Shown one piece after another: positions 1-64,000 of a stretch of 64,000 bases of DNA (the stretch's first letter is position 1; every line of letters starts with the position of its first letter). The DNA is from Bacteroidales bacterium (GTDB lineage Bacteria; Bacteroidota; Bacteroidia; Bacteroidales; CG2-30-32-10). Position numbers and translations under genes: made by a program. The DNA is taken from NCBI GenBank assembly GCA_035353855.1, contig DAOQAK010000011.1:10406-74405 (forward strand). Direction: 5' to 3'. The notes under the pieces were generated by a model. It saw only the letters and a program-made list of their open reading frames with translations. It did not search any database and was not told the origin of the DNA.

Positions 1-1126
1 ACCTTGTTTGATCGGTAAGCTTGTACCATATCGACAGATTATAATAAATACCAAGGCACATATTAGCCATAAGTAAAATAGGAACTACAGGAAGCCCTTC
101 ATAATATTCTTTCCCTACAAAATATTTTACTATATCAATATACATCATAACACCCAGAAAAATAAAGGTGCATACAATTACAAAATATTTCATCACATCG
201 GCATATACCTGTTTTGCATTTTCCTTTTTAGCCTGCGAGAAGAAAAATGGATCGGCAGCAAAACGAAATGATTGTATGAATAATGTCATGATAATAGAGA
301 TCTTATAACAAGCTCCGTATATCCCTACCTGGCTTAATGCAATGCTTTCGGGAAGCATATATTTCAAAAATATCCTGTCCATTGTTTCATTCACAATACC
401 GGCTAACCCTACTACCAGCAATGGCATCGAATATTTTATCATTTTTCTCCATAATTCATAATCGAAATAATAATTTATTCTGATCATTTCGGGTAACAAA
501 AGAAACATAACAATTGAACTTGATATAAGGTTGGAGATAAATACATACCCTACCCCTATTCTTCCACTATAAATAATATCAATGAAACCAGGCATTATTG
601 AATGCTTCAACATATAAGGACATAGTAAAATAAAAAATAAATTCAGCAGAACATTTGAAATGATCCCTATGATTTTTATGGTGGCAAAACGCTTAGCTTT
701 ATTCTGTGCCCTTAGTCTTGCAAAAGGAATGGTTGAAACAGCATCAAGTACTATGATTAGTGCAAACCAAATCACATATTCACTATGGTCAGGATAACGC
801 AAAACGTTTGCAACCGGATGCGCAAATATTATTGCCAATAATAAAAAAAATGAAGAAGTGGCTAATAACGAAATGAGTGATGTACTGTAAACTTTATTTT
901 TATCCTGCTCGGTCCCGAAAAACCGGAAGAAACCTGTTTCAAAACCATACGTGAGTATAACTATCAGTAATGAAACATAAGCATACATTTCGTTTACCGT
1001 ACCATATTCCGAAGTTTGAAATACTCTTGTATAAAAAGGAACCAGTAAATACGATATAACGCGGCCTATAATGCTGCTTAAACCATATACCGCAGTTTGT
1101 CCTGCTAACTGTTTTAACGGATTCAA
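1..1126 (-). CDS. Polysaccharide-biosynthesis / oligosaccharide flippase family membrane protein (MOP/Wzx-like); 3' end lies beyond window edge
   Basis: Uninterrupted minus-strand frame from position 1 to 1126. It is absent from the ORF track because it has no ATG and is truncated. An in-frame TAA lies at 1136-1138, so the likely start is TTG at 1126-1124. Translation begins LNPLKQLAGQTAVYGLSSIIGRVISYLLVPFYTRVF..., is multi-TM throughout, and has an N-terminus typical of Wzx-type flippases. Confidence 0.7.
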   Translation of the reverse strand, partial: MNPLKQLAGQTAVYGLSSIIGRVISYLLVPFYTRVFQTSEYGTVNEMYAYVSLLIVILTYGFETGFFRFFGTEQDKNKVYSTSLISLLATSSFFLLLAIIFAHPVANVLRYPDHSEYVIWFALIIVLDAVSTIPFARLRAQNKAKRFATIKIIGIISNVLLNLFFILLCPYMLKHSIMPGFIDIIYSGRIGVGYVFISNLISSSIVMFLLLPEMIRINYYFDYELWRKMIKYSMPLLVVGLAGIVNETMDRIFLKYMLPESIALSQVGIYGACYKISIIMTLFIQSFRFAADPFFFSQAKKENAKQVYADVMKYFVIVCTFIFLGVMMYIDIVKYFVGKEYYEGLPVVPILLMANMCLGIYYNLSIWYKLTDQTR

Positions 1127-1226
1127 AATATTATATTATTCTGCAAAAGTACATTTTTCTGAAGAATGTTGATAATAACGAAATCTGAAATATAATATTT
1201 TAATTTATTAAGAAGGAATGAATAAT

Positions 1227-4200
1227 TTAATCTTCGATACCCGGCAGCTCAATATAAAAAGTAGTCCCAGTATTTTTCTTCGATTCAAACCATATTTTCC
1301 CGTTATAACTTTCTATGATGCTTTTAACCATGGCCAATCCAAGTCCGGTGCCACCTGTTTTTGTTGTAAAATTTGGAGAAAAGATTTTATTTTTTTCAGC
1401 ATCAGAAATCCCTTTACCATTATCGGTAATTTCTATCAAATAAAAATTCTTATTATCCGAAAGCCGGATATCAATAATACCATTTTTCCCTTCAACTGCT
1501 TGTACTGAATTTTTTATCAGGTTATTCAAAACCCTAATAATTTGTGATTTATCAACATTCACCAAATAAGGCTTTCCGGGTTTGATAAAATTTATTGTTA
1601 CTTTATAATCGCTATAAAGTGAAACCGAATTTTCAATAAGCTTTGATAAATCAATGATTTCCTTTACAGCCTTGGGCATTTTTGCAAAGTCTGAAAATTC
1701 CGTAGCAATTTTGTTTAATGATTCTATCTGCTCGATCATTGATTGTGTAAAGCGATTCAGCCGTTCGTTCCAATCAGGTGATTTATCATTCCATGATTTT
1801 TGTAATTGCTGAACATTAAGTTTCATAGGTGTTAGCGGATTTTTTATTTCATGCGCAATTTGTTTTGCCATTTCGCGCCAGGCGCTTTCACGCTCCGATT
1901 TTGCCAGCATTTCAGCGCTCTCTGCCAACTCATCAACCATCCTGTTATATTCATTTATAAGACTACCTATCTCATCATTTCGTTCAATATCAATTTTCTC
2001 ATTTCTTTTGCCTAATTTGATCTGGCTAAGTTTTTCCATGATAAATTTCATTGGCCGTGTAATGTAATTCGCTACAAGCAGGGCAATAATAACAGCAAGC
2101 GCTGTAAGCATTACATTAATATTGATGAATGTTGTAAAGAAAGCCGAAATTTCTTTTTTCATCTCGCTTTGCTTAGCAAAATAAGGCAGATTGATATAAC
2201 CTGTTAATTTATTATCATTATTTCGGAATGGAACATATGCTGATAAATATTTTAAATTCCCTATATTTTCATTATGAATATAAAATGTATTTTTATTTTT
2301 TGATAATTCAATAAAAGCTTTTGAATCCATACGTTTCGATAGCATTCCTTCATCAAAAACCTGGGGACGCGATGAGGCTAATAGTATGCCATCGGGAGTA
2401 TAGAAATTTATATCTGTAAAAAATATATTTGAAAATTTGGTAAGCAAATCCGCTGTGAATTCTTTTGAATCATTCGTAACTTCAGGTAAAGAGCCAAGCT
2501 TGTTTTCTGTCTCAATTAATATAGAATGTGCTTTCTCGCTTAAACTATCGAAATTTTTCTTGTTATAAATATTTATAATATAATATAATGTTGTAATACC
2601 TATTACTGCAAAGGAAAACACCAAAATAGAAACCATCGATATCTGTACCCTGGCTTTAAAATTTAAATTGATTTCTTTTTTCTTCAATGGAAAATGAAGC
2701 AGAAAAAGAAAGACCAAAATACAAATGCAATAGAAAATAAAAATATAGGAAAAGGGTGCAATGATATACAAAAGCGATTCACTTTTTTTACTGATGATAA
2801 TAATTGTTGTGGCATCCGATTTATAGAAAAGATGGTCATACCCATCTCTTTCAACAAAAAGATATTCATTTTCGGAAAGCTTATAATTATATGAGGTCAG
2901 GCTATAATAGTACTTTCCATATTGTAATACCAGTTCGTTATTTTTATATTTTGCATATGAATAATTAAACAAATCCCTGTTTATTTTTATGTCTTTATCT
3001 ATAAGCAATTCGGGGTAACCTAATTCCTTAGGAACAAATTTTGAATATAATTCAATATAGCAAACCGGTTTGACAATACTATCGTTTTGGGGATCTTTAA
3101 AGAAAATTTTCGCTATATAGCTGTTACGTCCGGTACCTGTACTTAATAAAAATAAATTGTCGTTAACTGTAGGCTGACCCGAATTATTTATCATTTCATT
3201 AAAAAACGAATCACACCCAACACTAATGTTATCAGGCTTTATCAACAATACCTGCTTGGGTTTACATACAGTTACCTGGAAATCATATTTCGACCAATAT
3301 CCTTTAAAATAATTTTGATTAATTATTTCTGTAATCTTAGACTCATCAGGTTCCGGGGTATTTAAAATCTTTACGATATCCGTATCCGATTTAATATTTT
3401 CTTCAAGATTTTTAAATAAGAATTCTGCTATTGGGTCTTGCTCTATTGATAATTGCGATGCCAGTAATTTTCGTTTTTCTTTTTCTTTATATGTTGAATA
3501 TTCGTAATAACAATAAGTAGAAAGAAAAGAAAGCAACATGATATATATTGCTACAGCCTGAATTGTAAATTTAAAATTATCTTTTTTTATGTAATATCCA
3601 ATTGATACCAGTAATGCTATAACAAGAATAAAATATATCCAGCCTATATTAAATGAATAAAAATTAATTATTCCTGATACAATTACAGATATAAATAAGC
3701 ACAGAAAATGTTTATAAATATTATTATTAAATAGCTGATATGATAATTCGGAAAATAAATATGCAATTAAAAAGAATGATAACAATAAAATAGCTATTAT
3801 TAAAAAGCCTGAAATGCTATAATAATCAAGCCCAAAAATATTATTTAAATCAAATGATAGATTTGAATTGATAATCAAACCTTTAAATATGTTAAAAATT
3901 ATAAAAAATACGAATAATACAAAGCTTAACATAATAAAAGAAATAATGCCTCTATAAAAATTATTGCTTTTATTTATTTTAATATTTCTTAAATTATTGA
4001 ATATAAATATAATAACAATAGAAAAAGTTGAAATATGAAGAAACAAATCGCCTAATGAAGGGAAAAATAATGAATCGGCGTAATATTTTGGTCCAAAGGA
4101 ATCAAGATTATAAATTATAGATGGTATTTTATAAACAAACGATAAATAGCGGATAAAACAAATTGCCAAAGAAACTAATACCGTCCATAATACAATATTC

Positions 4201-4904
4201 TTTTTGTAAAATTTTGTAAAAAATTTTTGTAAAAAAAGTATTAAAAAAGAAATAAATGAAATATAAGCAAGGATATAACTTAAGAACATTATGAATTCCA
4301 ATCCTTTTGGAAAATCTTTTGTCTTAGCAAAAACCAATGAACATAGCAGGTTTCCATCAACAGAAAAAATATTATACTCCCCCTCTACTAAATCTATCTC
4401 ACATTCGGGCATATTATAATCTTCCAGGAAACCATTTACTAAATATTCATTCCTGTAACGATAATCATTTTTAATAACTATCGCTCCTCTTATAACATAA
4501 TCCTTGTATCTTTTTTCTTTTACTTCATACCATCCGTTGCTTAATTTCACAATCTGGGAAACAGGTAATGAATCTGCTCTTAAATCTTCAACAGGAACCG
4601 AATTAGTTGACCAAAAAATAACAGAATCCTTTTTTGAAATAACTAAAGCGATATCATTCTCTTCGTAAAAACTCCTGTAATAATTATAATCAAAAGCCTG
4701 TTGTTTATTGCTGTCTTTCAACTGCTGCAATGACTTATCAAATAATGTATTTAATAATTTTTCTTTTTTATTTAAAATTTCCGAAAATTCATCAGCTTTA
4801 ACTTTATAATTAATTTCCTTTCCCTTACTTGAATTGATTGTCAATACCAAAGCAAATGAAATTACAAACAGAAACAAGAAGAAATATATTCGGAAATTTT
4901 TCAT
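1227..4904 (-). CDS. Large membrane sensor histidine kinase (multi-TM N-terminal block, extracytoplasmic domains, HAMP, HisKA, HATPase_c)
   Basis: 1225-aa ORF. H-box AHEIKNPLTPM, N-box NLIKNSVQA, G-boxes DNGKGI and GGTGLGLAMV. Many hydrophobic helices between about aa 200 and 470. No adjacent response regulator. Confidence 0.9.
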   Translation of the reverse strand: MKNFRIYFFLFLFVISFALVLTINSSKGKEINYKVKADEFSEILNKKEKLLNTLFDKSLQQLKDSNKQQAFDYNYYRSFYEENDIALVISKKDSVIFWSTNSVPVEDLRADSLPVSQIVKLSNGWYEVKEKRYKDYVIRGAIVIKNDYRYRNEYLVNGFLEDYNMPECEIDLVEGEYNIFSVDGNLLCSLVFAKTKDFPKGLEFIMFLSYILAYISFISFLILFLQKFFTKFYKKNIVLWTVLVSLAICFIRYLSFVYKIPSIIYNLDSFGPKYYADSLFFPSLGDLFLHISTFSIVIIFIFNNLRNIKINKSNNFYRGIISFIMLSFVLFVFFIIFNIFKGLIINSNLSFDLNNIFGLDYYSISGFLIIAILLLSFFLIAYLFSELSYQLFNNNIYKHFLCLFISVIVSGIINFYSFNIGWIYFILVIALLVSIGYYIKKDNFKFTIQAVAIYIMLLSFLSTYCYYEYSTYKEKEKRKLLASQLSIEQDPIAEFLFKNLEENIKSDTDIVKILNTPEPDESKITEIINQNYFKGYWSKYDFQVTVCKPKQVLLIKPDNISVGCDSFFNEMINNSGQPTVNDNLFLLSTGTGRNSYIAKIFFKDPQNDSIVKPVCYIELYSKFVPKELGYPELLIDKDIKINRDLFNYSYAKYKNNELVLQYGKYYYSLTSYNYKLSENEYLFVERDGYDHLFYKSDATTIIIISKKSESLLYIIAPFSYIFIFYCICILVFLFLLHFPLKKKEINLNFKARVQISMVSILVFSFAVIGITTLYYIINIYNKKNFDSLSEKAHSILIETENKLGSLPEVTNDSKEFTADLLTKFSNIFFTDINFYTPDGILLASSRPQVFDEGMLSKRMDSKAFIELSKNKNTFYIHNENIGNLKYLSAYVPFRNNDNKLTGYINLPYFAKQSEMKKEISAFFTTFININVMLTALAVIIALLVANYITRPMKFIMEKLSQIKLGKRNEKIDIERNDEIGSLINEYNRMVDELAESAEMLAKSERESAWREMAKQIAHEIKNPLTPMKLNVQQLQKSWNDKSPDWNERLNRFTQSMIEQIESLNKIATEFSDFAKMPKAVKEIIDLSKLIENSVSLYSDYKVTINFIKPGKPYLVNVDKSQIIRVLNNLIKNSVQAVEGKNGIIDIRLSDNKNFYLIEITDNGKGISDAEKNKIFSPNFTTKTGGTGLGLAMVKSIIESYNGKIWFESKKNTGTTFYIELPGIED

Positions 4905-4960
4905 TTTTCAGAGTTTAGAATATCTCTGTATTAAATATAAAATTACAAAAACCTTCTCAA

Positions 4961-5854
4961 TTAAAATGCATTATCTTTTTTTAAAACATAAATTTGGCTA
5001 GAGTAAGAATACTTTTTACTTTTTGCTTTTTTATTAGATAAGTAACCTGTTATAAAACCTTTTATTATGCTTTGTTTCCCGGTCTTATATTTTTCACTAA
5101 GCATACTAACATAATAAGAATCAAATTTCATAGGTAATTTTTTAACAATAGAGAATCCGTGTTTATTAAAAATTTTCTCTAAAGTTATTGGAGTAAAGTG
5201 ATATAAATGCCTTGGAACATCATAAGCTGCCCAATATTCTTTATAATAACCTGCATCGAATGAATCGCAATGCGGGACAGCAACAAATAAAAAACCTTCA
5301 GGTGTTAGTATTCTTTTTAATTCTTTGATTCGTGTATTTAAATCCGGAACATGTTCTAAAACATGCCAAAGTGTAATATTATCAAATGAATCATTGTGTA
5401 ATGTACTTATTTGAACTTCATCAATTACATCAATATTATATTGGTTTTTTGCAAAATTTCGAGCTTCTTCATTAGGCTCTAACCCTAGTGTTTTCCAGTT
5501 ATTTTTTTTAAATAATGAAAGTAATTCTCCGCTTGCACAACCAATATCCAACACATTCTTTTTCTTGGAAAAAGAATTTATAAGTTTATATTTTTTATTA
5601 TGAGTATGCTGTCTGACTATTTTATATATTTTATTTATAATTCCTTTTTCGGTTCCTGAATGCGATATATAATCGGGCGAATTATAATATTGTCCGAGTT
5701 TGTAATTTTCAGGGCGAGGGTTTATAAAAATAAAGTCACATTTATTACATTTTACAAGATTAAATTTTTCTTTTGTAAGGAAAAAATCCGTACAAATCAT
5801 ATAATCTAAAAATTCAGTGTTTTCACAAACCGGACAATTATTTATTTTTTCCAT
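4961..5854 (-). CDS. Class I SAM-dependent methyltransferase with N-terminal zinc-ribbon
   Basis: SAM motif I VLDIGCASGELL. N-terminal CPVC...CNKC cysteine pairs. 297 aa. Confidence 0.8.
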   Translation of the reverse strand: MEKINNCPVCENTEFLDYMICTDFFLTKEKFNLVKCNKCDFIFINPRPENYKLGQYYNSPDYISHSGTEKGIINKIYKIVRQHTHNKKYKLINSFSKKKNVLDIGCASGELLSLFKKNNWKTLGLEPNEEARNFAKNQYNIDVIDEVQISTLHNDSFDNITLWHVLEHVPDLNTRIKELKRILTPEGFLFVAVPHCDSFDAGYYKEYWAAYDVPRHLYHFTPITLEKIFNKHGFSIVKKLPMKFDSYYVSMLSEKYKTGKQSIIKGFITGYLSNKKAKSKKYSYSSQIYVLKKDNAF

Positions 5855-5863
5855 TTTTAATTT

Positions 5864-5879
5864 TGTTTCACGTGAAACA
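5864..5879. repeat. 16-bp perfect palindrome TGTTTCACGTGAAACA (copy 1)
   Basis: Read directly. Lies between the mnmG stop and the methyltransferase start, 9 nt upstream of the ATG at 5854 on the coding strand. Confidence 0.9.
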
Positions 5880-5889
5880 TTTTTCAGAA

Positions 5890-7767
5890 TTATCTTTTAA
5901 AATGAACTAATAAAACAGAAATATCTGAAGGAGACACTCCACTAATTCTTGATGCCTGACCTATTGTAGAAGGTTTAATTTTTGAAAGTTTTTCCCTGGC
6001 CTCACTTGAAAGCGATTTTAGTTTATGATAATCAAAATCCTTAGGTAATTCTATGTTTTCAAGTCTTGTTATTTTTTCCGCAATATCTTTTTCTTTCTCA
6101 ATATAACCTTCGTATTTTATAAGAATTTCAGCTTCTTCCAGAATTTCATTCTTCTCTTTTCCTAAATCTAAATCTTCAACAAAAATTCTAAAAGAAAAAA
6201 CATGTTTTTCAATTTCATTGATATTTATCTGAGGTCTCAATAAAATATTTCCAATTTTAGTCTTATGAGAGATATTATTGGTTTCTTTTTCTTTTAATAA
6301 TGTATTTATTTCATCAGGGCTGGTACTTTCTTTTTTTAGAAATGATATTATATTATCAATATTATTTCTTTTATCAATAAGTTTATCTAAACGCTTTTTC
6401 TCATTTAATCCTAACTCAAATCCTTTAGGAGTCAACCTTAAATCAGCATTATCCTGACGTAATAAAATTCTGTATTCCGCCCTGGAAGTAAACATCCGGT
6501 ATGGTTCTGAAGTTCCTTTAGTAACCAAATCATCAATAAGAACTCCAATATATGCTTCTGATCTTTTTAATATAAATTTATTTTGATTATTTATTTTTCT
6601 GACCGCATTTATACCTGCCATCAACCCTTGGCAAGCTGCTTCTTCATATCCGGTAGTTCCATTAATTTGCCCGGCAAAAAATAAATTTTCGATTACTTTA
6701 CTTTCTAAATTCTGGTATAATTGAGTAGGAGGGAAGAAATCGTATTCAATAGCATAACCCGGTCTGAAAATTTTAACATTTTCAAATCCACTTATTTTTT
6801 TCAAAGCTTCGTACTGAATTTCTTCGGGCAACGAAGAGGAAAAACCATTAATATAATATTCAACTGTATTCCAACCTTCGGGTTCAATAAAAAGCTGATG
6901 TCGATTTTTATCAGAAAATCGCTCAACTTTATCTTCAATTGAAGGGCAATAACGTGGACCTATTCCTTTTATTCTTCCCACAAACAATGGAGAACGATCA
7001 AATCCTTTTCTCAAAATATCATGAACTTCAGTGCTTGTATAAACCAAATAACATGAACGTTGCTTTTTTAAAAAAGGAGTATTTGTGAAAGAAAATTTTC
7101 CGGGTTCATCATCACCTTTTTGTTCGGTCATTTTTGTAAAATCCAGCGAACGGCCGTCTACTCTTACCGGTGTTCCGGTTTTCATACGGTCGCTTTTGAT
7201 TCCTAATTTCACCAGACATTCTGTTAGCCCTTTTGAATTTACCTCCCCGTAACGACCACCTTTAAACTGCTTTTCACCAATATGAATAATACCGTTTAAA
7301 AAAGTTCCGTTTGTTAGAATAACAGTTTTAGATTTTATTGTAATTCCTAAGCTTGTTTTTACTCCAACAATTTTCTCATTCTTGACTATAATATCGGTAA
7401 TTGTATCTTGCCAGAAATCAAGATTAGGGATTTTTTCTAATTCATTTCTCCATTCAATGGAAAATAATGTTCTGTCACTTTGTGCACGTGGACTCCACAT
7501 AGCAGGTCCTTTTGAACGGTTCAGCATTCGGAATTGAATCATCGTTCTATCGGTAACGATAGCCGATAAACCTCCAAGTGCATCAATTTCTCTAACTATT
7601 TGTCCTTTTGCAACACCCCCCATTGCCGGGTTACACGACATCTGAGCCATATTGGTCATATTCATAGTAACCAGCAAAACTGTAGCATTCATTCTTGCTG
7701 CTGCACTTGCTGCTTCACAACCGGCATGACCGGCGCCCACTACTATAACATCATATTCCTGAAGCAT
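5890..7767 (-). CDS. mnmG: tRNA uridine-5-carboxymethylaminomethyl(34) synthesis enzyme MnmG (GidA)
   Basis: 625 aa. N-terminal FAD motif [15 protein letters not shown]. Full-length resemblance to GidA, including C-terminal [18 protein letters not shown]. Confidence 0.97.
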
Positions 7768-7775
7768 AAGTTTAA

Positions 7776-7797
7776 AATTGTTTCACGTGAAACAATT
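7776..7797. repeat. 22-bp perfect palindrome AATTGTTTCACGTGAAACAATT containing the same 16-mer (copy 2, 7779-7794)
   Basis: Read directly. Lies between the ybeY stop (7796-7798) and the mnmG start (7767). The 16-mer core ends 11 nt upstream of the mnmG ATG. Confidence 0.9.
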
Positions 7798-8230
7798 ATT
7801 TCATTAATTGATATATTGTTTTTAAGTGAATATCTTCTTTCTTAGTCATTATCAGCTTCTTAGACTTTGTTTTATCTGAATATCCTGATAAATGAAGCGT
7901 TCCATGAGCCATCACTCTATACAGCTCATTTAAAAATGTTGTTTTCATTTTTACCGCATTCTCTTCAATTCTTTCAATACTTATATAAATATCACCGGAA
8001 ACAATTTCATTTTCAGAATAATCAAAAGCAATTACATCTGTATAAGTGTCTCTATTTAAATATTTTATATTAATTTCATGTAAATATGAATCACTACAAA
8101 AGATGAAACAAAGCATTCCTGCTTTTTTATTCTCACTTTTGATAATAGATTTTACCCAAGCAGAAATAATACTTTTATTTTTTAATCTGAAAGCAGTGTC
8201 TTCGAAAAAATAATTTACGGATACTCGCAT
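7796..8230 (-). CDS. ybeY: rRNA maturation RNase YbeY
   Basis: 144 aa. Metal-binding motif HGTLHLSGYSD (H-x3-H-x5-D/H). Confidence 0.9.
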   Translation of the reverse strand: MRVSVNYFFEDTAFRLKNKSIISAWVKSIIKSENKKAGMLCFIFCSDSYLHEINIKYLNRDTYTDVIAFDYSENEIVSGDIYISIERIEENAVKMKTTFLNELYRVMAHGTLHLSGYSDKTKSKKLIMTKKEDIHLKTIYQLMK

Positions 8231-8251
8231 GAATCCGGATTAAAGAAAATT

Positions 8252-8758
8252 TTAATTTATGGTATTATTATGAGAAGAGGAAGTTTCTTTAATACCACAA
8301 TATTTTTTCAATAGATTCATCCTTTCAACAGCTAATTCATGGTTAATGCTGGAAATTTTAAAAATTATTTCAACACGGGAACCATTATCTGTAAAATGAA
8401 CTTCATCAGCAAGATTCCTGATAAGGAAAATACCTCGTCCTTTTAATTCGTTTGCATCTATATTAAGGTCGGTAGGGTCGGGGATAGTGTTAATGTCAAA
8501 ACCTTTACCTTCATCTTTTATTACAAATGATAATCCATCGGGTTTTGATGTAAATATTATTTGTACTGTTTTGGAAGAATCTTTTGCATTGCCATGATTC
8601 ATCGCATTTTCAACCGCTTCGGTTAAGGCAACAAGAATATTTCCAAAATATGTATTATTTATATTAAACTCATCACAAATATCCTCCACAAATTTTTCAA
8701 CTTTGTGAATATTTTCAGGTAATGAGGTTAATATAAGTTCTAAACGTTCGTTGATCAT
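8252..8758 (-). CDS. ATP-binding protein, RsbW/SpoIIAB-like anti-sigma serine kinase fold (HATPase_c_2)
   Basis: 168 aa. N-box-like TEAVENAMNHGN, DEGKGFD (G1) and GRGIFLI (G2). No STAS partner gene nearby. Confidence 0.7.
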   Translation of the reverse strand: MINERLELILTSLPENIHKVEKFVEDICDEFNINNTYFGNILVALTEAVENAMNHGNAKDSSKTVQIIFTSKPDGLSFVIKDEGKGFDINTIPDPTDLNIDANELKGRGIFLIRNLADEVHFTDNGSRVEIIFKISSINHELAVERMNLLKKYCGIKETSSSHNNTIN

Positions 8759-8767
8759 ATTTAAATC

Positions 8768-11700
8768 CTATTTCACAAAGTTATAAAAATATTCATTCAC
8801 TTTGTTTTTATAAAAACTTTTTAATGAAGGAGGTATGGTTTTTAATAACTCAACTTCTTTCAACTTTATACTGTTATACTTAAAAAAGTCGGTAGGGTTA
8901 CTATAATTTTGATTTTTTGCTTCGTTTGATTCTCTTTTTTCGTCCAATTCTCTTTCTTTTTCAGCCTTTTCCGACTCAAGAAGACGTGTTAAAATTTCTT
9001 TTTGACGCTCAATTGTTTCCCCGGAAAGTATTTTATTTACTAAATCGGTCTCCGTTTCTTCCATTTTATCCATAAGCTTATTAAGGTTACCGGTATTCGT
9101 ATTTCCTTCTTCTTTTAACTGTTCGGCTAACTCTTGCAACTGGCGGCGTAATGCTTCCTGTTGGGCGGCTAATTTAGCCAATTGTTCACTCATTGATTTA
9201 TTCCCATCTTTACCATTTGGATTCGTTCCATTTTTTAAATTTTCCATGGATTTATTTAATTGTTCCTGGAGTTGCCTTATTGATTTAAATGATGGTTTCC
9301 CATTTCCTGGTTTTTTACAACTACCCGGTTTTGAACAACTTCCTGATTTTTGCTCCATCATTTGTTTCTGCATAGCGCTTAATGTTTCAGAAAGCATTAA
9401 GGCTAAATTATTTATAGATGTCATTGCCGATTGTTGCTTTGATTTTGCTGTACTTGTATTTCGTAGATTTAGTTGAGTTATGGCATTTTTAACATTATCA
9501 TTTATTTCCGATATTTCCTGGTTTACAAATGATTCAATCTGGCTCTGACGTTTACTTAATGCGAAAAGCGAATCTTCAATCATTTGTATATCATCTTTCA
9601 GGTTTTTTTGCTGTTGAATTAAAGTATTGTATTGGGGATCAGAAGTTTTTACTTCGCCAAGCTGATTAATCAAATCTTCCTGATCAAAAGATGCTTTTAT
9701 TAAATTTTCAAGAATATCGCGTAATGTATTAATATCTTCGCCTTCTTTTTCTTCCTGCATTTCTTCCTGCATTTGCTCCATTTTATCGGCAAGTTCCTGC
9801 ATTTGCTCAGCTGCATTTTTTTGCGATTCTGAAGCTTTCTTATTTTTATTATTATTCAGGTTATTCATGCTGTTTTGCATTTCCTGCTGAATACTGTTTT
9901 CTTCAGTATCTGTTTTTTCAAGATTGTTTGGATTTTCGAGGTTCTCATTCTTTTTTTGCAAACTATCCATATCTTTTCTGACATCCTGAAACTCTTTATT
10001 TAATTCACTTTGCTCGTTTTTTAATTGTTCATTCTTATCCGAATTTGCTTTTTCTGTTTTCTGCGATAAATCTTTTTGCTTTTCAGAAAGCTCATTAAGT
10101 TTTTCAATGGTTTCATTTAATTGCTTTTCAAATTCAAGTTGCTTGAAAAGCTCCAGGTTACGGTCGAGTTGTTTTTCAAGGTCTTTACTCGAAAGCTTCA
10201 TTTTATCAAGCATATCGCTTACCTTATCTTTATCCAGTTTATCAAGCATATCCTGAATTTTCTTGAAAAGCTCTTTCATCTCATCGGTCATCAATTCATT
10301 AAAAAGCTTATTGAGTTCTTCCTGCTTTTTTAAAAGATCTGTATTGTCCTTTTGATATTGTTCTTCGAGACTACTTTTTTTAAGATTCTCCTTTTGAATA
10401 AGGTCAACTTTGTTCTGAAGGTTTTTCTGCAGATCAAGAATATCCTGAAGTTGCTTCTTTTCCTGCCAGGTAAGCGTTTTTTTATCGACCAGGTCCTTGC
10501 TGAATTTTTCAATTTGTTTCTGAAGTTTTTTTGCTTCGGTAATTGATTCGGTAAGTTCGTTTTTAATTTGTTCGTTCGATTCCTCTGTCTTTTTTTCAAG
10601 TTCTTCCTTTGATGGAAGCTTATATATCAATTTTTGCGAGCGTGTTGATTTGCTACCATTAACTCCATCGTTATCCCATACTTCAAAATAATATTCAAAT
10701 TCATCACCGGGTTCGGTTGCAATATCACTGAAATCGTAATAAAAATAGAACTCCTGCTGAGTAATAGAATTGTTAATCTTTACTGATTTTATTTCCGATC
10801 TTTTTGTTATAAGAGAATCTGCACAATTTAGCTTCCTGTAATTAAATGTAAGCCCACGGAAACCATAATCATCTTTGATCATTCCTTTATAATAACGCTG
10901 ATTCTTATTAATAGAATCGCTGTATTCAACAACTTTTACAGTAGGATAAGCGTCAGCAATTACATTTATTGAATAAGTTAATGAATCGTTATTCTTCAGG
11001 AAATTATTAGCCGGAATAATTGAATAATTCTGACTGTTTTTAAAAACTTCAGTATAAGAAAAACTATTTTCTGATTTATTTTGAGTATTTATAGTTTTAT
11101 CCTTGAACCGAAGCTTCATTTCTTTGGTATCTCTGGTTAAAAAATGCCATTTAATCTGAGTTCCTTCGGGAATAATCAGATCACCTGTATTTATAAGGGA
11201 TTCATCCTGTTTATCCAAATAAGAAGGATAAACAAGCGTTACATCAAAATTTAATATGATAGGCTTGGGGATTACTACTATTTCATATTCTTTGGAATAA
11301 TATTTATCAGCAAATAGCTGAAATTTTTGATCTTTCTGAAGATTCTTGAAATTATAATGAAAGTTAACCGTATTATCTTTTGTAAGCTGGTACTCGTTTC
11401 CATTAATTTCAACAAAAACATTTTCGGGAATTTCGTCACCGGTAATTTTTACGCTCAGAAGAAAATCTTCCTGCTGAATTGCCTGCATTGATTTATTCTG
11501 TATCGCAAACTGAAAAGGCGCTTCACGTTCAAAGTAAGTTCCATGGTGTATGATCCTGTTAGTAGGCGCAGTAATCAGTCCGGGAGCGGCAATAATCATG
11601 AAAAGCAGCAATAACAAAGGAATTCCGGCATACTTTATATACTTCCTGTTTTTTTTCAAATCGATAGCAATAGGAAATGGAACAGGACTTAATTGCTCTA

Positions 11701-12109
11701 TTCTTTGGTTTATACTTGCTTCAATAAGTAAAGTATTATCGGGATTTGAATCAGCAAGGTGCTTAAGTTGCAGAGTATTCAGCAATTTATCCTTGATATC
11801 AGAAAAATGTTTTCCAATAATTTCGGCTGCCTGTTCATGCGAAATTATTTTACCGATATGATATAATTTCAATAAAGGAGTAAAAAAATAGTAATATAAA
11901 ATTCCAAGGTTAATAAAAATGAAAGAATAAAACATAATTGTTCGCATTACTATCCCAAAATGCCCGAAATACTCAAGCATTGTTATAACAATGTAAAAAA
12001 TAAGAATAGTTGCTATAGAATAAATAGTTCCCTTTATCAGAAAATTCTTATAATATTTCCTGATAAATTCATCGAGTTTACTAATTAATATTTGATAATT
12101 ACCGGTCAA
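8768..12109 (-). CDS. Large membrane-anchored coiled-coil protein (DUF4175-like)
   Basis: 1113 aa. N-terminal TM helices, a beta-rich middle, and a very long K/E/Q-rich heptad-like C-terminal half. The architecture matches conserved Bacteroidota DUF4175 proteins as I recall them. Confidence 0.75.
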   Translation of the reverse strand: MTGNYQILISKLDEFIRKYYKNFLIKGTIYSIATILIFYIVITMLEYFGHFGIVMRTIMFYSFIFINLGILYYYFFTPLLKLYHIGKIISHEQAAEIIGKHFSDIKDKLLNTLQLKHLADSNPDNTLLIEASINQRIEQLSPVPFPIAIDLKKNRKYIKYAGIPLLLLLFMIIAAPGLITAPTNRIIHHGTYFEREAPFQFAIQNKSMQAIQQEDFLLSVKITGDEIPENVFVEINGNEYQLTKDNTVNFHYNFKNLQKDQKFQLFADKYYSKEYEIVVIPKPIILNFDVTLVYPSYLDKQDESLINTGDLIIPEGTQIKWHFLTRDTKEMKLRFKDKTINTQNKSENSFSYTEVFKNSQNYSIIPANNFLKNNDSLTYSINVIADAYPTVKVVEYSDSINKNQRYYKGMIKDDYGFRGLTFNYRKLNCADSLITKRSEIKSVKINNSITQQEFYFYYDFSDIATEPGDEFEYYFEVWDNDGVNGSKSTRSQKLIYKLPSKEELEKKTEESNEQIKNELTESITEAKKLQKQIEKFSKDLVDKKTLTWQEKKQLQDILDLQKNLQNKVDLIQKENLKKSSLEEQYQKDNTDLLKKQEELNKLFNELMTDEMKELFKKIQDMLDKLDKDKVSDMLDKMKLSSKDLEKQLDRNLELFKQLEFEKQLNETIEKLNELSEKQKDLSQKTEKANSDKNEQLKNEQSELNKEFQDVRKDMDSLQKKNENLENPNNLEKTDTEENSIQQEMQNSMNNLNNNKNKKASESQKNAAEQMQELADKMEQMQEEMQEEKEGEDINTLRDILENLIKASFDQEDLINQLGEVKTSDPQYNTLIQQQKNLKDDIQMIEDSLFALSKRQSQIESFVNQEISEINDNVKNAITQLNLRNTSTAKSKQQSAMTSINNLALMLSETLSAMQKQMMEQKSGSCSKPGSCKKPGNGKPSFKSIRQLQEQLNKSMENLKNGTNPNGKDGNKSMSEQLAKLAAQQEALRRQLQELAEQLKEEGNTNTGNLNKLMDKMEETETDLVNKILSGETIERQKEILTRLLESEKAEKERELDEKRESNEAKNQNYSNPTDFFKYNSIKLKEVELLKTIPPSLKSFYKNKVNEYFYNFVK

Positions 12110-12192
12110 AAGTTTTTTAATTCAAAAGTTCCACAAATATAACGAATAAGATGGCTCTTTATTAGTACTTTTACAAAAATTAACAACGAATT

Positions 12193-14349
12193 ATGGGGCA
12201 TAAAAAGAAAACCAAAAACAATCAGAATCCTTTAGTAAACGATATTCTTAAAATTTTCGCCAACAATCCTGATAAATCATACAATTATAAACAACTGGCA
12301 AAGCTGTTATCAATTAATGATAAAAGCAATAAACAATTATTAAATGTTTTACTGGAAGATTTATTACGAAAAAATTCGCTAATACAAGAAGAAAGAGGAA
12401 AGTTCAGCATCAACCCTGAAATGGTTAAGTTTTATAGTACTGCTAAAACATCCATTATCGGCATTGTTGATATGAAATCGACAGGTAAAGCATTTATTAT
12501 TTCAGAAGGGGAGGCAGAAGATGTTCTGATTTTCCCGAACAATACCAATAGGGCGCTACATGGCGATACCGTTAAAGTGCATATATTCCCAAAACGAAAA
12601 GGACATAAAACGGAAGGTGAAGTAATTGAAATCATCAAAAGGGCAAAAACAAAATTTGTTGGAATACTTGAAGTATCCAATAAATTCGCCTTTGTAGTGC
12701 CTGATAATACGAATATGCCTGTTGATATTTTTATTCCACATGAAAACCTGGAAGGTGCAAAAAACGGACAGAAAGTAGTTGTTGAAATTACCGATTGGCC
12801 AAGACAGGCAAAAAATCCTTTTGGTAAAATTCTTCATGTACTCGGAGTACCGGGAGAAAATAACGTGGAAATGAATTCTATTCTTGCTGAATTTGGCTTC
12901 CCGCTTGAATTTCCAAAGAATGTTCTTAACGATGCCGAAAAAATCCCTTCAGAAATAACGGAAAGTGAAATAAAGAAACGAAGGGATTTCAGAAAAGCTG
13001 TTACTATAACCATTGATCCCGAAGACGCAAAAGACTTTGATGACGCGTTATCCATAACCTGGCTACCTAACGGAAATTATGAAGTAGGTGTTCACATAGC
13101 AGATGTATCGCATTATGTAAAACCCGGAAGTAGTGTTGATAAGGAAGGTTATGAACGCGGCACGTCAATATACCTGGTCGACAGAACCATTCCCATGTTA
13201 CCCGAAAAATTATCCAATCAGCTTTGTTCATTGCAGCCACATGTTGATAAACTTAGTTTTTCGGCAGTATTTGAAATGAATGATGATGCAGAAATAATTA
13301 ATCTATGGTTTGGTAAAACCATTATTAACTCAAATCATCGTTTTAATTATAATGAAGTACAGGAAATCATTGAAAAAGGGGAGGGATTGTTTTCAAAAGA
13401 AATTTTAAAGCTTCATCAATTAGCCGGTTTACTAAGGAAAGAACGTTTTAAAAATGGTTCAATAGAATTTGAAACTACTGAAGTAAAATTTAAATTGGAT
13501 GAAAAAGGAAAACCTTTAAGCGTGTATATAAAGGAGTATAAGGATTCCAACAAACTGATCGAAGATTTTATGTTACTTGCCAATCGTAAAGTTGCTGAAA
13601 TTATAGGAAAGAAAAAAAATAAAGAATCGGCAAAAACCTTTGTTTACAGGGTACACGACGAACCTAATCCTGAAAAATTAAACACATTCTCAGAATTTGT
13701 TTCTAAGCTCGGTTACAAAATGAAAACCACTTCAAGGAAAAGCACCATTGATTCATTTAATAAACTTCTTGAAAACGTTGAAGGAAAAGGCGAGCAAAAT
13801 ATGATCGAGAACCTTGCAATACGCACTATGGCCAAAGCATATTACAGTACTGATAATATCGGGCATTATGGTTTATCATTCGAATATTATTCTCATTTCA
13901 CTTCACCTATTCGTCGTTATCCTGATCTTATGGTTCACCGTTTATTGTTTGAATATTTGAATGATGGCGCTTCTGCAAAAAAAGATGAATACGAAGAAAA
14001 ATGCAAGCATTCATCGGACATGGAAAAACTTGCAGCCGATGCAGAACGCGCCTCGGTAAAATATAAACAGGTGGAATTCCTTGTTGACAAAGTAGGACAA
14101 GTGTTTGATGGTGTTATTTCGGGTGTGAGTAAATGGGGAATATTTGTTGAAATTAAAGACAATAAATGCGAAGGCATGGTTTCGTTACGCGATATGGAAG
14201 ATGATTTTTATTATTTAGATGGAGATAATTACTGCGTGATAGGACAACGCAACGGCACCAGATATAAGCTTGGTGATGATGTGAAGATAAAAGTTAAAAG
14301 AGCCAACCTTTCAAGAAAACAATTGGATTTTGAATTATGTCAATTGTAA
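12193..14349 (+). CDS. rnr: Ribonuclease R
   Basis: 718 aa. N-terminal winged-helix/cold-shock-like region, central RNB domain (IDPEDAKDFDDALS, HYGLSFEYYSHFTSPIRRYPD), C-terminal S1 domain. Confidence 0.95.
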   Translation: MGHKKKTKNNQNPLVNDILKIFANNPDKSYNYKQLAKLLSINDKSNKQLLNVLLEDLLRKNSLIQEERGKFSINPEMVKFYSTAKTSIIGIVDMKSTGKAFIISEGEAEDVLIFPNNTNRALHGDTVKVHIFPKRKGHKTEGEVIEIIKRAKTKFVGILEVSNKFAFVVPDNTNMPVDIFIPHENLEGAKNGQKVVVEITDWPRQAKNPFGKILHVLGVPGENNVEMNSILAEFGFPLEFPKNVLNDAEKIPSEITESEIKKRRDFRKAVTITIDPEDAKDFDDALSITWLPNGNYEVGVHIADVSHYVKPGSSVDKEGYERGTSIYLVDRTIPMLPEKLSNQLCSLQPHVDKLSFSAVFEMNDDAEIINLWFGKTIINSNHRFNYNEVQEIIEKGEGLFSKEILKLHQLAGLLRKERFKNGSIEFETTEVKFKLDEKGKPLSVYIKEYKDSNKLIEDFMLLANRKVAEIIGKKKNKESAKTFVYRVHDEPNPEKLNTFSEFVSKLGYKMKTTSRKSTIDSFNKLLENVEGKGEQNMIENLAIRTMAKAYYSTDNIGHYGLSFEYYSHFTSPIRRYPDLMVHRLLFEYLNDGASAKKDEYEEKCKHSSDMEKLAADAERASVKYKQVEFLVDKVGQVFDGVISGVSKWGIFVEIKDNKCEGMVSLRDMEDDFYYLDGDNYCVIGQRNGTRYKLGDDVKIKVKRANLSRKQLDFELCQL

Positions 14350-14370
14350 AAATTATTCATTAATGGAAAT

Positions 14371-14413
14371 AAAAAACCCGATGTTCGCAAATAGCGATCA
14401 ATCGGGTTTTTTT
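14371..14413. terminator. Bidirectional rho-independent terminator between rnr and hup
   Basis: Hairpin cccgat..atcggg with inner tcgc/gcga pairs, flanked by A6 on the left and T7 on the right. Sits between convergent stops at 14349 and 14428. Confidence 0.75.
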
Positions 14414-14427
14414 AAAGTAAAAAATTC

Positions 14428-14700
14428 TTACTTAACTGATTTTGCTAAAGCAGCACCAGCTTTAAATTTAGCTACTTTTTTAGCAGCAATTTTAATTGGT
14501 TTTCCGGTTTGAGGATTGCGTCCGGTTCTTGCAGCTCTTTTAGCTATTGAGAAAGATCCGAAACCTACCAGAATAACGCCTTCACCTTTTTTAAGTGATT
14601 TGCTGATAGCTGTGATAGTTGCATCTAATGCTTTACCACTGTCTACTTTACTTAATTTTGCTTCTTTAGCAATTGCATCAATTAATTCAGCTTTGTTCAT
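14428..14700 (-). CDS. hup: HU family DNA-binding protein
   Basis: 90 aa. MNKAELIDAIA...GFGSFSIAKRAARTGRNPQTGKPIKIAA is a canonical HU arm. Confidence 0.95.
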   Translation of the reverse strand: MNKAELIDAIAKEAKLSKVDSGKALDATITAISKSLKKGEGVILVGFGSFSIAKRAARTGRNPQTGKPIKIAAKKVAKFKAGAALAKSVK

Positions 14701-14930
14701 TTTTTTTAATTTTAGTTATTTAAACTTGTTTTAAAAGTTGAATAAAATTAGTAAAAAAAAATAAAGTACCAAAAAAAAATAAAAAAAAATTATAAAAAAA
14801 TCTCTCCGTTTAGAGCCATTCATCGCAAAAAAGGAGAAATTACTAAAAACAAAATCATCTAAAACTATTGATTTTACTGGATATTTATTAAATGAAACGA
14901 TGGGAATAACATTGTTAGCAACTAGTTGAA

Positions 14931-14968
14931 AAAAAATAAAAAAAGGGCATTTTAAAAAATACCCTTTC
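14931..14968 (-). terminator. Rho-independent terminator of the LytTR regulator gene
   Basis: On the minus strand: AAAGGG..CCCTTT stem with an AU-extended inner stem, followed by a long U-run. Starts about 20 nt after the stop at 14989. Confidence 0.65.
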
Positions 14969-14988
14969 TCAATTTTATGAAAACAATA

Positions 14989-15741
14989 TTAAATTAAATT
15001 CAGTCTGCTGAAAAGTTCTTTGCGATAGAGCCCGCCAATAGGGATAACTTTCATTTTTCCTTCAATAACCAAATCAGGATATTTTATTGAAAATATTTTG
15101 TCGAGACGAACAATAAAGGAACGATGCACCCTTACAAATTCTTTTGCAGGAAGAATGCGCATCATTTCTTTCATAGTTGTATGTGTTGTATAAATATTAT
15201 CAGATGTATTTATAACCACATAATCTTTTAAAGCTTCAACAAAGAAAACATCTTCAAATTTGATTTTATTGAGCCTATAATCGGCGCGAACAAAAATGCT
15301 GTCTTTTGATTCTTTATTTTCAACAATGGAATGGAAAAGGTCTCTTTCGCGTTTAACCTGCGAATCCTTTTCATGCTTATACATTGCGATTTCAATCGTG
15401 GTTTGTAATTCTTTTTCTTTAAAAGGTTTGATTATATAACCATAAGGTTCGGCAACTTTTGCTTTGCTTAAAGTGTTATCATCAGCATAGGCAGTTAAAA
15501 AGATAACGGGGATGTCGTAATTTTCGCGAATTGCATTTGCAGCTTCAACTCCATTCATATCCCCCTTAAGCATGATGTCCATTAAAATAAGGTCAGGACG
15601 TGATTGCTCCACTTCCTCAATTGCTTTTTCGCCAGAAGCAACAACGGTTGGAACGATATAACCCAGTTTCTTTAAACTATTCTGTATATCCTTTGCGACT
15701 ATGCTCTCATCTTCTACGACTAAGATTTTAAGTTTTGCCAT
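14989..15741 (-). CDS. LytTR-family two-component response regulator
   Basis: 250 aa. N-terminal receiver (DLILMDIML, KPF) and C-terminal LytTR DNA-binding domain (FVRVHRSFIV). Confidence 0.9.
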   Translation of the reverse strand: MAKLKILVVEDESIVAKDIQNSLKKLGYIVPTVVASGEKAIEEVEQSRPDLILMDIMLKGDMNGVEAANAIRENYDIPVIFLTAYADDNTLSKAKVAEPYGYIIKPFKEKELQTTIEIAMYKHEKDSQVKRERDLFHSIVENKESKDSIFVRADYRLNKIKFEDVFFVEALKDYVVINTSDNIYTTHTTMKEMMRILPAKEFVRVHRSFIVRLDKIFSIKYPDLVIEGKMKVIPIGGLYRKELFSRLNLI

Positions 15742-15909
15742 AACTTGTATATTTTTTAAGATTAAAGTTTAAAATTAATAATAAATTTTAAATAATAGGC
15801 AATTTATAAAAAAAATTAATAGCTTAAATATTATTTTACAAAGTTAATATTTTTCCTTTAATATCGTTATGTTGTATCATTGGATTAAAATATTCATGTA
15901 TAATATTTT

Positions 15910-17442
15910 TTATTCTTCGGTATTTTCTTCTGTTGGTGGTTTAATTTTAACGCCATCATATTTTATCTCAATACCATTTTTATAAGTTGTTGTAAGAAAT
16001 AAGGTACCTGTATTATCATACTTAAACCAATCGCCTTCCCGTTTTCCCATAATATAATAACCTTCTTCTTTAATATTACCGTTCTCCCAATAATATACCT
16101 GCTTACCATTAGGATTATCGTCAAGGAAACTACCTATAAAAAATGGATTTCCATTATCATAAGTATATTTCCATTCTCCATCACGTACACCGCTTTTGTA
16201 AGAACCTTCCATTACAATATCGCCTTCATGATAATACCAGGGACCTTCTTCCAAATCATCAACGTATTCTCCTTTTGCAACAATTGTCCCGGAATCGGTA
16301 TATTCAACAGACACGCCATTTCTTAACCCATCAATATAATTTTCTTCGCGAAGAACATTTCCGTTATCATAAAACCATTTCCATTCCCCATCGGATTTTT
16401 CATTTTTTAAAAATGTTCCTTCTTGTTCAAGTTTTCCATTTTTATAATAATATTTCCACGGACCTATTCTTTGATCATTCAGGTATTTCCCAACGCCTTT
16501 AAGTTCGCCTGTTTCAAAATATTCTTTCCAATCACCTTGTTTATACCCATTATTATCAACAATCCCATCGCCAACAACAGCGCCACTTTTATAAATTTTT
16601 GAAGATTCCACATTACCTTCAGGTGTAAATATCCTGGTTATTCCTTCAGGAATATTATTTTTATAACTGCCTTTTTTCTTTATTTTTCCATCGGGATAGT
16701 ATTCCGTTTTAATATCGAGCCTGCTTACTTCAGAAGCGTCAACCTGTATTTCTCCATTTATATATTTTGAAATATTTTTTAAATTTCCATCTGAAAAATA
16801 ATCTTTAAAATATCCATCTTTTACTCCATATTTATAATATCCTTCTGATTTTATAAAACCATTAGGATAAAAATCCACCCATTTTCCATGTTTTAAAGAA
16901 TCATTTACATAACGGTTTACTTTTTCTTTACTTATCATATAACCATTCTTGTATTCGTAAAGAGCAATAATAGTACTGTCTTTAGAATATTCAATCGCTA
17001 ATCCCTGCTCTCTTCCTTTTACAAAATTCACTGATAAACGAATTTTACCATTAGGATAATAGTAAGTGGTAAAGCCTTGTTTAATATCATTCACAAAATT
17101 TTCTGCAATAATTTCACTCGAAGAATAGGTGGTTTTAATCCCATTCTTTTTACCAAGTTTATAATTTATTTCAAGAACAATTTTTCCGCTATCATTATAA
17201 AATTTCCAAGTGCTGTCGAGTTCAAATTTTTTCCTGTTACCTTCACTTTTCATCAACCCGTTTTCATAATAAGTTTTCCAGTATCCATTAGGTTTTCCGT
17301 TAACCATATATCCTTCGCTTGATATTTTTCCATTATCATAACGAAATACAGTAAACGTACCTTTACCTGTAGTATCTTTTTGTGAGAAACTTAATAAAGG
17401 AAATAAAAATAATATGAGTAATAATTTATTTTTCATTATCAC
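15910..17442 (-). CDS. Secreted MORN-variant / YwqK-like repeat protein
   Basis: 510 aa. Signal peptide, then more than 15 repeats of the G-x-W-K-x-Y-Y-x-N-G-x-L-x-x-E-G type. Confidence 0.8.
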   Translation of the reverse strand: MIMKNKLLLILFLFPLLSFSQKDTTGKGTFTVFRYDNGKISSEGYMVNGKPNGYWKTYYENGLMKSEGNRKKFELDSTWKFYNDSGKIVLEINYKLGKKNGIKTTYSSSEIIAENFVNDIKQGFTTYYYPNGKIRLSVNFVKGREQGLAIEYSKDSTIIALYEYKNGYMISKEKVNRYVNDSLKHGKWVDFYPNGFIKSEGYYKYGVKDGYFKDYFSDGNLKNISKYINGEIQVDASEVSRLDIKTEYYPDGKIKKKGSYKNNIPEGITRIFTPEGNVESSKIYKSGAVVGDGIVDNNGYKQGDWKEYFETGELKGVGKYLNDQRIGPWKYYYKNGKLEQEGTFLKNEKSDGEWKWFYDNGNVLREENYIDGLRNGVSVEYTDSGTIVAKGEYVDDLEEGPWYYHEGDIVMEGSYKSGVRDGEWKYTYDNGNPFFIGSFLDDNPNGKQVYYWENGNIKEEGYYIMGKREGDWFKYDNTGTLFLTTTYKNGIEIKYDGVKIKPPTEENTEE

Positions 17443-17453
17443 AAATGTATATT

Positions 17454-18425
17454 TTATTTTGAAAGTTCAAGCATTTTTAAAACCGGTATTCTTGCTTTAT
17501 CCATTAATTCTTCCGGTAAAATAATTTCAGGTTGTTCATATTTCATGCAGATATAAAGTTTTTCCAAAGTATTTTTTTTCATGTGCGGACAATCATTACA
17601 TGAACAGGTTTCATCATTTGAAACAATTATAAATTCTTTTTCCGGTGATTCTTTTTTCATCTGATGAATTATTCCGGTTTCTGTTGCAACTATAAATTTA
17701 TTTGATTCATTTGTTTTTGTATAATTTAATAATGCAGTTGTAGAACCAATAAAATCAGCTATTTCAAGTATTGTTGCTTTACATTCTGGATGTGCAATAA
17801 TTTTTGCACCAGGATTTTCTTTCTTTAAATTCAATACTCTTTCAACAGTAAGAATATCGTGTACTTCGCATGTTCCATTCCACAGAACCATATTTCTTCC
17901 TGTAATATTATTTATATATGAACCTAAATTTTTATCAGGACAAAAAACAATTTTTTGATCTTTTGGAATTTTTTCAATTATCTTAACTGCATTTCCAGAA
18001 GTACAAATAATATCCGACATTGCTTTAACTTCAGCAGAACAATTTATGTAAGAAATCACTAAATGATTAGGATAAGATTTTAAAAACTCTTTTAAATCTT
18101 CCGGCTTACATGAATCGGCTAAAGAACATCCTGCAGTTAAATCGGGTAAAACAACTTTTTTATCCGGGTTTAAAATTTTTGCAGTTTCGGCCATAAAATG
18201 CACGCCGGCAAAAACAATCAACTCAGCATCATTTTCCTGGGCTTTTTTTGACAAAGCATAGCTGTCGCCAATAAAATCAGCTATATCCTGAATTTCCGGA
18301 ACCTGGTAATAGTGAGCGAGTATAATCGCATTTTTTTCTTTTTTGATTTTTTTAATTTCGTTGCGAATATCTAAATTTTTATCAATGTCAATATTCAAGT
18401 ATCCTATTTTATTTATTGAATTCAT
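17454..18425 (-). CDS. nadA: Quinolinate synthase NadA
   Basis: 323 aa. AHYYQ...VHFMAETAKIL...HPECK motifs and conserved Cys ligands. Confidence 0.95.
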   Translation of the reverse strand: MNSINKIGYLNIDIDKNLDIRNEIKKIKKEKNAIILAHYYQVPEIQDIADFIGDSYALSKKAQENDAELIVFAGVHFMAETAKILNPDKKVVLPDLTAGCSLADSCKPEDLKEFLKSYPNHLVISYINCSAEVKAMSDIICTSGNAVKIIEKIPKDQKIVFCPDKNLGSYINNITGRNMVLWNGTCEVHDILTVERVLNLKKENPGAKIIAHPECKATILEIADFIGSTTALLNYTKTNESNKFIVATETGIIHQMKKESPEKEFIIVSNDETCSCNDCPHMKKNTLEKLYICMKYEQPEIILPEELMDKARIPVLKMLELSK

Positions 18426-18961
18426 AAAAAGTATTATAATTAAGTTTTATATATTTTATGTTATATTAATATACCTGTTAGTTATGTTGAAAAAATATTT
18501 TTAAAAAATTGATAGAATATTTTATTAAAACATATTAACAAATTTAATAAAAATAGAATTATTTAAATAATTCATTTTTAATATTTTGATATTTTATTAA
18601 CAATGATGTAAAAATTAATAAGTTTAATAAATAACAGAAAAAAAATTAAAAATAGCTGTTAGAATTTTGTTTGATTTATATAAAAAGATTTTAAAACTAA
18701 ATTTGATTTATTCATGAAAAAAAATAAGAGAATAAAAAAACAGATTTCAAACCTTTTTAATTTTTTAATTAATAACAAAGTTATAATGTTATTAACAAAT
18801 ATAATGTGAAAAAGTATTAAATACTGTAAAATAAACCGATTATGTAATATATACGGATAAAACAGATATTAATAAAGAATGTTTAATAAATTGTAAAAGA
18901 AACAAATATAGTGAGTACAGAATATTGGTATTTTTGTTTTGATTTTTAATTATTAACAAAT

Positions 18962-19402
18962 ATGGAAAAAATAAAAGAGATTGCAATAGGCAGCGATCAT
19001 GCAGGATTTATTTATAAAGAAAAAATAATTGAATTCTTAAAAGGACAAGGATATCTGGTAAATGATTTGGGATGTTATTCAGAAGCAAGTGTTGATTATC
19101 CTGATTTTGTACATCCTGTAGCAATAATAGTTGAAGAGAATGTTAATACAAAAGGAATACTTATTTGTGGCAGCGGTAATGGTGTATGTATGACAGCCAA
19201 TAAACATCAGAGCATACGAGCAGCATTATGCTGGAACGAAGAATTAGCAAAGCTTTCAAGGTTGCATAATGATGCTAATATAATATGTATTCCTGCCCGG
19301 TTCATTGATTTAGATTTAGCATTAAAGATGATTAATATTTTTCTTACTACTGATTTTGAAGGAGGAAGACATTTTAACAGGGTGAAAAAAATACCTTGTT
19401 AA
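18962..19402 (+). CDS. rpiB: Ribose-5-phosphate isomerase B
   Basis: 146 aa. IAIGSDHAGF and CGSGNGVCMTANK motifs. Confidence 0.93.
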   Translation: MEKIKEIAIGSDHAGFIYKEKIIEFLKGQGYLVNDLGCYSEASVDYPDFVHPVAIIVEENVNTKGILICGSGNGVCMTANKHQSIRAALCWNEELAKLSRLHNDANIICIPARFIDLDLALKMINIFLTTDFEGGRHFNRVKKIPC

Positions 19403-19458
19403 ATAGATACCTATTATTAATTGAGTAATTTTGCATACATATAGAAAGAATAAAAAAA

Positions 19459-20841
19459 ATGTCAGATAAATATTTGAAATTTTTAAAAGATAGTGAAGAG
19501 AAGGCTTTTGATAAAAAGCACCGAAACATTATTAATTTCAATATTTCCAAATACGATACCGCAGTAGCAAAAGGGAAACTCCAATATCATGATATTGAAT
19601 TAGCAAAAAAAAGAGCAGCACACATTAAGCATAAAGCTATAAATAGTTTGGATGAATACCTTGTTGAATTTGAAGCAAATTTTATATTGCGCGGAGGGAA
19701 GATAATTTGGGCAGACACACAGGAAGAAGCAATAACTGAGATTATCAAAGTTTTAAAAAAATACGATGCAAGACATGTAGTAAAATCGAAATCGATGATT
19801 ACCGAAGAGATTGAGCTAAACAACCATTTGCAATCGCAGCACATTGAATCGCTTGAAACAGATTTAGGTGAATACATAGTACAATTAGCCGGTGAAAAGC
19901 CTTATCATATTATTACTCCGGCAATGCATAAATCGAAAGAAGATATTTCGGAATTATTTTTTCAGAAATTCGGATTCGGGAAAGAACATTCAGCAGAAGA
20001 GCTTACAGAGTTTGTAAGAAAATTATTGCGTGAAAAATTTGTTGGAGCCGATGTTGGAATAACAGGTGCTAACTTTCTTATTGCCGATATGGGCGCAATT
20101 GCCGTTACCGAGAATGAAGGCAATGCTTTGATGACGGTATCATTCCCAAAAGTTCATATTGCAATTTGCGGAGTTGAAAAAATTATTCCTTCTTTAAAAG
20201 ATCTGGATTTATTCTGGCCGTTGCTTGCAACGCATGGAACAGGACAAAACGTTACAGCATACAACTCAATAATTTTCGGACCTAAGCAGGAAGGCGAAAG
20301 CGATGGGCCCGATGAAATGTATCTTGTAATATTGAACAACGGACGCGATAATGTTCTAGCGCTTGACGAACAACGCCGGGCTATGTCCTGTATCAAATGC
20401 GGAGCTTGCCTGAATGCTTGTCCTGTATATAAGAATATTGGAGGTTACACGTATAACACCACTTATAGTGGTCCTATAGGTTCGGTTATTACTCCGCATA
20501 TGCGAGGGAAAGAAGAATTCAAGCATCTGAGTTATGCTTCATCACTTTGTGGAAAATGCAGCGAAATATGCCCGGTTATGATTAATCTTCACAAACTTTT
20601 ATTGTATAACAGGAGAGATTTTGTGAAAGAAAAATATGTTACCAGTTCTGAAAAAACAGTTATGTATTTTTGGAAGAAAGCCATGATGAGTCGTAAGTTA
20701 GTTGAGATGGCTACACCGGGAATGAAAAATTTATTACTGAAAAACTTTTTCGCAAAATCGTGGGGACCAAGAAGGACACTACCTGCAATAAGTCCGAAAT
20801 CATTTAACAGGCTTTGGAAAGAACAACGAAGCCATAAATAA
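19459..20841 (+). CDS. lutB: LutB/LldF-type iron-sulfur protein (LUD domain plus two 4Fe-4S motifs)
   Basis: 460 aa. CIKCGACLNACPVY and CGKCSEICPV ferredoxin motifs after a LUD-like domain. No lutA or lutC next to it. Confidence 0.75.
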   Translation: MSDKYLKFLKDSEEKAFDKKHRNIINFNISKYDTAVAKGKLQYHDIELAKKRAAHIKHKAINSLDEYLVEFEANFILRGGKIIWADTQEEAITEIIKVLKKYDARHVVKSKSMITEEIELNNHLQSQHIESLETDLGEYIVQLAGEKPYHIITPAMHKSKEDISELFFQKFGFGKEHSAEELTEFVRKLLREKFVGADVGITGANFLIADMGAIAVTENEGNALMTVSFPKVHIAICGVEKIIPSLKDLDLFWPLLATHGTGQNVTAYNSIIFGPKQEGESDGPDEMYLVILNNGRDNVLALDEQRRAMSCIKCGACLNACPVYKNIGGYTYNTTYSGPIGSVITPHMRGKEEFKHLSYASSLCGKCSEICPVMINLHKLLLYNRRDFVKEKYVTSSEKTVMYFWKKAMMSRKLVEMATPGMKNLLLKNFFAKSWGPRRTLPAISPKSFNRLWKEQRSHK

Positions 20842-20855
20842 TTTTATATTTTTCT

Positions 20856-21356
20856 ATGAAAATATTGTTTATACAAACCGGCGGGACAATTGATAAAGAT
20901 TATCCTCAAGGCCCCGGGGCTTATGCTTTTCAAATACTTGAACCGGCTGTAAAAAATATTTTGGAAAAAATAAATCCCACATTTGAATACAAAATAATAT
21001 CGATGTTTCGCAAGGATAGCAACGATATTACCGATAACGACAGAAAAAAATTATCAGACTTTTGTAAAAAAACAACTTTCGAAAAAATAATTATAACTCA
21101 CGGAACCGACACTATTATTGAAACAGCGAAGTTTTTGTCTGTTATAAAAAATAAAACTATAATTCTTACCGGGGCATTTCGTCCGGAAAAATTAAAAATA
21201 TCGGATGCCGATTTTAATATTGGTTTTGCATTAGGTGCGCTGAATAATGCGCCAAACGGGGTTTATATAGCTATGCAGGGGAAATTATTTTTAAACGATA
21301 ATGTTGTCAGAAATAAAAATGGTGTTTATGAAGAAAGAAAGAGAAACAGGAAATAA
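20856..21356 (+). CDS. Asparaginase N-terminal-domain protein (short, single domain)
   Basis: 166 aa. TGGTIDK catalytic Thr motif and HGTDT motif. Lacks the C-terminal asparaginase domain. Confidence 0.7.
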   Translation: MKILFIQTGGTIDKDYPQGPGAYAFQILEPAVKNILEKINPTFEYKIISMFRKDSNDITDNDRKKLSDFCKKTTFEKIIITHGTDTIIETAKFLSVIKNKTIILTGAFRPEKLKISDADFNIGFALGALNNAPNGVYIAMQGKLFLNDNVVRNKNGVYEERKRNRK

Positions 21357-22161
21357 ATTCAAACCTTCGGGAGAAAGAGATTTTAAAAAGCCTTTCAGAA
21401 GAAAAGAAAAAAAATCTTCAGGTAGCGTTAAAAAATCAGAAGACTCAGATTTGGTTCGTTTGAATAAATATATTGCCAATGCAGGTATTTGCTCAAGGCG
21501 TGAAGCCGATACACTTATCGAAAGTGGCGCTGTTTCAGTGAATGGGAAAATTGTAACACAACTAGGGACAAAAGTCTCAAAAGATGATGTTGTGCAGTTT
21601 GGCGGAGAGACTTTGAAACGTGAAAGAATGGTTTATGTTTTATTGAATAAGCCTAAAGATTATATCACAACACTTGATGACCCCGAAGGAAGAAAAACAG
21701 TAATGGCTTTGGTGCAAAGAGCATGTAAAGAGCGTATATATCCTGTAGGCCGTCTCGACAGGGCTACAACAGGTTTGTTGCTTTTGACCAATGACGGCGA
21801 AATGGCGAAAAAACTGATGCATCCCAAACATGGTGTCAAAAAAATATATCACGTAGAAGTGGATAAAAATTTCCAACCGGCCGATTTTGAAAAAATCAGT
21901 AAAGGAATTGAACTGGAAGACGGCATTGCCTACGTTGATGAGATTGCCTATGATGGCGATGGTTCTGACAAAAAAAGCTTAGGTGTTGAATTGCACATCG
22001 GAAAAAACAGGATCGTAAGAAGAATTTTTGAAAGCCTGGGTTATAGGGTTGTAAAGCTCGACAGGGTATATTATGCAGGCTTGACAAAAAAAGATTTGCC
22101 ACGCGGTAAATGGCGTTTTCTTTCGCAAATGGAAATAAATATGTTGAAAATGATTTCTTAA
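21328..22161 (+). CDS. Pseudouridine synthase, RsuA/RluB family, with S4 domain and basic N-terminal tail
   Basis: S4 motif LNKYIANAGICSRREADTLI and catalytic GRLDRATTGLLLLTNDG. The ORF is open from 21301. I chose ATG 21328 (MKKERETG...), but the start is uncertain and overlaps the preceding gene. Confidence 0.88.
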   Translation: MKKERETGNKFKPSGERDFKKPFRRKEKKSSGSVKKSEDSDLVRLNKYIANAGICSRREADTLIESGAVSVNGKIVTQLGTKVSKDDVVQFGGETLKRERMVYVLLNKPKDYITTLDDPEGRKTVMALVQRACKERIYPVGRLDRATTGLLLLTNDGEMAKKLMHPKHGVKKIYHVEVDKNFQPADFEKISKGIELEDGIAYVDEIAYDGDGSDKKSLGVELHIGKNRIVRRIFESLGYRVVKLDRVYYAGLTKKDLPRGKWRFLSQMEINMLKMIS

Positions 22162-22200
22162 AATATAATTTTTCCCTTTATAAATCCGTTATAGCATTTA

Positions 22201-24855
22201 ATGGAAACTACACCCGAAATACAAAAACCTGAAAAGAAAAATAAAGCATGGAGAATAATTAAAAAAATCCTTCTCACAATAGTTATCTTATTTTTACTTT
22301 TAATTGGCACAGCGGTAACGATACTTTATTTCTATGAAGATTCGATCAAAAAAATTATTGTCGACAATATCAACAAACAATTAAATACCGAAATCCAGGT
22401 AAAAGAAATTGATCTTACGTTGTTTAAAAAATTCCCTAATGTTTCATTGGTGTTTACAGATGTAATAGCTAAAGATGCCATAAAATCTACTAATAAAGGC
22501 AATCTCCTGAAAGCTAAAAATGTTTATTTGCAATTCAGTTTCTGGGACTTATGGTATAAAAATTATAAGATAAAAAAGATAGAAGCCGAAAATGGAATTA
22601 TAAACATTGTTACTTATAAAGATGGTTCTGTAAACTATCATTTCTGGAAAAACGATACTACGGCAAAAAGCGAATCATTCTCGTTCGATTTACAAAAAGT
22701 AATTTTGAAAAACATGGCTATCCGCTACTGCGATTTCAAACTGAACCAGAATTATATGGGTGCTACCAACAACCTGGTTTTGAGCGGAAAATTCAGCAGC
22801 GATAAATTTACCATGTTTGCCAATGGTAACATGCTGATGAATTATGTAAACATTTCGGGAATTAAGTTCATCCCGGGGAAAAACATAAATATCAGTCTGA
22901 AGCTTGATGTTGACCAAAGTACCGATGTTTACAAATTTACGGATAGTAAACTATTGATGGGCAACATGAGTTTTGATGTAAACGGTAATGTGATAAACAG
23001 CGAAAATAAAGGCTTTGTGAATTTATCAGTAACAGGAGCCAAAACAGAACTGCAATCGTTCATAAAAGAGCTGCCTTATGAATACCGCAAATATTTTGAG
23101 AAGTATAAAGTTGAAGGTGATTTTTATTTTAACACTAACATTAAAGGTTCGTACTTAGGCGAAAGTTTTCCGGGAGTTAAAGTTTCGTTTGGAATAAAAA
23201 ATGGGAATATCATTTTAAAAGAATCAGATATTGCGCTTAAGAATGTTAATATGTCGGGGACTTATTCTAGCGGAGCCTCATCAAGCCTTGTAAATTCGGA
23301 ATTGAATATCAATAATTTCTCTTCAACATTGAAATCGGGAAATATAAAAGGCAATATCAAAATCAAAAACTTTTTAAAACCCGAGATCGAAATGCTGGTT
23401 GATGCCAATATGGATTTGCAGGAAATGCAGGAATTCCTGAAGGTTGATACTATCACTTCATTAAAAGGAAAAGTTAATATGAGCGCATCGTTCAAAGGAA
23501 AAGTAAATTCAGAAAAAGGTTTTGAAGTAAAAGACTTTATTGCCAGCAACGCCGAAGGAAAGCTTACTGTAACCGGTGGCGAACTTTCAATAAAAAATGA
23601 CCCGCGTAATTATAAGAATATTGAAGGAAAATTTGAGTTCAGTAATAATGATATTATTGTTAACGAGCTCAACATGCTCATCAATCAAAGTGATTTCAAA
23701 CTGAAAGGATATTTTAAAAATTTATTATCGTTTATTTTTCTCGATGATCAAAAACTTTTGATTGATGCAAATTTAGTTTCCGAAAAAACGGAACTCGACG
23801 ATTTGCTTCAATACGGCACTTCGAGTGATACAAGCTATCGCCTTGTATTCCCCGAAAAAATAGAATGCAAGCTGGATATAGATATCAACAAACTTACATT
23901 CAGAAAATTTACCGCCACAAATATTTCAGGAAAAGTAAAGTTGAAAAACAAACAATTGCATGCCGACCCGCTTGAATTCAATTCGGTGGATGGCAGTGTT
24001 GACGGGGAAGTACTGGTTGACGGTTCGCAGAAAGGGCAATTACTTATCAGTTGCGAAGCTGAACTGAAAGATATGAACATTAAAAAACTTTTTTATGAGT
24101 TTGGAAATTTCGGGCAGAACAGTATGAAGGATGAAAACCTTGAAGGAACTGCCACTGCCGATGTTCGCTTTGCAGGTGTATGGAGCGATTACCTGAAACC
24201 GGTAATGGATAAGATGTATGCCAAATCGGATATTGTGATTGAAAAAGGACGATTGCTGAATTATGCGCCAATGCAGGGTTTGTCGCGATTCTTAAAAATG
24301 AGCGATCTGAATGATGTAAAATTTTCAACGCTTCATAACCAGATTGAAATTAAAAACAGGACCATTCATATTCCCGCAATGGAAATAAAATCGAGCGCTA
24401 TTGATATTATCGCTTCGGGCGAACATACTTTTGATAATGTGATTAATTATCACATTCAGGTAAAACTCTCTGATATAATGGCGCAGAAAGCCAAAAAAGC
24501 AAAACCCGAAAACGAAGAATTTGGAGTTGTTGAAGATGATGGGCTGGGAAAAACTTCTTTATTTATTTTAGTTACCGGAACGGTTGATAATCCCGTGTAT
24601 AAATACGATGGCAAGGGTGTGAAAGCAAAGATTGTTGTAAATTATGTTAAAGAAAAAGAAAACCTAAAATCCATACTGAATGAGGAATTCGGCTGGTTTA
24701 AAAAAGATTCTGCCGTTATAAAAAACAAAGAAGAAAATAAAAACAAGCCCGAACTAAAACCCAAGAAAAATAAAAATGAAAGCAACCTTGAAAAGCAAGA
24801 GAACGGAAATTTCGTTATTGAATGGGATGAGGATAGTCCCGGAAAGGGGGATTAG
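22201..24855 (+). CDS. AsmA-family outer-membrane biogenesis protein
   Basis: 884 aa. Single N-terminal TM helix, long beta-rich body, and a lysine-rich tail. The family call rests on architecture. Confidence 0.65.
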   Translation: METTPEIQKPEKKNKAWRIIKKILLTIVILFLLLIGTAVTILYFYEDSIKKIIVDNINKQLNTEIQVKEIDLTLFKKFPNVSLVFTDVIAKDAIKSTNKGNLLKAKNVYLQFSFWDLWYKNYKIKKIEAENGIINIVTYKDGSVNYHFWKNDTTAKSESFSFDLQKVILKNMAIRYCDFKLNQNYMGATNNLVLSGKFSSDKFTMFANGNMLMNYVNISGIKFIPGKNINISLKLDVDQSTDVYKFTDSKLLMGNMSFDVNGNVINSENKGFVNLSVTGAKTELQSFIKELPYEYRKYFEKYKVEGDFYFNTNIKGSYLGESFPGVKVSFGIKNGNIILKESDIALKNVNMSGTYSSGASSSLVNSELNINNFSSTLKSGNIKGNIKIKNFLKPEIEMLVDANMDLQEMQEFLKVDTITSLKGKVNMSASFKGKVNSEKGFEVKDFIASNAEGKLTVTGGELSIKNDPRNYKNIEGKFEFSNNDIIVNELNMLINQSDFKLKGYFKNLLSFIFLDDQKLLIDANLVSEKTELDDLLQYGTSSDTSYRLVFPEKIECKLDIDINKLTFRKFTATNISGKVKLKNKQLHADPLEFNSVDGSVDGEVLVDGSQKGQLLISCEAELKDMNIKKLFYEFGNFGQNSMKDENLEGTATADVRFAGVWSDYLKPVMDKMYAKSDIVIEKGRLLNYAPMQGLSRFLKMSDLNDVKFSTLHNQIEIKNRTIHIPAMEIKSSAIDIIASGEHTFDNVINYHIQVKLSDIMAQKAKKAKPENEEFGVVEDDGLGKTSLFILVTGTVDNPVYKYDGKGVKAKIVVNYVKEKENLKSILNEEFGWFKKDSAVIKNKEENKNKPELKPKKNKNESNLEKQENGNFVIEWDEDSPGKGD

Positions 24856-24981
24856 TAGCAAGACACAAGTAGTAAGTCGTAAGATTCAAGTCTTAAATCG
24901 TAAGAGAATTTTTGCGGCTTAGCGTTCGCTGCTATGAACCATTTGAGAAATTAATAGAGATCGTTTATAAAATTGACTAAT

Positions 24982-25800
24982 TTATTCTTTATCTTTTTTA
25001 TCTTCTTTAAGCATTTTTCTATGTCCTTCTTTCAATTCTTTTTTTACGTCAGAAAGGCGTTTTTCTATAGGCAAATTTTCAGGATTTTTCCCAACATTTT
25101 TTTGAATAATTTCTCTAACCTCTCTTCCAACTTGAAAATGTGTTTGTTCTAAATTCGATTGACCAGTAATTCCTTTATTTTTAATTCTTTCTTCTGCTTG
25201 TGTAACTCTAAATAAGTTCGCGGCTAATTCAGTTCGTCCCATATAATCCATTAATTTTCCTTTTTTAACTCCACGTTTTTTTTCTAGTTGCCAAGAAGGC
25301 ATATTATACATTCCTACATATCCTGCATTTTGAAATTTGGCAAAATTTTCTATACCAAATTCTTTTACTACCGAAGCTAAAGATTTATTGCCTTCAGTTA
25401 ATTCCTCTCTAATTAATAATCTTTCAATTTGGTCATTATTTTGAATATAGAGCTCAAATTTTCTTGTTTGCTGAGCAAAATATACTTGTGCTTGAGCGAC
25501 CTCAACTTTTTTAGGATCGCCATTCATTACTGCAATATAACAAGCAAATCTTGTTAATTTAAAATCTTGCTTTTTTTGTCCATCAATTTCTCTCTGAAAA
25601 GCAATTATATTTTCGTAATGAGGAATATTTAATGAAACAAAAGCTTTTGTTGCTCTATCCAATACATTTTGAAAAGACTTCATATCTTTATAGCCGAGCA
25701 TCATCATTAAGTCTGATGCCCACCAATATGTAGTTCCATTCTCGTTTTTAAAGTCTTCGAATGATAATAAATTACCACTTGTGTTTTGTATATCGTTCAT
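24982..25800 (-). CDS. dinD: DNA damage-inducible protein D (DinD-like)
   Basis: 272 aa. Blocks LTRFACYIAVMNGDPKK and GRTELAANLFRVTQAEERI closely match my recollection of E. coli DinD (LSRYACYLVVQNGDPAK, GSTELAANLFRATQTEEKL). Confidence 0.85.
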   Translation of the reverse strand: MNDIQNTSGNLLSFEDFKNENGTTYWWASDLMMMLGYKDMKSFQNVLDRATKAFVSLNIPHYENIIAFQREIDGQKKQDFKLTRFACYIAVMNGDPKKVEVAQAQVYFAQQTRKFELYIQNNDQIERLLIREELTEGNKSLASVVKEFGIENFAKFQNAGYVGMYNMPSWQLEKKRGVKKGKLMDYMGRTELAANLFRVTQAEERIKNKGITGQSNLEQTHFQVGREVREIIQKNVGKNPENLPIEKRLSDVKKELKEGHRKMLKEDKKDKE

Positions 25801-25890
25801 TTGAAATGAGTAATTAAGAAATCAAATTTACAAAAAATATTATAATTAAGTGGAAACAGTTGATATATAAATGTATAATTTTTTTAAACA

Positions 25891-27534
25891 CTATTTATTT
25901 TTTCCCACGTCAATTACTTTCAAATCTATTTTATCAAGCAATTTATAAACAGGATAAGGGTTGTAGCTGTCGCCCCATTGCGGAACCAAGTATTTATCAA
26001 AATAATTCCAATACACCATGCCATCTTCCACCTGTGGCTCTAATAGGTAGGCTGCAATATTTGCTAGTGGCTGCGCGGTACGTACAACATAAGTTCCGGC
26101 ATTAAAAAATATATTTTCCATTTTTGTGTTGCCGGTCATGGTGTTGGTGTAATGTCCCTGGTTCAGTCGTGGCGAGGGTTTTAAGTCGCTTATCACAAAC
26201 GATTCAACATTTAATGTACATGTGTCTTTCAGCTTTTCAATCTTAATTCCATGCAACAAAAGCAAATCGATGCAATCCCTGTCAAACGTGTTAATGATAT
26301 ATGCATACGGAAATTTTACACTTGTCTTCGGGAAATATTCTGCAAGATAAGGAACAGTAACAGTTCGCTTGCGGTCGGTTTTTATGTAAGGCATATAGCT
26401 ATTTTCGTTATAACCCGAATCAACTTCAAATGCTTTGATGGTAATTTTTTCGGGAGTAGGCAGGCAGTTGAAGGTAACAGCAAACGAATCGGTTTTCAAT
26501 GGATTCAATCCGCGCTGAATTATTTTTGCATCCGAAGAATCGATAAGCATGTTGATGGCTTTGCTGTTTGCCGCAACATAATCAAGTATCGACCACAACA
26601 AATTATAACAACCATACACTCTTGTTTTGAAATCGGCATAAACATAATTTTCATTTAATATCGAAAGACGGTTTCGCAAGCCAACATAGTTTGTCAGGTA
26701 TCTTGGTTCAAAAGCGTACGATACCCATCCTTTTTCGAGGCGCATCAAATCTACAAATTCGCCATAGAAACAATTTTCAGTTGCGTATTTTTTATTCAGA
26801 GTTTTCGAAACAGCGGGCATCATTTTATCGCGCATGAAATTAATAAGAGTCCTGTCGGTATTGGCATTCATCATCCATGTGAAAGTTACAGGCTCTTCGT
26901 GGTACGAACCGTTGGTAGTGTGACAGTCAACAAATACAGCGGGGTCCCATTTATTTAAAACAGTTGTCAGTAATGCCTGCATTTCTGGCGATTCAGCTTT
27001 TAATGCATCGCGGTTAATGTCGAGCATTTGTCCGTTATATCTTATTCCAACACCATTCTTCGGTCCGTTCTGACTCTTTCGGTTTTTAGTACTTATTTTT
27101 TGATTTCCATCGGGATTAAAATTCGGACAGATAAGCAAAACAATATTTTTAAAAATTTCTTCGTTTTTCTTTTCAAGTAAATCACGCGCCAGCATTAATG
27201 TTGCTTCTTTTCCTTCCACTTCGCCGGCATGAATATTCGCCTGGATATAAACCACGGTTCGCCCGTCCTTCACAAACTTGTTATCTTTTACAACAGGCAA
27301 TGGGTTTGCAATTACAAGCAAAGGCACTTCATAATCTTCGGTTGATGTGATGAATTTTTCTACAGAAATATTTTTCGAAATTGTTTTCAGTTGTTCGATG
27401 AATGAAATCACATCTTCATTCTTCGATGTAGATTCGAAGTTTGTTTTTTCAGCAATTGTTTGAAGCTTAACTTGTGCCTGCGCAGAGTACATGATAAATA
27501 CAAAACTTATCAGAAAGAAATATTTTGTTTTCAT
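25891..27534 (-). CDS. Secreted M14-family metallocarboxypeptidase
   Basis: 547 aa. Signal peptide and zinc motif NIHAGEVEG (H-x-x-E). Confidence 0.8.
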   Translation of the reverse strand: MKTKYFFLISFVFIMYSAQAQVKLQTIAEKTNFESTSKNEDVISFIEQLKTISKNISVEKFITSTEDYEVPLLVIANPLPVVKDNKFVKDGRTVVYIQANIHAGEVEGKEATLMLARDLLEKKNEEIFKNIVLLICPNFNPDGNQKISTKNRKSQNGPKNGVGIRYNGQMLDINRDALKAESPEMQALLTTVLNKWDPAVFVDCHTTNGSYHEEPVTFTWMMNANTDRTLINFMRDKMMPAVSKTLNKKYATENCFYGEFVDLMRLEKGWVSYAFEPRYLTNYVGLRNRLSILNENYVYADFKTRVYGCYNLLWSILDYVAANSKAINMLIDSSDAKIIQRGLNPLKTDSFAVTFNCLPTPEKITIKAFEVDSGYNENSYMPYIKTDRKRTVTVPYLAEYFPKTSVKFPYAYIINTFDRDCIDLLLLHGIKIEKLKDTCTLNVESFVISDLKPSPRLNQGHYTNTMTGNTKMENIFFNAGTYVVRTAQPLANIAAYLLEPQVEDGMVYWNYFDKYLVPQWGDSYNPYPVYKLLDKIDLKVIDVGKNK

Positions 27535-27549
27535 ATTGATGGTAAATTT

Positions 27550-28104
27550 TTATTTTTTTTCTTCTTCAATGATATCATATTTTTCAGCGAAGATGGTAAT
27601 AACCGAAATATAATTTTTATGAGTTTGCTCCATTTTAGTTTTTAATTTTTGAATATCTTTTTTTGATAAACTATCGGCAATCCCAGCTTTCTTCTTACCG
27701 TTAACCCATGCACTGTCTTTACAGGGAGTATGGTCGATATGGCATAATAAATTTTTATCATTTTCCATTTTATCCATTTCGGGTTGTTCAATACGGAATT
27801 CTTTAACAATGCCGAAAATTCTTACTCTTTTATTATAAAGAGAGTCGTTGAAACTAGTTGATGAATCCTGTGGAACAATTTTAATGATTGCACCACTTTC
27901 GGTTTTTAATTTCATTTTCTTTCCGTCAACACCGCATATATGGATAATTAAACCTTCAGTTTCAACTTTTTTATTTTCATAGAAGCTGATATTTTTAATC
28001 AAACTGTCAGCGTGAACTTTATTAATTTGAGCAAAAACCTTTGTATTGCTTATGTTTAAAAGGAAAACAAATATTACTGATAGTTGTATTTTTTTAGTCA
28101 TCAT
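27550..28104 (-). CDS. Hypothetical secreted protein
   Basis: 184 aa. Signal peptide. No motif recognised. Confidence 0.6.
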   Translation of the reverse strand: MMTKKIQLSVIFVFLLNISNTKVFAQINKVHADSLIKNISFYENKKVETEGLIIHICGVDGKKMKLKTESGAIIKIVPQDSSTSFNDSLYNKRVRIFGIVKEFRIEQPEMDKMENDKNLLCHIDHTPCKDSAWVNGKKKAGIADSLSKKDIQKLKTKMEQTHKNYISVITIFAEKYDIIEEEKK

Positions 28105-28330
28105 TGATTTTTTATTATTGAAATTTTTAATAATTCAAAGTTTTCAAATGTAGTTTTTTTCAATAAAGGAAAAAGAAAATATTTTTCTTTTTTATATCCT
28201 CTGCCTTTTCTTCGAAATGTTCAGACTGATGGCAGGCAGTCCTCGCTGGAAATTGAAACTTCAAAAGTCGCAACCCAGAAGCATGTAAAGACTTTTGAGG
28301 GTTTCCTGCGCGATAAATCAATCATTTTAT

Positions 28331-28338
28331 TAATTTTG
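28331..28338 (+). promoter_or_regulatory. Candidate Bacteroidota -7 promoter box (TAATTTTG) for metG
   Basis: Matches TAnnTTTG, 32 nt upstream of the ATG at 28370. This is a motif match in AT-rich DNA only. Confidence 0.35.
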
Positions 28339-28369
28339 CGCATTATTTAATAATAACAAAGTTTTTAAA

Positions 28370-30424
28370 ATGAGTTCAGAAAAAAAATACAAACGATACA
28401 CAGTTACTTCTGCTTTGCCTTATGCCAATGGCCCGGTACATATAGGTCACTTGGCCGGAGTATATGTGCCTGCCGATATTTATGTGCGTTACCTGCGTTC
28501 AAAAGGTGAAGATGTTTTATTCATCGGTGGTTCTGATGAACATGGTGTACCCATTACCATTAAAGCAAAGCAGGAAGGTGTTACTCCGCAACAGATAGTT
28601 GACAAATATCATAACATCATAAAAAAATCGTTTGAAGAATTAGGAATCTCATTCGATATTTATTCGCGTACTTCAAATAAAGTTCATCATGAAACGGCTT
28701 CTGAATTTTTCACAACTCTTTACGAAAAAGGCGAATTTATTGAGAAGACATCGGAACAGCTTTATGATGAAGAGCACAAACAATTTCTTGCCGACCGTTA
28801 TGTTACGGGAACTTGCCCACATTGTAATAACGACAGGGCTTACGGCGACCAGTGCGAAAAATGCGGAACATCGTTGAATGCAACAGATTTGATAAACCCA
28901 AAATCGGTATTAAGCGGGAACGTGCCTGTACTAAAGGAAACCAAGCATTGGTATTTGCAACTCGATAAGTACGAACCCTGGCTGAGGCAATGGATTCTGG
29001 AAGAACATAAGGAATGGAAAACAAATGTTTACGGTCAGTGTAAATCGTGGATTGACCAGGGATTGCAGCCACGTGCTGTTACCCGCGACCTCGACTGGGG
29101 TGTAAAAGTTCCATTGAAAGAAGCCGAAGGAAAAGTTTTATATGTCTGGTTCGACGCGCCAATAGGATATATCAGCGCAACCAAAGAATGGGCTACAGAG
29201 AAAAAGAAAAACTGGGAAATATACTGGAAAGATAAAGAAACAAGATTGATTCATTTTATCGGAAAAGATAATATTGTTTTTCATTGTATCGTTTTCCCTT
29301 CAATGCTTCATGCAGAAGGGACTTATCTTGTTCCTGATAATGTTCCGGCTAATGAATTTTTAAATCTTGAAGGAGATAAAATTTCTACATCACGCAACTG
29401 GGCAGTGTGGCTTCATGAGTATTTACAGGAGTTCCAGGGCAAGCAGGATGTATTGCGTTATGTACTTTGTTCAAATGCTCCCGAAACAAAAGACAATGAT
29501 TTTACCTGGCGCGATTTTCAGTTAAAGAATAACAGCGAATTGGTTGCTATTCTGGGGAATTTTGTAAACCGCACCATGGTTCTTACACATAAATATTTTA
29601 ATGGTGAAATTCCGGCAATATCAACAATCACAGATGTTGACAAAGAAACATTAAATGAACTTTCAAAATTTCCGGAACGTATTTCTGCAAGTCTTGAAAG
29701 TTATCGTTTCCGTGAAGCGCTGAATGAAATGATGAATCTTGCACGTTTGGGAAATAAATATCTCGCCGACAGCGAGCCATGGAAAATATTTGCAACAGAC
29801 CCGGAAAGGGTGAAAACAATTCTGAATATTTCATTACAGATCTGTGCAAACCTTTCGATAGTAATGGAACCTTTCCTTCCTTTCTCGGCCGATAAATTAG
29901 GCAGCATGCTTAATTTCCCAAAACTGAAATGGAACGATGCCGGTAAACCCGATTTACTTAAAGCAGGCTTCAGAATTGGCAAGGCAGAATTGCTTTATGA
30001 AAAAATAGAAGATGAAGCAATTGCATTACAGGTAAAGAAACTTCAGGATACGAAGATTGCAAATGAATCGAAAGAAAAACCTGTAGCTCCTGCAAAACCC
30101 GATATTTCATATGAAGATTTTGCAAAGCTCGACATTCGCACAGGAACTATCCTTGCAGCAGAAAAAGTTCCGAAGACGGATAAACTTTTAAAACTTGTTG
30201 TTGATACCGGAATTGATAAACGTACAGTAGTTTCGGGTATTGCAGCGAATTACGAACCCGAAAAAATTATCGGGCAGAAAGTAACAATATTGGTAAACCT
30301 AGAGCCCAAAATGCTTCGCGGAATTAAATCGCAGGGAATGATACTTATGGCCGAAAACGCAAAAGGAGAATTGTGTTTTGTACATCAGGAAAAGGATTTT
30401 GAAAATGGGAGTTGTATAAAATAA
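28370..30424 (+). CDS. metG: Methionine--tRNA ligase
   Basis: 684 aa. HIGH-type motif PVHIGHLAG, zinc knuckles CPHC/CEKC, KMSKS-type KISTSRN, and a C-terminal tRNA-binding (Trbp111-like) domain. Confidence 0.97.
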
Positions 30425-30438
30425 TTTGGAAAAACAAC

Positions 30439-30475
30439 GAGGGCGGCTCTGCAAATGCAGAGCCGCCCTCGTTTT
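30439..30475. terminator. Bidirectional rho-independent terminator shared by metG and tRNA-Arg
   Basis: Perfect inverted repeat gagggcggctctgca / tgcagagccgccctc (30439-30453 / 30456-30470). Followed by GTTTT on the plus strand and GTTGTTTTT on the minus strand. Confidence 0.85.
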
Positions 30476-30476
30476 G

Positions 30477-30548
30477 TAGCCCCACCAGGAATCGAACCTG
30501 GATTTAAAGTTTAGGAAACTTCCGTTCTATCCATTGAACTACAGGGCC
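30477..30548 (-). tRNA. tRNA-Arg (anticodon CCU)
   Basis: A 72-nt cloverleaf folded by hand. Acceptor GGCCCUG/UGGGGCU (three G-U pairs), D arm GUUC-AAUGGAUA-GAAC, anticodon arm GAAGU-UUCCUAA-ACUUU, variable AAAU, T arm CCAGG-UUCGAUU-CCUGG, discriminator A. No encoded CCA. Confidence 0.9.
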
Positions 30549-30560
30549 AAAATTATTTTA

Positions 30561-30578
30561 CAAAATTACACAAAATTA
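30561..30578 (-). promoter_or_regulatory. Tandem 10-bp repeat carrying two TAATTTTG -7 boxes upstream of the intact tRNA-Arg
   Basis: Plus strand reads caaaattaca|caaaattaaa; each unit is the reverse complement of TAATTTTG. The proximal box ends 12 nt before tRNA position +1. Confidence 0.4.
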
Positions 30579-30581
30579 AAT

Positions 30582-30824
30582 TTATATTGAAATTACTTTT
30601 TTCAAATATCTTCTTCCTGTAGCTGTTTTAAAATATTTTTCCCTTTTAACAGCATTTTCAAGTGTTTCAAAAGATTCATAATAAATAATTTCCCAAGGAA
30701 TGAAAGGTTTTGTAGAAAATATTTTTCCTGAATTATGCTCTTTAAGTCTTTGCTCTAAATCTTGGCAGTGTCCTTTATAAAATCTGTGAAATTTTTTACT
30801 ATATAAGACGTAAGAATAAAACAT
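30582..30824 (-). CDS. Small GIY-YIG nuclease family protein (YhbQ/UPF0213-like)
   Basis: 80 aa from ATG 30824. MFYSYVLYSKKFHRFYKGHCQDLEQRLKEHNSG...REKYFK has the GIY-YIG pattern (Y-x-Y, Y-x-G, R, H-N, E). The upstream extension in the ORF track merely translates the tRNA relic. Confidence 0.85.
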   Translation of the reverse strand: MFYSYVLYSKKFHRFYKGHCQDLEQRLKEHNSGKIFSTKPFIPWEIIYYESFETLENAVKREKYFKTATGRRYLKKVISI

Positions 30825-30833
30825 TGATAGAAT

Positions 30834-30907
30834 TTTAGGAAACTTCCGTTCCCCGCCCGAACGACTGACGTGTTCAGTCGGGCGGGTATCCATTGAACTA
30901 CAGGGTC
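30834..30907 (-). pseudogene. Relic 5' half of tRNA-Arg(CCU) (positions 1-38) with a 35-nt insertion in the D-loop
   Basis: 30887-30907 matches tRNA nt 1-21 (1 mismatch, G2>A). 30834-30851 is identical to tRNA nt 22-39 (through the anticodon loop UUCCUAA plus one A). Homology stops there and the GIY-YIG ATG follows 9 nt later. Confidence 0.85.
30852..30886. repeat. 35-nt GC-rich palindromic insert (cccgcccga...tcgggcggg)
   Basis: 9-bp perfect terminal arms cccgcccga / tcgggcggg, with an alternative inner pairing gactga/tcagtc. Absent from the intact tRNA copy at the equivalent D-loop position. Confidence 0.85.
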
Positions 30908-30914
30908 AGCAGTG

Positions 30915-30922
30915 CAAAGATA
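30915..30922 (-). promoter_or_regulatory. Candidate -7 promoter box (TATCTTTG) upstream of the relic tRNA half and GIY-YIG gene
   Basis: The reverse complement of caaagata matches TAnnTTTG and ends 7 nt before relic tRNA position +1 (30907). Confidence 0.4.
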
Positions 30923-31010
30923 AAAAAATATTTTATTGTAATAAAGTAAACATGAGGTATTCTTGGGTATTTATTAAGTTGGTAAGGATAAAAAAATATA
31001 AATTTGTAAA

Positions 31011-31985
31011 ATGAATTATACAAAAAAACATATAATATTATTTTTTATTTTATTCATTACATTATCCTTAAATTTTTGTACTGCGCAGAATACATCGAAA
31101 CCGGATTGTAAAATTTATTTAAATTTTTCAAACTATTCTTTTGAAATTACCGAAGGCTTTTCGCAGTTATATGATATAAGTTCTCGCTACGGAATATTAT
31201 CACAGGAATGCAATTCATTTTTGAATTTTATATTTACAAACCCCGTGTTAAGCAATATCCTCTTTCCTAAAGAAATTGATAAATGCAATATTTATTACAA
31301 AGAATTTTTTAACCGCTGTCGTTGCGATTCTACTTCAAGAATAGATATATATTTACCATCTGGGAAAAAGCAGGAGATAAAAATAAAAGAATTTGATAAA
31401 GATTTGTTTGACATCTCATTATTAGAAATTCGTGATAGCGCTTTAAATGCATTAAATAAAGCTTTTCCAAAATACAAAATAAAAATAGATGTTTCATCAA
31501 CACCCAGAATGCTTGATGAACAAAAAAAATATTTCAGAAAAGGCGCAAGTAAAACTTTATTATCAACACATCTGATAGGAGCTGCAGCCGATTTTAAAAT
31601 ATTTTTTAATGGAAGATTAATTGATCCGAAGAAAAATTCAAGAGGACTTTTTAGTAGCATAGTACCCTATCAGATTTTAGGTAAGTATATTATTGATAAA
31701 GGTTATTTCTGGGGAATAACATGGGATCCGGGGCATATGCAGCTAAAAAGAAAATTGGAAAATATCCTTATCGAATACCCGGAATTACAAAATAATGGAA
31801 ACCTTATTACTTCATATTATAATATCGTTAAACTCGATAGTATACCTTTAAAATATAAACCTGTGATAGAAATCATGGATGAAAAATTTGGAATAAACGA
31901 AGTTAGAAAATACGATTACACTCAGCCCTGGGTTGAGGATACTTTGCTTCAGCCAATCGAAATAGACAAACTATTAAAAAATTAA
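31011..31985 (+). CDS. Secreted M15-family (VanY/D-Ala-D-Ala carboxypeptidase-like) metallopeptidase domain protein
   Basis: 324 aa. Signal peptide. Zinc-ligand pattern STHLIGAAADF (S-x-H-x-x-G-x-A-x-D) and DPGHM (D-x-x-H). Confidence 0.6.
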   Translation: MNYTKKHIILFFILFITLSLNFCTAQNTSKPDCKIYLNFSNYSFEITEGFSQLYDISSRYGILSQECNSFLNFIFTNPVLSNILFPKEIDKCNIYYKEFFNRCRCDSTSRIDIYLPSGKKQEIKIKEFDKDLFDISLLEIRDSALNALNKAFPKYKIKIDVSSTPRMLDEQKKYFRKGASKTLLSTHLIGAAADFKIFFNGRLIDPKKNSRGLFSSIVPYQILGKYIIDKGYFWGITWDPGHMQLKRKLENILIEYPELQNNGNLITSYYNIVKLDSIPLKYKPVIEIMDEKFGINEVRKYDYTQPWVEDTLLQPIEIDKLLKN

Positions 31986-32078
31986 TATTAACATTTTTAA
32001 CAAAATAGTTTTAAAAAAAGCATTTCAAATCTTGATGCTGATAATTGCATTAGCTATATTTGTTGTTCCCAAACATGC

Positions 32079-33791
32079 ATGAAAACTTATATTGGTAAAA
32101 TATTATTTGTTATTTCATTTCTATTATCAGGATTTCTAAAAGTACATTCTCAATGTCCTGTTGTTATTAACGAAGTAATGGTCTCGCCAACCGGGGGCAT
32201 TAATGAAAATTGTTTTTATAATGCTGATACACTCAATGGTGGCAATCCTAATTTAGGTTTAGAGTGGATTGAATTATACAACGCAAATCCCTGCGATTCA
32301 TTTGATATATCCTGTTATATGATAGCTTTTGAAACATCAAGCGGAACGGGGCAAAATTATGGTTCTTTTAAATTATTTGGTGTTATACCACCTAATGGAC
32401 ATTTTCTGATTGGAGGAAGCAATGTTCCAAATGCAGATATAAACACATCTTTAATAAATGCGTTACATTGTTCCAGTAAAAAATGGTGTTTAAATGACAG
32501 CGCCGGTTGGATAGGATTTTATGATATCAATAGTTTTCCAATTGATGCTGTTTACTGGAATATTGGCGGAACAGCTGCTGATTTATATACCTGGCCACAG
32601 TATACGTCGGATATAGAAACTCCGATGCCTTATTGTTCATGCTGTACTTCATCTTATTTTGAAAATCCCGGAACTTTTGCTGTTGCTGAGTATGCGGGAA
32701 ATGTTATTCCTAACAGTTCAATTACATTTGCCCGTATTACCGATGGAAATCCTGTGTGGGGGTTTGGACCTGTAGACGGAACTCCTAATAATTGTAATGG
32801 CGGATCTTGTAATTCAGTATCTATTGGATTTACTTTAAACCCTCCAACTTGTGTTGGTGGTAATAATGGTTCGGTTTCAGTTAACATGGGTACAACAACA
32901 ACTTTGCAAACACCATTTACATACAAATGGTCGAATAATGATACAGGTCAAACTATTTCAGGACTTACTGCCGGATTATATCGTGTTACAGTAACTGATA
33001 AGTGGGGTTGCGAATATATTGCAGATACAATTTTAAATAATCCTACTCCTCCCGATTTATCTATCTTGTGCGATAACCCTGTTTGTCCCGGTGATGATGT
33101 AACTCTTAATTCAAACATAAGCGGAATAACTTATAACTGGACTGGTCCTGATAGTTTTTCTTCAAGTTTTTCTTCGCCCGTAATTACTGCTTTTCAACAA
33201 ATAAATGAAGGTAATTATTATCTTACAATTTTGAATTCCGATTCATGTATTCTTAAAGATACATTACAGATTTTATTAAAACAATTACCTGTTGTTAATA
33301 TCGGTAATGATACAAATATTTGTTATCATCAGTCATTAAAGTTGAATGCAGATAACGGAAATAACTTTATTTACCTGTGGAGCGATGGTAGTACACTTCC
33401 ACAAAATACAATAGTTGCCGATAATAATACCAGTGGTTTAAATCCTTTCTGGGTGTCGGTTTTGGTTACTGTTCCAAATTGTATTTCAGTTTCCGATTCA
33501 ATATTAATTACATTGGAGCAATGTGAAGTTGAAGAAACGAATGTAATTACACCCAATAACGATAATATTAATGATAACTTTGTTTTTAAAGGCTTGGATA
33601 AATTTCCGAATTCGCAGTTGGTAATTTTTAACAGATGGGGAAGAATAATTTATGAAAATTCAGATTATCAAAATGATTGGAATGGAAATTCCTGCCCCGA
33701 TGGAGTATATTACTATATTTTAAAGTTGTCCGAAAGTTCAGATAGAAAAGAAATCAAAGGATGGATAACAATAATCGGAAAAGAAAATTAA
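32079..33791 (+). CDS. T9SS type B sorting-domain protein with N-terminal lamin-tail-like domain
   Basis: 570 aa. CPVVINEVMVSP start of an LTD-like domain, SprB-like PPTCVGGNNGSVSV, and the C-terminal gliding-motility CTD NVITPNNDNINDNFVFKGL...FNRWGRIIYE. Confidence 0.85.
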   Translation: MKTYIGKILFVISFLLSGFLKVHSQCPVVINEVMVSPTGGINENCFYNADTLNGGNPNLGLEWIELYNANPCDSFDISCYMIAFETSSGTGQNYGSFKLFGVIPPNGHFLIGGSNVPNADINTSLINALHCSSKKWCLNDSAGWIGFYDINSFPIDAVYWNIGGTAADLYTWPQYTSDIETPMPYCSCCTSSYFENPGTFAVAEYAGNVIPNSSITFARITDGNPVWGFGPVDGTPNNCNGGSCNSVSIGFTLNPPTCVGGNNGSVSVNMGTTTTLQTPFTYKWSNNDTGQTISGLTAGLYRVTVTDKWGCEYIADTILNNPTPPDLSILCDNPVCPGDDVTLNSNISGITYNWTGPDSFSSSFSSPVITAFQQINEGNYYLTILNSDSCILKDTLQILLKQLPVVNIGNDTNICYHQSLKLNADNGNNFIYLWSDGSTLPQNTIVADNNTSGLNPFWVSVLVTVPNCISVSDSILITLEQCEVEETNVITPNNDNINDNFVFKGLDKFPNSQLVIFNRWGRIIYENSDYQNDWNGNSCPDGVYYYILKLSESSDRKEIKGWITIIGKEN

Positions 33792-33798
33792 TATTGAT

Positions 33799-34260
33799 TT
33801 AATTATTTTCTTCTGAACAATATCTCTCAATAAGTTCAGCAGCTTTATTAAAACCAAAATTAAATGCCTGGTTCCAATCTTCGCAGGCACCTGTTTTATC
33901 GCCAAGCTCCGCTTTAACTATTCCTCTTAAATCATAAACTTCTCCATAATCAGGAATAATTTCAAGAGCTTTATTATAATCAACCAAAGCACCTTTTAAA
34001 TCTTTAAGATTATATTTTGCCATTCCCCTGTAAGCATAAGCTTCGCCATTATCAACATCCAGTTCAACGGCTTTATCTAAAAGTTTTAGCGCTTCTTTAT
34101 ATTTTTTAAGATCTAACTGAATATTTCCCTTTTTTAAATAATCCTGTGAAGTAACTAATTTGGGATCTTCGCTGGTATTTGCATTTTTCTGTGTCTTACA
34201 TGAAGGTGTTACTATAACAACCAACAATAAGAATATAGCTAAATGAAGAAATCGGTTCAT
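33799..34260 (-). CDS. TPR-repeat lipoprotein
   Basis: 153 aa. Lipobox-like VTPSC, then three TPR-like repeats (AYAYRGMAKYNLKDLKGALVDYNKALEI...). Confidence 0.8.
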   Translation of the reverse strand: MNRFLHLAIFLLLVVIVTPSCKTQKNANTSEDPKLVTSQDYLKKGNIQLDLKKYKEALKLLDKAVELDVDNGEAYAYRGMAKYNLKDLKGALVDYNKALEIIPDYGEVYDLRGIVKAELGDKTGACEDWNQAFNFGFNKAAELIERYCSEENN

Positions 34261-34394
34261 GATAATTTTTTTTCAAAGATATTAAATAAAATAAATACCA
34301 ACCAAACATATAATTTAAGTATCTTTAAATGGAAGTTTTTAAAAAACAATCATATGAAACAATAAACTTTTTAAACACAAACACCCCACACAAA

Positions 34395-36344
34395 ATGAAA
34401 AAAATTTTAACATTAATTGTTTTACTTGAGTTTACATTTGTTACATACTCACAAATGCCTGTAAACTCTGCTTTTCAGAATACATACGATTCTTATAAAA
34501 AAGGAATGGTATTGAAAAACCGTCCGGCCAAATCAGTGGCTTTGATGAATAAATATGATGTGAAATTCTATTGGCTTGATATTAATCTTGAGCGAACATC
34601 AACTTACATTTCGGGAAAAGTAACAATAAATGCAAAAATTCAGAACACTGTACTGGATACATTTGAATTGGAACTGGTTTCGGAATTAACAGTTGATTCT
34701 GCAAAAATAAACGGAAGTTTGTGTACGGTAAATCATACTACTGATTTTGTTGACATTATTCCTTCTTCTGCATTGCCTGCCAATTCTGATATTTCAGCAC
34801 AAATATTTTATCATGGTGCACCTCCTTCAGGTGGATTCTTTTCGGGAATATCGCATGGAACCAGCCAGTAGTGGGGCAATGAAGTGGTGTGGACTTTATC
34901 GGAACCATTCAATGGAAATCAGTGGTGGCCCTGTAAACAAGAATTATCAGATAAAGCCGATTCAAGCTGGGTATTCGTTACAACAGATAGTACCAACAAA
35001 GTAGGCTCGAATGGAATACTTACAAATGTTGTTAATTTGGGAAATGGAAAAGCGCGCTATGAGTGGAAGTCACGTAACCCAATTGATTGCTACCTGATTT
35101 CTGTAGCAGTTGCAAAATATGTTGATTATACTTTTTACTGTCATCCTGTTGGCGTTGATTCACTAATGGTTCAGAATTATGTTTACGATAATCCGGCTAC
35201 TCTTAATAATTTTAAAAATATTATTGACAGTACAGCGCAGATGATAGAATTATATTCCCATCTTTTTGGTCCATATCCTTTCAGCAATGAAAAATACGGA
35301 CACAGCATGGCTCCGCTTAGTGGTGGAATGGAGCATCAAACTATGACTACGCTTGGATATTTTGATTTTATGCTTACCTGTCATGAGCTGGCACATATGT
35401 GGTTTGGCGATAATGTGACTTGCAAAACATGGAGCGATATATGGATTAATGAAGGTTTCGCTTCATACGGAGAATACCTGAGCCTGGAATATTTGCATTC
35501 ATTGGCTGCTGCTAATTCAAATATGCTTAGCGTTTATAACAATGTAATGTCGCAAACCGGCGGTAGTGTTTATGTTCCGCTTGCTGATATTACTGATGAA
35601 AACAGGATTTTCGATTCGCGTTTGTCATACGATAAAGGATCGGCAATTATTCACATGCTTCGTTTTGAATTGCAGGACGACACTTTATTTTTCAATATTT
35701 TAAAAACTTTTCAAACACAGTATAATAAAAGTGTTTCAACAGGAGATGATTTTAAATCAGTGGCAGAAACCTTATCAGGCAAGGATTTCACCGATTTCTT
35801 CAATCAATGGTATTATGGCGAAGGTTATCCCACATACAAAGTAACATGGACTCAGGCAAATGATACACTTTATTTTACTTCAACACAAACGACTTCGTCA
35901 ACAGTAACGCCTCTTTTCAAAATGTTGATGGAATATAAATTGAAATCGGCTTCCGGCGATACGCTTATCAGGGTTTACCAAACCGATAATGTGAACAATT
36001 ATAAAATCCCAATTCATAAAACTATTACCGGTATTGTGGTTGACCCGAATAATTGGGTTTTAAATAAAGTTGGTACGATTACAAATATTAATGAATTTGA
36101 GAATAACATTGATTTTGAAATATCACCCAATCCCTGTACTGATAAATTGAATATTAATTTTTCCATTCCGGAGAAAAGGAACAAAACATTTGTAATCACT
36201 GATATTACCGGGCGTTTGATAAAAACACTTAACGGTAATTCCGATAAGCAGGAAATAAATATTGAAGATTTGAGTAAAGGAATTTATTTTCTAAAAATCA
36301 GTAATGGCAATAGTTTTATTATAAAGAAATTTGTTAAAGAATAA
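34395..36344 (+). pseudogene. M1-family metallopeptidase with T9SS CTD, interrupted by a single in-frame TAG (34869-34871)
   Basis: ORFs 34329-34871 and 34884-36344 are in the same frame. Read-through gives ...GISHGTSQ*WGNEVVWTLSEPFNGNQWWPCK, collinear with the intact paralog at 56485 (IVWTLSEPFGARDWWPCK). HELAHMWFGD...NEGFASY zinc motif; T9SS CTD at the end. Likely start MKKILTL at 34395. Confidence 0.8.
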
Positions 36345-36517
36345 TTTTTTTATAGAATCATATTCAATTATTAAGTAAGAAAATTTCTTTCTTATTACAA
36401 TCATTTACTAAAAGCTTTTGTAGTTCTATCTTTTGTGGGATATAAAATTCTTTTTTCATATCTTTGTTAAATAAATATATAGATAGATAAGAAAAATTAA
36501 GCCTTTTATTTAGAATT

Positions 36518-37192
36518 ATGAAAAAAAAATATGGAATTCTGTTTTTCGTTTTTACGATATTTTCTTTTTCGGGATTTGCACAACAATCTAAAACCGGGAT
36601 TGGTTTTTATGGAGGTTTTGGTTTACGTAATTTAAGAGGTAATGAAATTATTAAAGAAAAAAATACTTCTGCATTTGGTTATTGTGGTGGTTTTTCGTTT
36701 CAGTTTAATATTTCTGAGAAATATACTGTATGTACAGCCATAGCATATGAACGTAAAGGTGCAGTAGGAAAATCACAACAAACAGATACCAGTGGAAATA
36801 TTATATCGGAAATAAAAACATTCTCAAACTTTGATTATATAACAATACCATTGCTTTTCAGATACAATATTCAAAAGAAAGTTAATTTCTTTTTTGAAGC
36901 AGGTGGCTTTGCAGCATATTTGCTTCAACAAAAATTTGTGGTTGATGATCCTGTTTTGACTGTAAACACCGCTGATAATACTGATAATGATAAGCGCATG
37001 GATTATGGTTTTTCATTTGGTCTGGGTTTGTCAAAACCAATTAGTAATAGATTGGTTTTATCTGTTGAATTGCATGATAATCTGGGAATATATAACGTTA
37101 GTAAAGTACATGTATATAACGATGGGACCATAAAAACGAATAATACAAATATTTTAATTGGCTTATCATATAATTTTGGTAAACATGATTAG
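36518..37192 (+). CDS. Outer-membrane beta-barrel (porin-family) protein
   Basis: 224 aa. Signal peptide, alternating amphipathic beta-strand pattern, aromatic-rich C-terminus GLSYNF. Confidence 0.6.
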   Translation: MKKKYGILFFVFTIFSFSGFAQQSKTGIGFYGGFGLRNLRGNEIIKEKNTSAFGYCGGFSFQFNISEKYTVCTAIAYERKGAVGKSQQTDTSGNIISEIKTFSNFDYITIPLLFRYNIQKKVNFFFEAGGFAAYLLQQKFVVDDPVLTVNTADNTDNDKRMDYGFSFGLGLSKPISNRLVLSVELHDNLGIYNVSKVHVYNDGTIKTNNTNILIGLSYNFGKHD

Positions 37193-37214
37193 TAAAAATT
37201 TTAATGACTGTTCT

Positions 37215-38513
37215 ATGAAAAAATATTTTCTTTTTTTTGTTGTGATACTTTTCATCTTTGGTTGCAAGCCACAGGAAGAAGTACAACAGGTTACTATCAA
37301 AGGACGAATTTCACATAATATACTCGGTCAGGATTCGAAAGGCTCATTATCACTTGCCGATGCCAAGAAAATACTTGTCATTGCAGGGATTAGCGGAGAT
37401 GGCCATGGAGGGTTTAATTATGAGATGATTGATATTATTGACAGCTCTTTTGTTGCCGAATCAAATATTGGTGCAGCAACAGCATTGGTTTTTCTGGATG
37501 CTAATAATAAATATATTGGGAACTTAAGTAATCAGGGGTTAGACCTGCTTCCTTTAGGTAAACTAACAGAAGGCGAAACCACTACTATTGATTTGAAAGA
37601 TCTGCAAATGGTTGGCGGCAGCATACTTCCGGCACACGACCCTTTTGGCAATGAAATTATTATTACACCAGACCAGATTGAAAGCTTGAAAGAATTTGAC
37701 AGTTTTTTTGAAGCACTTGCCAAAAACCTTGATGCTGATAATGATGGCGCCATTGATATTGCAGATGACCAATATTTATTTGTATTTTCTTCGTATGATA
37801 CTTATGCCGGCAAATATGGAATTGATAATACTTCATTTGAAATAACGGATAGCCTGGATTATTACATTAATTATTTTATGAATTTTCATGGAGTGGGTGG
37901 ATTGCCTTATCCTCAAAATGCAGTTTTAACAGGACCCTTGGATAGCACCTATTCTGACATTTCAATACTCCATCATTGGGGAGATTCGAGATTATTTGGA
38001 TTAACTTTTATTAGAGAATTTTTTGATACCATTCCTCATGGATCAAGCCGTCATCCTTTTAAACAAGGAATTTATACTCTTGATTTAGATGGAAAGCTTT
38101 ATACTTTCAACGTAGCCTGTACTATGAAAAAAGAAAAGATGGTTCTTGCAGTCCCTACGGTTCACTTGAATAGTGAAGGTAAAATAGCATCTTTTTCATT
38201 TGATTACAGATTGCCCGATAAATCAATAATTGATCCGGAGAACATTATAACACAGATTCAAGCTCAAATTACAGGTTTTGATAGTTTGGGAAATGGTAAA
38301 CAAATATATACAGGTCCTGTTATGTATGCATACAAACCCGAAGGCTGGACAGACAACATTGCTAACGGATATTTTTATGAACAAAGGGGAATATATGATC
38401 ATACGCCTTTACAACCTGTCGATATTTCTGGTTATCAAAGAATTGTTATAGGTGTAGGTTATTATGATATGCTGGGGAATCAATTTGGAATAATGTGGGA
38501 AAGGAATTACTAA
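37215..38513 (+). CDS. Hypothetical lipoprotein
   Basis: ORF open from 37158. ATG 37215 gives MKKYFLFFVVILFIFGC, a signal peptide with lipobox. No recognised domain. Confidence 0.6.
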   Translation: MKKYFLFFVVILFIFGCKPQEEVQQVTIKGRISHNILGQDSKGSLSLADAKKILVIAGISGDGHGGFNYEMIDIIDSSFVAESNIGAATALVFLDANNKYIGNLSNQGLDLLPLGKLTEGETTTIDLKDLQMVGGSILPAHDPFGNEIIITPDQIESLKEFDSFFEALAKNLDADNDGAIDIADDQYLFVFSSYDTYAGKYGIDNTSFEITDSLDYYINYFMNFHGVGGLPYPQNAVLTGPLDSTYSDISILHHWGDSRLFGLTFIREFFDTIPHGSSRHPFKQGIYTLDLDGKLYTFNVACTMKKEKMVLAVPTVHLNSEGKIASFSFDYRLPDKSIIDPENIITQIQAQITGFDSLGNGKQIYTGPVMYAYKPEGWTDNIANGYFYEQRGIYDHTPLQPVDISGYQRIVIGVGYYDMLGNQFGIMWERNY

Positions 38514-38830
38514 TAAATTATTTTTTACAACTTTTCCGCCAGTACTGCAAATTTGCCGAGATTATCAGATCATTCTGAGTTCATCGAAAAATGGAGTAAT
38601 GGTAAATAGTCAATGGTTGTTAGGTTGAGCGGCTGGTTAAGCTAAAGGTCAATAGTTAATAGTAAAATATATTTCTCCATCAACCTACTGCTATCAACCA
38701 AACAAGCGGCAATAAACTATAAACATACTACATAAATTCAATTTAATATTTTCCATTTTCTATTATCTATTTGCTATTAAGACTTATAATTAAACGCAAA
38801 AATCGTGGATATATATTAAGAAGTAAAATT

Positions 38831-41422
38831 TCAAAGCTTACTTGCCAGTACTGCTGACCTCTTGTAATGTTTTACATTTCCATTAAGATCGAAAACTTCA
38901 AAGTAAATTATATACATTCCTATTCTTGCTTTTTCATTTTCATCGGTAATGCCATCCCATGAAAAACTTCCTGAAGTTCCAAGCAAAACATTATTTATTA
39001 GATTGCGAATCAACCTTCCGTTTGTATCGTAAATACTGATGTTTGCCATGTATCCGGGTTTATCAAAATTGTAATTGATATTTAAAATGTCATTATATCC
39101 ATCATTGTCCGGTGAAAAAATTTCGGGAGAAATAGTTATTTGTTCATCTGAAAAAATATTCTCTGATGATTGTGAATTTTTATATGCAGGTGTTCCAAAA
39201 CCTACTGTTTCTGAGGCTGAATGCCAATTTGTTTTATCATTGCTTGGTCTTTCAAAATTTATTCTTTCAAGCGAAACACCTTCTGATGAATTTAAAAGCG
39301 GGTATATCATATCAGTTGAATACTTAACCATATCAATAATTTCCGATTGATTTTTCAAAGCAAGCACAACCGTCCCGTCATCATTGTTGTATGTAGGAAA
39401 TGATAGCATGGAAATAAAATTATTTGGATTCGGAGTGTAATATTGTTCTTTAACTTTTGCCGGGTTGCTTGTTAACACAACATATTCCGAAGGAAAAAGT
39501 AAATAACCTTCATCGCTAATGTTTTCGATATTTTCGAGAGATGATGCAATAGTGTCGTAAGAAGATAAAATAAAATTTTTCAGATCAATTACTTTCGATG
39601 AACGATTATATAATTCAACATAATCAACACCATCATCTTTTGGATTTGACAATATTTCATTAATTACAATATCATTATTTGTTGGTGTTTGCGGAATGGC
39701 AAAACGTTTTGAACTACTTACCGGTAGCGGATTTCCGGTGCAATCACGTAAAGTATCATTAATGGTAATTGTATAAATAATTCCATTTTGAATTTCAGAT
39801 GAAAGCTCCAAAATTACCGAAGAATATTGAGGTGCAACAGGATTTGCATTTGCTGGATTTCCAATTCCATTATCAATAAAATATTTTGATATACTTTTAA
39901 GAAACACACTATCCATCGGCTCTGAGAAGAAAAGTTGAATATGAAAATTATCAATTATGGTTACTAGTAAAAATTCTGGAATTGTATTATCAGGATTAAG
40001 CTCATTTACCGAATTCGCTGCACCGGGCGTTCCGCCTAATATTCCCGTTGATGCTTTCCAGTTATCTTTTCCTCCGCATGGGTTGTTCGGGTCAATCTGT
40101 TCAAGTGACCAGCCGCCATCTTTTTTATTAGCATCTTTATACCAATCGTCGGTGTAAGAAACAGTAGAAATAACATGGTAAAGCGAATCATAAAGTGTTA
40201 AAGTTTCACCGTTATTTGTAATTGAAAAACTTGGTATTGCCAGGGCCATTCCGTATGTTGAGATTGATTCCTGTCCGCTTGCTGATGAAAATAAAATATA
40301 AGAATGAGGATCAAGTGTTGCATCCGGAATTTGTTTAATGGTGCTGCCCATCGCGAATTTCCAGTTTTGCATTTTAATAGGATATTCAGTTCGGTTATAC
40401 AATTCAACATATTCATAATTGGCTAAACCAACAATAGGGTCGGGGTCGGCCATTATTTCATTGATAACAATATCATGTTCTTTTGGGGTATATAAAATAA
40501 ATTCTGTGCTCGAAGACAACATAAAATTACCATTCAGATCCTTTATATTATTTACCATTAAATTATAAAATATTCCTTCAGTGAATACTGTTGAAAAATT
40601 CAAATGCATTAAAGCACCGTTATTTACATCAAATTCAACGGATACAGGGTTTCCTATTCCATTATCTACGTTATAATTTGTAATTGTTAACGCTGTAGAA
40701 GTATCAATATTTTCAGAAAAATATACATTTAATTGTGTTTGAGAAATGATATTTATTGAATTAATTTCAGGAGGGAAAGTATCAACTATTATAGGTCCTA
40801 CATAAAAATCATCAAAATAAAATTTTGTTGCATTACTGGTTGTGTATTTACAAAAAACTCCAAACCATGATGTTGTTGTAAATGTATTATCAAAGCCACT
40901 TCCTTCTAGTTGAAATACAGTGCCACCATCAGAAGCAGAATATAATTTCCAGGTTCCCGTATCATCACGGGTAACTTTAATTCGAAAAGTATTTGTTGAA
41001 TTGTTGGTATAAGTAAATTTACCGTGAATGATAATTTTTATTGTTGTTCCGCTTTGTTTGTATAACCCGATGCTGTCGTTCGCTTCCCCTATCTGTACAA
41101 AATATCCATTTAATGAACCGGCAATATTTTGCTGGTCAGAAATAAGGTATACTCTTGCATTATTATTGGATGATGTGGCAAACGAAAGTTTTACCCAAAA
41201 CTGCCATTCATTATTATTTACCAAATGATTGTTTGTATATAATATTGAAGTATCTGCTCCTGTAGCATTCAAGTGAAGTTGTTTGGAACTGTTGATTTCA
41301 AATTTTGCAATATCACCAACCCATAAAGGATTCGCAGAAAAATTACCATCTGAAAAATCATCAGAAAACTGACTGAATCCAAATGACGGAACAAGCAGAA
41401 GAAAGAAAAATATTTTTTTCAT
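38831..41422 (-). CDS. Large secreted protein with two lamin-tail-like domains and a C-terminal sorting/Ig-like domain
   Basis: Start chosen at MKKIFFFLLLVPSFGFSQ (41422). Two DIVINEI...YVELYN LTD signatures. C-terminal FSPDNDGYNDILNINY...DTNGRLIRNL. Confidence 0.75.
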   Translation of the reverse strand: MKKIFFFLLLVPSFGFSQFSDDFSDGNFSANPLWVGDIAKFEINSSKQLHLNATGADTSILYTNNHLVNNNEWQFWVKLSFATSSNNNARVYLISDQQNIAGSLNGYFVQIGEANDSIGLYKQSGTTIKIIIHGKFTYTNNSTNTFRIKVTRDDTGTWKLYSASDGGTVFQLEGSGFDNTFTTTSWFGVFCKYTTSNATKFYFDDFYVGPIIVDTFPPEINSINIISQTQLNVYFSENIDTSTALTITNYNVDNGIGNPVSVEFDVNNGALMHLNFSTVFTEGIFYNLMVNNIKDLNGNFMLSSSTEFILYTPKEHDIVINEIMADPDPIVGLANYEYVELYNRTEYPIKMQNWKFAMGSTIKQIPDATLDPHSYILFSSASGQESISTYGMALAIPSFSITNNGETLTLYDSLYHVISTVSYTDDWYKDANKKDGGWSLEQIDPNNPCGGKDNWKASTGILGGTPGAANSVNELNPDNTIPEFLLVTIIDNFHIQLFFSEPMDSVFLKSISKYFIDNGIGNPANANPVAPQYSSVILELSSEIQNGIIYTITINDTLRDCTGNPLPVSSSKRFAIPQTPTNNDIVINEILSNPKDDGVDYVELYNRSSKVIDLKNFILSSYDTIASSLENIENISDEGYLLFPSEYVVLTSNPAKVKEQYYTPNPNNFISMLSFPTYNNDDGTVVLALKNQSEIIDMVKYSTDMIYPLLNSSEGVSLERINFERPSNDKTNWHSASETVGFGTPAYKNSQSSENIFSDEQITISPEIFSPDNDGYNDILNINYNFDKPGYMANISIYDTNGRLIRNLINNVLLGTSGSFSWDGITDENEKARIGMYIIYFEVFDLNGNVKHYKRSAVLASKL

Positions 41423-41634
41423 AAAAAAATTTAAGATGCAGGTAAAATAATTCATAATATTCTCATTGAACAATAGTGAATTTATAATTGGTTTGTTTTA
41501 TCAATAGCTGACAGGTTTGGGTTTGTAACTGGTAATTTTTAATAAGAAATATTTTCTTTCAAAAATTGGATTTGGTTCAGGATAAATAAAACTCATTACT
41601 TTTTTATAACTTCGCAAAAAATAAATTTTACTTT

Positions 41635-43392
41635 ATGTTACGTACACACACTTGCGGGGAATTGACAATAAAAAATGTCGGGACAAAAGTTACGCTTTGC
41701 GGATGGATACAAAAATCGAGAGATTTAGGAGGTATGACTTTTATTGATTTGCGCGACCGTTACGGAATTACACAACTTGCTTTTAATATGGATACCCATG
41801 CTGCATTATGCGAAAAAGCTAGAGCTATGGGGCGTGAATTTGTGATTAAAGCAAATGGAACTGTAATAGAAAGAAGCAGTAAAAATTTAAAAATTCCTAC
41901 TGGCGAAATAGAGATACTTGTTGATGAACTGGAAGTTTTGAATGAATCGAAAACACCTCCTTTTACTATTGAAGATAATTCGGATGGTGGTGATGAGTTG
42001 CGAATGAAATACCGTTACCTTGACTTACGCAGAAATGTGATAAAGAAAAACATGGAACTGCGTCATAAAATGGCAATAGAAACCAGGAACTACCTGAATT
42101 CGCAAGGCTTCATGGAAATAGAAACACCTTATATGATTAAATCCACACCCGAAGGTGCCCGCGATTTTGTAGTGCCTTCGCGTATGAATCCCGGACAGTT
42201 CTATGCTTTGCCGCAGTCGCCGCAACAGTTTAAACAATTACTGATGGTTGCGGGTTACGACCGCTATTACCAGATTGTACGATGTTTTCGTGATGAAGAT
42301 TTGCGTGCCGACCGTCAACCGGAATTTACGCAGATTGATTGTGAGATGGCTTTTATAACCCAGGAAGATATATTGAACACGTTTGAAGGATTGGCAAAAT
42401 ATCTTTTCAAAAAGGTAAAGAATCTTGAGGTGAATAAATTTCCTCGTATAAGCTATGCCGATGCCATGAAATATTATGGCAATGATAAACCCGATATTCG
42501 TTTCGAAATGAAATTTGTTGAACTGAATGATGTTGTTAAAGGAAAAGGATTTAAAGTTTTTGATGATGCCGAACTTGTGGTAGGTATTTGTGCAAATGGT
42601 TGCGGGGAATATACACGTAAGCAATTAGACGAACTTACCGAATTTGTAAAACGTCCGCAGGTAGGCGCAAATGGAATGGTATATGTAAAATGCAATAACG
42701 ACGGAACTGTAAAATCGAGCGTTGATAAATTTTATAATGAAGAAGAATTAAAAAAATGGATGGCCGCATTTGATGCAAAGCCTGGCGATTTATTGTTGGT
42801 GCTTGCTGGTAAAACCGAAAAAACACAAAAAGCGCTTAGCGAGCTTCGTCTTGAAATGGGCAACAGACTTGGTTTGCGTAATCCTGAAATTTTTGCTCCG
42901 CTATGGGTTACCGATTTTCCTTTACTGGAATGGGATGAAGAAACCAATCGTTTTTATGCAAAGCATCATCCTTTTACTTCGCCTAAACCGGAAGATATTT
43001 TACTGCTTGACACAAACCCTGCGGAAGTGCGCGCCAATGCATATGATATGGTAATTAATGGTGTTGAAATTGGCGGAGGTTCTATAAGAATTCATAATAA
43101 GGATTTACAGAAAAGAATGTTCAAGGTACTTGGATTTACTGATGAAGAAGCGCAGAACCAATTTGGATTTTTAATGAATGCTTTTGAATATGGTGCGCCG
43201 CCTCATGGTGGTATTGCTTTTGGTTTCGACCGCTGGTGTGCTGTTTTCGGTGGTTCTGATTCTATTCGCGATTTTATTGCATTCCCGAAAAATAATTCAG
43301 GGCGCGATGTGATGATTGATTCTCCTTCGGTAATCTCACAGCAACAGTTAGATGAACTTGAAATTCAATTAAAAATTAAAACGAATTCATAA
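41635..43392 (+). CDS. aspS: Aspartate--tRNA ligase
   Basis: 585 aa. OB-fold N-terminus, class II motifs ([38 protein letters not shown]). Confidence 0.97.
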
Positions 43393-43452
43393 GTAATTTG
43401 CTTTTGGAATAATTTTTGTCTTTTATACAGATATATCAAAATAAATTGAATT

Positions 43453-44268
43453 ATGAAAAAGATTGCTTTCATTCTTGTTGTTCTTATTGGATTTTCGGCA
43501 CTTAATGTTTCTTCGCAAACATTGCGAACGGTTACAAATAAAGCTTTTAAAAGAGGTGAAGCTCTTCGCTATAAAGCATATTATGATGCAATACTAACAG
43601 GAAAAGTTGTAGCAGGTGAAGCCGACCTTGAAGTGAAAAATGAAAACAAAGTTGTTGCCAATCGTAATACTTATCATATTGTTGGTTTGGGTTTAACTAA
43701 AGGGACTTTTAATTTCTTTTACAAAGTTGTTGACCGTTACGAAACGTATCTTGATGAAGAAGCATTAATACCTTGGATATTTATTCGCAGGGTGAATGAA
43801 GGAGGTTATAAAATAAGCCAGGATGTTACTTTTAATCAATTCAAAAAAACAGCAACAACGGTAAATAATAAAAACAATACAACAACAAATTCAATAGTTC
43901 CCGAAAATATTCATGATATTATTTCGTTATTTTATTATGCAAGGACAATCGATTTTAATAGCGCTAAAATAGGACAGGAATTCCCTCTGCCTTTCTTTAT
44001 TGACGATAGCATATATACTTCAAAAATTATTTACCAGGGAAAGGAAAATATTACCATTGGTTTGGGAAAATACAAAGCAATTAAATTTAAACCCAGTGTT
44101 GCAACAGGCAATGTATTTGATGATCCTTATCCTATGACCATGTGGGTTACTGATGATGAAAATCATGTTCCTTTGTTGGCTGAGTCGGAAATATTGGTTG
44201 GAAAAGTTAAGCTGGAGCTAATAAAATATTCAGGACTAGCAAATAAAGAAACTTCAAAAATAAAATAA
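43453..44268 (+). CDS. Secreted hypothetical protein (DUF3108-like)
   Basis: 271 aa. Signal peptide. The family assignment is from recollection of size and pattern only. Confidence 0.55.
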   Translation: MKKIAFILVVLIGFSALNVSSQTLRTVTNKAFKRGEALRYKAYYDAILTGKVVAGEADLEVKNENKVVANRNTYHIVGLGLTKGTFNFFYKVVDRYETYLDEEALIPWIFIRRVNEGGYKISQDVTFNQFKKTATTVNNKNNTTTNSIVPENIHDIISLFYYARTIDFNSAKIGQEFPLPFFIDDSIYTSKIIYQGKENITIGLGKYKAIKFKPSVATGNVFDDPYPMTMWVTDDENHVPLLAESEILVGKVKLELIKYSGLANKETSKIK

Positions 44269-44424
44269 CGTTAAAATTTCTTTGTTAAAATAAAGAATAA
44301 TATAAAACAACATATGTATTATTGCATTTCAAGTGGTGTATTGTTTTCAAATAAATGGATAAGCAACCTTGTATTTTATTTCTCGTCTATGTAATCGGTT
44401 ATTTATGGAAATAATTTATTAGGT

Positions 44425-45699
44425 ATGAAAAACATTATTATCATTCTGACTTTAGTATTAAATTTCACAATATCATTCGGGCAGCATCAAACAAAACGAG
44501 TTTTATTTCTTGGTAACAGTTATACCTACGTAAATAACCTTCCCCAGGTGATTGCCGATGCAGCGCTTTCAAATTCCGATACATTAATTTTGATAGCAAT
44601 ACCCCGGTGGTTATACATTACAGGACCATTCAACAAATACAAATTCATTAAGTAAAATTGCAACAGGCAGCTGGGATTATGTAGTATTACAGGAACAAAG
44701 CCAGCTACCTTCATTTCCGATAGAGCAGGTTGATACAGAAGTTTTTCCTTTTGCTCATAAATTAGACAGTATCATTAATATTTACAACCCCTGTAGCGAA
44801 ACCGTATTTTATATGACATGGGGAAGAAAGAATGGCGATGCTTCCAATTATGCCTCGTGGCTGCCCGTATGCACATATACAGGAATGGACAGTCTTTTAA
44901 ATTCGCGATACCGTATGATGGCCGACAGCAATAATGCCATACTTTCTCCTGTAGGCGCAGTGTGGCATTACCTGAGACAGAATTTTCCATTAATGGAATT
45001 ATATCAAACAGATGAAAGTCATCCATCGGTTGCTGGCACTTATGCTGCTGCCTGTAGTTTTTATGTTACACTGTTCAGAAAAGATCCGACGCTTATTACG
45101 TATAATTCATCATTACCCGATTCTGATGCGGTAAAAATCAAAAATGCCGCCAGGTTAATGGTGTACGACAGCTTTGCGAAATGGTACATTGGCGAGTATG
45201 ACCCATTGGCCGCATTTAATTACTTTATTTCAGGTGTAAATCAAATTACGTTTACAAATAGTTCTGTAAATACAACTACATACAACTGGAACTTTGGCGA
45301 TGGCGATACCACATCAGCAGCAAATCCAACACATCAATATGCAACCGCAGGATTATACTCTGTAACTCTTATCGCAACTAAATGTAAGTATAGCGATAAC
45401 ATTACTCAAACCATAAATGTTAATAACTCAGGTATTCAAAATCAGGGGAAAGAAAATTTAAATGGAATATTTATCCTAATCCTGCAACAACTAAAATTAT
45501 AATTGAGCAAAACTTTTCTTACGAATTAAAATTTAAAATATATGATTTTACAGGCGCTGAAATCCTTAACGGAAAAATAAATGAACAAGCCACACAAATA
45601 GATATTTCAATGCTTTCCGAAGGTTTTTATTTTCTGCAACTTTTCAACAACAACAAATCCGTAGGGCAAATAAAATTTGTTAAGGAAAGTAAACAGTAA
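44425..45699 (+). pseudogene. Frameshifted SGNH/DUF4886-like hydrolase - PKD - T9SS CTD protein
   Basis: The coding signal jumps frames. 44425-44655 gives signal peptide plus LFLGNSYTYVNNLPQ. From about 44596 to 45502 a second frame gives PGGYTLQDH...MTWGRKNGDAS...PKD NWNFGDGDT. From about 45457 to 45699 a third frame gives KFKWNIYPNPATTKIIIEQ...GFYFLQL...KFVKESKQ*. The breaks sit beside short homopolymers. Confidence 0.8.
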
Positions 45700-45841
45700 A
45701 ATAATTTCAAATTACGAACGCTGCATTCTTAATTCAGAATTACTTCTTTGACCAAAAACTTTTACAGCATATTGGATTATATTTTATATTTACTGCCCGG
45801 TAAAAATTAAAAAAATATTTACCTGATGATATAAATATTTT

Positions 45842-47605
45842 ATGGTAAAGAAATCAAATCAAAATAAAGCTCAAGTTAAAACAAAATCTTCATCTTCTAA
45901 AATAATAGATTTTAATTACGATAAATATAAAGCAGCGAATGCCAATAAATTTTTGATTATAGCTATTTTATTATTTTGTATTTTTCTTTTAAGTGTTTTC
46001 AAAAATATTTCTTATCCGTTATTTTGGGCTGATGAAGGCATGACTGCAATAGGTTCTGAAAGAGTTCTTGAATATGGATACCCAAAAGTTCACGACGGGA
46101 AAAATGTTTTCTACGATCTTAAACACAGTAATCCCAAATTAGGCATCAGCGAAAAAGATGATGCTTATGTAGGAGGCACCGGCTGGGGGCAATATTATTT
46201 TGGAACAATAGGGTATTTACTTGCCGAGGAAACAGATGACATTTATTTAAAAACTGCACTTTACCGGACAACCTTTGCTATTATAGGAATACTGGGATTA
46301 TTGTTAATTGGTTTTTTTATTTCAAAAATTTTTCCTGATAATTTTTCACGATTTGCTTTTATAACGCTTTTCTTATTACTTGAATTGATGTCGGTTTCAT
46401 TAGCAATGTTATTAAGGGAAGCAAGGTATTATTCGCTGGTAATGTTTCTTTCGTGCTTGATTATTGGCATGTATTCAAGTTTTCGTTTTTACAAACCATT
46501 TAATAAAATAGTTTTTATTTGTATTGAATCAATTGCGTTGTGGATGCTTTTCTTTACATTCTCGCCGGTTTATTTTATTATTATTTTAACTGTTGCAATT
46601 TCAGAATTGATAATTTTTGTTTATCAAAGTTTTATTTCGGGATTTATTTCTTCGGCAAAAAAAGCGCTGCCAGTAATTTGTTCTTTAGCCATTGCATTGA
46701 TTGGTGTTTATCCGTTTCTTTCCTATTTTAAAACATTTGAAATATCAAAGGCCATGAATGAATTTTGTGGTTATAACAATCTTATGTATTGGGATAATTT
46801 TAAAATTGTTTTTGATTATTTTAAAAAATTCGAGTTGCTGTTTTTTGCAATAATATTGAAAATATTTTTAGTGTTCCATATTAAAAAAATATTAAATAAA
46901 AAATCGGCACTATTTTATATTTCCAATTTTCTGACATTGTTTTTTATTGTTTTTATATTTGCTATCGGACGAATCCCTAATTTCATTTATACCCGCTATA
47001 TCATATACCTGCAGCCAATCCTGGCTATTATAATTATTCTTGATTTTTTTATGATTTTAAAAGAATATTCGGTAAACAGTACAAAACTTATTAATACTAA
47101 AATGATGATACTCATTATACTTTTTGCAGGAATGTATATTTTTTCTTTATCGAAAAATATGAAATATATTAAAGGACACATTTATGAAATGAGCCATCAA
47201 TACAAGGGCCCGCTCGATTATACCATTCCATATATACAGGAAAAATTTCCTAAACCCGACACACTGGTTATTGCTGCCAATTACGAAGAGCCATCGTATA
47301 TGTATTATTTAAAAAGTAAGGTAATAATTGGTTTTACGGGAAACAACCTTGCTGAAGATTCATTGGTTACTCCTGATATTATTGCTTACCGGAAAACATG
47401 GAATAATTATGAGAAGGTATTTAATGGCTTTCTTATGAAATCGGAATATGAAAAAATCTCATTTCCTGTGTACGATGGTTGTGTGAATAACATTCCTGAA
47501 TTGAACTTTAAGCCAATGTTCAATCATAAATTCAAAATACTATTTCCTGAAAACGACGATTTTGCGGCTTGGTTATTTGTAAGAAAAAAACTATTTCAAC
47601 ACTAA
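45842..47605 (+). CDS. Polytopic membrane protein, possibly GT-C fold (ArnT/PMT-like) glycosyltransferase
   Basis: 587 aa, more than 10 TM helices. An acidic WADEG motif in the first extracytoplasmic loop is reminiscent of GT-C enzymes. The functional call is weak. Confidence 0.5.
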   Translation: MVKKSNQNKAQVKTKSSSSKIIDFNYDKYKAANANKFLIIAILLFCIFLLSVFKNISYPLFWADEGMTAIGSERVLEYGYPKVHDGKNVFYDLKHSNPKLGISEKDDAYVGGTGWGQYYFGTIGYLLAEETDDIYLKTALYRTTFAIIGILGLLLIGFFISKIFPDNFSRFAFITLFLLLELMSVSLAMLLREARYYSLVMFLSCLIIGMYSSFRFYKPFNKIVFICIESIALWMLFFTFSPVYFIIILTVAISELIIFVYQSFISGFISSAKKALPVICSLAIALIGVYPFLSYFKTFEISKAMNEFCGYNNLMYWDNFKIVFDYFKKFELLFFAIILKIFLVFHIKKILNKKSALFYISNFLTLFFIVFIFAIGRIPNFIYTRYIIYLQPILAIIIILDFFMILKEYSVNSTKLINTKMMILIILFAGMYIFSLSKNMKYIKGHIYEMSHQYKGPLDYTIPYIQEKFPKPDTLVIAANYEEPSYMYYLKSKVIIGFTGNNLAEDSLVTPDIIAYRKTWNNYEKVFNGFLMKSEYEKISFPVYDGCVNNIPELNFKPMFNHKFKILFPENDDFAAWLFVRKKLFQH

Positions 47606-47673
47606 AATAATTTTTTTTAAAAATGTGTTGATTATATTTTAACTTTACTGGATGATAATTTGAGATAATATAT

Positions 47674-48594
47674 ATGACAGTAAGATTAGCAAAACCATTT
47701 TTAAAGTGGGCGGGTGGGAAAACTCAGTTAATTAAAGACATTGAGAAATCATTGCCTTATAAAATGACCAATACTGATTTCATTTACATTGAACCTTTTG
47801 TTGGCAGTGGTGCTGTTTTATTTTGGATGCTTAATAACTTTCCGAATTTAAAAAAAGCAATTATCAATGATATTAACGAAGACCTCATAAACACATATAA
47901 TATAATTGCATCAGAACCTAAAAAATTAATATCTTTTCTTAAAGTTTTTCAAAACGAATTTCATTCATTAGAAAATAACCCTGAAAAGAAAAAAATTTAT
48001 TATTACCAGAAACGAGAATTGTATAATTCCAGAAATACTGATATTATTACTCAAGCAGCATTATTTATTTTTTTAAACAGAACTTGTTTTAACGGGCTTT
48101 ATCGGGTAAATAAAAATAATTTATTTAATGTTCCAATGGGTTCATATAAAAAACCCACTATTTGTGATGAAGAAAATATATTAGTTGTTAGTAAAGCACT
48201 ACAGAAAGTTGAAATTCTCAGCGGCGATTTTGAACAAACATTAAAATATGCTAAAGAAAATTCATTCTTTTATTTCGATCCACCATATAAACCATTAAGC
48301 AATACTTCAAGTTTTAATTCATATGCAAAAGATGATTTTAATGACGATGAACAAATACGTCTTAGAAACTTTTGTATAAAAATTGAAAAGCAAGGACATA
48401 AATGGATGCTCAGTAATTCCGATGTTAAAGGAAAAAACATCAACGATAATTTTTTTGATGATATTTATTCTGATTTTTTAATTTCAAGGGTCAAAGCCAA
48501 AAGAAACATCAACGCAAATGCTGATAAACGCGGACAATTAAATGAATTGTTAATTACAAATTACAACTATGAACAAACTTTGCGCACTGCTTAA
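47674..48594 (+). CDS. Dam/DpnM-family N6-adenine DNA methyltransferase (GATC class)
   Basis: 306 aa. PFLKWAGGK, EPFVGSGAV (SAM motif) and FYFDPPY (catalytic DPPY). Confidence 0.93.
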   Translation: MTVRLAKPFLKWAGGKTQLIKDIEKSLPYKMTNTDFIYIEPFVGSGAVLFWMLNNFPNLKKAIINDINEDLINTYNIIASEPKKLISFLKVFQNEFHSLENNPEKKKIYYYQKRELYNSRNTDIITQAALFIFLNRTCFNGLYRVNKNNLFNVPMGSYKKPTICDEENILVVSKALQKVEILSGDFEQTLKYAKENSFFYFDPPYKPLSNTSSFNSYAKDDFNDDEQIRLRNFCIKIEKQGHKWMLSNSDVKGKNINDNFFDDIYSDFLISRVKAKRNINANADKRGQLNELLITNYNYEQTLRTA

Positions 48595-49468
48595 TCTGAA
48601 TAACGACGATGAGCTTTTCGATAAAATTACGCAAAGCTTTAAAGAAAAAATTACTACTTGGGATTACTTTGTAAATTGGAAAAAAGTTCTTATTAATGTT
48701 GAGCTATTTGAGAAAGAATTAAATATACTTAACTATTTAATTGGAAAAACTAATTTACGTGAAGAAGCATATAATTTAATAAATAAATATCCCGAGGTAA
48801 TAAGGGCAATTCCTACGTTATTGGCTATTAGAGAAGGTGCATTAGAAATTCTTATTGATTCTAAAAATTTTAAATACAAAAATTTAAACTTTTTTGATCT
48901 GAATATAGACAAGGAAGAATTGAATAACTATGTTGATTTTATTATAAATACAGGATTAGGTGAAATCTTATCTGACAGGAAAATAAAAAACCTTGTTGAT
49001 TATGTTACCGGTGTTGAAGTTGGGTTGGATAGCAATGGCAGAAAAAACAGAGGTGGCACTTTAATGGAAGGCTTAGTGGAAGTTTTTGTTTCAGAAACCT
49101 GCCAAAATTTAGGATTAGAATATATGTCTCAAGCCTCGTCAGAGAAAATTAAAAAACAATGGGGGTTAGAAGTTGTAATTGATAAATCATCAAGGAAGCT
49201 TGATTTCGCAATAAATAAAAAAGGAAAACTTTATTTTATTGAATGCAATTTTTATGGAGGAGGAGGTTCAAAACTAAAATCAACCGCAACAGAATATATA
49301 GAAATGAACCGATATTGGAATAAACAAGGAATTGAATTTATTTGGATTACCGATGGTGCCGGTTGGCGATCGACTTTAAAACCTTTAAGAGAATATTTTG
49401 ATAAAGCAGATTATTTGCTGAATTTAGAAATATTGAAAGATAGTATATTAAATAAAATTTTACATTAA
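48569..49468 (+). CDS. DpnII/MboI-family type II restriction endonuclease (GATC)
   Basis: 299 aa. Block NLVDYVTGVEVGLDSNGRKNRGG...FIECNFYGGGGSKLKSTA...FIWITDGAGW is nearly collinear with my recollection of R.DpnII (NLVDYVTGVEVGMDTNGRKNR...EVNFYSGSGSKLNETA...FMWITDGQGW). Overlaps the MTase gene by 26 nt. Confidence 0.9.
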   Translation: MNKLCALLNLNNDDELFDKITQSFKEKITTWDYFVNWKKVLINVELFEKELNILNYLIGKTNLREEAYNLINKYPEVIRAIPTLLAIREGALEILIDSKNFKYKNLNFFDLNIDKEELNNYVDFIINTGLGEILSDRKIKNLVDYVTGVEVGLDSNGRKNRGGTLMEGLVEVFVSETCQNLGLEYMSQASSEKIKKQWGLEVVIDKSSRKLDFAINKKGKLYFIECNFYGGGGSKLKSTATEYIEMNRYWNKQGIEFIWITDGAGWRSTLKPLREYFDKADYLLNLEILKDSILNKILH

Positions 49469-50334
49469 TGGCTTGTAAAAAAGAACATAAAGAATCAGAT
49501 TTAATTATAAAAGACTTACCTATTAGTCAAGGAGGATTTGGAAGACATAAATGTGCTTGTTGTGCTTATGAAAAAGGAGTAGAAAATGGTAATAAGAGAA
49601 TTTTAAATTTTAATCTAGAAGATTTTATTTCAAATTTAGAAGAAAGTCAAAAAGGCAATCAAAGACATAAAAGTGCTGTAGAAGCATATACACTGGGGTT
49701 TTTTCATGGATTAAATGGGTCAAACAATCATCTCGTCATCAAAGATAGACAGAGAATGGCTAATCAAATGAGAGATTTTGGTTTATATATGGTTGCTAAA
49801 GGAGTTGTTAATGCTACTTTCTCTGAACAAGGAAGTCCATATTCATATGCGATGGGAGTAGTTCATGTTGCAAACGGCTTTGAGATATTAATAAAAGCTA
49901 AAATAGTTGAGGAACATCCTTTGTTAGTTTTTAATAAGATACCAAAAGAAACGAATATTGTTGATGGCAATATTAAATTTGAAGATCTTCTTGAGCATGG
50001 ACAAACAATAATGTATTCCGAATTACCTGATAGGCTATGGGCAACAACTGGTTATAAAATAACACCAATTAACCTTTTTAACGAATTTGGCAAAATAAGA
50101 AATCAAATAATTCATTTTGCGGTACCTGAAATTCCACTTAGTGACCTTACTCTTAATTTTACATTTCAAATAATAGAAAAAGCTATTAATGAATGGTGGG
50201 GTACAACTATACTTGAATATGCACAAGAATATGATGAAGATTATTGTGAATATGTTTTTGAAGAATTGAAAAGATTAAATATTACAATTAATTATAAGCT
50301 TAACGAAAATGGAGATTTAGTTAAGAAACAATAA
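49468..50334 (+). CDS. Uncharacterised protein, candidate HEPN-like (RNxxxH) effector with duplicated N-terminal RHK motif
   Basis: 288 aa. The ATG overlaps the endonuclease stop (TAATG at 49466-49470). GRHKCACCAYEKG (aa 25-37) and QRHKSAVEAYTLG (aa 65-77). RNQIIH at aa 211-216 (50098-50115). Confidence 0.8.
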   Translation: MACKKEHKESDLIIKDLPISQGGFGRHKCACCAYEKGVENGNKRILNFNLEDFISNLEESQKGNQRHKSAVEAYTLGFFHGLNGSNNHLVIKDRQRMANQMRDFGLYMVAKGVVNATFSEQGSPYSYAMGVVHVANGFEILIKAKIVEEHPLLVFNKIPKETNIVDGNIKFEDLLEHGQTIMYSELPDRLWATTGYKITPINLFNEFGKIRNQIIHFAVPEIPLSDLTLNFTFQIIEKAINEWWGTTILEYAQEYDEDYCEYVFEELKRLNITINYKLNENGDLVKKQ

Positions 50335-50423
50335 ATCTTGAACCATATTTTAAACCCCAAGATAAAGACATATATTTTCTACATGGAGACACAATGGAGC
50401 TTTTACCATGGTTTGAACATATA

Positions 50424-51026
50424 CTAATCCAAATACCATAAAAGGGAATTAACCTCTTTAAATTTTTTATGTTTTTTGTTTTCGTAATTGGTGTATTTAG
50501 CTGCTGGAGGTTGTCTACTACATACACTCATACATAAATTATCTATTTCTTTTGAACTATCAATGAACTGTCTAATCCAACCCTGATAAAATAATGTAGG
50601 TGGGTCATAATGACTTTCTCCTGTATAATTATAATCTTGCTCTATTATAAATAATTGGCTTAGTACTGCAATTATTGATATTGGGTTCAGCTCATGTTCA
50701 AATTCTTCTTTTCGCAATGATTTAATAGCATCGATAGGATCTTCACGATAAAATATTTTATCAAATGCTATTAAAAGTTTATTCTTTAAATCGGGTCTTG
50801 AACGAACTCTTAAATGTAAATCAATCATAACTCTAAGATGATTGGGTCTAAACTCCCTCTCCCCTTCTTTTATAAAAATCTGGAAGTTTTTCTTAATATC
50901 ATAATTCTTAAACTCTTTGTTTGGTCTTACCACAAATATTTCTGTCCCTTGGTCTCTATGGAAAACAGTTGGTGTTTCAAATTTGATTTTTTTTATTTTT
51001 CCAAAAATTTCTTTATAGTTAGCCAT
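50424..51026 (-). CDS. Uncharacterised 200-aa protein co-transcribed with a C-protein-like regulator (possible restriction endonuclease or toxin)
   Basis: The ATG at 51026 directly follows the TAG of the HTH gene. No motif recognised. Confidence 0.7.
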   Translation of the reverse strand: MANYKEIFGKIKKIKFETPTVFHRDQGTEIFVVRPNKEFKNYDIKKNFQIFIKEGEREFRPNHLRVMIDLHLRVRSRPDLKNKLLIAFDKIFYREDPIDAIKSLRKEEFEHELNPISIIAVLSQLFIIEQDYNYTGESHYDPPTLFYQGWIRQFIDSSKEIDNLCMSVCSRQPPAAKYTNYENKKHKKFKEVNSLLWYLD

Positions 51027-51242
51027 CTATGTAAAATTTAATAATTTAGAAACACTTATGTTAAAGGTTTTAGCAAAAGCTTCAATATTTCTTAATGACA
51101 AATTTCTTTCGCCTCTTTCAATCATCCCTATATATGTTCTATGAAAACCTGTTTTATCAGCAAGTTCTTCCTGGCTCCAACTTTCTTTAAGTCGCAATTC
51201 TCTTATCCGACTACCAAACTTTTTTACAATATCATTTTTCAT
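51027..51242 (-). CDS. XRE-type HTH regulator resembling R-M controller (C) proteins
   Basis: 71 aa from ATG 51242. RIRELRLKESWSQEELADKTGFHRTYIGMIERGERNLSLRNI matches the C-protein signature (S-Q-E-x-L-A...H-R-T-Y-x-G-x-x-E-R-G-x-R-N-x-S-L). Confidence 0.85.
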   Translation of the reverse strand: MKNDIVKKFGSRIRELRLKESWSQEELADKTGFHRTYIGMIERGERNLSLRNIEAFAKTFNISVSKLLNFT

Positions 51243-51264
51243 CTTGCAAAAATGAAATTTTATA

Positions 51265-51333
51265 TACAAAAAGTCTACATACAATTAGTATCATTTTAAT
51301 TTTATTTATATATTTGCAAAACTAAAAAGTCAT
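51265..51333. promoter_or_regulatory. Candidate control region: two AAAAAGTC repeats plus overlapping face-to-face TAnnTTTG boxes
   Basis: AAAAAGTC at 51268-51275 and 51324-51331. Plus-strand TATATTTG at 51309-51316. Minus-strand TAGTTTTG (plus strand caaaacta) at 51317-51324. The minus-strand reading ATGACTTTTTAGTT resembles a GACT...AGTC C-box half-palindrome. Confidence 0.35.
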
Positions 51334-51337
51334 ATAT

Positions 51338-51572
51338 ATGAACGACATAATATCATCTACGTTAAACCCTAAAGAGCTATTAAAAATTCACCTATCCTTA
51401 CAAGTAGGAATTATAAAATTCAAGTATTAGTTGATGCACTAAGACTTGTATCTTCAGATATAATAAAAAAAAATTATTAATACCTGATGGTTGTGAAAAA
51501 TATGGCTTCGTTGAAGGAAAGCATAATTTAAGTATATTGTTGCACTTTTTAGCTGATATGTTAGAAGAATGA
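51338..51572 (+). pseudogene. Possible decayed small ORF immediately upstream of, and stop-start overlapped (ATGA) with, the DpnA-like methyltransferase
   Basis: ATG 51338 opens 30 codons, with the stop at 51428-51430. A second frame is open 51373-51480 (...VLVDALRLVSSDIIKKNY*). A third frame, reached through an A9 run (51465-51473), reads KKKLLIPDGCEKYGFVEGKHNLSILLHFLADMLEE* and ends at 51570-51572, overlapping the MTase ATG at 51569. Confidence 0.3.
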
Positions 51573-52447
51573 TTAAACCTTTTTATAATTCTACCGATAA
51601 ATCATTTTATCTCCTTCAAGGAGATTCATTTGTATTATTACCTCAATTTGAACATAAGTTCGATATTGTATTTGCAGATCCTCCATATTTCCTTTCAAAT
51701 AATGGATTAACTATAAACAGCGGAAAAGTAGTAAGCGTTAATAAAGGCAAATGGGACAAATCGCATGGCTTTGATTATATAAATAATTTCAACAAAAAAT
51801 GGCTTTCTTTAGTTCGTGATAAAATGAAAGAAAACGCTACAATATGGATTAGCGGTACATTACATAATATTTTTTCAATAGGTCAATTGCTAACAGAATT
51901 AGATTTTAAAATATTAAATATAATAACTTGGGAAAAGAATAATCCTCCGCCTAACTTTTCATGTCGCTATTTTACACACTCTACAGAGCAAATTATCTGG
52001 GCTCGTAAAAATGAAAAAGTTCCTCATTACTTCAATTACGAATTAATGAAACAACTTAATGGCAACAGGCAAATGAAAGATGTTTGGAAATTACCTGCAA
52101 TTGCACCTTGGGAAAAATCATGCGGAAAACATCCTACACAAAAACCATTATCAGTATTAACAAGAATAATACTTGCTTCAACTAAACCCGATGCATGGGT
52201 GTTAGATCCATTTACAGGCAGCAGCACCACAGGCATTGCTGCAAACCTTGCAAATAGACGCTTTCTGGGAATTGATTCAGAAATAGAATATCTTGAAATA
52301 AGTAAAAAAAGAAAACTTGAAATAGAAAATAAAACTATTGCAGCAAAATATAAAGAGAAAATAAAAGGGTTTAATAATAAAAATGAACTTGAACTTTTCT
52401 TATGTGCCGAACCTAAAGCAGAATATAAAACAAATTTGAAATTATAA
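51569..52447 (+). CDS. DpnA/M.MboIC-like beta-class N6-adenine DNA methyltransferase
   Basis: 292 aa. FADPPYFLSNNG...VVSVNKGKWDK...ITWEKNNPPPNFSCRYFTHSTEQIIWARKN...GKHPTQKP...DPFTGSSTTG is almost collinear with my recollection of DpnA (FADPPYFLSNGG, ITWQKTNPAPNLSCRYFTHSTETILWARKN, GKHPTQKP). Confidence 0.92.
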   Translation: MIKPFYNSTDKSFYLLQGDSFVLLPQFEHKFDIVFADPPYFLSNNGLTINSGKVVSVNKGKWDKSHGFDYINNFNKKWLSLVRDKMKENATIWISGTLHNIFSIGQLLTELDFKILNIITWEKNNPPPNFSCRYFTHSTEQIIWARKNEKVPHYFNYELMKQLNGNRQMKDVWKLPAIAPWEKSCGKHPTQKPLSVLTRIILASTKPDAWVLDPFTGSSTTGIAANLANRRFLGIDSEIEYLEISKKRKLEIENKTIAAKYKEKIKGFNNKNELELFLCAEPKAEYKTNLKL

Positions 52448-52502
52448 TCTATTATAATATTGATAGAATTAAATTGCTAAACCTCATCAAACAATAAAAA
52501 CC

Positions 52503-52982
52503 ATGTCACCTCAACCAACACCCGAATGCTGTCCTCCGTTCAATCCTGAACCATGGAGCGATAAAGTAACAGAATGGAATAATAAAAAATTTATAAAGGA
52601 TAAAGTATTCACAATCTTTTTCATGCCCGTGAATTTTGGGAATGTAATGAGAAGACTTCATACAAAAGTTGATGGAGCAAAAGCTTCGGTACCTGAATGG
52701 TTGTGCCTTTCCGACCATACTTCAAAATTTAATATGGATGTTTTTCTTGCCGTCGATAAAGAAATAAGCGGAGCAGAAAATGTAACACTAAGTGGAAAAT
52801 TCTACAGCAAAGTGTATGAAGGAAATTTTAAAGAAACCGGAAAATGGTGTAAAGACTATGCCGAAAGCGCCAAAGCAAAAGGGTATAAAACTAAAAAAAT
52901 GTATATGTGGTATACCACCTGTCCTAAGTGCGCAAAGAAATACGGAAAAAATTACGTTGTAATTATTTCACAAATAGATTGA
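52503..52982 (+). CDS. Conserved hypothetical protein with C-terminal CPKC zinc-ribbon-like motif
   Basis: 159 aa. ECCPPFNPEPW...LSDHTS...MWYTTCPKCAKKYGKNYVV. I recall seeing this family annotated only generically. Confidence 0.65.
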   Translation: MSPQPTPECCPPFNPEPWSDKVTEWNNKKFIKDKVFTIFFMPVNFGNVMRRLHTKVDGAKASVPEWLCLSDHTSKFNMDVFLAVDKEISGAENVTLSGKFYSKVYEGNFKETGKWCKDYAESAKAKGYKTKKMYMWYTTCPKCAKKYGKNYVVIISQID

Positions 52983-53027
52983 AATAATTGAAGCCTTTTT
53001 AAAAAAGAAATGTAAATTTTTATTTTT

Positions 53028-53099
53028 CTCTGTGTTCTCTGTAGCGAACTCTGTGTCTTCTCAGAGAGCCTCCGTGAAATAAAAAATTACACAGAGTTT
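53028..53099. repeat. Local CTCTGTG-type repeat patch with a 9-bp inverted repeat
   Basis: tctctgtg 53028-53035, tctctgta 53037-53044, actctgtg 53049-53056, cctccgtg 53070-53077, inverted cacagagt 53091-53098. aactctgtg (53048-53056) pairs with cacagagtt (53091-53099). Confidence 0.6.
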
Positions 53100-53239
53100 C
53101 ATTTAATTTTCATGAAGTTCGTCGCGGTGAACTCAGGGAGCTTTTCGTATAACTCCTCTATTTTTTAAAAGAAAAATATAATGTAGTTTTGCAGAATAAT
53201 TAAAAATGGTATTACAGCCTTTATTCTGTTGATAAAAGA

Positions 53240-54517
53240 ATGACTGAAAAGTTTGATCACAAAGGTTATCTTGATATGGAGTTGTTGCGCTTTACAACAG
53301 CCGGAAGCGTTGACGATGGGAAAAGCACACTAATAGGACGTTTATTATATGACAGCAAATCCATTTTTGAAGATCAACTTGAAGCCATTAAAATTGCCAG
53401 CGAACGTAAAGGCGAAGAACAGGTAAATCTTGCTTTACTAACTGACGGGTTACGTGCTGAGCGTGAACAGGGAATTACCATTGATGTAGCGTATCGTTAT
53501 TTTGCAACACCTAAAAGGAAATTTATTATTGCCGATACTCCCGGGCATATCCAGTATACTCGGAATATGGTAACGGGTGCATCAACAGCCAATCTTGCCA
53601 TTATTCTTATTGATGCACGAAAAGGGGTTATTGAACAAACCAGGCGTCATGCGTTTATTGCATCACTATTGAAAATCCCACACATCATTATTTGTGTAAA
53701 TAAAATGGATCTGGTGCAATACAGCAGCGAGATATATGAAAACATAAAAAAAGATTTTTCACTTTTCGCTTCAAAACTCGAAGTGCAGGATATTCGCTTT
53801 GTGCCTATCAGTGCATTACGCGGTGATAATGTGGTTGACAAGTCGGAAAACATGCAATGGTACGAAGGCCCGTCATTATTGTACTTACTTGAAACTATTC
53901 ATATCGGGAGTGATTTGAATTTAGTAGATTGTCGTTTTCCGGTGCAATATGTTATTCGTCCGCAATCGGAGCAATACCATGATTACAGGGGATACGCAGG
54001 AAGAATAGCTGGAGGTGTTTTCAAACCCGGTGATAAAATTATGGCGCTACCTTCGGGAATGACAAGTAAAATAAAATCAATTGATACCATGGAAGGCACT
54101 GTTGAAGAGGCATTCACTCCTATGTCGGTTACCATTTGTCTTGAAGATGAAATTGACATTAGTCGCGGCGATATGATTGTGAGGGAAAATAATATGCCTG
54201 CTATAGGCCAGGAATTTGATATTATGGTTTGCTGGCTGAATGAGAAAAAATTAATGAACAACGGGAAATATCATATTAAACATACTTCACGTGAAGCCCG
54301 CTGCATTATCAAAGATATACGTTATAAAGTGGATATTAATACGCTTCATCGTATTGAAGAAGATAAAAATATAGGATTGAATGATATTGCACGCATAACA
54401 TTGCGAACAACCGTACCTTTCTTTTTTGATAAATATAAAATAAACAGGATAACCGGAAGCGTTATCCTTATTGATGAATCAACAAACGAAACGGTTGGAG
54501 CAGGTATGATTGTATAA
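53240..54517 (+). CDS. cysN: Sulfate adenylyltransferase subunit 1 (CysN, GTPase subunit; no APS-kinase fusion)
   Basis: 425 aa. LLRFTTAGSVDDGKSTLIGRLLYDSK (G1), DTPGH (G3), NKMD (G4). Full-length CysN-like. Confidence 0.92.
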   Translation: MTEKFDHKGYLDMELLRFTTAGSVDDGKSTLIGRLLYDSKSIFEDQLEAIKIASERKGEEQVNLALLTDGLRAEREQGITIDVAYRYFATPKRKFIIADTPGHIQYTRNMVTGASTANLAIILIDARKGVIEQTRRHAFIASLLKIPHIIICVNKMDLVQYSSEIYENIKKDFSLFASKLEVQDIRFVPISALRGDNVVDKSENMQWYEGPSLLYLLETIHIGSDLNLVDCRFPVQYVIRPQSEQYHDYRGYAGRIAGGVFKPGDKIMALPSGMTSKIKSIDTMEGTVEEAFTPMSVTICLEDEIDISRGDMIVRENNMPAIGQEFDIMVCWLNEKKLMNNGKYHIKHTSREARCIIKDIRYKVDINTLHRIEEDKNIGLNDIARITLRTTVPFFFDKYKINRITGSVILIDESTNETVGAGMIV

Positions 54518-54527
54518 AATATAATTT

Positions 54528-56156
54528 ATGGAAGATCAGGAAAAGAGGAAAAAGTTATTTATCTATATGCCTATTTTGTTGGCATTGGTGCTTATTGCAG
54601 GAATGTTCCTGGGAAGTATAATTTCTTTAAACAGCTCGTTTAATAAAAATATTTTTTCATATAACCCTGGAGGTTATAATAAGTTCAATGATGTTTTAAA
54701 GTATATTGAAGAATCGTATGTTGATTCTATTACCAAAGATTCGCTTACGGAAAAAGCTATAAGCAGCCTGCTTGAAAATCTCGATCCGCATTCAGTATAT
54801 ATTTCTGCTGCTGAATTTAAAGAAGCAAATGAATCATTACAGGGAAGCTTTGAAGGAATAGGAGTTGAATTCCGTGTTCAGCGCGATACGGTTACGGTAA
54901 TTAATGTAATAGCAGGAGGACCTTCAGAACAAAAAGGAATTATGGGAGGCGACCGGATTGTAAAAGTTGACGGGAAAAATATTGCTTCTGTGAAAATTTC
55001 AAATACACAGGTAATAAAATTATTAAAAGGGCCCAAGGGAACCGAAGTTAAAATTAGTGTTTCAAGGCGTGGCGTTAAAGGTCTTATCGATTTTACCATT
55101 ACCAGGGATGTTATTCCTACATACAGTATGGACATTGCTTATATGATCACAAAAAAAATAGGATACATAAAACTAAATAAATTTTCGGCCACTACTTATG
55201 ATGAATTTGCAAAGGGATTGAAGGATTTAAAAAGTAAAGGTATGACCAAGCTTATACTTGATTTACGTGATAATGGCGGGGGTTACCTGCAGGCGGCAAT
55301 AAATGTTGCTGATGAATTTTTACCCGATGGAAAATTAATTGTTTATACCAAAGGTGCACACAAACCTAAAGACGAAGTTCTGGCTACGAAAAACGGTAGC
55401 TTTGAAAATAATTCTTTAGTAGTTCTCATTAATGAATTCTCTGCATCAGCAAGCGAAATAGTTGCCGGAGCAATACAGGATAATGACCGCGGAACAATTA
55501 TCGGTCGCCGTTCATTTGGAAAAGGACTGGTGCAGGAACAATTGAAACTATATGATGGTTCGGCAATAAGGCTCACGGTTTCGCGTTATTATACGCCCAC
55601 GGGACGCTGCATTCAAAAACCTTATGGCGAAGGAACCGAAGAGTATTATAATGAATTTTACCAGCGGTTCATTGACGGGGAGCTGGAAACCGCCGACAGT
55701 ATCAAGTTTGCCGATTCATTAAAATTCAAAACCCCGAAAGGAAAAATTGTTTATGGTGGTGGCGGTATTATGCCTGATGTATTTGTAGGTATTGGTAAAG
55801 AAGAAGATTCAAAATATTTTATTTCCCTTTTTAATAAAGGTTTGTTTATACAGTATGCTTTTGATTATGTTGATAAAAACCGCAAGACACTTAAAGCAAC
55901 ATATCCTGATGCCGATGTTTTTTTAAATAAATTTTATGTTGATAATTCTATACTTAATGAATTTGTTGCTTATACTGAAAAGAATGGAATTAAAAAAGAT
56001 ACCGAAGGATTTTCATTATCCGAAAAAAATATTAAAACTTATCTGAAAGCGTTTATAGGTAGAAACCTGTATAACGACAAAGCTTTTTATCCTACTTTAT
56101 ATCAAACGGATAAAACAGTACAAAAAGCAATAGAGGTGCTTGATGCAGTAAAATAA
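54528..56156 (+). CDS. S41-family C-terminal processing peptidase
   Basis: 542 aa. N-terminal TM, PDZ (GDRIVKVDG), catalytic region LINEFSASASEIVAGAIQD...GKGLVQ. Confidence 0.9.
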   Translation: MEDQEKRKKLFIYMPILLALVLIAGMFLGSIISLNSSFNKNIFSYNPGGYNKFNDVLKYIEESYVDSITKDSLTEKAISSLLENLDPHSVYISAAEFKEANESLQGSFEGIGVEFRVQRDTVTVINVIAGGPSEQKGIMGGDRIVKVDGKNIASVKISNTQVIKLLKGPKGTEVKISVSRRGVKGLIDFTITRDVIPTYSMDIAYMITKKIGYIKLNKFSATTYDEFAKGLKDLKSKGMTKLILDLRDNGGGYLQAAINVADEFLPDGKLIVYTKGAHKPKDEVLATKNGSFENNSLVVLINEFSASASEIVAGAIQDNDRGTIIGRRSFGKGLVQEQLKLYDGSAIRLTVSRYYTPTGRCIQKPYGEGTEEYYNEFYQRFIDGELETADSIKFADSLKFKTPKGKIVYGGGGIMPDVFVGIGKEEDSKYFISLFNKGLFIQYAFDYVDKNRKTLKATYPDADVFLNKFYVDNSILNEFVAYTEKNGIKKDTEGFSLSEKNIKTYLKAFIGRNLYNDKAFYPTLYQTDKTVQKAIEVLDAVK

Positions 56157-56158
56157 AA

Positions 56159-56371
56159 TTATTTTTTTGTTTTATCTTTTTCGGTAATGGTAGAATCGGC
56201 AGCAGTTGTATCGCTGAGAATATCGTTAGCCCTGTCGATTGCTATATCTCCATCAATTTTAGAAAGTGAATCTTCAACCTGAACTTGTCTTCGGTGTTCT
56301 TCTTCAGATGGACCGCACGATATGAAAGCAACAATAGAAAAGTACAATAAAGCGAAAGCAACTTTTTTCAT
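56159..56371 (-). CDS. Small hypothetical lipoprotein
   Basis: 70 aa. Signal peptide with lipobox FISCG. Acidic mature part. Confidence 0.55.
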   Translation of the reverse strand: MKKVAFALLYFSIVAFISCGPSEEEHRRQVQVEDSLSKIDGDIAIDRANDILSDTTAADSTITEKDKTKK

Positions 56372-56484
56372 CTAATCGTTTTTTAAATATGAAGCCACAA
56401 ATATATATATTTTTATTACATATAACATTAAAGCTTATTTTATATGATAAAATTAACTAATTTTATTTTTTAAAATCATCTCCA

Positions 56485-58425
56485 ATGAAAAATATCCTAT
56501 CGTTTATTATAACAATAATTTTTTGTTCAACAGCATTTGCACAGTTAGCGCCTAAGAAAGATTTTACCGAAAAGCTTGCGCTGAGGGATCAGAAAAAAGC
56601 TGATGCCCTTAAAAAAGGAACATTGACATACAATGGAAACAATTACGATTTAAAATATCATCGCTTATGCTGGAGTGTTGACCCGAATATATTATATATC
56701 AGTGGCGAGGTTACCAGTTATTTTAAAACTACTCAGGCCAGCGTTTCGCAAATAAGTTTTGATATGTCTTCGGAACTGGTAGTTGATTCGGTTATTTATC
56801 ATTCAACAGATGTTTCCTATACATTAACTTCATCCAATGCTTTGAACATTTCGCTTCCGGCAGCATTACCTTTAAATCAGCTTGACTCGGTTTCGGTTTT
56901 CTATCATGGCGTTCCTTCGGGTACCGGCTTTGGAAGTTTTATAAAAGAAACTCATAATTCAATACCCATCGTATGGACACTCTCGGAACCTTTTGGCGCT
57001 AGGGATTGGTGGCCATGTAAAAATGATTTATCTGATAAAATTGATTCCATTGATGTTTATGTGACAGCGCCTTCGCAGTATTTAGCTTCATCAAATGGTG
57101 TAAAAATTTCAGAAACCATTCAGGGTGCTGATAAAATTACACACTGGAAACATCGTTATCCAATTGCTGCATACCTTATAGCTATTGCAATTACAAACTA
57201 CCAGACCCTTTCTGTATATGCTCATTTTGGAACTGATTCGCTTGAAGTATTGAATCATGTTTATCCTGAAAATTATTCCAATGCTTTGTCAAACGCGTTG
57301 AATGTAGTGCCCTCGCTTGAATTATACGACAGCCTTTTTATTCCATATCCTTATTCAAATGAACGATATGGGCAAACACAATTCAACTGGGGCGGAGGAA
57401 TGGAACATCAAACCAATACTTTTCTTTGTGATTTTGGACACGAGCTGATGGCGCACGAACTGGCTCATCAGTGGGTTGGCGATATGATAACCTGCGGTAA
57501 CTGGCACGAAATATGGCTAAACGAGGGCTTTGCTACTTACTGGACAGGGTTAACTTATAACTTTCTTTTTAATGGAGTTTATTGGAAACAATGGAAACAA
57601 ATACAAATTGATGATATCGTTTCACAACCCGATGGTAGTGTTTATTGTACTGATACAACCAGTGTGAACAGGATTTTTGACGGGAGACTTTCTTATAAAA
57701 AAGGAGGAATGCTTTTACATATGTTACGATGGGTTATTGGTGATAGCGCTTTTTTTGCAGGGATGAAAAATTATTTGACCGATGCTGATCTTGCATACAA
57801 TTATGCTTGTTCCGATGATTTTATTACTCATATGGAAACAGCTGGCGATACCGATCTTACAGAATTTTTTAATGATTGGCTTTATGGCGAAGGGTATCCT
57901 ACTTATGCAATTAATTGCTACGTCTCTTCTTCAGGTAATGATATGACAATTGTTATCAATCAGTCGCAATCACACAGCTCGGTTTCTTATTTTGAAATGC
58001 CTGTTCCGTTGGAATTTAAAAATGCAACTCACGATACTATTGTTGTTTTCAATAATTCTTTTTCAGGTCAGCAGTATGCTTTAAACTTAGGATTCAGACC
58101 CGACTCCGTTAAGTTCGATCCGGAGTTATGGATTGTTTCAGCGAACAATATAGCAAATGTTAGTACTCCTGAAATTGATTATGTCGAGTCGATAAATATA
58201 TTTCCTAATCCTGCAGAAGATATTCTTAACATTGATTACAAAGGAATGAATATTGAATCGATAGAAATTTATGATGTTAAAGGATCATTAATAAAATCAA
58301 TAATAACAGAAGGAATGAATGGGTATTTGGATATAGATATCTCTTCTTTTGCAGAAGGAATATATTCTGTAAAAATAAAATCTGCAGATAAAATATTTTA
58401 CAGGAAAATTTCAAAAATTCCTTAA
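56485..58425 (+). CDS. M1-family metallopeptidase with T9SS C-terminal sorting domain (intact paralog of 34395-36344)
   Basis: 646 aa. HELAHQWVGD...NEGFATY zinc motif. C-terminal INIFPNPAEDILNI...GIYSVKIKS. Confidence 0.9.
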   Translation: MKNILSFIITIIFCSTAFAQLAPKKDFTEKLALRDQKKADALKKGTLTYNGNNYDLKYHRLCWSVDPNILYISGEVTSYFKTTQASVSQISFDMSSELVVDSVIYHSTDVSYTLTSSNALNISLPAALPLNQLDSVSVFYHGVPSGTGFGSFIKETHNSIPIVWTLSEPFGARDWWPCKNDLSDKIDSIDVYVTAPSQYLASSNGVKISETIQGADKITHWKHRYPIAAYLIAIAITNYQTLSVYAHFGTDSLEVLNHVYPENYSNALSNALNVVPSLELYDSLFIPYPYSNERYGQTQFNWGGGMEHQTNTFLCDFGHELMAHELAHQWVGDMITCGNWHEIWLNEGFATYWTGLTYNFLFNGVYWKQWKQIQIDDIVSQPDGSVYCTDTTSVNRIFDGRLSYKKGGMLLHMLRWVIGDSAFFAGMKNYLTDADLAYNYACSDDFITHMETAGDTDLTEFFNDWLYGEGYPTYAINCYVSSSGNDMTIVINQSQSHSSVSYFEMPVPLEFKNATHDTIVVFNNSFSGQQYALNLGFRPDSVKFDPELWIVSANNIANVSTPEIDYVESINIFPNPAEDILNIDYKGMNIESIEIYDVKGSLIKSIITEGMNGYLDIDISSFAEGIYSVKIKSADKIFYRKISKIP

Positions 58426-58513
58426 TCGTGATATTGACTTTTTAATTGAAATAATCAATACGAAAATCGCAATAAATTTGAATCTCAAACTTTCAACTTT
58501 GAAAAATTTCTAA

Positions 58514-61300
58514 ATGCCTGAACAAAAAAAACTTTTCCTTCTTGATGCAATGGCCTTGATTTACAGGGCTTATTTCGCTATGAATAAAAATCCACGTGTA
58601 AATAGCAAGGGCTTGAACACCTCGGCAATACTGGGTTTTGCAAATACATTATACGAAGTGCTTAAAAATGAAAATCCTTCTCATATTGCAGTATGTTTCG
58701 ATTCAATGGCTCCAACATTACGTCACGACGATTTTGTTCAGTACAAAGCTCACCGTGAAGCGATGCCTGAAGATATCGAAACTTCGTTACCGTACATTAC
58801 TGCAATGATCGATGCTTTTAATATTCCTGTCATTGCAATGGAAGGTTATGAAGCGGATGATATCATAGGTACTCTAGCTAAAAAGGCTGAAACCTTTGGC
58901 TTCACAACATATATGATGACTTCCGATAAAGATTTCGGACAACTGGTAAGCGACAAAATATTTATGTACAAGCCCGGACGTTTTGGTGATAAGGCCGAAG
59001 TACTGGGTGTAAAACAGGTTTGCGAAAAGTTTGGAATAAAACGTCCTGAACAAATTATTGATATGCTGGGGTTGTGGGGCGATGCATCCGACAATATTCC
59101 GGGGATACCCGGTGTGGGCGAAGTTACCGCCAGAAAACTTCTGGAAGAATTCGATAATATTGAAAATCTTTTAGCAAATACTTCTCATATTAAAAATCCG
59201 AAACTTAAATTAAAAGTGGAGGAATTCAAGCAACAAGCTATCATCAGCAAACAACTTGCAACGATTATTCTTGATGTACCTGTTGAGTTCAACGAAGAAA
59301 TGCTGAAACGGAAATTGCCCGATGAAGATAAATTAAAATCGCTTTTTGATGAATTGGAATTTCGTGCATTTGCCAAAAGAGTATTTTCCAATCCCACATT
59401 TCAGCAACCTGAAACTATTGAAAATAAAGAGACTTCCGGGAACACACTTTTTCCTTTGGGAGAAATATCAGGAAATGAAATCATAAAAAAAGATATTCAT
59501 TCTACACCGCATACTTATCATGTAGCCGATGATCCGGGAAAAAGAAAACAATTGATCAATATTTTAAAACAACATAGATCATTTTGTTTCGATACCGAAA
59601 CTACAGGCCTTGATGTACACGACACAGAATTAGTTGGAATGTCGTTCAGTATAAAACCTCATGAAGCCTGGTACGTTCCCTTGTCAGAAAATTATAATGA
59701 AACAGTACAGATTGTTCATGAATTCAAAGAGGTGCTGGAAGATGAAAGTATTGCTAAAATAGGGCAGAACCTGAAATTTGATATTTCGGTTTTGAAATGG
59801 TATGATATAAATGTAAAAGGAAAAATATTCGATACCATGCTTGCACATTATTTACTTCAACCCGATATGCGTCATGGAATGGATGTTCTTGCCGAAAATT
59901 ATTTGAATTATAAAACTGTTCATATTGACAGTCTTATTGGTAAAAAAGGAAAATCGCAACTCTCGATGCGTATTGTTCCGCTTGAAGAAATTAAAGAGTA
60001 TGCCTGTGAAGATGCCGACATTACGCTCCAACTGAAAAATGTTTTCGAGCCGCTGTTAACAGAAACAGAAACAAAACATCTTTTTGAAGAAATTGAAATG
60101 CCTCTTGTTCCTGTACTTGCTGCCATGGAAGCCGAAGGCGTTAAAATTGACATTACGGCGCTTAACGAATATTCCATACAGTTGCAAACAGATATTGAAT
60201 TACTGACAAAAGAAATTTACGAACTTACCGAAACCGAATTTAATATTTCATCGCCAAAACAATTGGGCGAAGTACTTTTCGATAAATTAAAAATTTCCGA
60301 AAATGCCCGCCTTACTAAGACAAAACAATATTCCACCGGTGAAGATATTTTACAAAAATTAGTAAACAAACATCCGGTAGTTTCAAAAATTCTCGATTAC
60401 CGTTCGCTCACCAAATTAAAATCAACTTACGTAGATGCATTGCCATTGCTGGTTAATAAACGCACAGGAAGGATACACACATCATATAACCAGGCGGTAG
60501 CAGCTACAGGCAGGCTGAGTTCAAACAATCCGAATCTTCAGAATATTCCTATACGTACCGAAAAAGGCCGTGAAATTCGAAAAGCGTTTGTTCCGCGTAA
60601 TGATAAATACACGTTGATTTCTGCCGACTATTCACAAATAGAATTACGCATACTTGCCGAACTGAGTGGCGATAAAGGCATGAAAGAAGCTTTCGCACAA
60701 GGACAGGATATCCATGCAGCTACCGCTTCAAAAATATACAACATCCCTTTAAGTGAAGTTACAAAAGATATGCGCCGCAGTGCAAAGGCTGTAAATTTCG
60801 GAATAAGTTATGGAATGAGCGCTTTCGGACTTGCTGAAAGGCTTGGTATTCCTCGTAAAGAAGGAGCATCAATCATCGATCAATATTTTGCAAAATATCC
60901 TTCCATAAAAAAATATATGGAAGAAACCATCGCTTTTGCCCGTAAATACGGTTATGTAGAAACCATAAAAAATCGTCGACGATATATTAATGATATTAAT
61001 TCAACGAATTCGGTTGTTCGTGGTTATGCCGAGCGAAATGCCATAAACGCTCCTATCCAGGGCAGCGCTGCCGATATGATAAAAGTTGCCATGATCAATA
61101 TTTTTAATGAATTTGAAAAACAAAAACTGCAATCGAAAATGATTTTGCAGGTGCACGACGAATTGGTTTTTGATGTTCATAAAGATGAAATCGACATTGT
61201 AAAACGTATTGTTGAGTCGCTCATGAAATCAGCTATTCCAATGAAAATACCTGTTGAAGTGGAAATCAGTTCGGGCGATAATTGGCTAGAGGCGCATTAG
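58514..61300 (+). CDS. polA: DNA polymerase I
   Basis: 928 aa. 5'-nuclease domain, 3'-5' exonuclease-like domain (FDTETTGL), polymerase motifs A (DYSQIELR), B (RRSAKAVNFGISYG) and C (QVHDE). Confidence 0.98.
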   Translation: MPEQKKLFLLDAMALIYRAYFAMNKNPRVNSKGLNTSAILGFANTLYEVLKNENPSHIAVCFDSMAPTLRHDDFVQYKAHREAMPEDIETSLPYITAMIDAFNIPVIAMEGYEADDIIGTLAKKAETFGFTTYMMTSDKDFGQLVSDKIFMYKPGRFGDKAEVLGVKQVCEKFGIKRPEQIIDMLGLWGDASDNIPGIPGVGEVTARKLLEEFDNIENLLANTSHIKNPKLKLKVEEFKQQAIISKQLATIILDVPVEFNEEMLKRKLPDEDKLKSLFDELEFRAFAKRVFSNPTFQQPETIENKETSGNTLFPLGEISGNEIIKKDIHSTPHTYHVADDPGKRKQLINILKQHRSFCFDTETTGLDVHDTELVGMSFSIKPHEAWYVPLSENYNETVQIVHEFKEVLEDESIAKIGQNLKFDISVLKWYDINVKGKIFDTMLAHYLLQPDMRHGMDVLAENYLNYKTVHIDSLIGKKGKSQLSMRIVPLEEIKEYACEDADITLQLKNVFEPLLTETETKHLFEEIEMPLVPVLAAMEAEGVKIDITALNEYSIQLQTDIELLTKEIYELTETEFNISSPKQLGEVLFDKLKISENARLTKTKQYSTGEDILQKLVNKHPVVSKILDYRSLTKLKSTYVDALPLLVNKRTGRIHTSYNQAVAATGRLSSNNPNLQNIPIRTEKGREIRKAFVPRNDKYTLISADYSQIELRILAELSGDKGMKEAFAQGQDIHAATASKIYNIPLSEVTKDMRRSAKAVNFGISYGMSAFGLAERLGIPRKEGASIIDQYFAKYPSIKKYMEETIAFARKYGYVETIKNRRRYINDINSTNSVVRGYAERNAINAPIQGSAADMIKVAMINIFNEFEKQKLQSKMILQVHDELVFDVHKDEIDIVKRIVESLMKSAIPMKIPVEVEISSGDNWLEAH

Positions 61301-61574
61301 AATAAAAACCTTAAAAATTTCTACCAGCATGCTTGCCGAGACTTTTAAAGTTCACAGAAATTTTTCTTAGAATTATTTTTTCAGAACGGCTTGCTGTGCC
61401 GTTTCATTAATCGCTTCAATACAATGTTTATTTGAGTAATTCAAAATTTTAAAACTGTCTTCGTTTTCATAGAACGAATTTAAACATTGAAAATCTATTT
61501 GCAATTTTCGTTAGGTTATAAATTCGGAAGGGAAAAAGAAGATTCTCCTAAACAGGTATCATTATAAAATTTTT

Positions 61575-62594
61575 ATGAGCACATCAAAAAAAGTATTAGT
61601 AACAGGCGCATCGGGAACAGTTGGAAGTGAAGTTGTGAAACAACTATGCGAAAAAAATGATAATATTGAAATTACTGTTTTCGATAAAAAAAATAAAAAC
61701 TCCGAACGTTTTTTTTCAAAAATCAGTAAACGTGTAAAAGTTATTTATGGTGACATTTCAAATAAAGAGGATGTTTGTAATGCTTGTAAAAATCAGGATG
61801 TGGTTATTCACCTTGCTGCTATTATTCCTCCTTTAGCTGATAAACAGCCTCAGCTGGCGAATAAAGTAAATGTTATTGGAACAAAAAATCTTATTGAATG
61901 CCTTGAAGAATTTTCACCAAAAGTTTTTTTCCTTTATGCTTCATCCATTTCAGTTTATGGCGACAGAATAAAAAATCCATGGATTAAAGTTACTGACGAC
62001 CTTAAGCCAAGCGACAGGGATGAGTATGGTCTTACAAAAATTGAAGCCGAAAAACTAGTTACAAATAGTGAACTGAATTGGTCTATATTCCGTCTTACGG
62101 CTATAATGGGAGCAGGTAATCATAAAGCTTCAGGAATAATGTTCCATATGCCGCTCGAAACAAAAATGGAAATAGCAACCCCATACGATGCAGCACGAGC
62201 ATTTGTACATGCAGTGAACCATCTGGATGAACTGAATAAGAATATTTATAATTTAAGCGGGGGCGAAAAATGCAGAATTTCGTACCAGGAATTTTTATCA
62301 TCCACATTTAAATTATTTGGCTTAGGGGATTTGGATTTTCAGGAAAATTCATTTGCTAAAAGAAACTTCCATTGTGGTTATTATGAAGACGTGGATAAGC
62401 TTCATCAGATTCTTGATTTCCGCAGAGTTACCATTGATGACTATTTCCGGTATGTTAAAGAATCTGTTTCTCCGTTTCAAAAAGTTGCCGCTTCAGTATT
62501 TAAAAAAATGGTAAAGAAATCACTTCAAAAACAATCAGAGCCTTTAGCTGCAATAAAAAATAAAAACGAAACGGATCTTAAACATTATTTCTAA
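61575..62594 (+). CDS. NAD-dependent epimerase/dehydratase family (extended SDR) protein
   Basis: 339 aa. Rossmann motif VTGASGTVGS and catalytic YGLTK (YxxxK). Confidence 0.85.
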   Translation: MSTSKKVLVTGASGTVGSEVVKQLCEKNDNIEITVFDKKNKNSERFFSKISKRVKVIYGDISNKEDVCNACKNQDVVIHLAAIIPPLADKQPQLANKVNVIGTKNLIECLEEFSPKVFFLYASSISVYGDRIKNPWIKVTDDLKPSDRDEYGLTKIEAEKLVTNSELNWSIFRLTAIMGAGNHKASGIMFHMPLETKMEIATPYDAARAFVHAVNHLDELNKNIYNLSGGEKCRISYQEFLSSTFKLFGLGDLDFQENSFAKRNFHCGYYEDVDKLHQILDFRRVTIDDYFRYVKESVSPFQKVAASVFKKMVKKSLQKQSEPLAAIKNKNETDLKHYF

Positions 62595-62787
62595 AATTAT
62601 TTTATTGCAATAGAACAATTTATTTTCACCCTTTCAATGCATTATGTTTACTATATCTTATGATGTAGTGTTATACTTCGGCTATTCGAGTTTGCAAAAA
62701 AGGCAACCCCGAACGCTCAGTATATCTTATACCAATTGTAAAAAAATTATTATTTTTACTACACAACTATAAAATAATATTTATGTT

Positions 62788-63411
62788 ATGCCCAGAAAGC
62801 GCTATTCACTTATAAATGGAGGTCCTAAAGAAATAGAAATTTCGTGGGGCTTTGCATGGAAAAATTTTACAGTTCGTCATAACGGTCAAATTATTGGTAC
62901 TGTTGGCTCGCAACGGGAACTAAAGGAAGGACGCCAGTTTAACCTGCTTGATGGAACTACACTTTGGGTAAAATTAAATGTGGGTTTTGGTAAAGCCGGA
63001 CTCGAAGTGTTGCATAACGGACAACCTTGTCCCGGTTCGGATTCCGATCCTGCACAAAAAATAAAAGTTGCTTTTGGTATATTGCTTTTTGTGGCCCTGT
63101 TCAATACAGTGATTGGATTACTGCTTGAAACAATTGGCGGAAATGAATTTAAGGAAATAGGCATTGGTGTTGTTTTTTATGGATTGATTTTTATCGGACT
63201 TGCTTTCCTGGTGAAAAAACTTTCATTGATTGCTTTAATCACAGCTATTGTTTTACTTATTGCTGATGCCGTTACAGGACTAGTTTTTCAAATGATGTCA
63301 AACAACAATATGTCGTTCGCATGGATAGTTGTAAGAGTATTATTCCTAATTTATTTATTCCAGTCAGTTAAGCCTTTAAAGGAATTGAAACAGGCAGCTA
63401 ATCAACAATAA
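62788..63411 (+). CDS. Hypothetical membrane protein
   Basis: 207 aa. Soluble N-terminal roughly 85 aa, then three or four TM helices. No motif recognised. Confidence 0.6.
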   Translation: MPRKRYSLINGGPKEIEISWGFAWKNFTVRHNGQIIGTVGSQRELKEGRQFNLLDGTTLWVKLNVGFGKAGLEVLHNGQPCPGSDSDPAQKIKVAFGILLFVALFNTVIGLLLETIGGNEFKEIGIGVVFYGLIFIGLAFLVKKLSLIALITAIVLLIADAVTGLVFQMMSNNNMSFAWIVVRVLFLIYLFQSVKPLKELKQAANQQ

Positions 63412-63517
63412 TTTATTATCATTATATTTTCGTTGCGTTAAATAAATTATTTATATGCAAGTGGAAATCTATTGCTATTTATTCTCTTATAATTAAAACT
63501 CCTCTTTTTTAATAATA

Positions 63518-63654
63518 GTTCGGTAATTTATTTATGCAAGGACTAAAATCCTTTATAAATGTAGGTTTCACAGTAGCCCCGACCTTAAGGTCGGGGCTAT
63601 TAAAACTCAATAAAATTGGGCTTTAGCCCAAAAGTTAATGAAAAATTACCGAAC
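63518..63654. repeat. MITE-like 137-bp element bounded by 12-bp perfect inverted repeats, with two internal hairpins
   Basis: gttcggtaattt (63518-63529) / aaattaccgaac (63643-63654). Internal 11-bp GC-rich stem tagccccgacc-ttaa-ggtcggggcta (63574-63599) and a 6-bp stem ttgggc-ttta-gcccaa (63616-63631). Confidence 0.5.
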
Positions 63655-63864
63655 GGTTGTTTTAAGAAAGTCGAACATATTACTTTAAATATTCTTTTAA
63701 ATTATTTTATTGAAAAATTCTACTAAAAGTTCAATAAAATAGAATAGTTCATATTTTGATAAAATTTAATGTTTCATCATTTGCTATAGGAACATACATT
63801 ATTGAAATTGTTTCCGATTCGAAAGTAATGACTAAAAAATTATTAAAATTTAATTTTATTTTCA

Positions 63865-64000
63865 ATGAAAACATTTGTCAAATCGGCTGCTTTAATAATT
63901 ATCGTTATTGTTATTTCTGCATTTAGTATTTCATTCGATTCGAAAAAAATTAGCCCATCAACGCAAAATATAAATCTTACTGTAAAACTTACCGGACTTG
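63865..64000 (+). CDS. Hypothetical secreted protein, 5' fragment (continues beyond window)
   Basis: ATG 63865. MKTFVKSAALIIIVIVISAFS is signal-peptide-like. The frame is open to the window edge. Confidence 0.5.
   Translation, partial: MKTFVKSAALIIIVIVISAFSISFDSKKISPSTQNINLTVKLTGL

Follow-up and report, generated by a model that had tools for sequence, protein, structure and literature searches.

Whether a small open reading frame (ORF) in which no motif is recognised can be a restriction enzyme is the question raised by a compact locus in the 64,000-nt stretch of Bacteroidales DNA analysed here (the window). On its minus strand, the gene of a 71-aa XRE-type helix-turn-helix (HTH) protein (51027-51242) is followed directly by that of a 200-aa protein, here termed u200 (50424-51026), and both are divergent from a plus-strand DNA methyltransferase (MTase) gene (51569-52447). 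In the reading favoured here, which is probable on the evidence below, the two minus-strand genes constitute the restriction half of a controller (C) protein-regulated type II restriction-modification (R-M) system, with u200 as a candidate endonuclease of an unannotated, new family that would cut unmethylated GATC. An earlier note on this DNA had described a C-R operon under a mutually exclusive promoter switch; its overall interpretation is partly supported, about half of it being right.

By its sequence matches, the 71-aa HTH protein is a genuine R-M controller protein, as had been called before. In addition to the HTH domain (PF01381, 8.7e-17), it matched the PADLOC Control_protein model PDLC03665 over residues 1-71 of 71 (1.2e-22), and its best PDB matches were C.BclI (3.8e-14), C.AhdI (4e-12), and C.Esp1396I (1e-8). 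The Y4mF/HipB antitoxin model matched weakly as well (2.7e-9, far below the cut-off). An alternative 85-aa form starting at a TTG codon was rejected, as the start codons of the homologues align with the ATG at 51242. The TAG stop of the C gene (51027-51029) abuts the u200 ATG (51024-51026), and this junction, together with every other coordinate and string given in the earlier note, is present in the sequence. The order of C gene followed by u200, divergent from an MTase, is kept in L001, L006, L007, L021, L078, and L082, and the proposed operon layout is thus conserved in related Bacteroidota loci.

The MTase is a DpnA-type, beta-class N6_N4 DNA adenine MTase (PF01555, 8.7e-57; PADLOC MTase_II, 1.7e-93) showing 55.6% identity to M.LlaDCHIB of plasmid pSRQ700 versus 40% to S. 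meliloti CcrM, in agreement with its earlier description as DpnA-like. The 326-bp 'spacer' between the C gene and the MTase gene is largely occupied by the frameshifted remnant of a ~77-aa ORF (51338-51572, plus strand), whose stop codon overlaps the MTase start (ATGA). The remnant carries one frame change at an A9 run (51465-51473), with tblastn recovering pieces in frame 2 (51400-51459) and frame 1 (51468-51569); L006, L008, and L021 retain the complete ORF, L001 and L007 lack it, and Pfam contains no match to it. A DpnM-like MTase lies 3 kb from the DpnA-like one, within a complete DpnII-type system on the plus strand (47674-49468; PF02086, 8.7e-65; PF04556, 6e-97) in which the Dam/DpnM-like MTase gene (47674-48594; TIGR00571 dam, 1.3e-89; 39.6% identity to DpnM, PDB 2DPM) overlaps a DpnII-family restriction endonuclease (REase) gene (48569-49468). 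Since the same GATC specificity is predicted, this neighbouring MTase should also protect against u200.

The u200 protein itself has no match in Pfam, NCBIfam, PADLOC, PHROGs, or the PDB sequences in either single-sequence or profile searches, and the PDB profile search also returned nothing. The 799 homologues recovered are labelled 'hypothetical' wherever a source name is available, and belong chiefly to DPANN archaea, CPR bacteria, Omnitrophota, Bacteroidota, and Firmicutes. The family is compact and strongly conserved, with ~60% identity between archaeal and bacterial members; when 1.84 billion representatives were searched exhaustively with an HMM, only 111 clusters emerged, and a Pfam scan of these matched no domain. 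By tblastn, neither u200 (against plasmid and phage collections) nor a distant member of the family (against phages) gave a match. A repeat module belonging to no Pfam family is fused to one of the distant members. Across the superfamily, H63, E129, and Q130 are invariant and R152 is nearly so, and this holds down to ~20% identity; on the alignment, the three invariant residues look like a putative active site. The AF2 model of u200 is of high confidence (pLDDT 91.8), and Foldseek searches of the PDB with two independent high-confidence models matched no solved fold; the sole structural neighbour was an uncharacterised protein of Streptomyces phage BillNye (BFVD, TM 0.52). The PD-(D/E)xK or other nuclease core that the earlier note had suggested looking for did not emerge, and no PD-(D/E)xK, HNH, GIY-YIG, PLD, or half-pipe core was recognised. 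For the N-terminal beta domain, Foldseek returned local matches to methyl-CpG-binding domains that were weak and not significant (TMt ~0.45, E 1-3). Two candidate relationships were rejected: a diverged DpnII (PF04556), on the basis of no Pfam hit and an hhalign probability of 0.5% against the DpnII alignment, and a diverged MutH, for which the hhalign probability against MutH-like families was <1%.

It is the genomic context that strongly supports the earlier guess of an unrecognised REase and makes u200 a candidate for that role. Across 75 places (74 fetched loci and the window), a DNA MTase adjoins u200 within 2.5 kb in 71, usually convergent and <100 bp away, the exceptions including two Lachnospiraceae loci (L066 and L067) with no MTase near u200. 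The partners comprise DpnM-like D12 MTases only (n = 24), DpnA-like MTases only (n = 25), both (n = 18), or a third type (n = 4); besides these MTases, no gene family recurs in more than 8 of the loci. Full-length identity of the D12 partners to DpnM (PDB 2DPM) is 35-50%, with E-values as low as 2.5e-84, and the N6_N4 partners score better against M.LlaDCHIB than against CcrM except in L012, the methylation product of LlaDCHI being GmATC (PMC4132740). Identity between u200 proteins with D12-only and N6_N4-only partners reaches 80.6%, and the mean identity between the two classes (63.8%) equals the means within them; partner type is thus shuffled relative to u200 kinship, and a single specificity must therefore suit both MTase types. 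GATC shows the strongest depletion of all 4-bp palindromes in each class of u200 loci, with an observed/expected ratio of 0.64 (z = -13) and 96% of loci below 1 among the 50 loci in which u200 is the only nuclease candidate, although the evidence is indirect and this depletion near u200 could stem from other GATC enzymes elsewhere in those genomes. In the window, the ratio is 0.52 for GATC and 1.02 for GANTC. A GANTC target of the CcrM/HinfI kind was rejected, since the window shows no depletion of GANTC, the D12 partners resemble DpnM, and the MTase partners are nearer to DpnA/LlaDCHIB.

The main alternative is that u200 does not cut DNA itself and is an accessory of GATC methylation or restriction, such as a methylation reader, a DNA-binding subunit, or a modulator of a separate nuclease or methylase. 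The lack of any nuclease fold found for u200 and the faint resemblance of its N-terminal domain to methyl-CpG-binding domains would suit such a role, as would the second nuclease-like gene that stands directly beside u200 in 19 of 68 non-redundant loci (~28%), so that u200 could be an accessory rather than the cutter. This second gene is of the DpnII family in the window and of the MutH family, PDDEXK_11-like, or otherwise PD-ExK-like elsewhere; in L008, a PDDEXK_11-like gene sits between the C gene and u200 within the C operon. In four Firmicutes loci, the gene directly upstream of u200 is of the MutH family, and L078 has such a gene inside the island. However, u200 and its MTase(s) are the sole conserved genes in 50 of the 68 loci, and the extra nucleases come from at least four unrelated families, which leaves no constant partner for u200 to assist. 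Catalysis is further suggested by a His and a Glu-Gln that stay invariant while the family otherwise diverges, and a C protein acting through a classical C-box typically governs the toxic gene itself. The small DNA-binding regulators found upstream of u200 differ by lineage, being a C protein, another XRE HTH protein (L067), or a winged HTH protein (L009, L028, and L063), and a small regulator in this position is as expected for a toxic gene. An accessory role is therefore considered unlikely, and u200 is taken below as the candidate REase.

Control of the C/u200 operon is predicted to be exerted through a 35-bp double operator, or C-box (51260-51294, minus strand), of conserved PvuII-type architecture, which reads ATG-ATACT-AAT-TGTAT-GTA-GACTT-TTT-GTATA-TAA on the C strand and agrees with the 35-bp C.PvuII-like motif described in PMC2632904. 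Its distal operator ATACTAATTGTAT (51279-51291, minus strand) is a perfect palindrome, joined by GT to an imperfect proximal operator AGACTTTTTGTAT (51264-51276, minus strand). Both the sequence of the C-box and its distance to the start codon are kept in L006, L007, L008, and L082 (Bacteroidota type), L024 (Methanosarcinales), and L046 (Planctomycetia), giving conservation in at least six loci from three phyla, and an ACAC-N5-GTGT variant is found in L001, L021, and L078. It is the single such site in the window; a second C-box governing the DpnII operon was accordingly rejected.

The switch proposed in the earlier note would work differently, with MTase expression set against C/effector expression by two convergent, abutting -7 boxes, TATATTTG (51309-51316, plus strand) and TAGTTTTG (51317-51324, minus strand), and by two copies of AAAAAGTC (51268-51275 and 51324-51331) serving as C-box half-sites. 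Both octamers are indeed present and match TAnnTTTG, a pattern seen 70 times in the window against 109 expected, and the second AAAAAGTC copy follows the plus-strand box directly, close to where the MTase-side transcript would be expected to begin. The word is not enriched in the window (5 observed versus 6.8 expected). Two copies within 57 bp are locally unusual, with a chance estimated at ~1-2% in a post hoc judgement, and the second could be a lineage-specific weak half-operator. The pairing of the copies as half-sites is nevertheless not supported, since the operator is the element at 51260-51294, whose proximal half contains the proximal copy only, and the distal copy (GACTTTTTAGT) is missing at the homologous position in L006, L008, and L021. 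The minus-strand TAGTTTTG box is likewise not conserved in these three long-spacer loci, which speaks against the convergent arrangement. A -7-like box is found instead 4-5 nt before the C start codon (nnnnTTTG-N4/5-start codon) in five of the eight Bacteroidota-type loci, namely the window, L008, L001, L078, and L082, which would place the C-box upstream of the C/REase promoter, as in PvuII-type systems. In the window, this predicted -7 element, cATTTTTG (51247-51254, minus strand), lies 4 nt upstream of the C ATG, and a leaderless or near-leaderless mRNA would follow from it. The TATATTTG box, whose octamer is identical at the equivalent place in L006, lies 14 nt past the distal end of the C-box and faces away from it, and is the predicted -7 element of a promoter for the small ORF and the MTase. 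It shares a TTTGCAA symmetry with the box on the C side. Given the unconserved TAGTTTTG box, the recurrent box before the C start, and the retention of TATATTTG in L006, the C/REase and MTase promoters appear to flank the C-box in a back-to-back, not a face-to-face, arrangement, and the mutually exclusive switch is regarded as highly improbable. A sigma-70 promoter scan found no excess over shuffled sequence, this model being inappropriate for Bacteroidota.

That the HTH protein and u200 form a toxin-antitoxin or abortive-infection pair (an XRE-type antitoxin with its toxin) unrelated to restriction is scarcely credible. The two genes are small and tightly coupled, the HTH protein bears the weak Y4mF/HipB similarity mentioned above, and in L067 u200 occurs with an HTH gene but no MTase. 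However, most u200 loci lack the HTH gene whereas ~95% have an MTase, the best matches of the HTH protein are R-M controllers, and the site upstream has C-box architecture.

Together, it is suggested that the locus would operate as a C-controlled R-M module whose methylase half is the divergent DpnA-type MTase (51569-52447). Dimers of the C protein would bind the double operator just upstream of the C gene; occupation of the distal perfect palindrome would activate the weak promoter of the C/REase operon, and at high levels of C protein the imperfect proximal operator would also be occupied and the promoter repressed. Such control would delay the expression of u200, translated from the same, probably leaderless, transcript as the C protein with its ATG right after the C stop, until the DNA is methylated. 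u200 would most likely cleave unmethylated GATC and be blocked by N6-adenine methylation from the DpnA-like MTase and the neighbouring DpnM-like MTase.

This organisation closely follows that of PvuII/AhdI/Esp1396I/BclI-type systems, with a small XRE-HTH controller gene directly upstream of, and coupled to, the (here candidate) REase gene, a 35-bp double operator of a distal perfect and a proximal imperfect GT-joined palindrome immediately upstream of the C start codon, a divergent MTase, and a leaderless C transcript, predicted in the present case. It differs in the operator half-sites, which are ATAC/GTAT with a core of ACT-N3-(A/T)GT in the window as opposed to GACT/AGTC, in promoter elements of the Bacteroidota -7 type, and in u200, which is unrelated to the REases PvuII, AhdI, and Esp1396I or to any annotated REase family. 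With DpnII/MboI/LlaDCHI systems, the u200 loci share the families of D12 DpnM-like and beta-class DpnA-like MTases, the GATC target (predicted for u200), and the avoidance of GATC in host DNA, and many have the exact content of a DpnII cassette with u200 replacing the DpnII REase. However, neither sequence nor profile comparison links the 200-aa protein to PF04556, its predicted fold is different, it coexists side by side with a DpnII-family REase in the window, and the DpnII and LlaDCHI cassettes lack a C protein. The MutH/Sau3AI family is likewise linked to GATC methylation but has no sequence, profile, or fold similarity to u200, and MutH is a PD-(D/E)xK enzyme whereas u200 shows no such core.

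Type II R-M systems controlled by C proteins are textbook knowledge, and the regulatory part of the finding is therefore ordinary. The unusual part is the candidate enzyme, which has no annotation, matches no domain model or solved fold, and is almost always found with the methylase types of DpnII systems. Tentatively, and with some doubt, it may be further proposed that the u200 family founds a class of type II REases that is new in structure and catalysis, specific for unmethylated GATC, with a candidate active site of His63, Glu129, and Gln130, unlike the known nuclease superfamilies and widespread in DPANN, CPR, and other uncultivated lineages. Should u200 cut GATC, the few nuclease architectures known among restriction enzymes would be joined by a new one, and a further small GATC enzyme would become available for study. 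In the window, two different candidate GATC nucleases lie under the same methylation, and the related locus L078 has three; the stacking of isospecific nucleases may be a defence strategy. If the proposal is true, some of the Dam-like methylases regarded as 'orphan' in uncultivated genomes, those of DPANN and CPR among them (see the archaeal survey in PMC10609329 for comparison), would belong to complete restriction systems.

The 200-aa protein u200 is encoded at 50424-51026 on the minus strand, immediately after a 71-aa HTH gene (51027-51242, minus strand) whose TAG lies directly against the u200 ATG, and a beta-class N6_N4 MTase gene occupies 51569-52447 on the plus strand (ATG at 51569). 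The earlier note had read this layout as a controller-restriction (C-R) operon and had guessed that u200 could be an unrecognised REase; its coordinates and strings were all right when rechecked against the window sequence. Along its entire 71 aa the HTH protein matched PADLOC's Control_protein model (1.2e-22), and among solved structures its closest relatives are C.BclI (3.8e-14), C.AhdI and C.Esp1396I, supporting both its identity as a C protein and the C-R operon reading. A Dam/DpnM-like D12 MTase gene (47674-48594, plus strand), overlapped by a DpnII-family REase gene (48569-49468, plus strand), lies beside these genes, so that a complete classical GATC system already adjoins the u200 locus. 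Two candidate GATC restriction systems are thus adjacent, one composed of the DpnM-like MTase and the DpnII REase (47674-49468) and the other of C, u200 and the DpnA-like MTase (50424-52447). The G+C content of this R-M island (47500-52500) is 0.27-0.30 vs 0.34-0.38 in the flanks, which is consistent with horizontal acquisition.

Alignment of the regions upstream of homologous HTH genes from related loci revealed a single conserved block, located in the window at 51260-51294 and reading ATG-ATACT-AAT-TGTAT-GTA-GACTT-TTT-GTATA-TAA on the C strand. It comprises a distal operator forming a perfect palindrome, ATACTAATTGTAT (51279-51291), and an imperfect proximal copy, AGACTTTTTGTAT (51264-51276), linked by GT, with 17 nt from the end of the block to the C ATG. 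This is the same 35-bp architecture as that of C.PvuII-like systems, described by Sorokin et al. (PMC2632904). The predicted C-box occurs at an equal distance from the start codon in four Bacteroidota loci (L006, L007, L008 and L082), and also in a Methanosarcinales contig (L024) and a Planctomycetia contig (L046, as ATACTTATAGTATCGTAGACAATAAGTAG), while an ACAC-N5-GTGT variant is found in L001, L021 and L078; no second such box was found across the window beyond 51260-51294. The C-box had previously been assigned to a pair of AAAAAGTC copies (51268-51275 and 51324-51331), of which the proximal one is indeed part of the proximal operator, whereas the distal one falls beyond the conserved box and is not matched by any copy in L006, L008 or L021; the conserved operator is instead 51260-51294. 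The 8-mer is not enriched in the window (5 occurrences vs 6.8 expected).

The promoters were also placed differently. A mutually exclusive switch had been proposed from two abutting, face-to-face boxes matching TAnnTTTG, a motif that is not enriched in the window (70 occurrences vs 109 expected). The plus-strand box, TATATTTG (51309-51316), is kept in L006 and sits 14 nt past the distal operator, but the minus-strand box, TAGTTTTG (51317-51324), showed no conservation among the related loci compared. A further minus-strand box, cATTTTTG (51247-51254), sits on the C-gene side of the C-box, 4 nt upstream of the ATG, and shares a TTTGCAA symmetry with the TATATTTG box. The recurrence of a 'TTTG-N4/5-start codon' pattern in five of eight Bacteroidota-type loci suggests that cATTTTTG is a -7 element and that the C transcript is leaderless. 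The PvuII C transcript is likewise leaderless. With the predicted boxes on opposite sides of the C-box, the face-to-face switch gives way to a likely arrangement, judged from sequence, of two divergent promoters that would flank the C-box back-to-back. The stretch at 51338-51572 on the plus strand, between the C and MTase genes, is homologous to an ORF of about 77 aa that is intact in L006, L008 and L021, where its end overlaps the MTase start as ATGA, and absent from L001 and L007. The window copy is spread over two or more frames, one of the shifts falling at an A9 run (51465-51473), and genuine decay, phase variation or an error of assembly could each account for this; the ORF product matched no Pfam family.

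No library recognised u200 (Pfam, NCBIfam, PADLOC, PHROGs, or PDB sequences, including by profile search). There are 799 homologues in a collection of 5.8 billion proteins; wherever a source name is attached it reads 'hypothetical protein', and members from Flavobacterium, Altiarchaeales, Patescibacteria and Phycisphaerae share about 60% identity. When 1.84 billion representatives were searched exhaustively by profile, only 111 clusters came back, none of which matched a Pfam domain in the scan. H63, E129 and Q130 are invariant throughout the superfamily, even among members only about 20% identical, and P61, L70, Q124, L125 and R152 are near-invariant. AlphaFold models of the window protein (pLDDT 91.8) and of a distant member, P0174 (pLDDT 92.7), are confident and show the same predicted succession of elements, with a four-stranded sheet at the N-terminus and then a helical bundle. 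Foldseek found no match for either model among solved structures (best E 0.14 and 0.27), and the only structural neighbour, of the window model in BFVD, is an uncharacterised 198-aa protein of Streptomyces phage BillNye (A0A2L1IVY4; TM 0.52, E 9e-4). The N-terminal beta domain of the P0174 model gave weak, non-significant local matches to the methyl-CpG-binding domains of MBD2, MBD3 and MeCP2 (target-normalised TM about 0.45, rmsd about 3 Å over about 50 residues, E 1-3); as a lead only, the modelled domain may read methylation state.

Genomic context was scored with the window's own proteins over 69 genome loci plus others fetched, the counts covering 75 places (74 fetched loci and the window). 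The MTase beside u200 is D12 only in 24, N6_N4 only in 25 and both in 18 of the 75, and is usually convergent with u200 and less than 100 bp away. The other eight comprise four in which u200 is followed immediately by an MTase of a third kind, two truncated contigs, and two Lachnospiraceae loci in which no MTase was found. This third kind carries motif I (FxGxGT) before HPPY (L039 5842-6798, L057 5626-7227, also L041 and L050). When all flanking ORFs were clustered, no further family occurred in more than eight loci; given the near-constant MTase, the conserved unit is therefore the u200 gene plus a methylase, which supports the REase guess. Archaeal loci carry a MarR-like winged-HTH gene, 84-94 aa long, that runs into the start of the u200 homologue (L009 4754-5008, L028 1463-1747, L063 4751-5005) and appears to replace the bacterial C protein. 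In L067 an XRE HTH gene overlaps the u200 start in the same way; these overlaps are consistent with u200 needing expression control.

Several lines of evidence point to GATC as the target. Over their full length, the D12 partners share 35-50% identity with S. pneumoniae DpnM (2DPM) and are at least as close to it as the DpnII-associated D12 MTase of the window (39.6%). The window N6_N4 MTase shares 55.6% identity with M.LlaDCHIB of L. lactis pSRQ700, which has a Dam-type MTase on one side there and a DpnII-type REase on the other, vs 40% with S. meliloti CcrM, and LlaDCHIB outscored CcrM for the N6_N4 partners in all loci but L012, with a narrow margin in a DPANN subset. Methylation to GmATC by LlaDCHI has been reported (PMC4132740). 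The u200 proteins of D12-only and N6_N4-only loci are interleaved, with up to 80.6% identity across classes and a mean of 63.8% between vs 61.8% and 67.4% within them; therefore, both methylase types must protect the same target. In each class of u200 loci no other 4-bp palindrome is as depleted as GATC; its O/E is 0.64 (z = -13) over the 50 loci that have no nuclease candidate besides u200 (96% of loci below 1), and in the window 84 sites were observed vs 162 expected (O/E 0.52; GANTC 1.02). CTAG (0.47) and GGCC (0.56) are also low in the window, and GGCC avoidance may reflect a further restriction system of the same genome.

The rival reading, in which u200 serves as an accessory and not as the cutter, is kept alive by the further nuclease-like gene adjoining it in 19 of 68 non-redundant loci, but these genes come from unrelated families and most loci are without one. 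DpnII-family genes are adjacent in six loci, the window included, PDDEXK_11-like genes in four (in L008 between C and u200) and other PD-ExK-like genes in four. Four Firmicutes loci (L017 4312-4965, L019 2381-3037, L020 2392-3090, L044 4243-4887) have a MutH-family (PF02976) gene 15-67 bp upstream of the u200 homologue in the same orientation, and L021 has one downstream; in L019 and L044 a 74-77-aa XRE HTH gene precedes the MutH-family gene, and L078 combines u200, DpnII and MutH-family genes in one island. Such extra genes are read as isospecific nucleases stacked under shared methylation at no cost to the host. Membership of u200 itself in the DpnII or MutH-like families was rejected by negative profile-profile comparisons with both. 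A 288-aa protein of the window (49468-50334, plus strand), translationally coupled to the DpnII REase through a TAATG overlap, carries an N-terminal double GxGRHKCxxCAY repeat matching phrog_3941 (1e-20). This repeat recurs at the C-terminus of P0231 (BLASTP E 1e-11), a distant family member in which a u200-like N-terminal domain is fused to this module, itself outside Pfam; the shared repeat hints at a possible functional link with u200. The C-terminal part of the 288-aa protein weakly matched the PADLOC models DUF3644, HEC-08 and PDC-S64. Genes of this type are kept beside u200 in L001, L002 and L078, and in two of these related Bacteroidota islands a DndB-like (PF14072) gene, absent from the window, lies between them and the DpnII REase (L001 2990-4582, L078 4977-6119).

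Together, the mechanism is most likely the classical timing of a restriction gene by a predicted C-protein circuit. The point of interest is the candidate enzyme, u200, an unannotated and widely transferred family without a recognisable nuclease fold that is predicted to restrict GATC.
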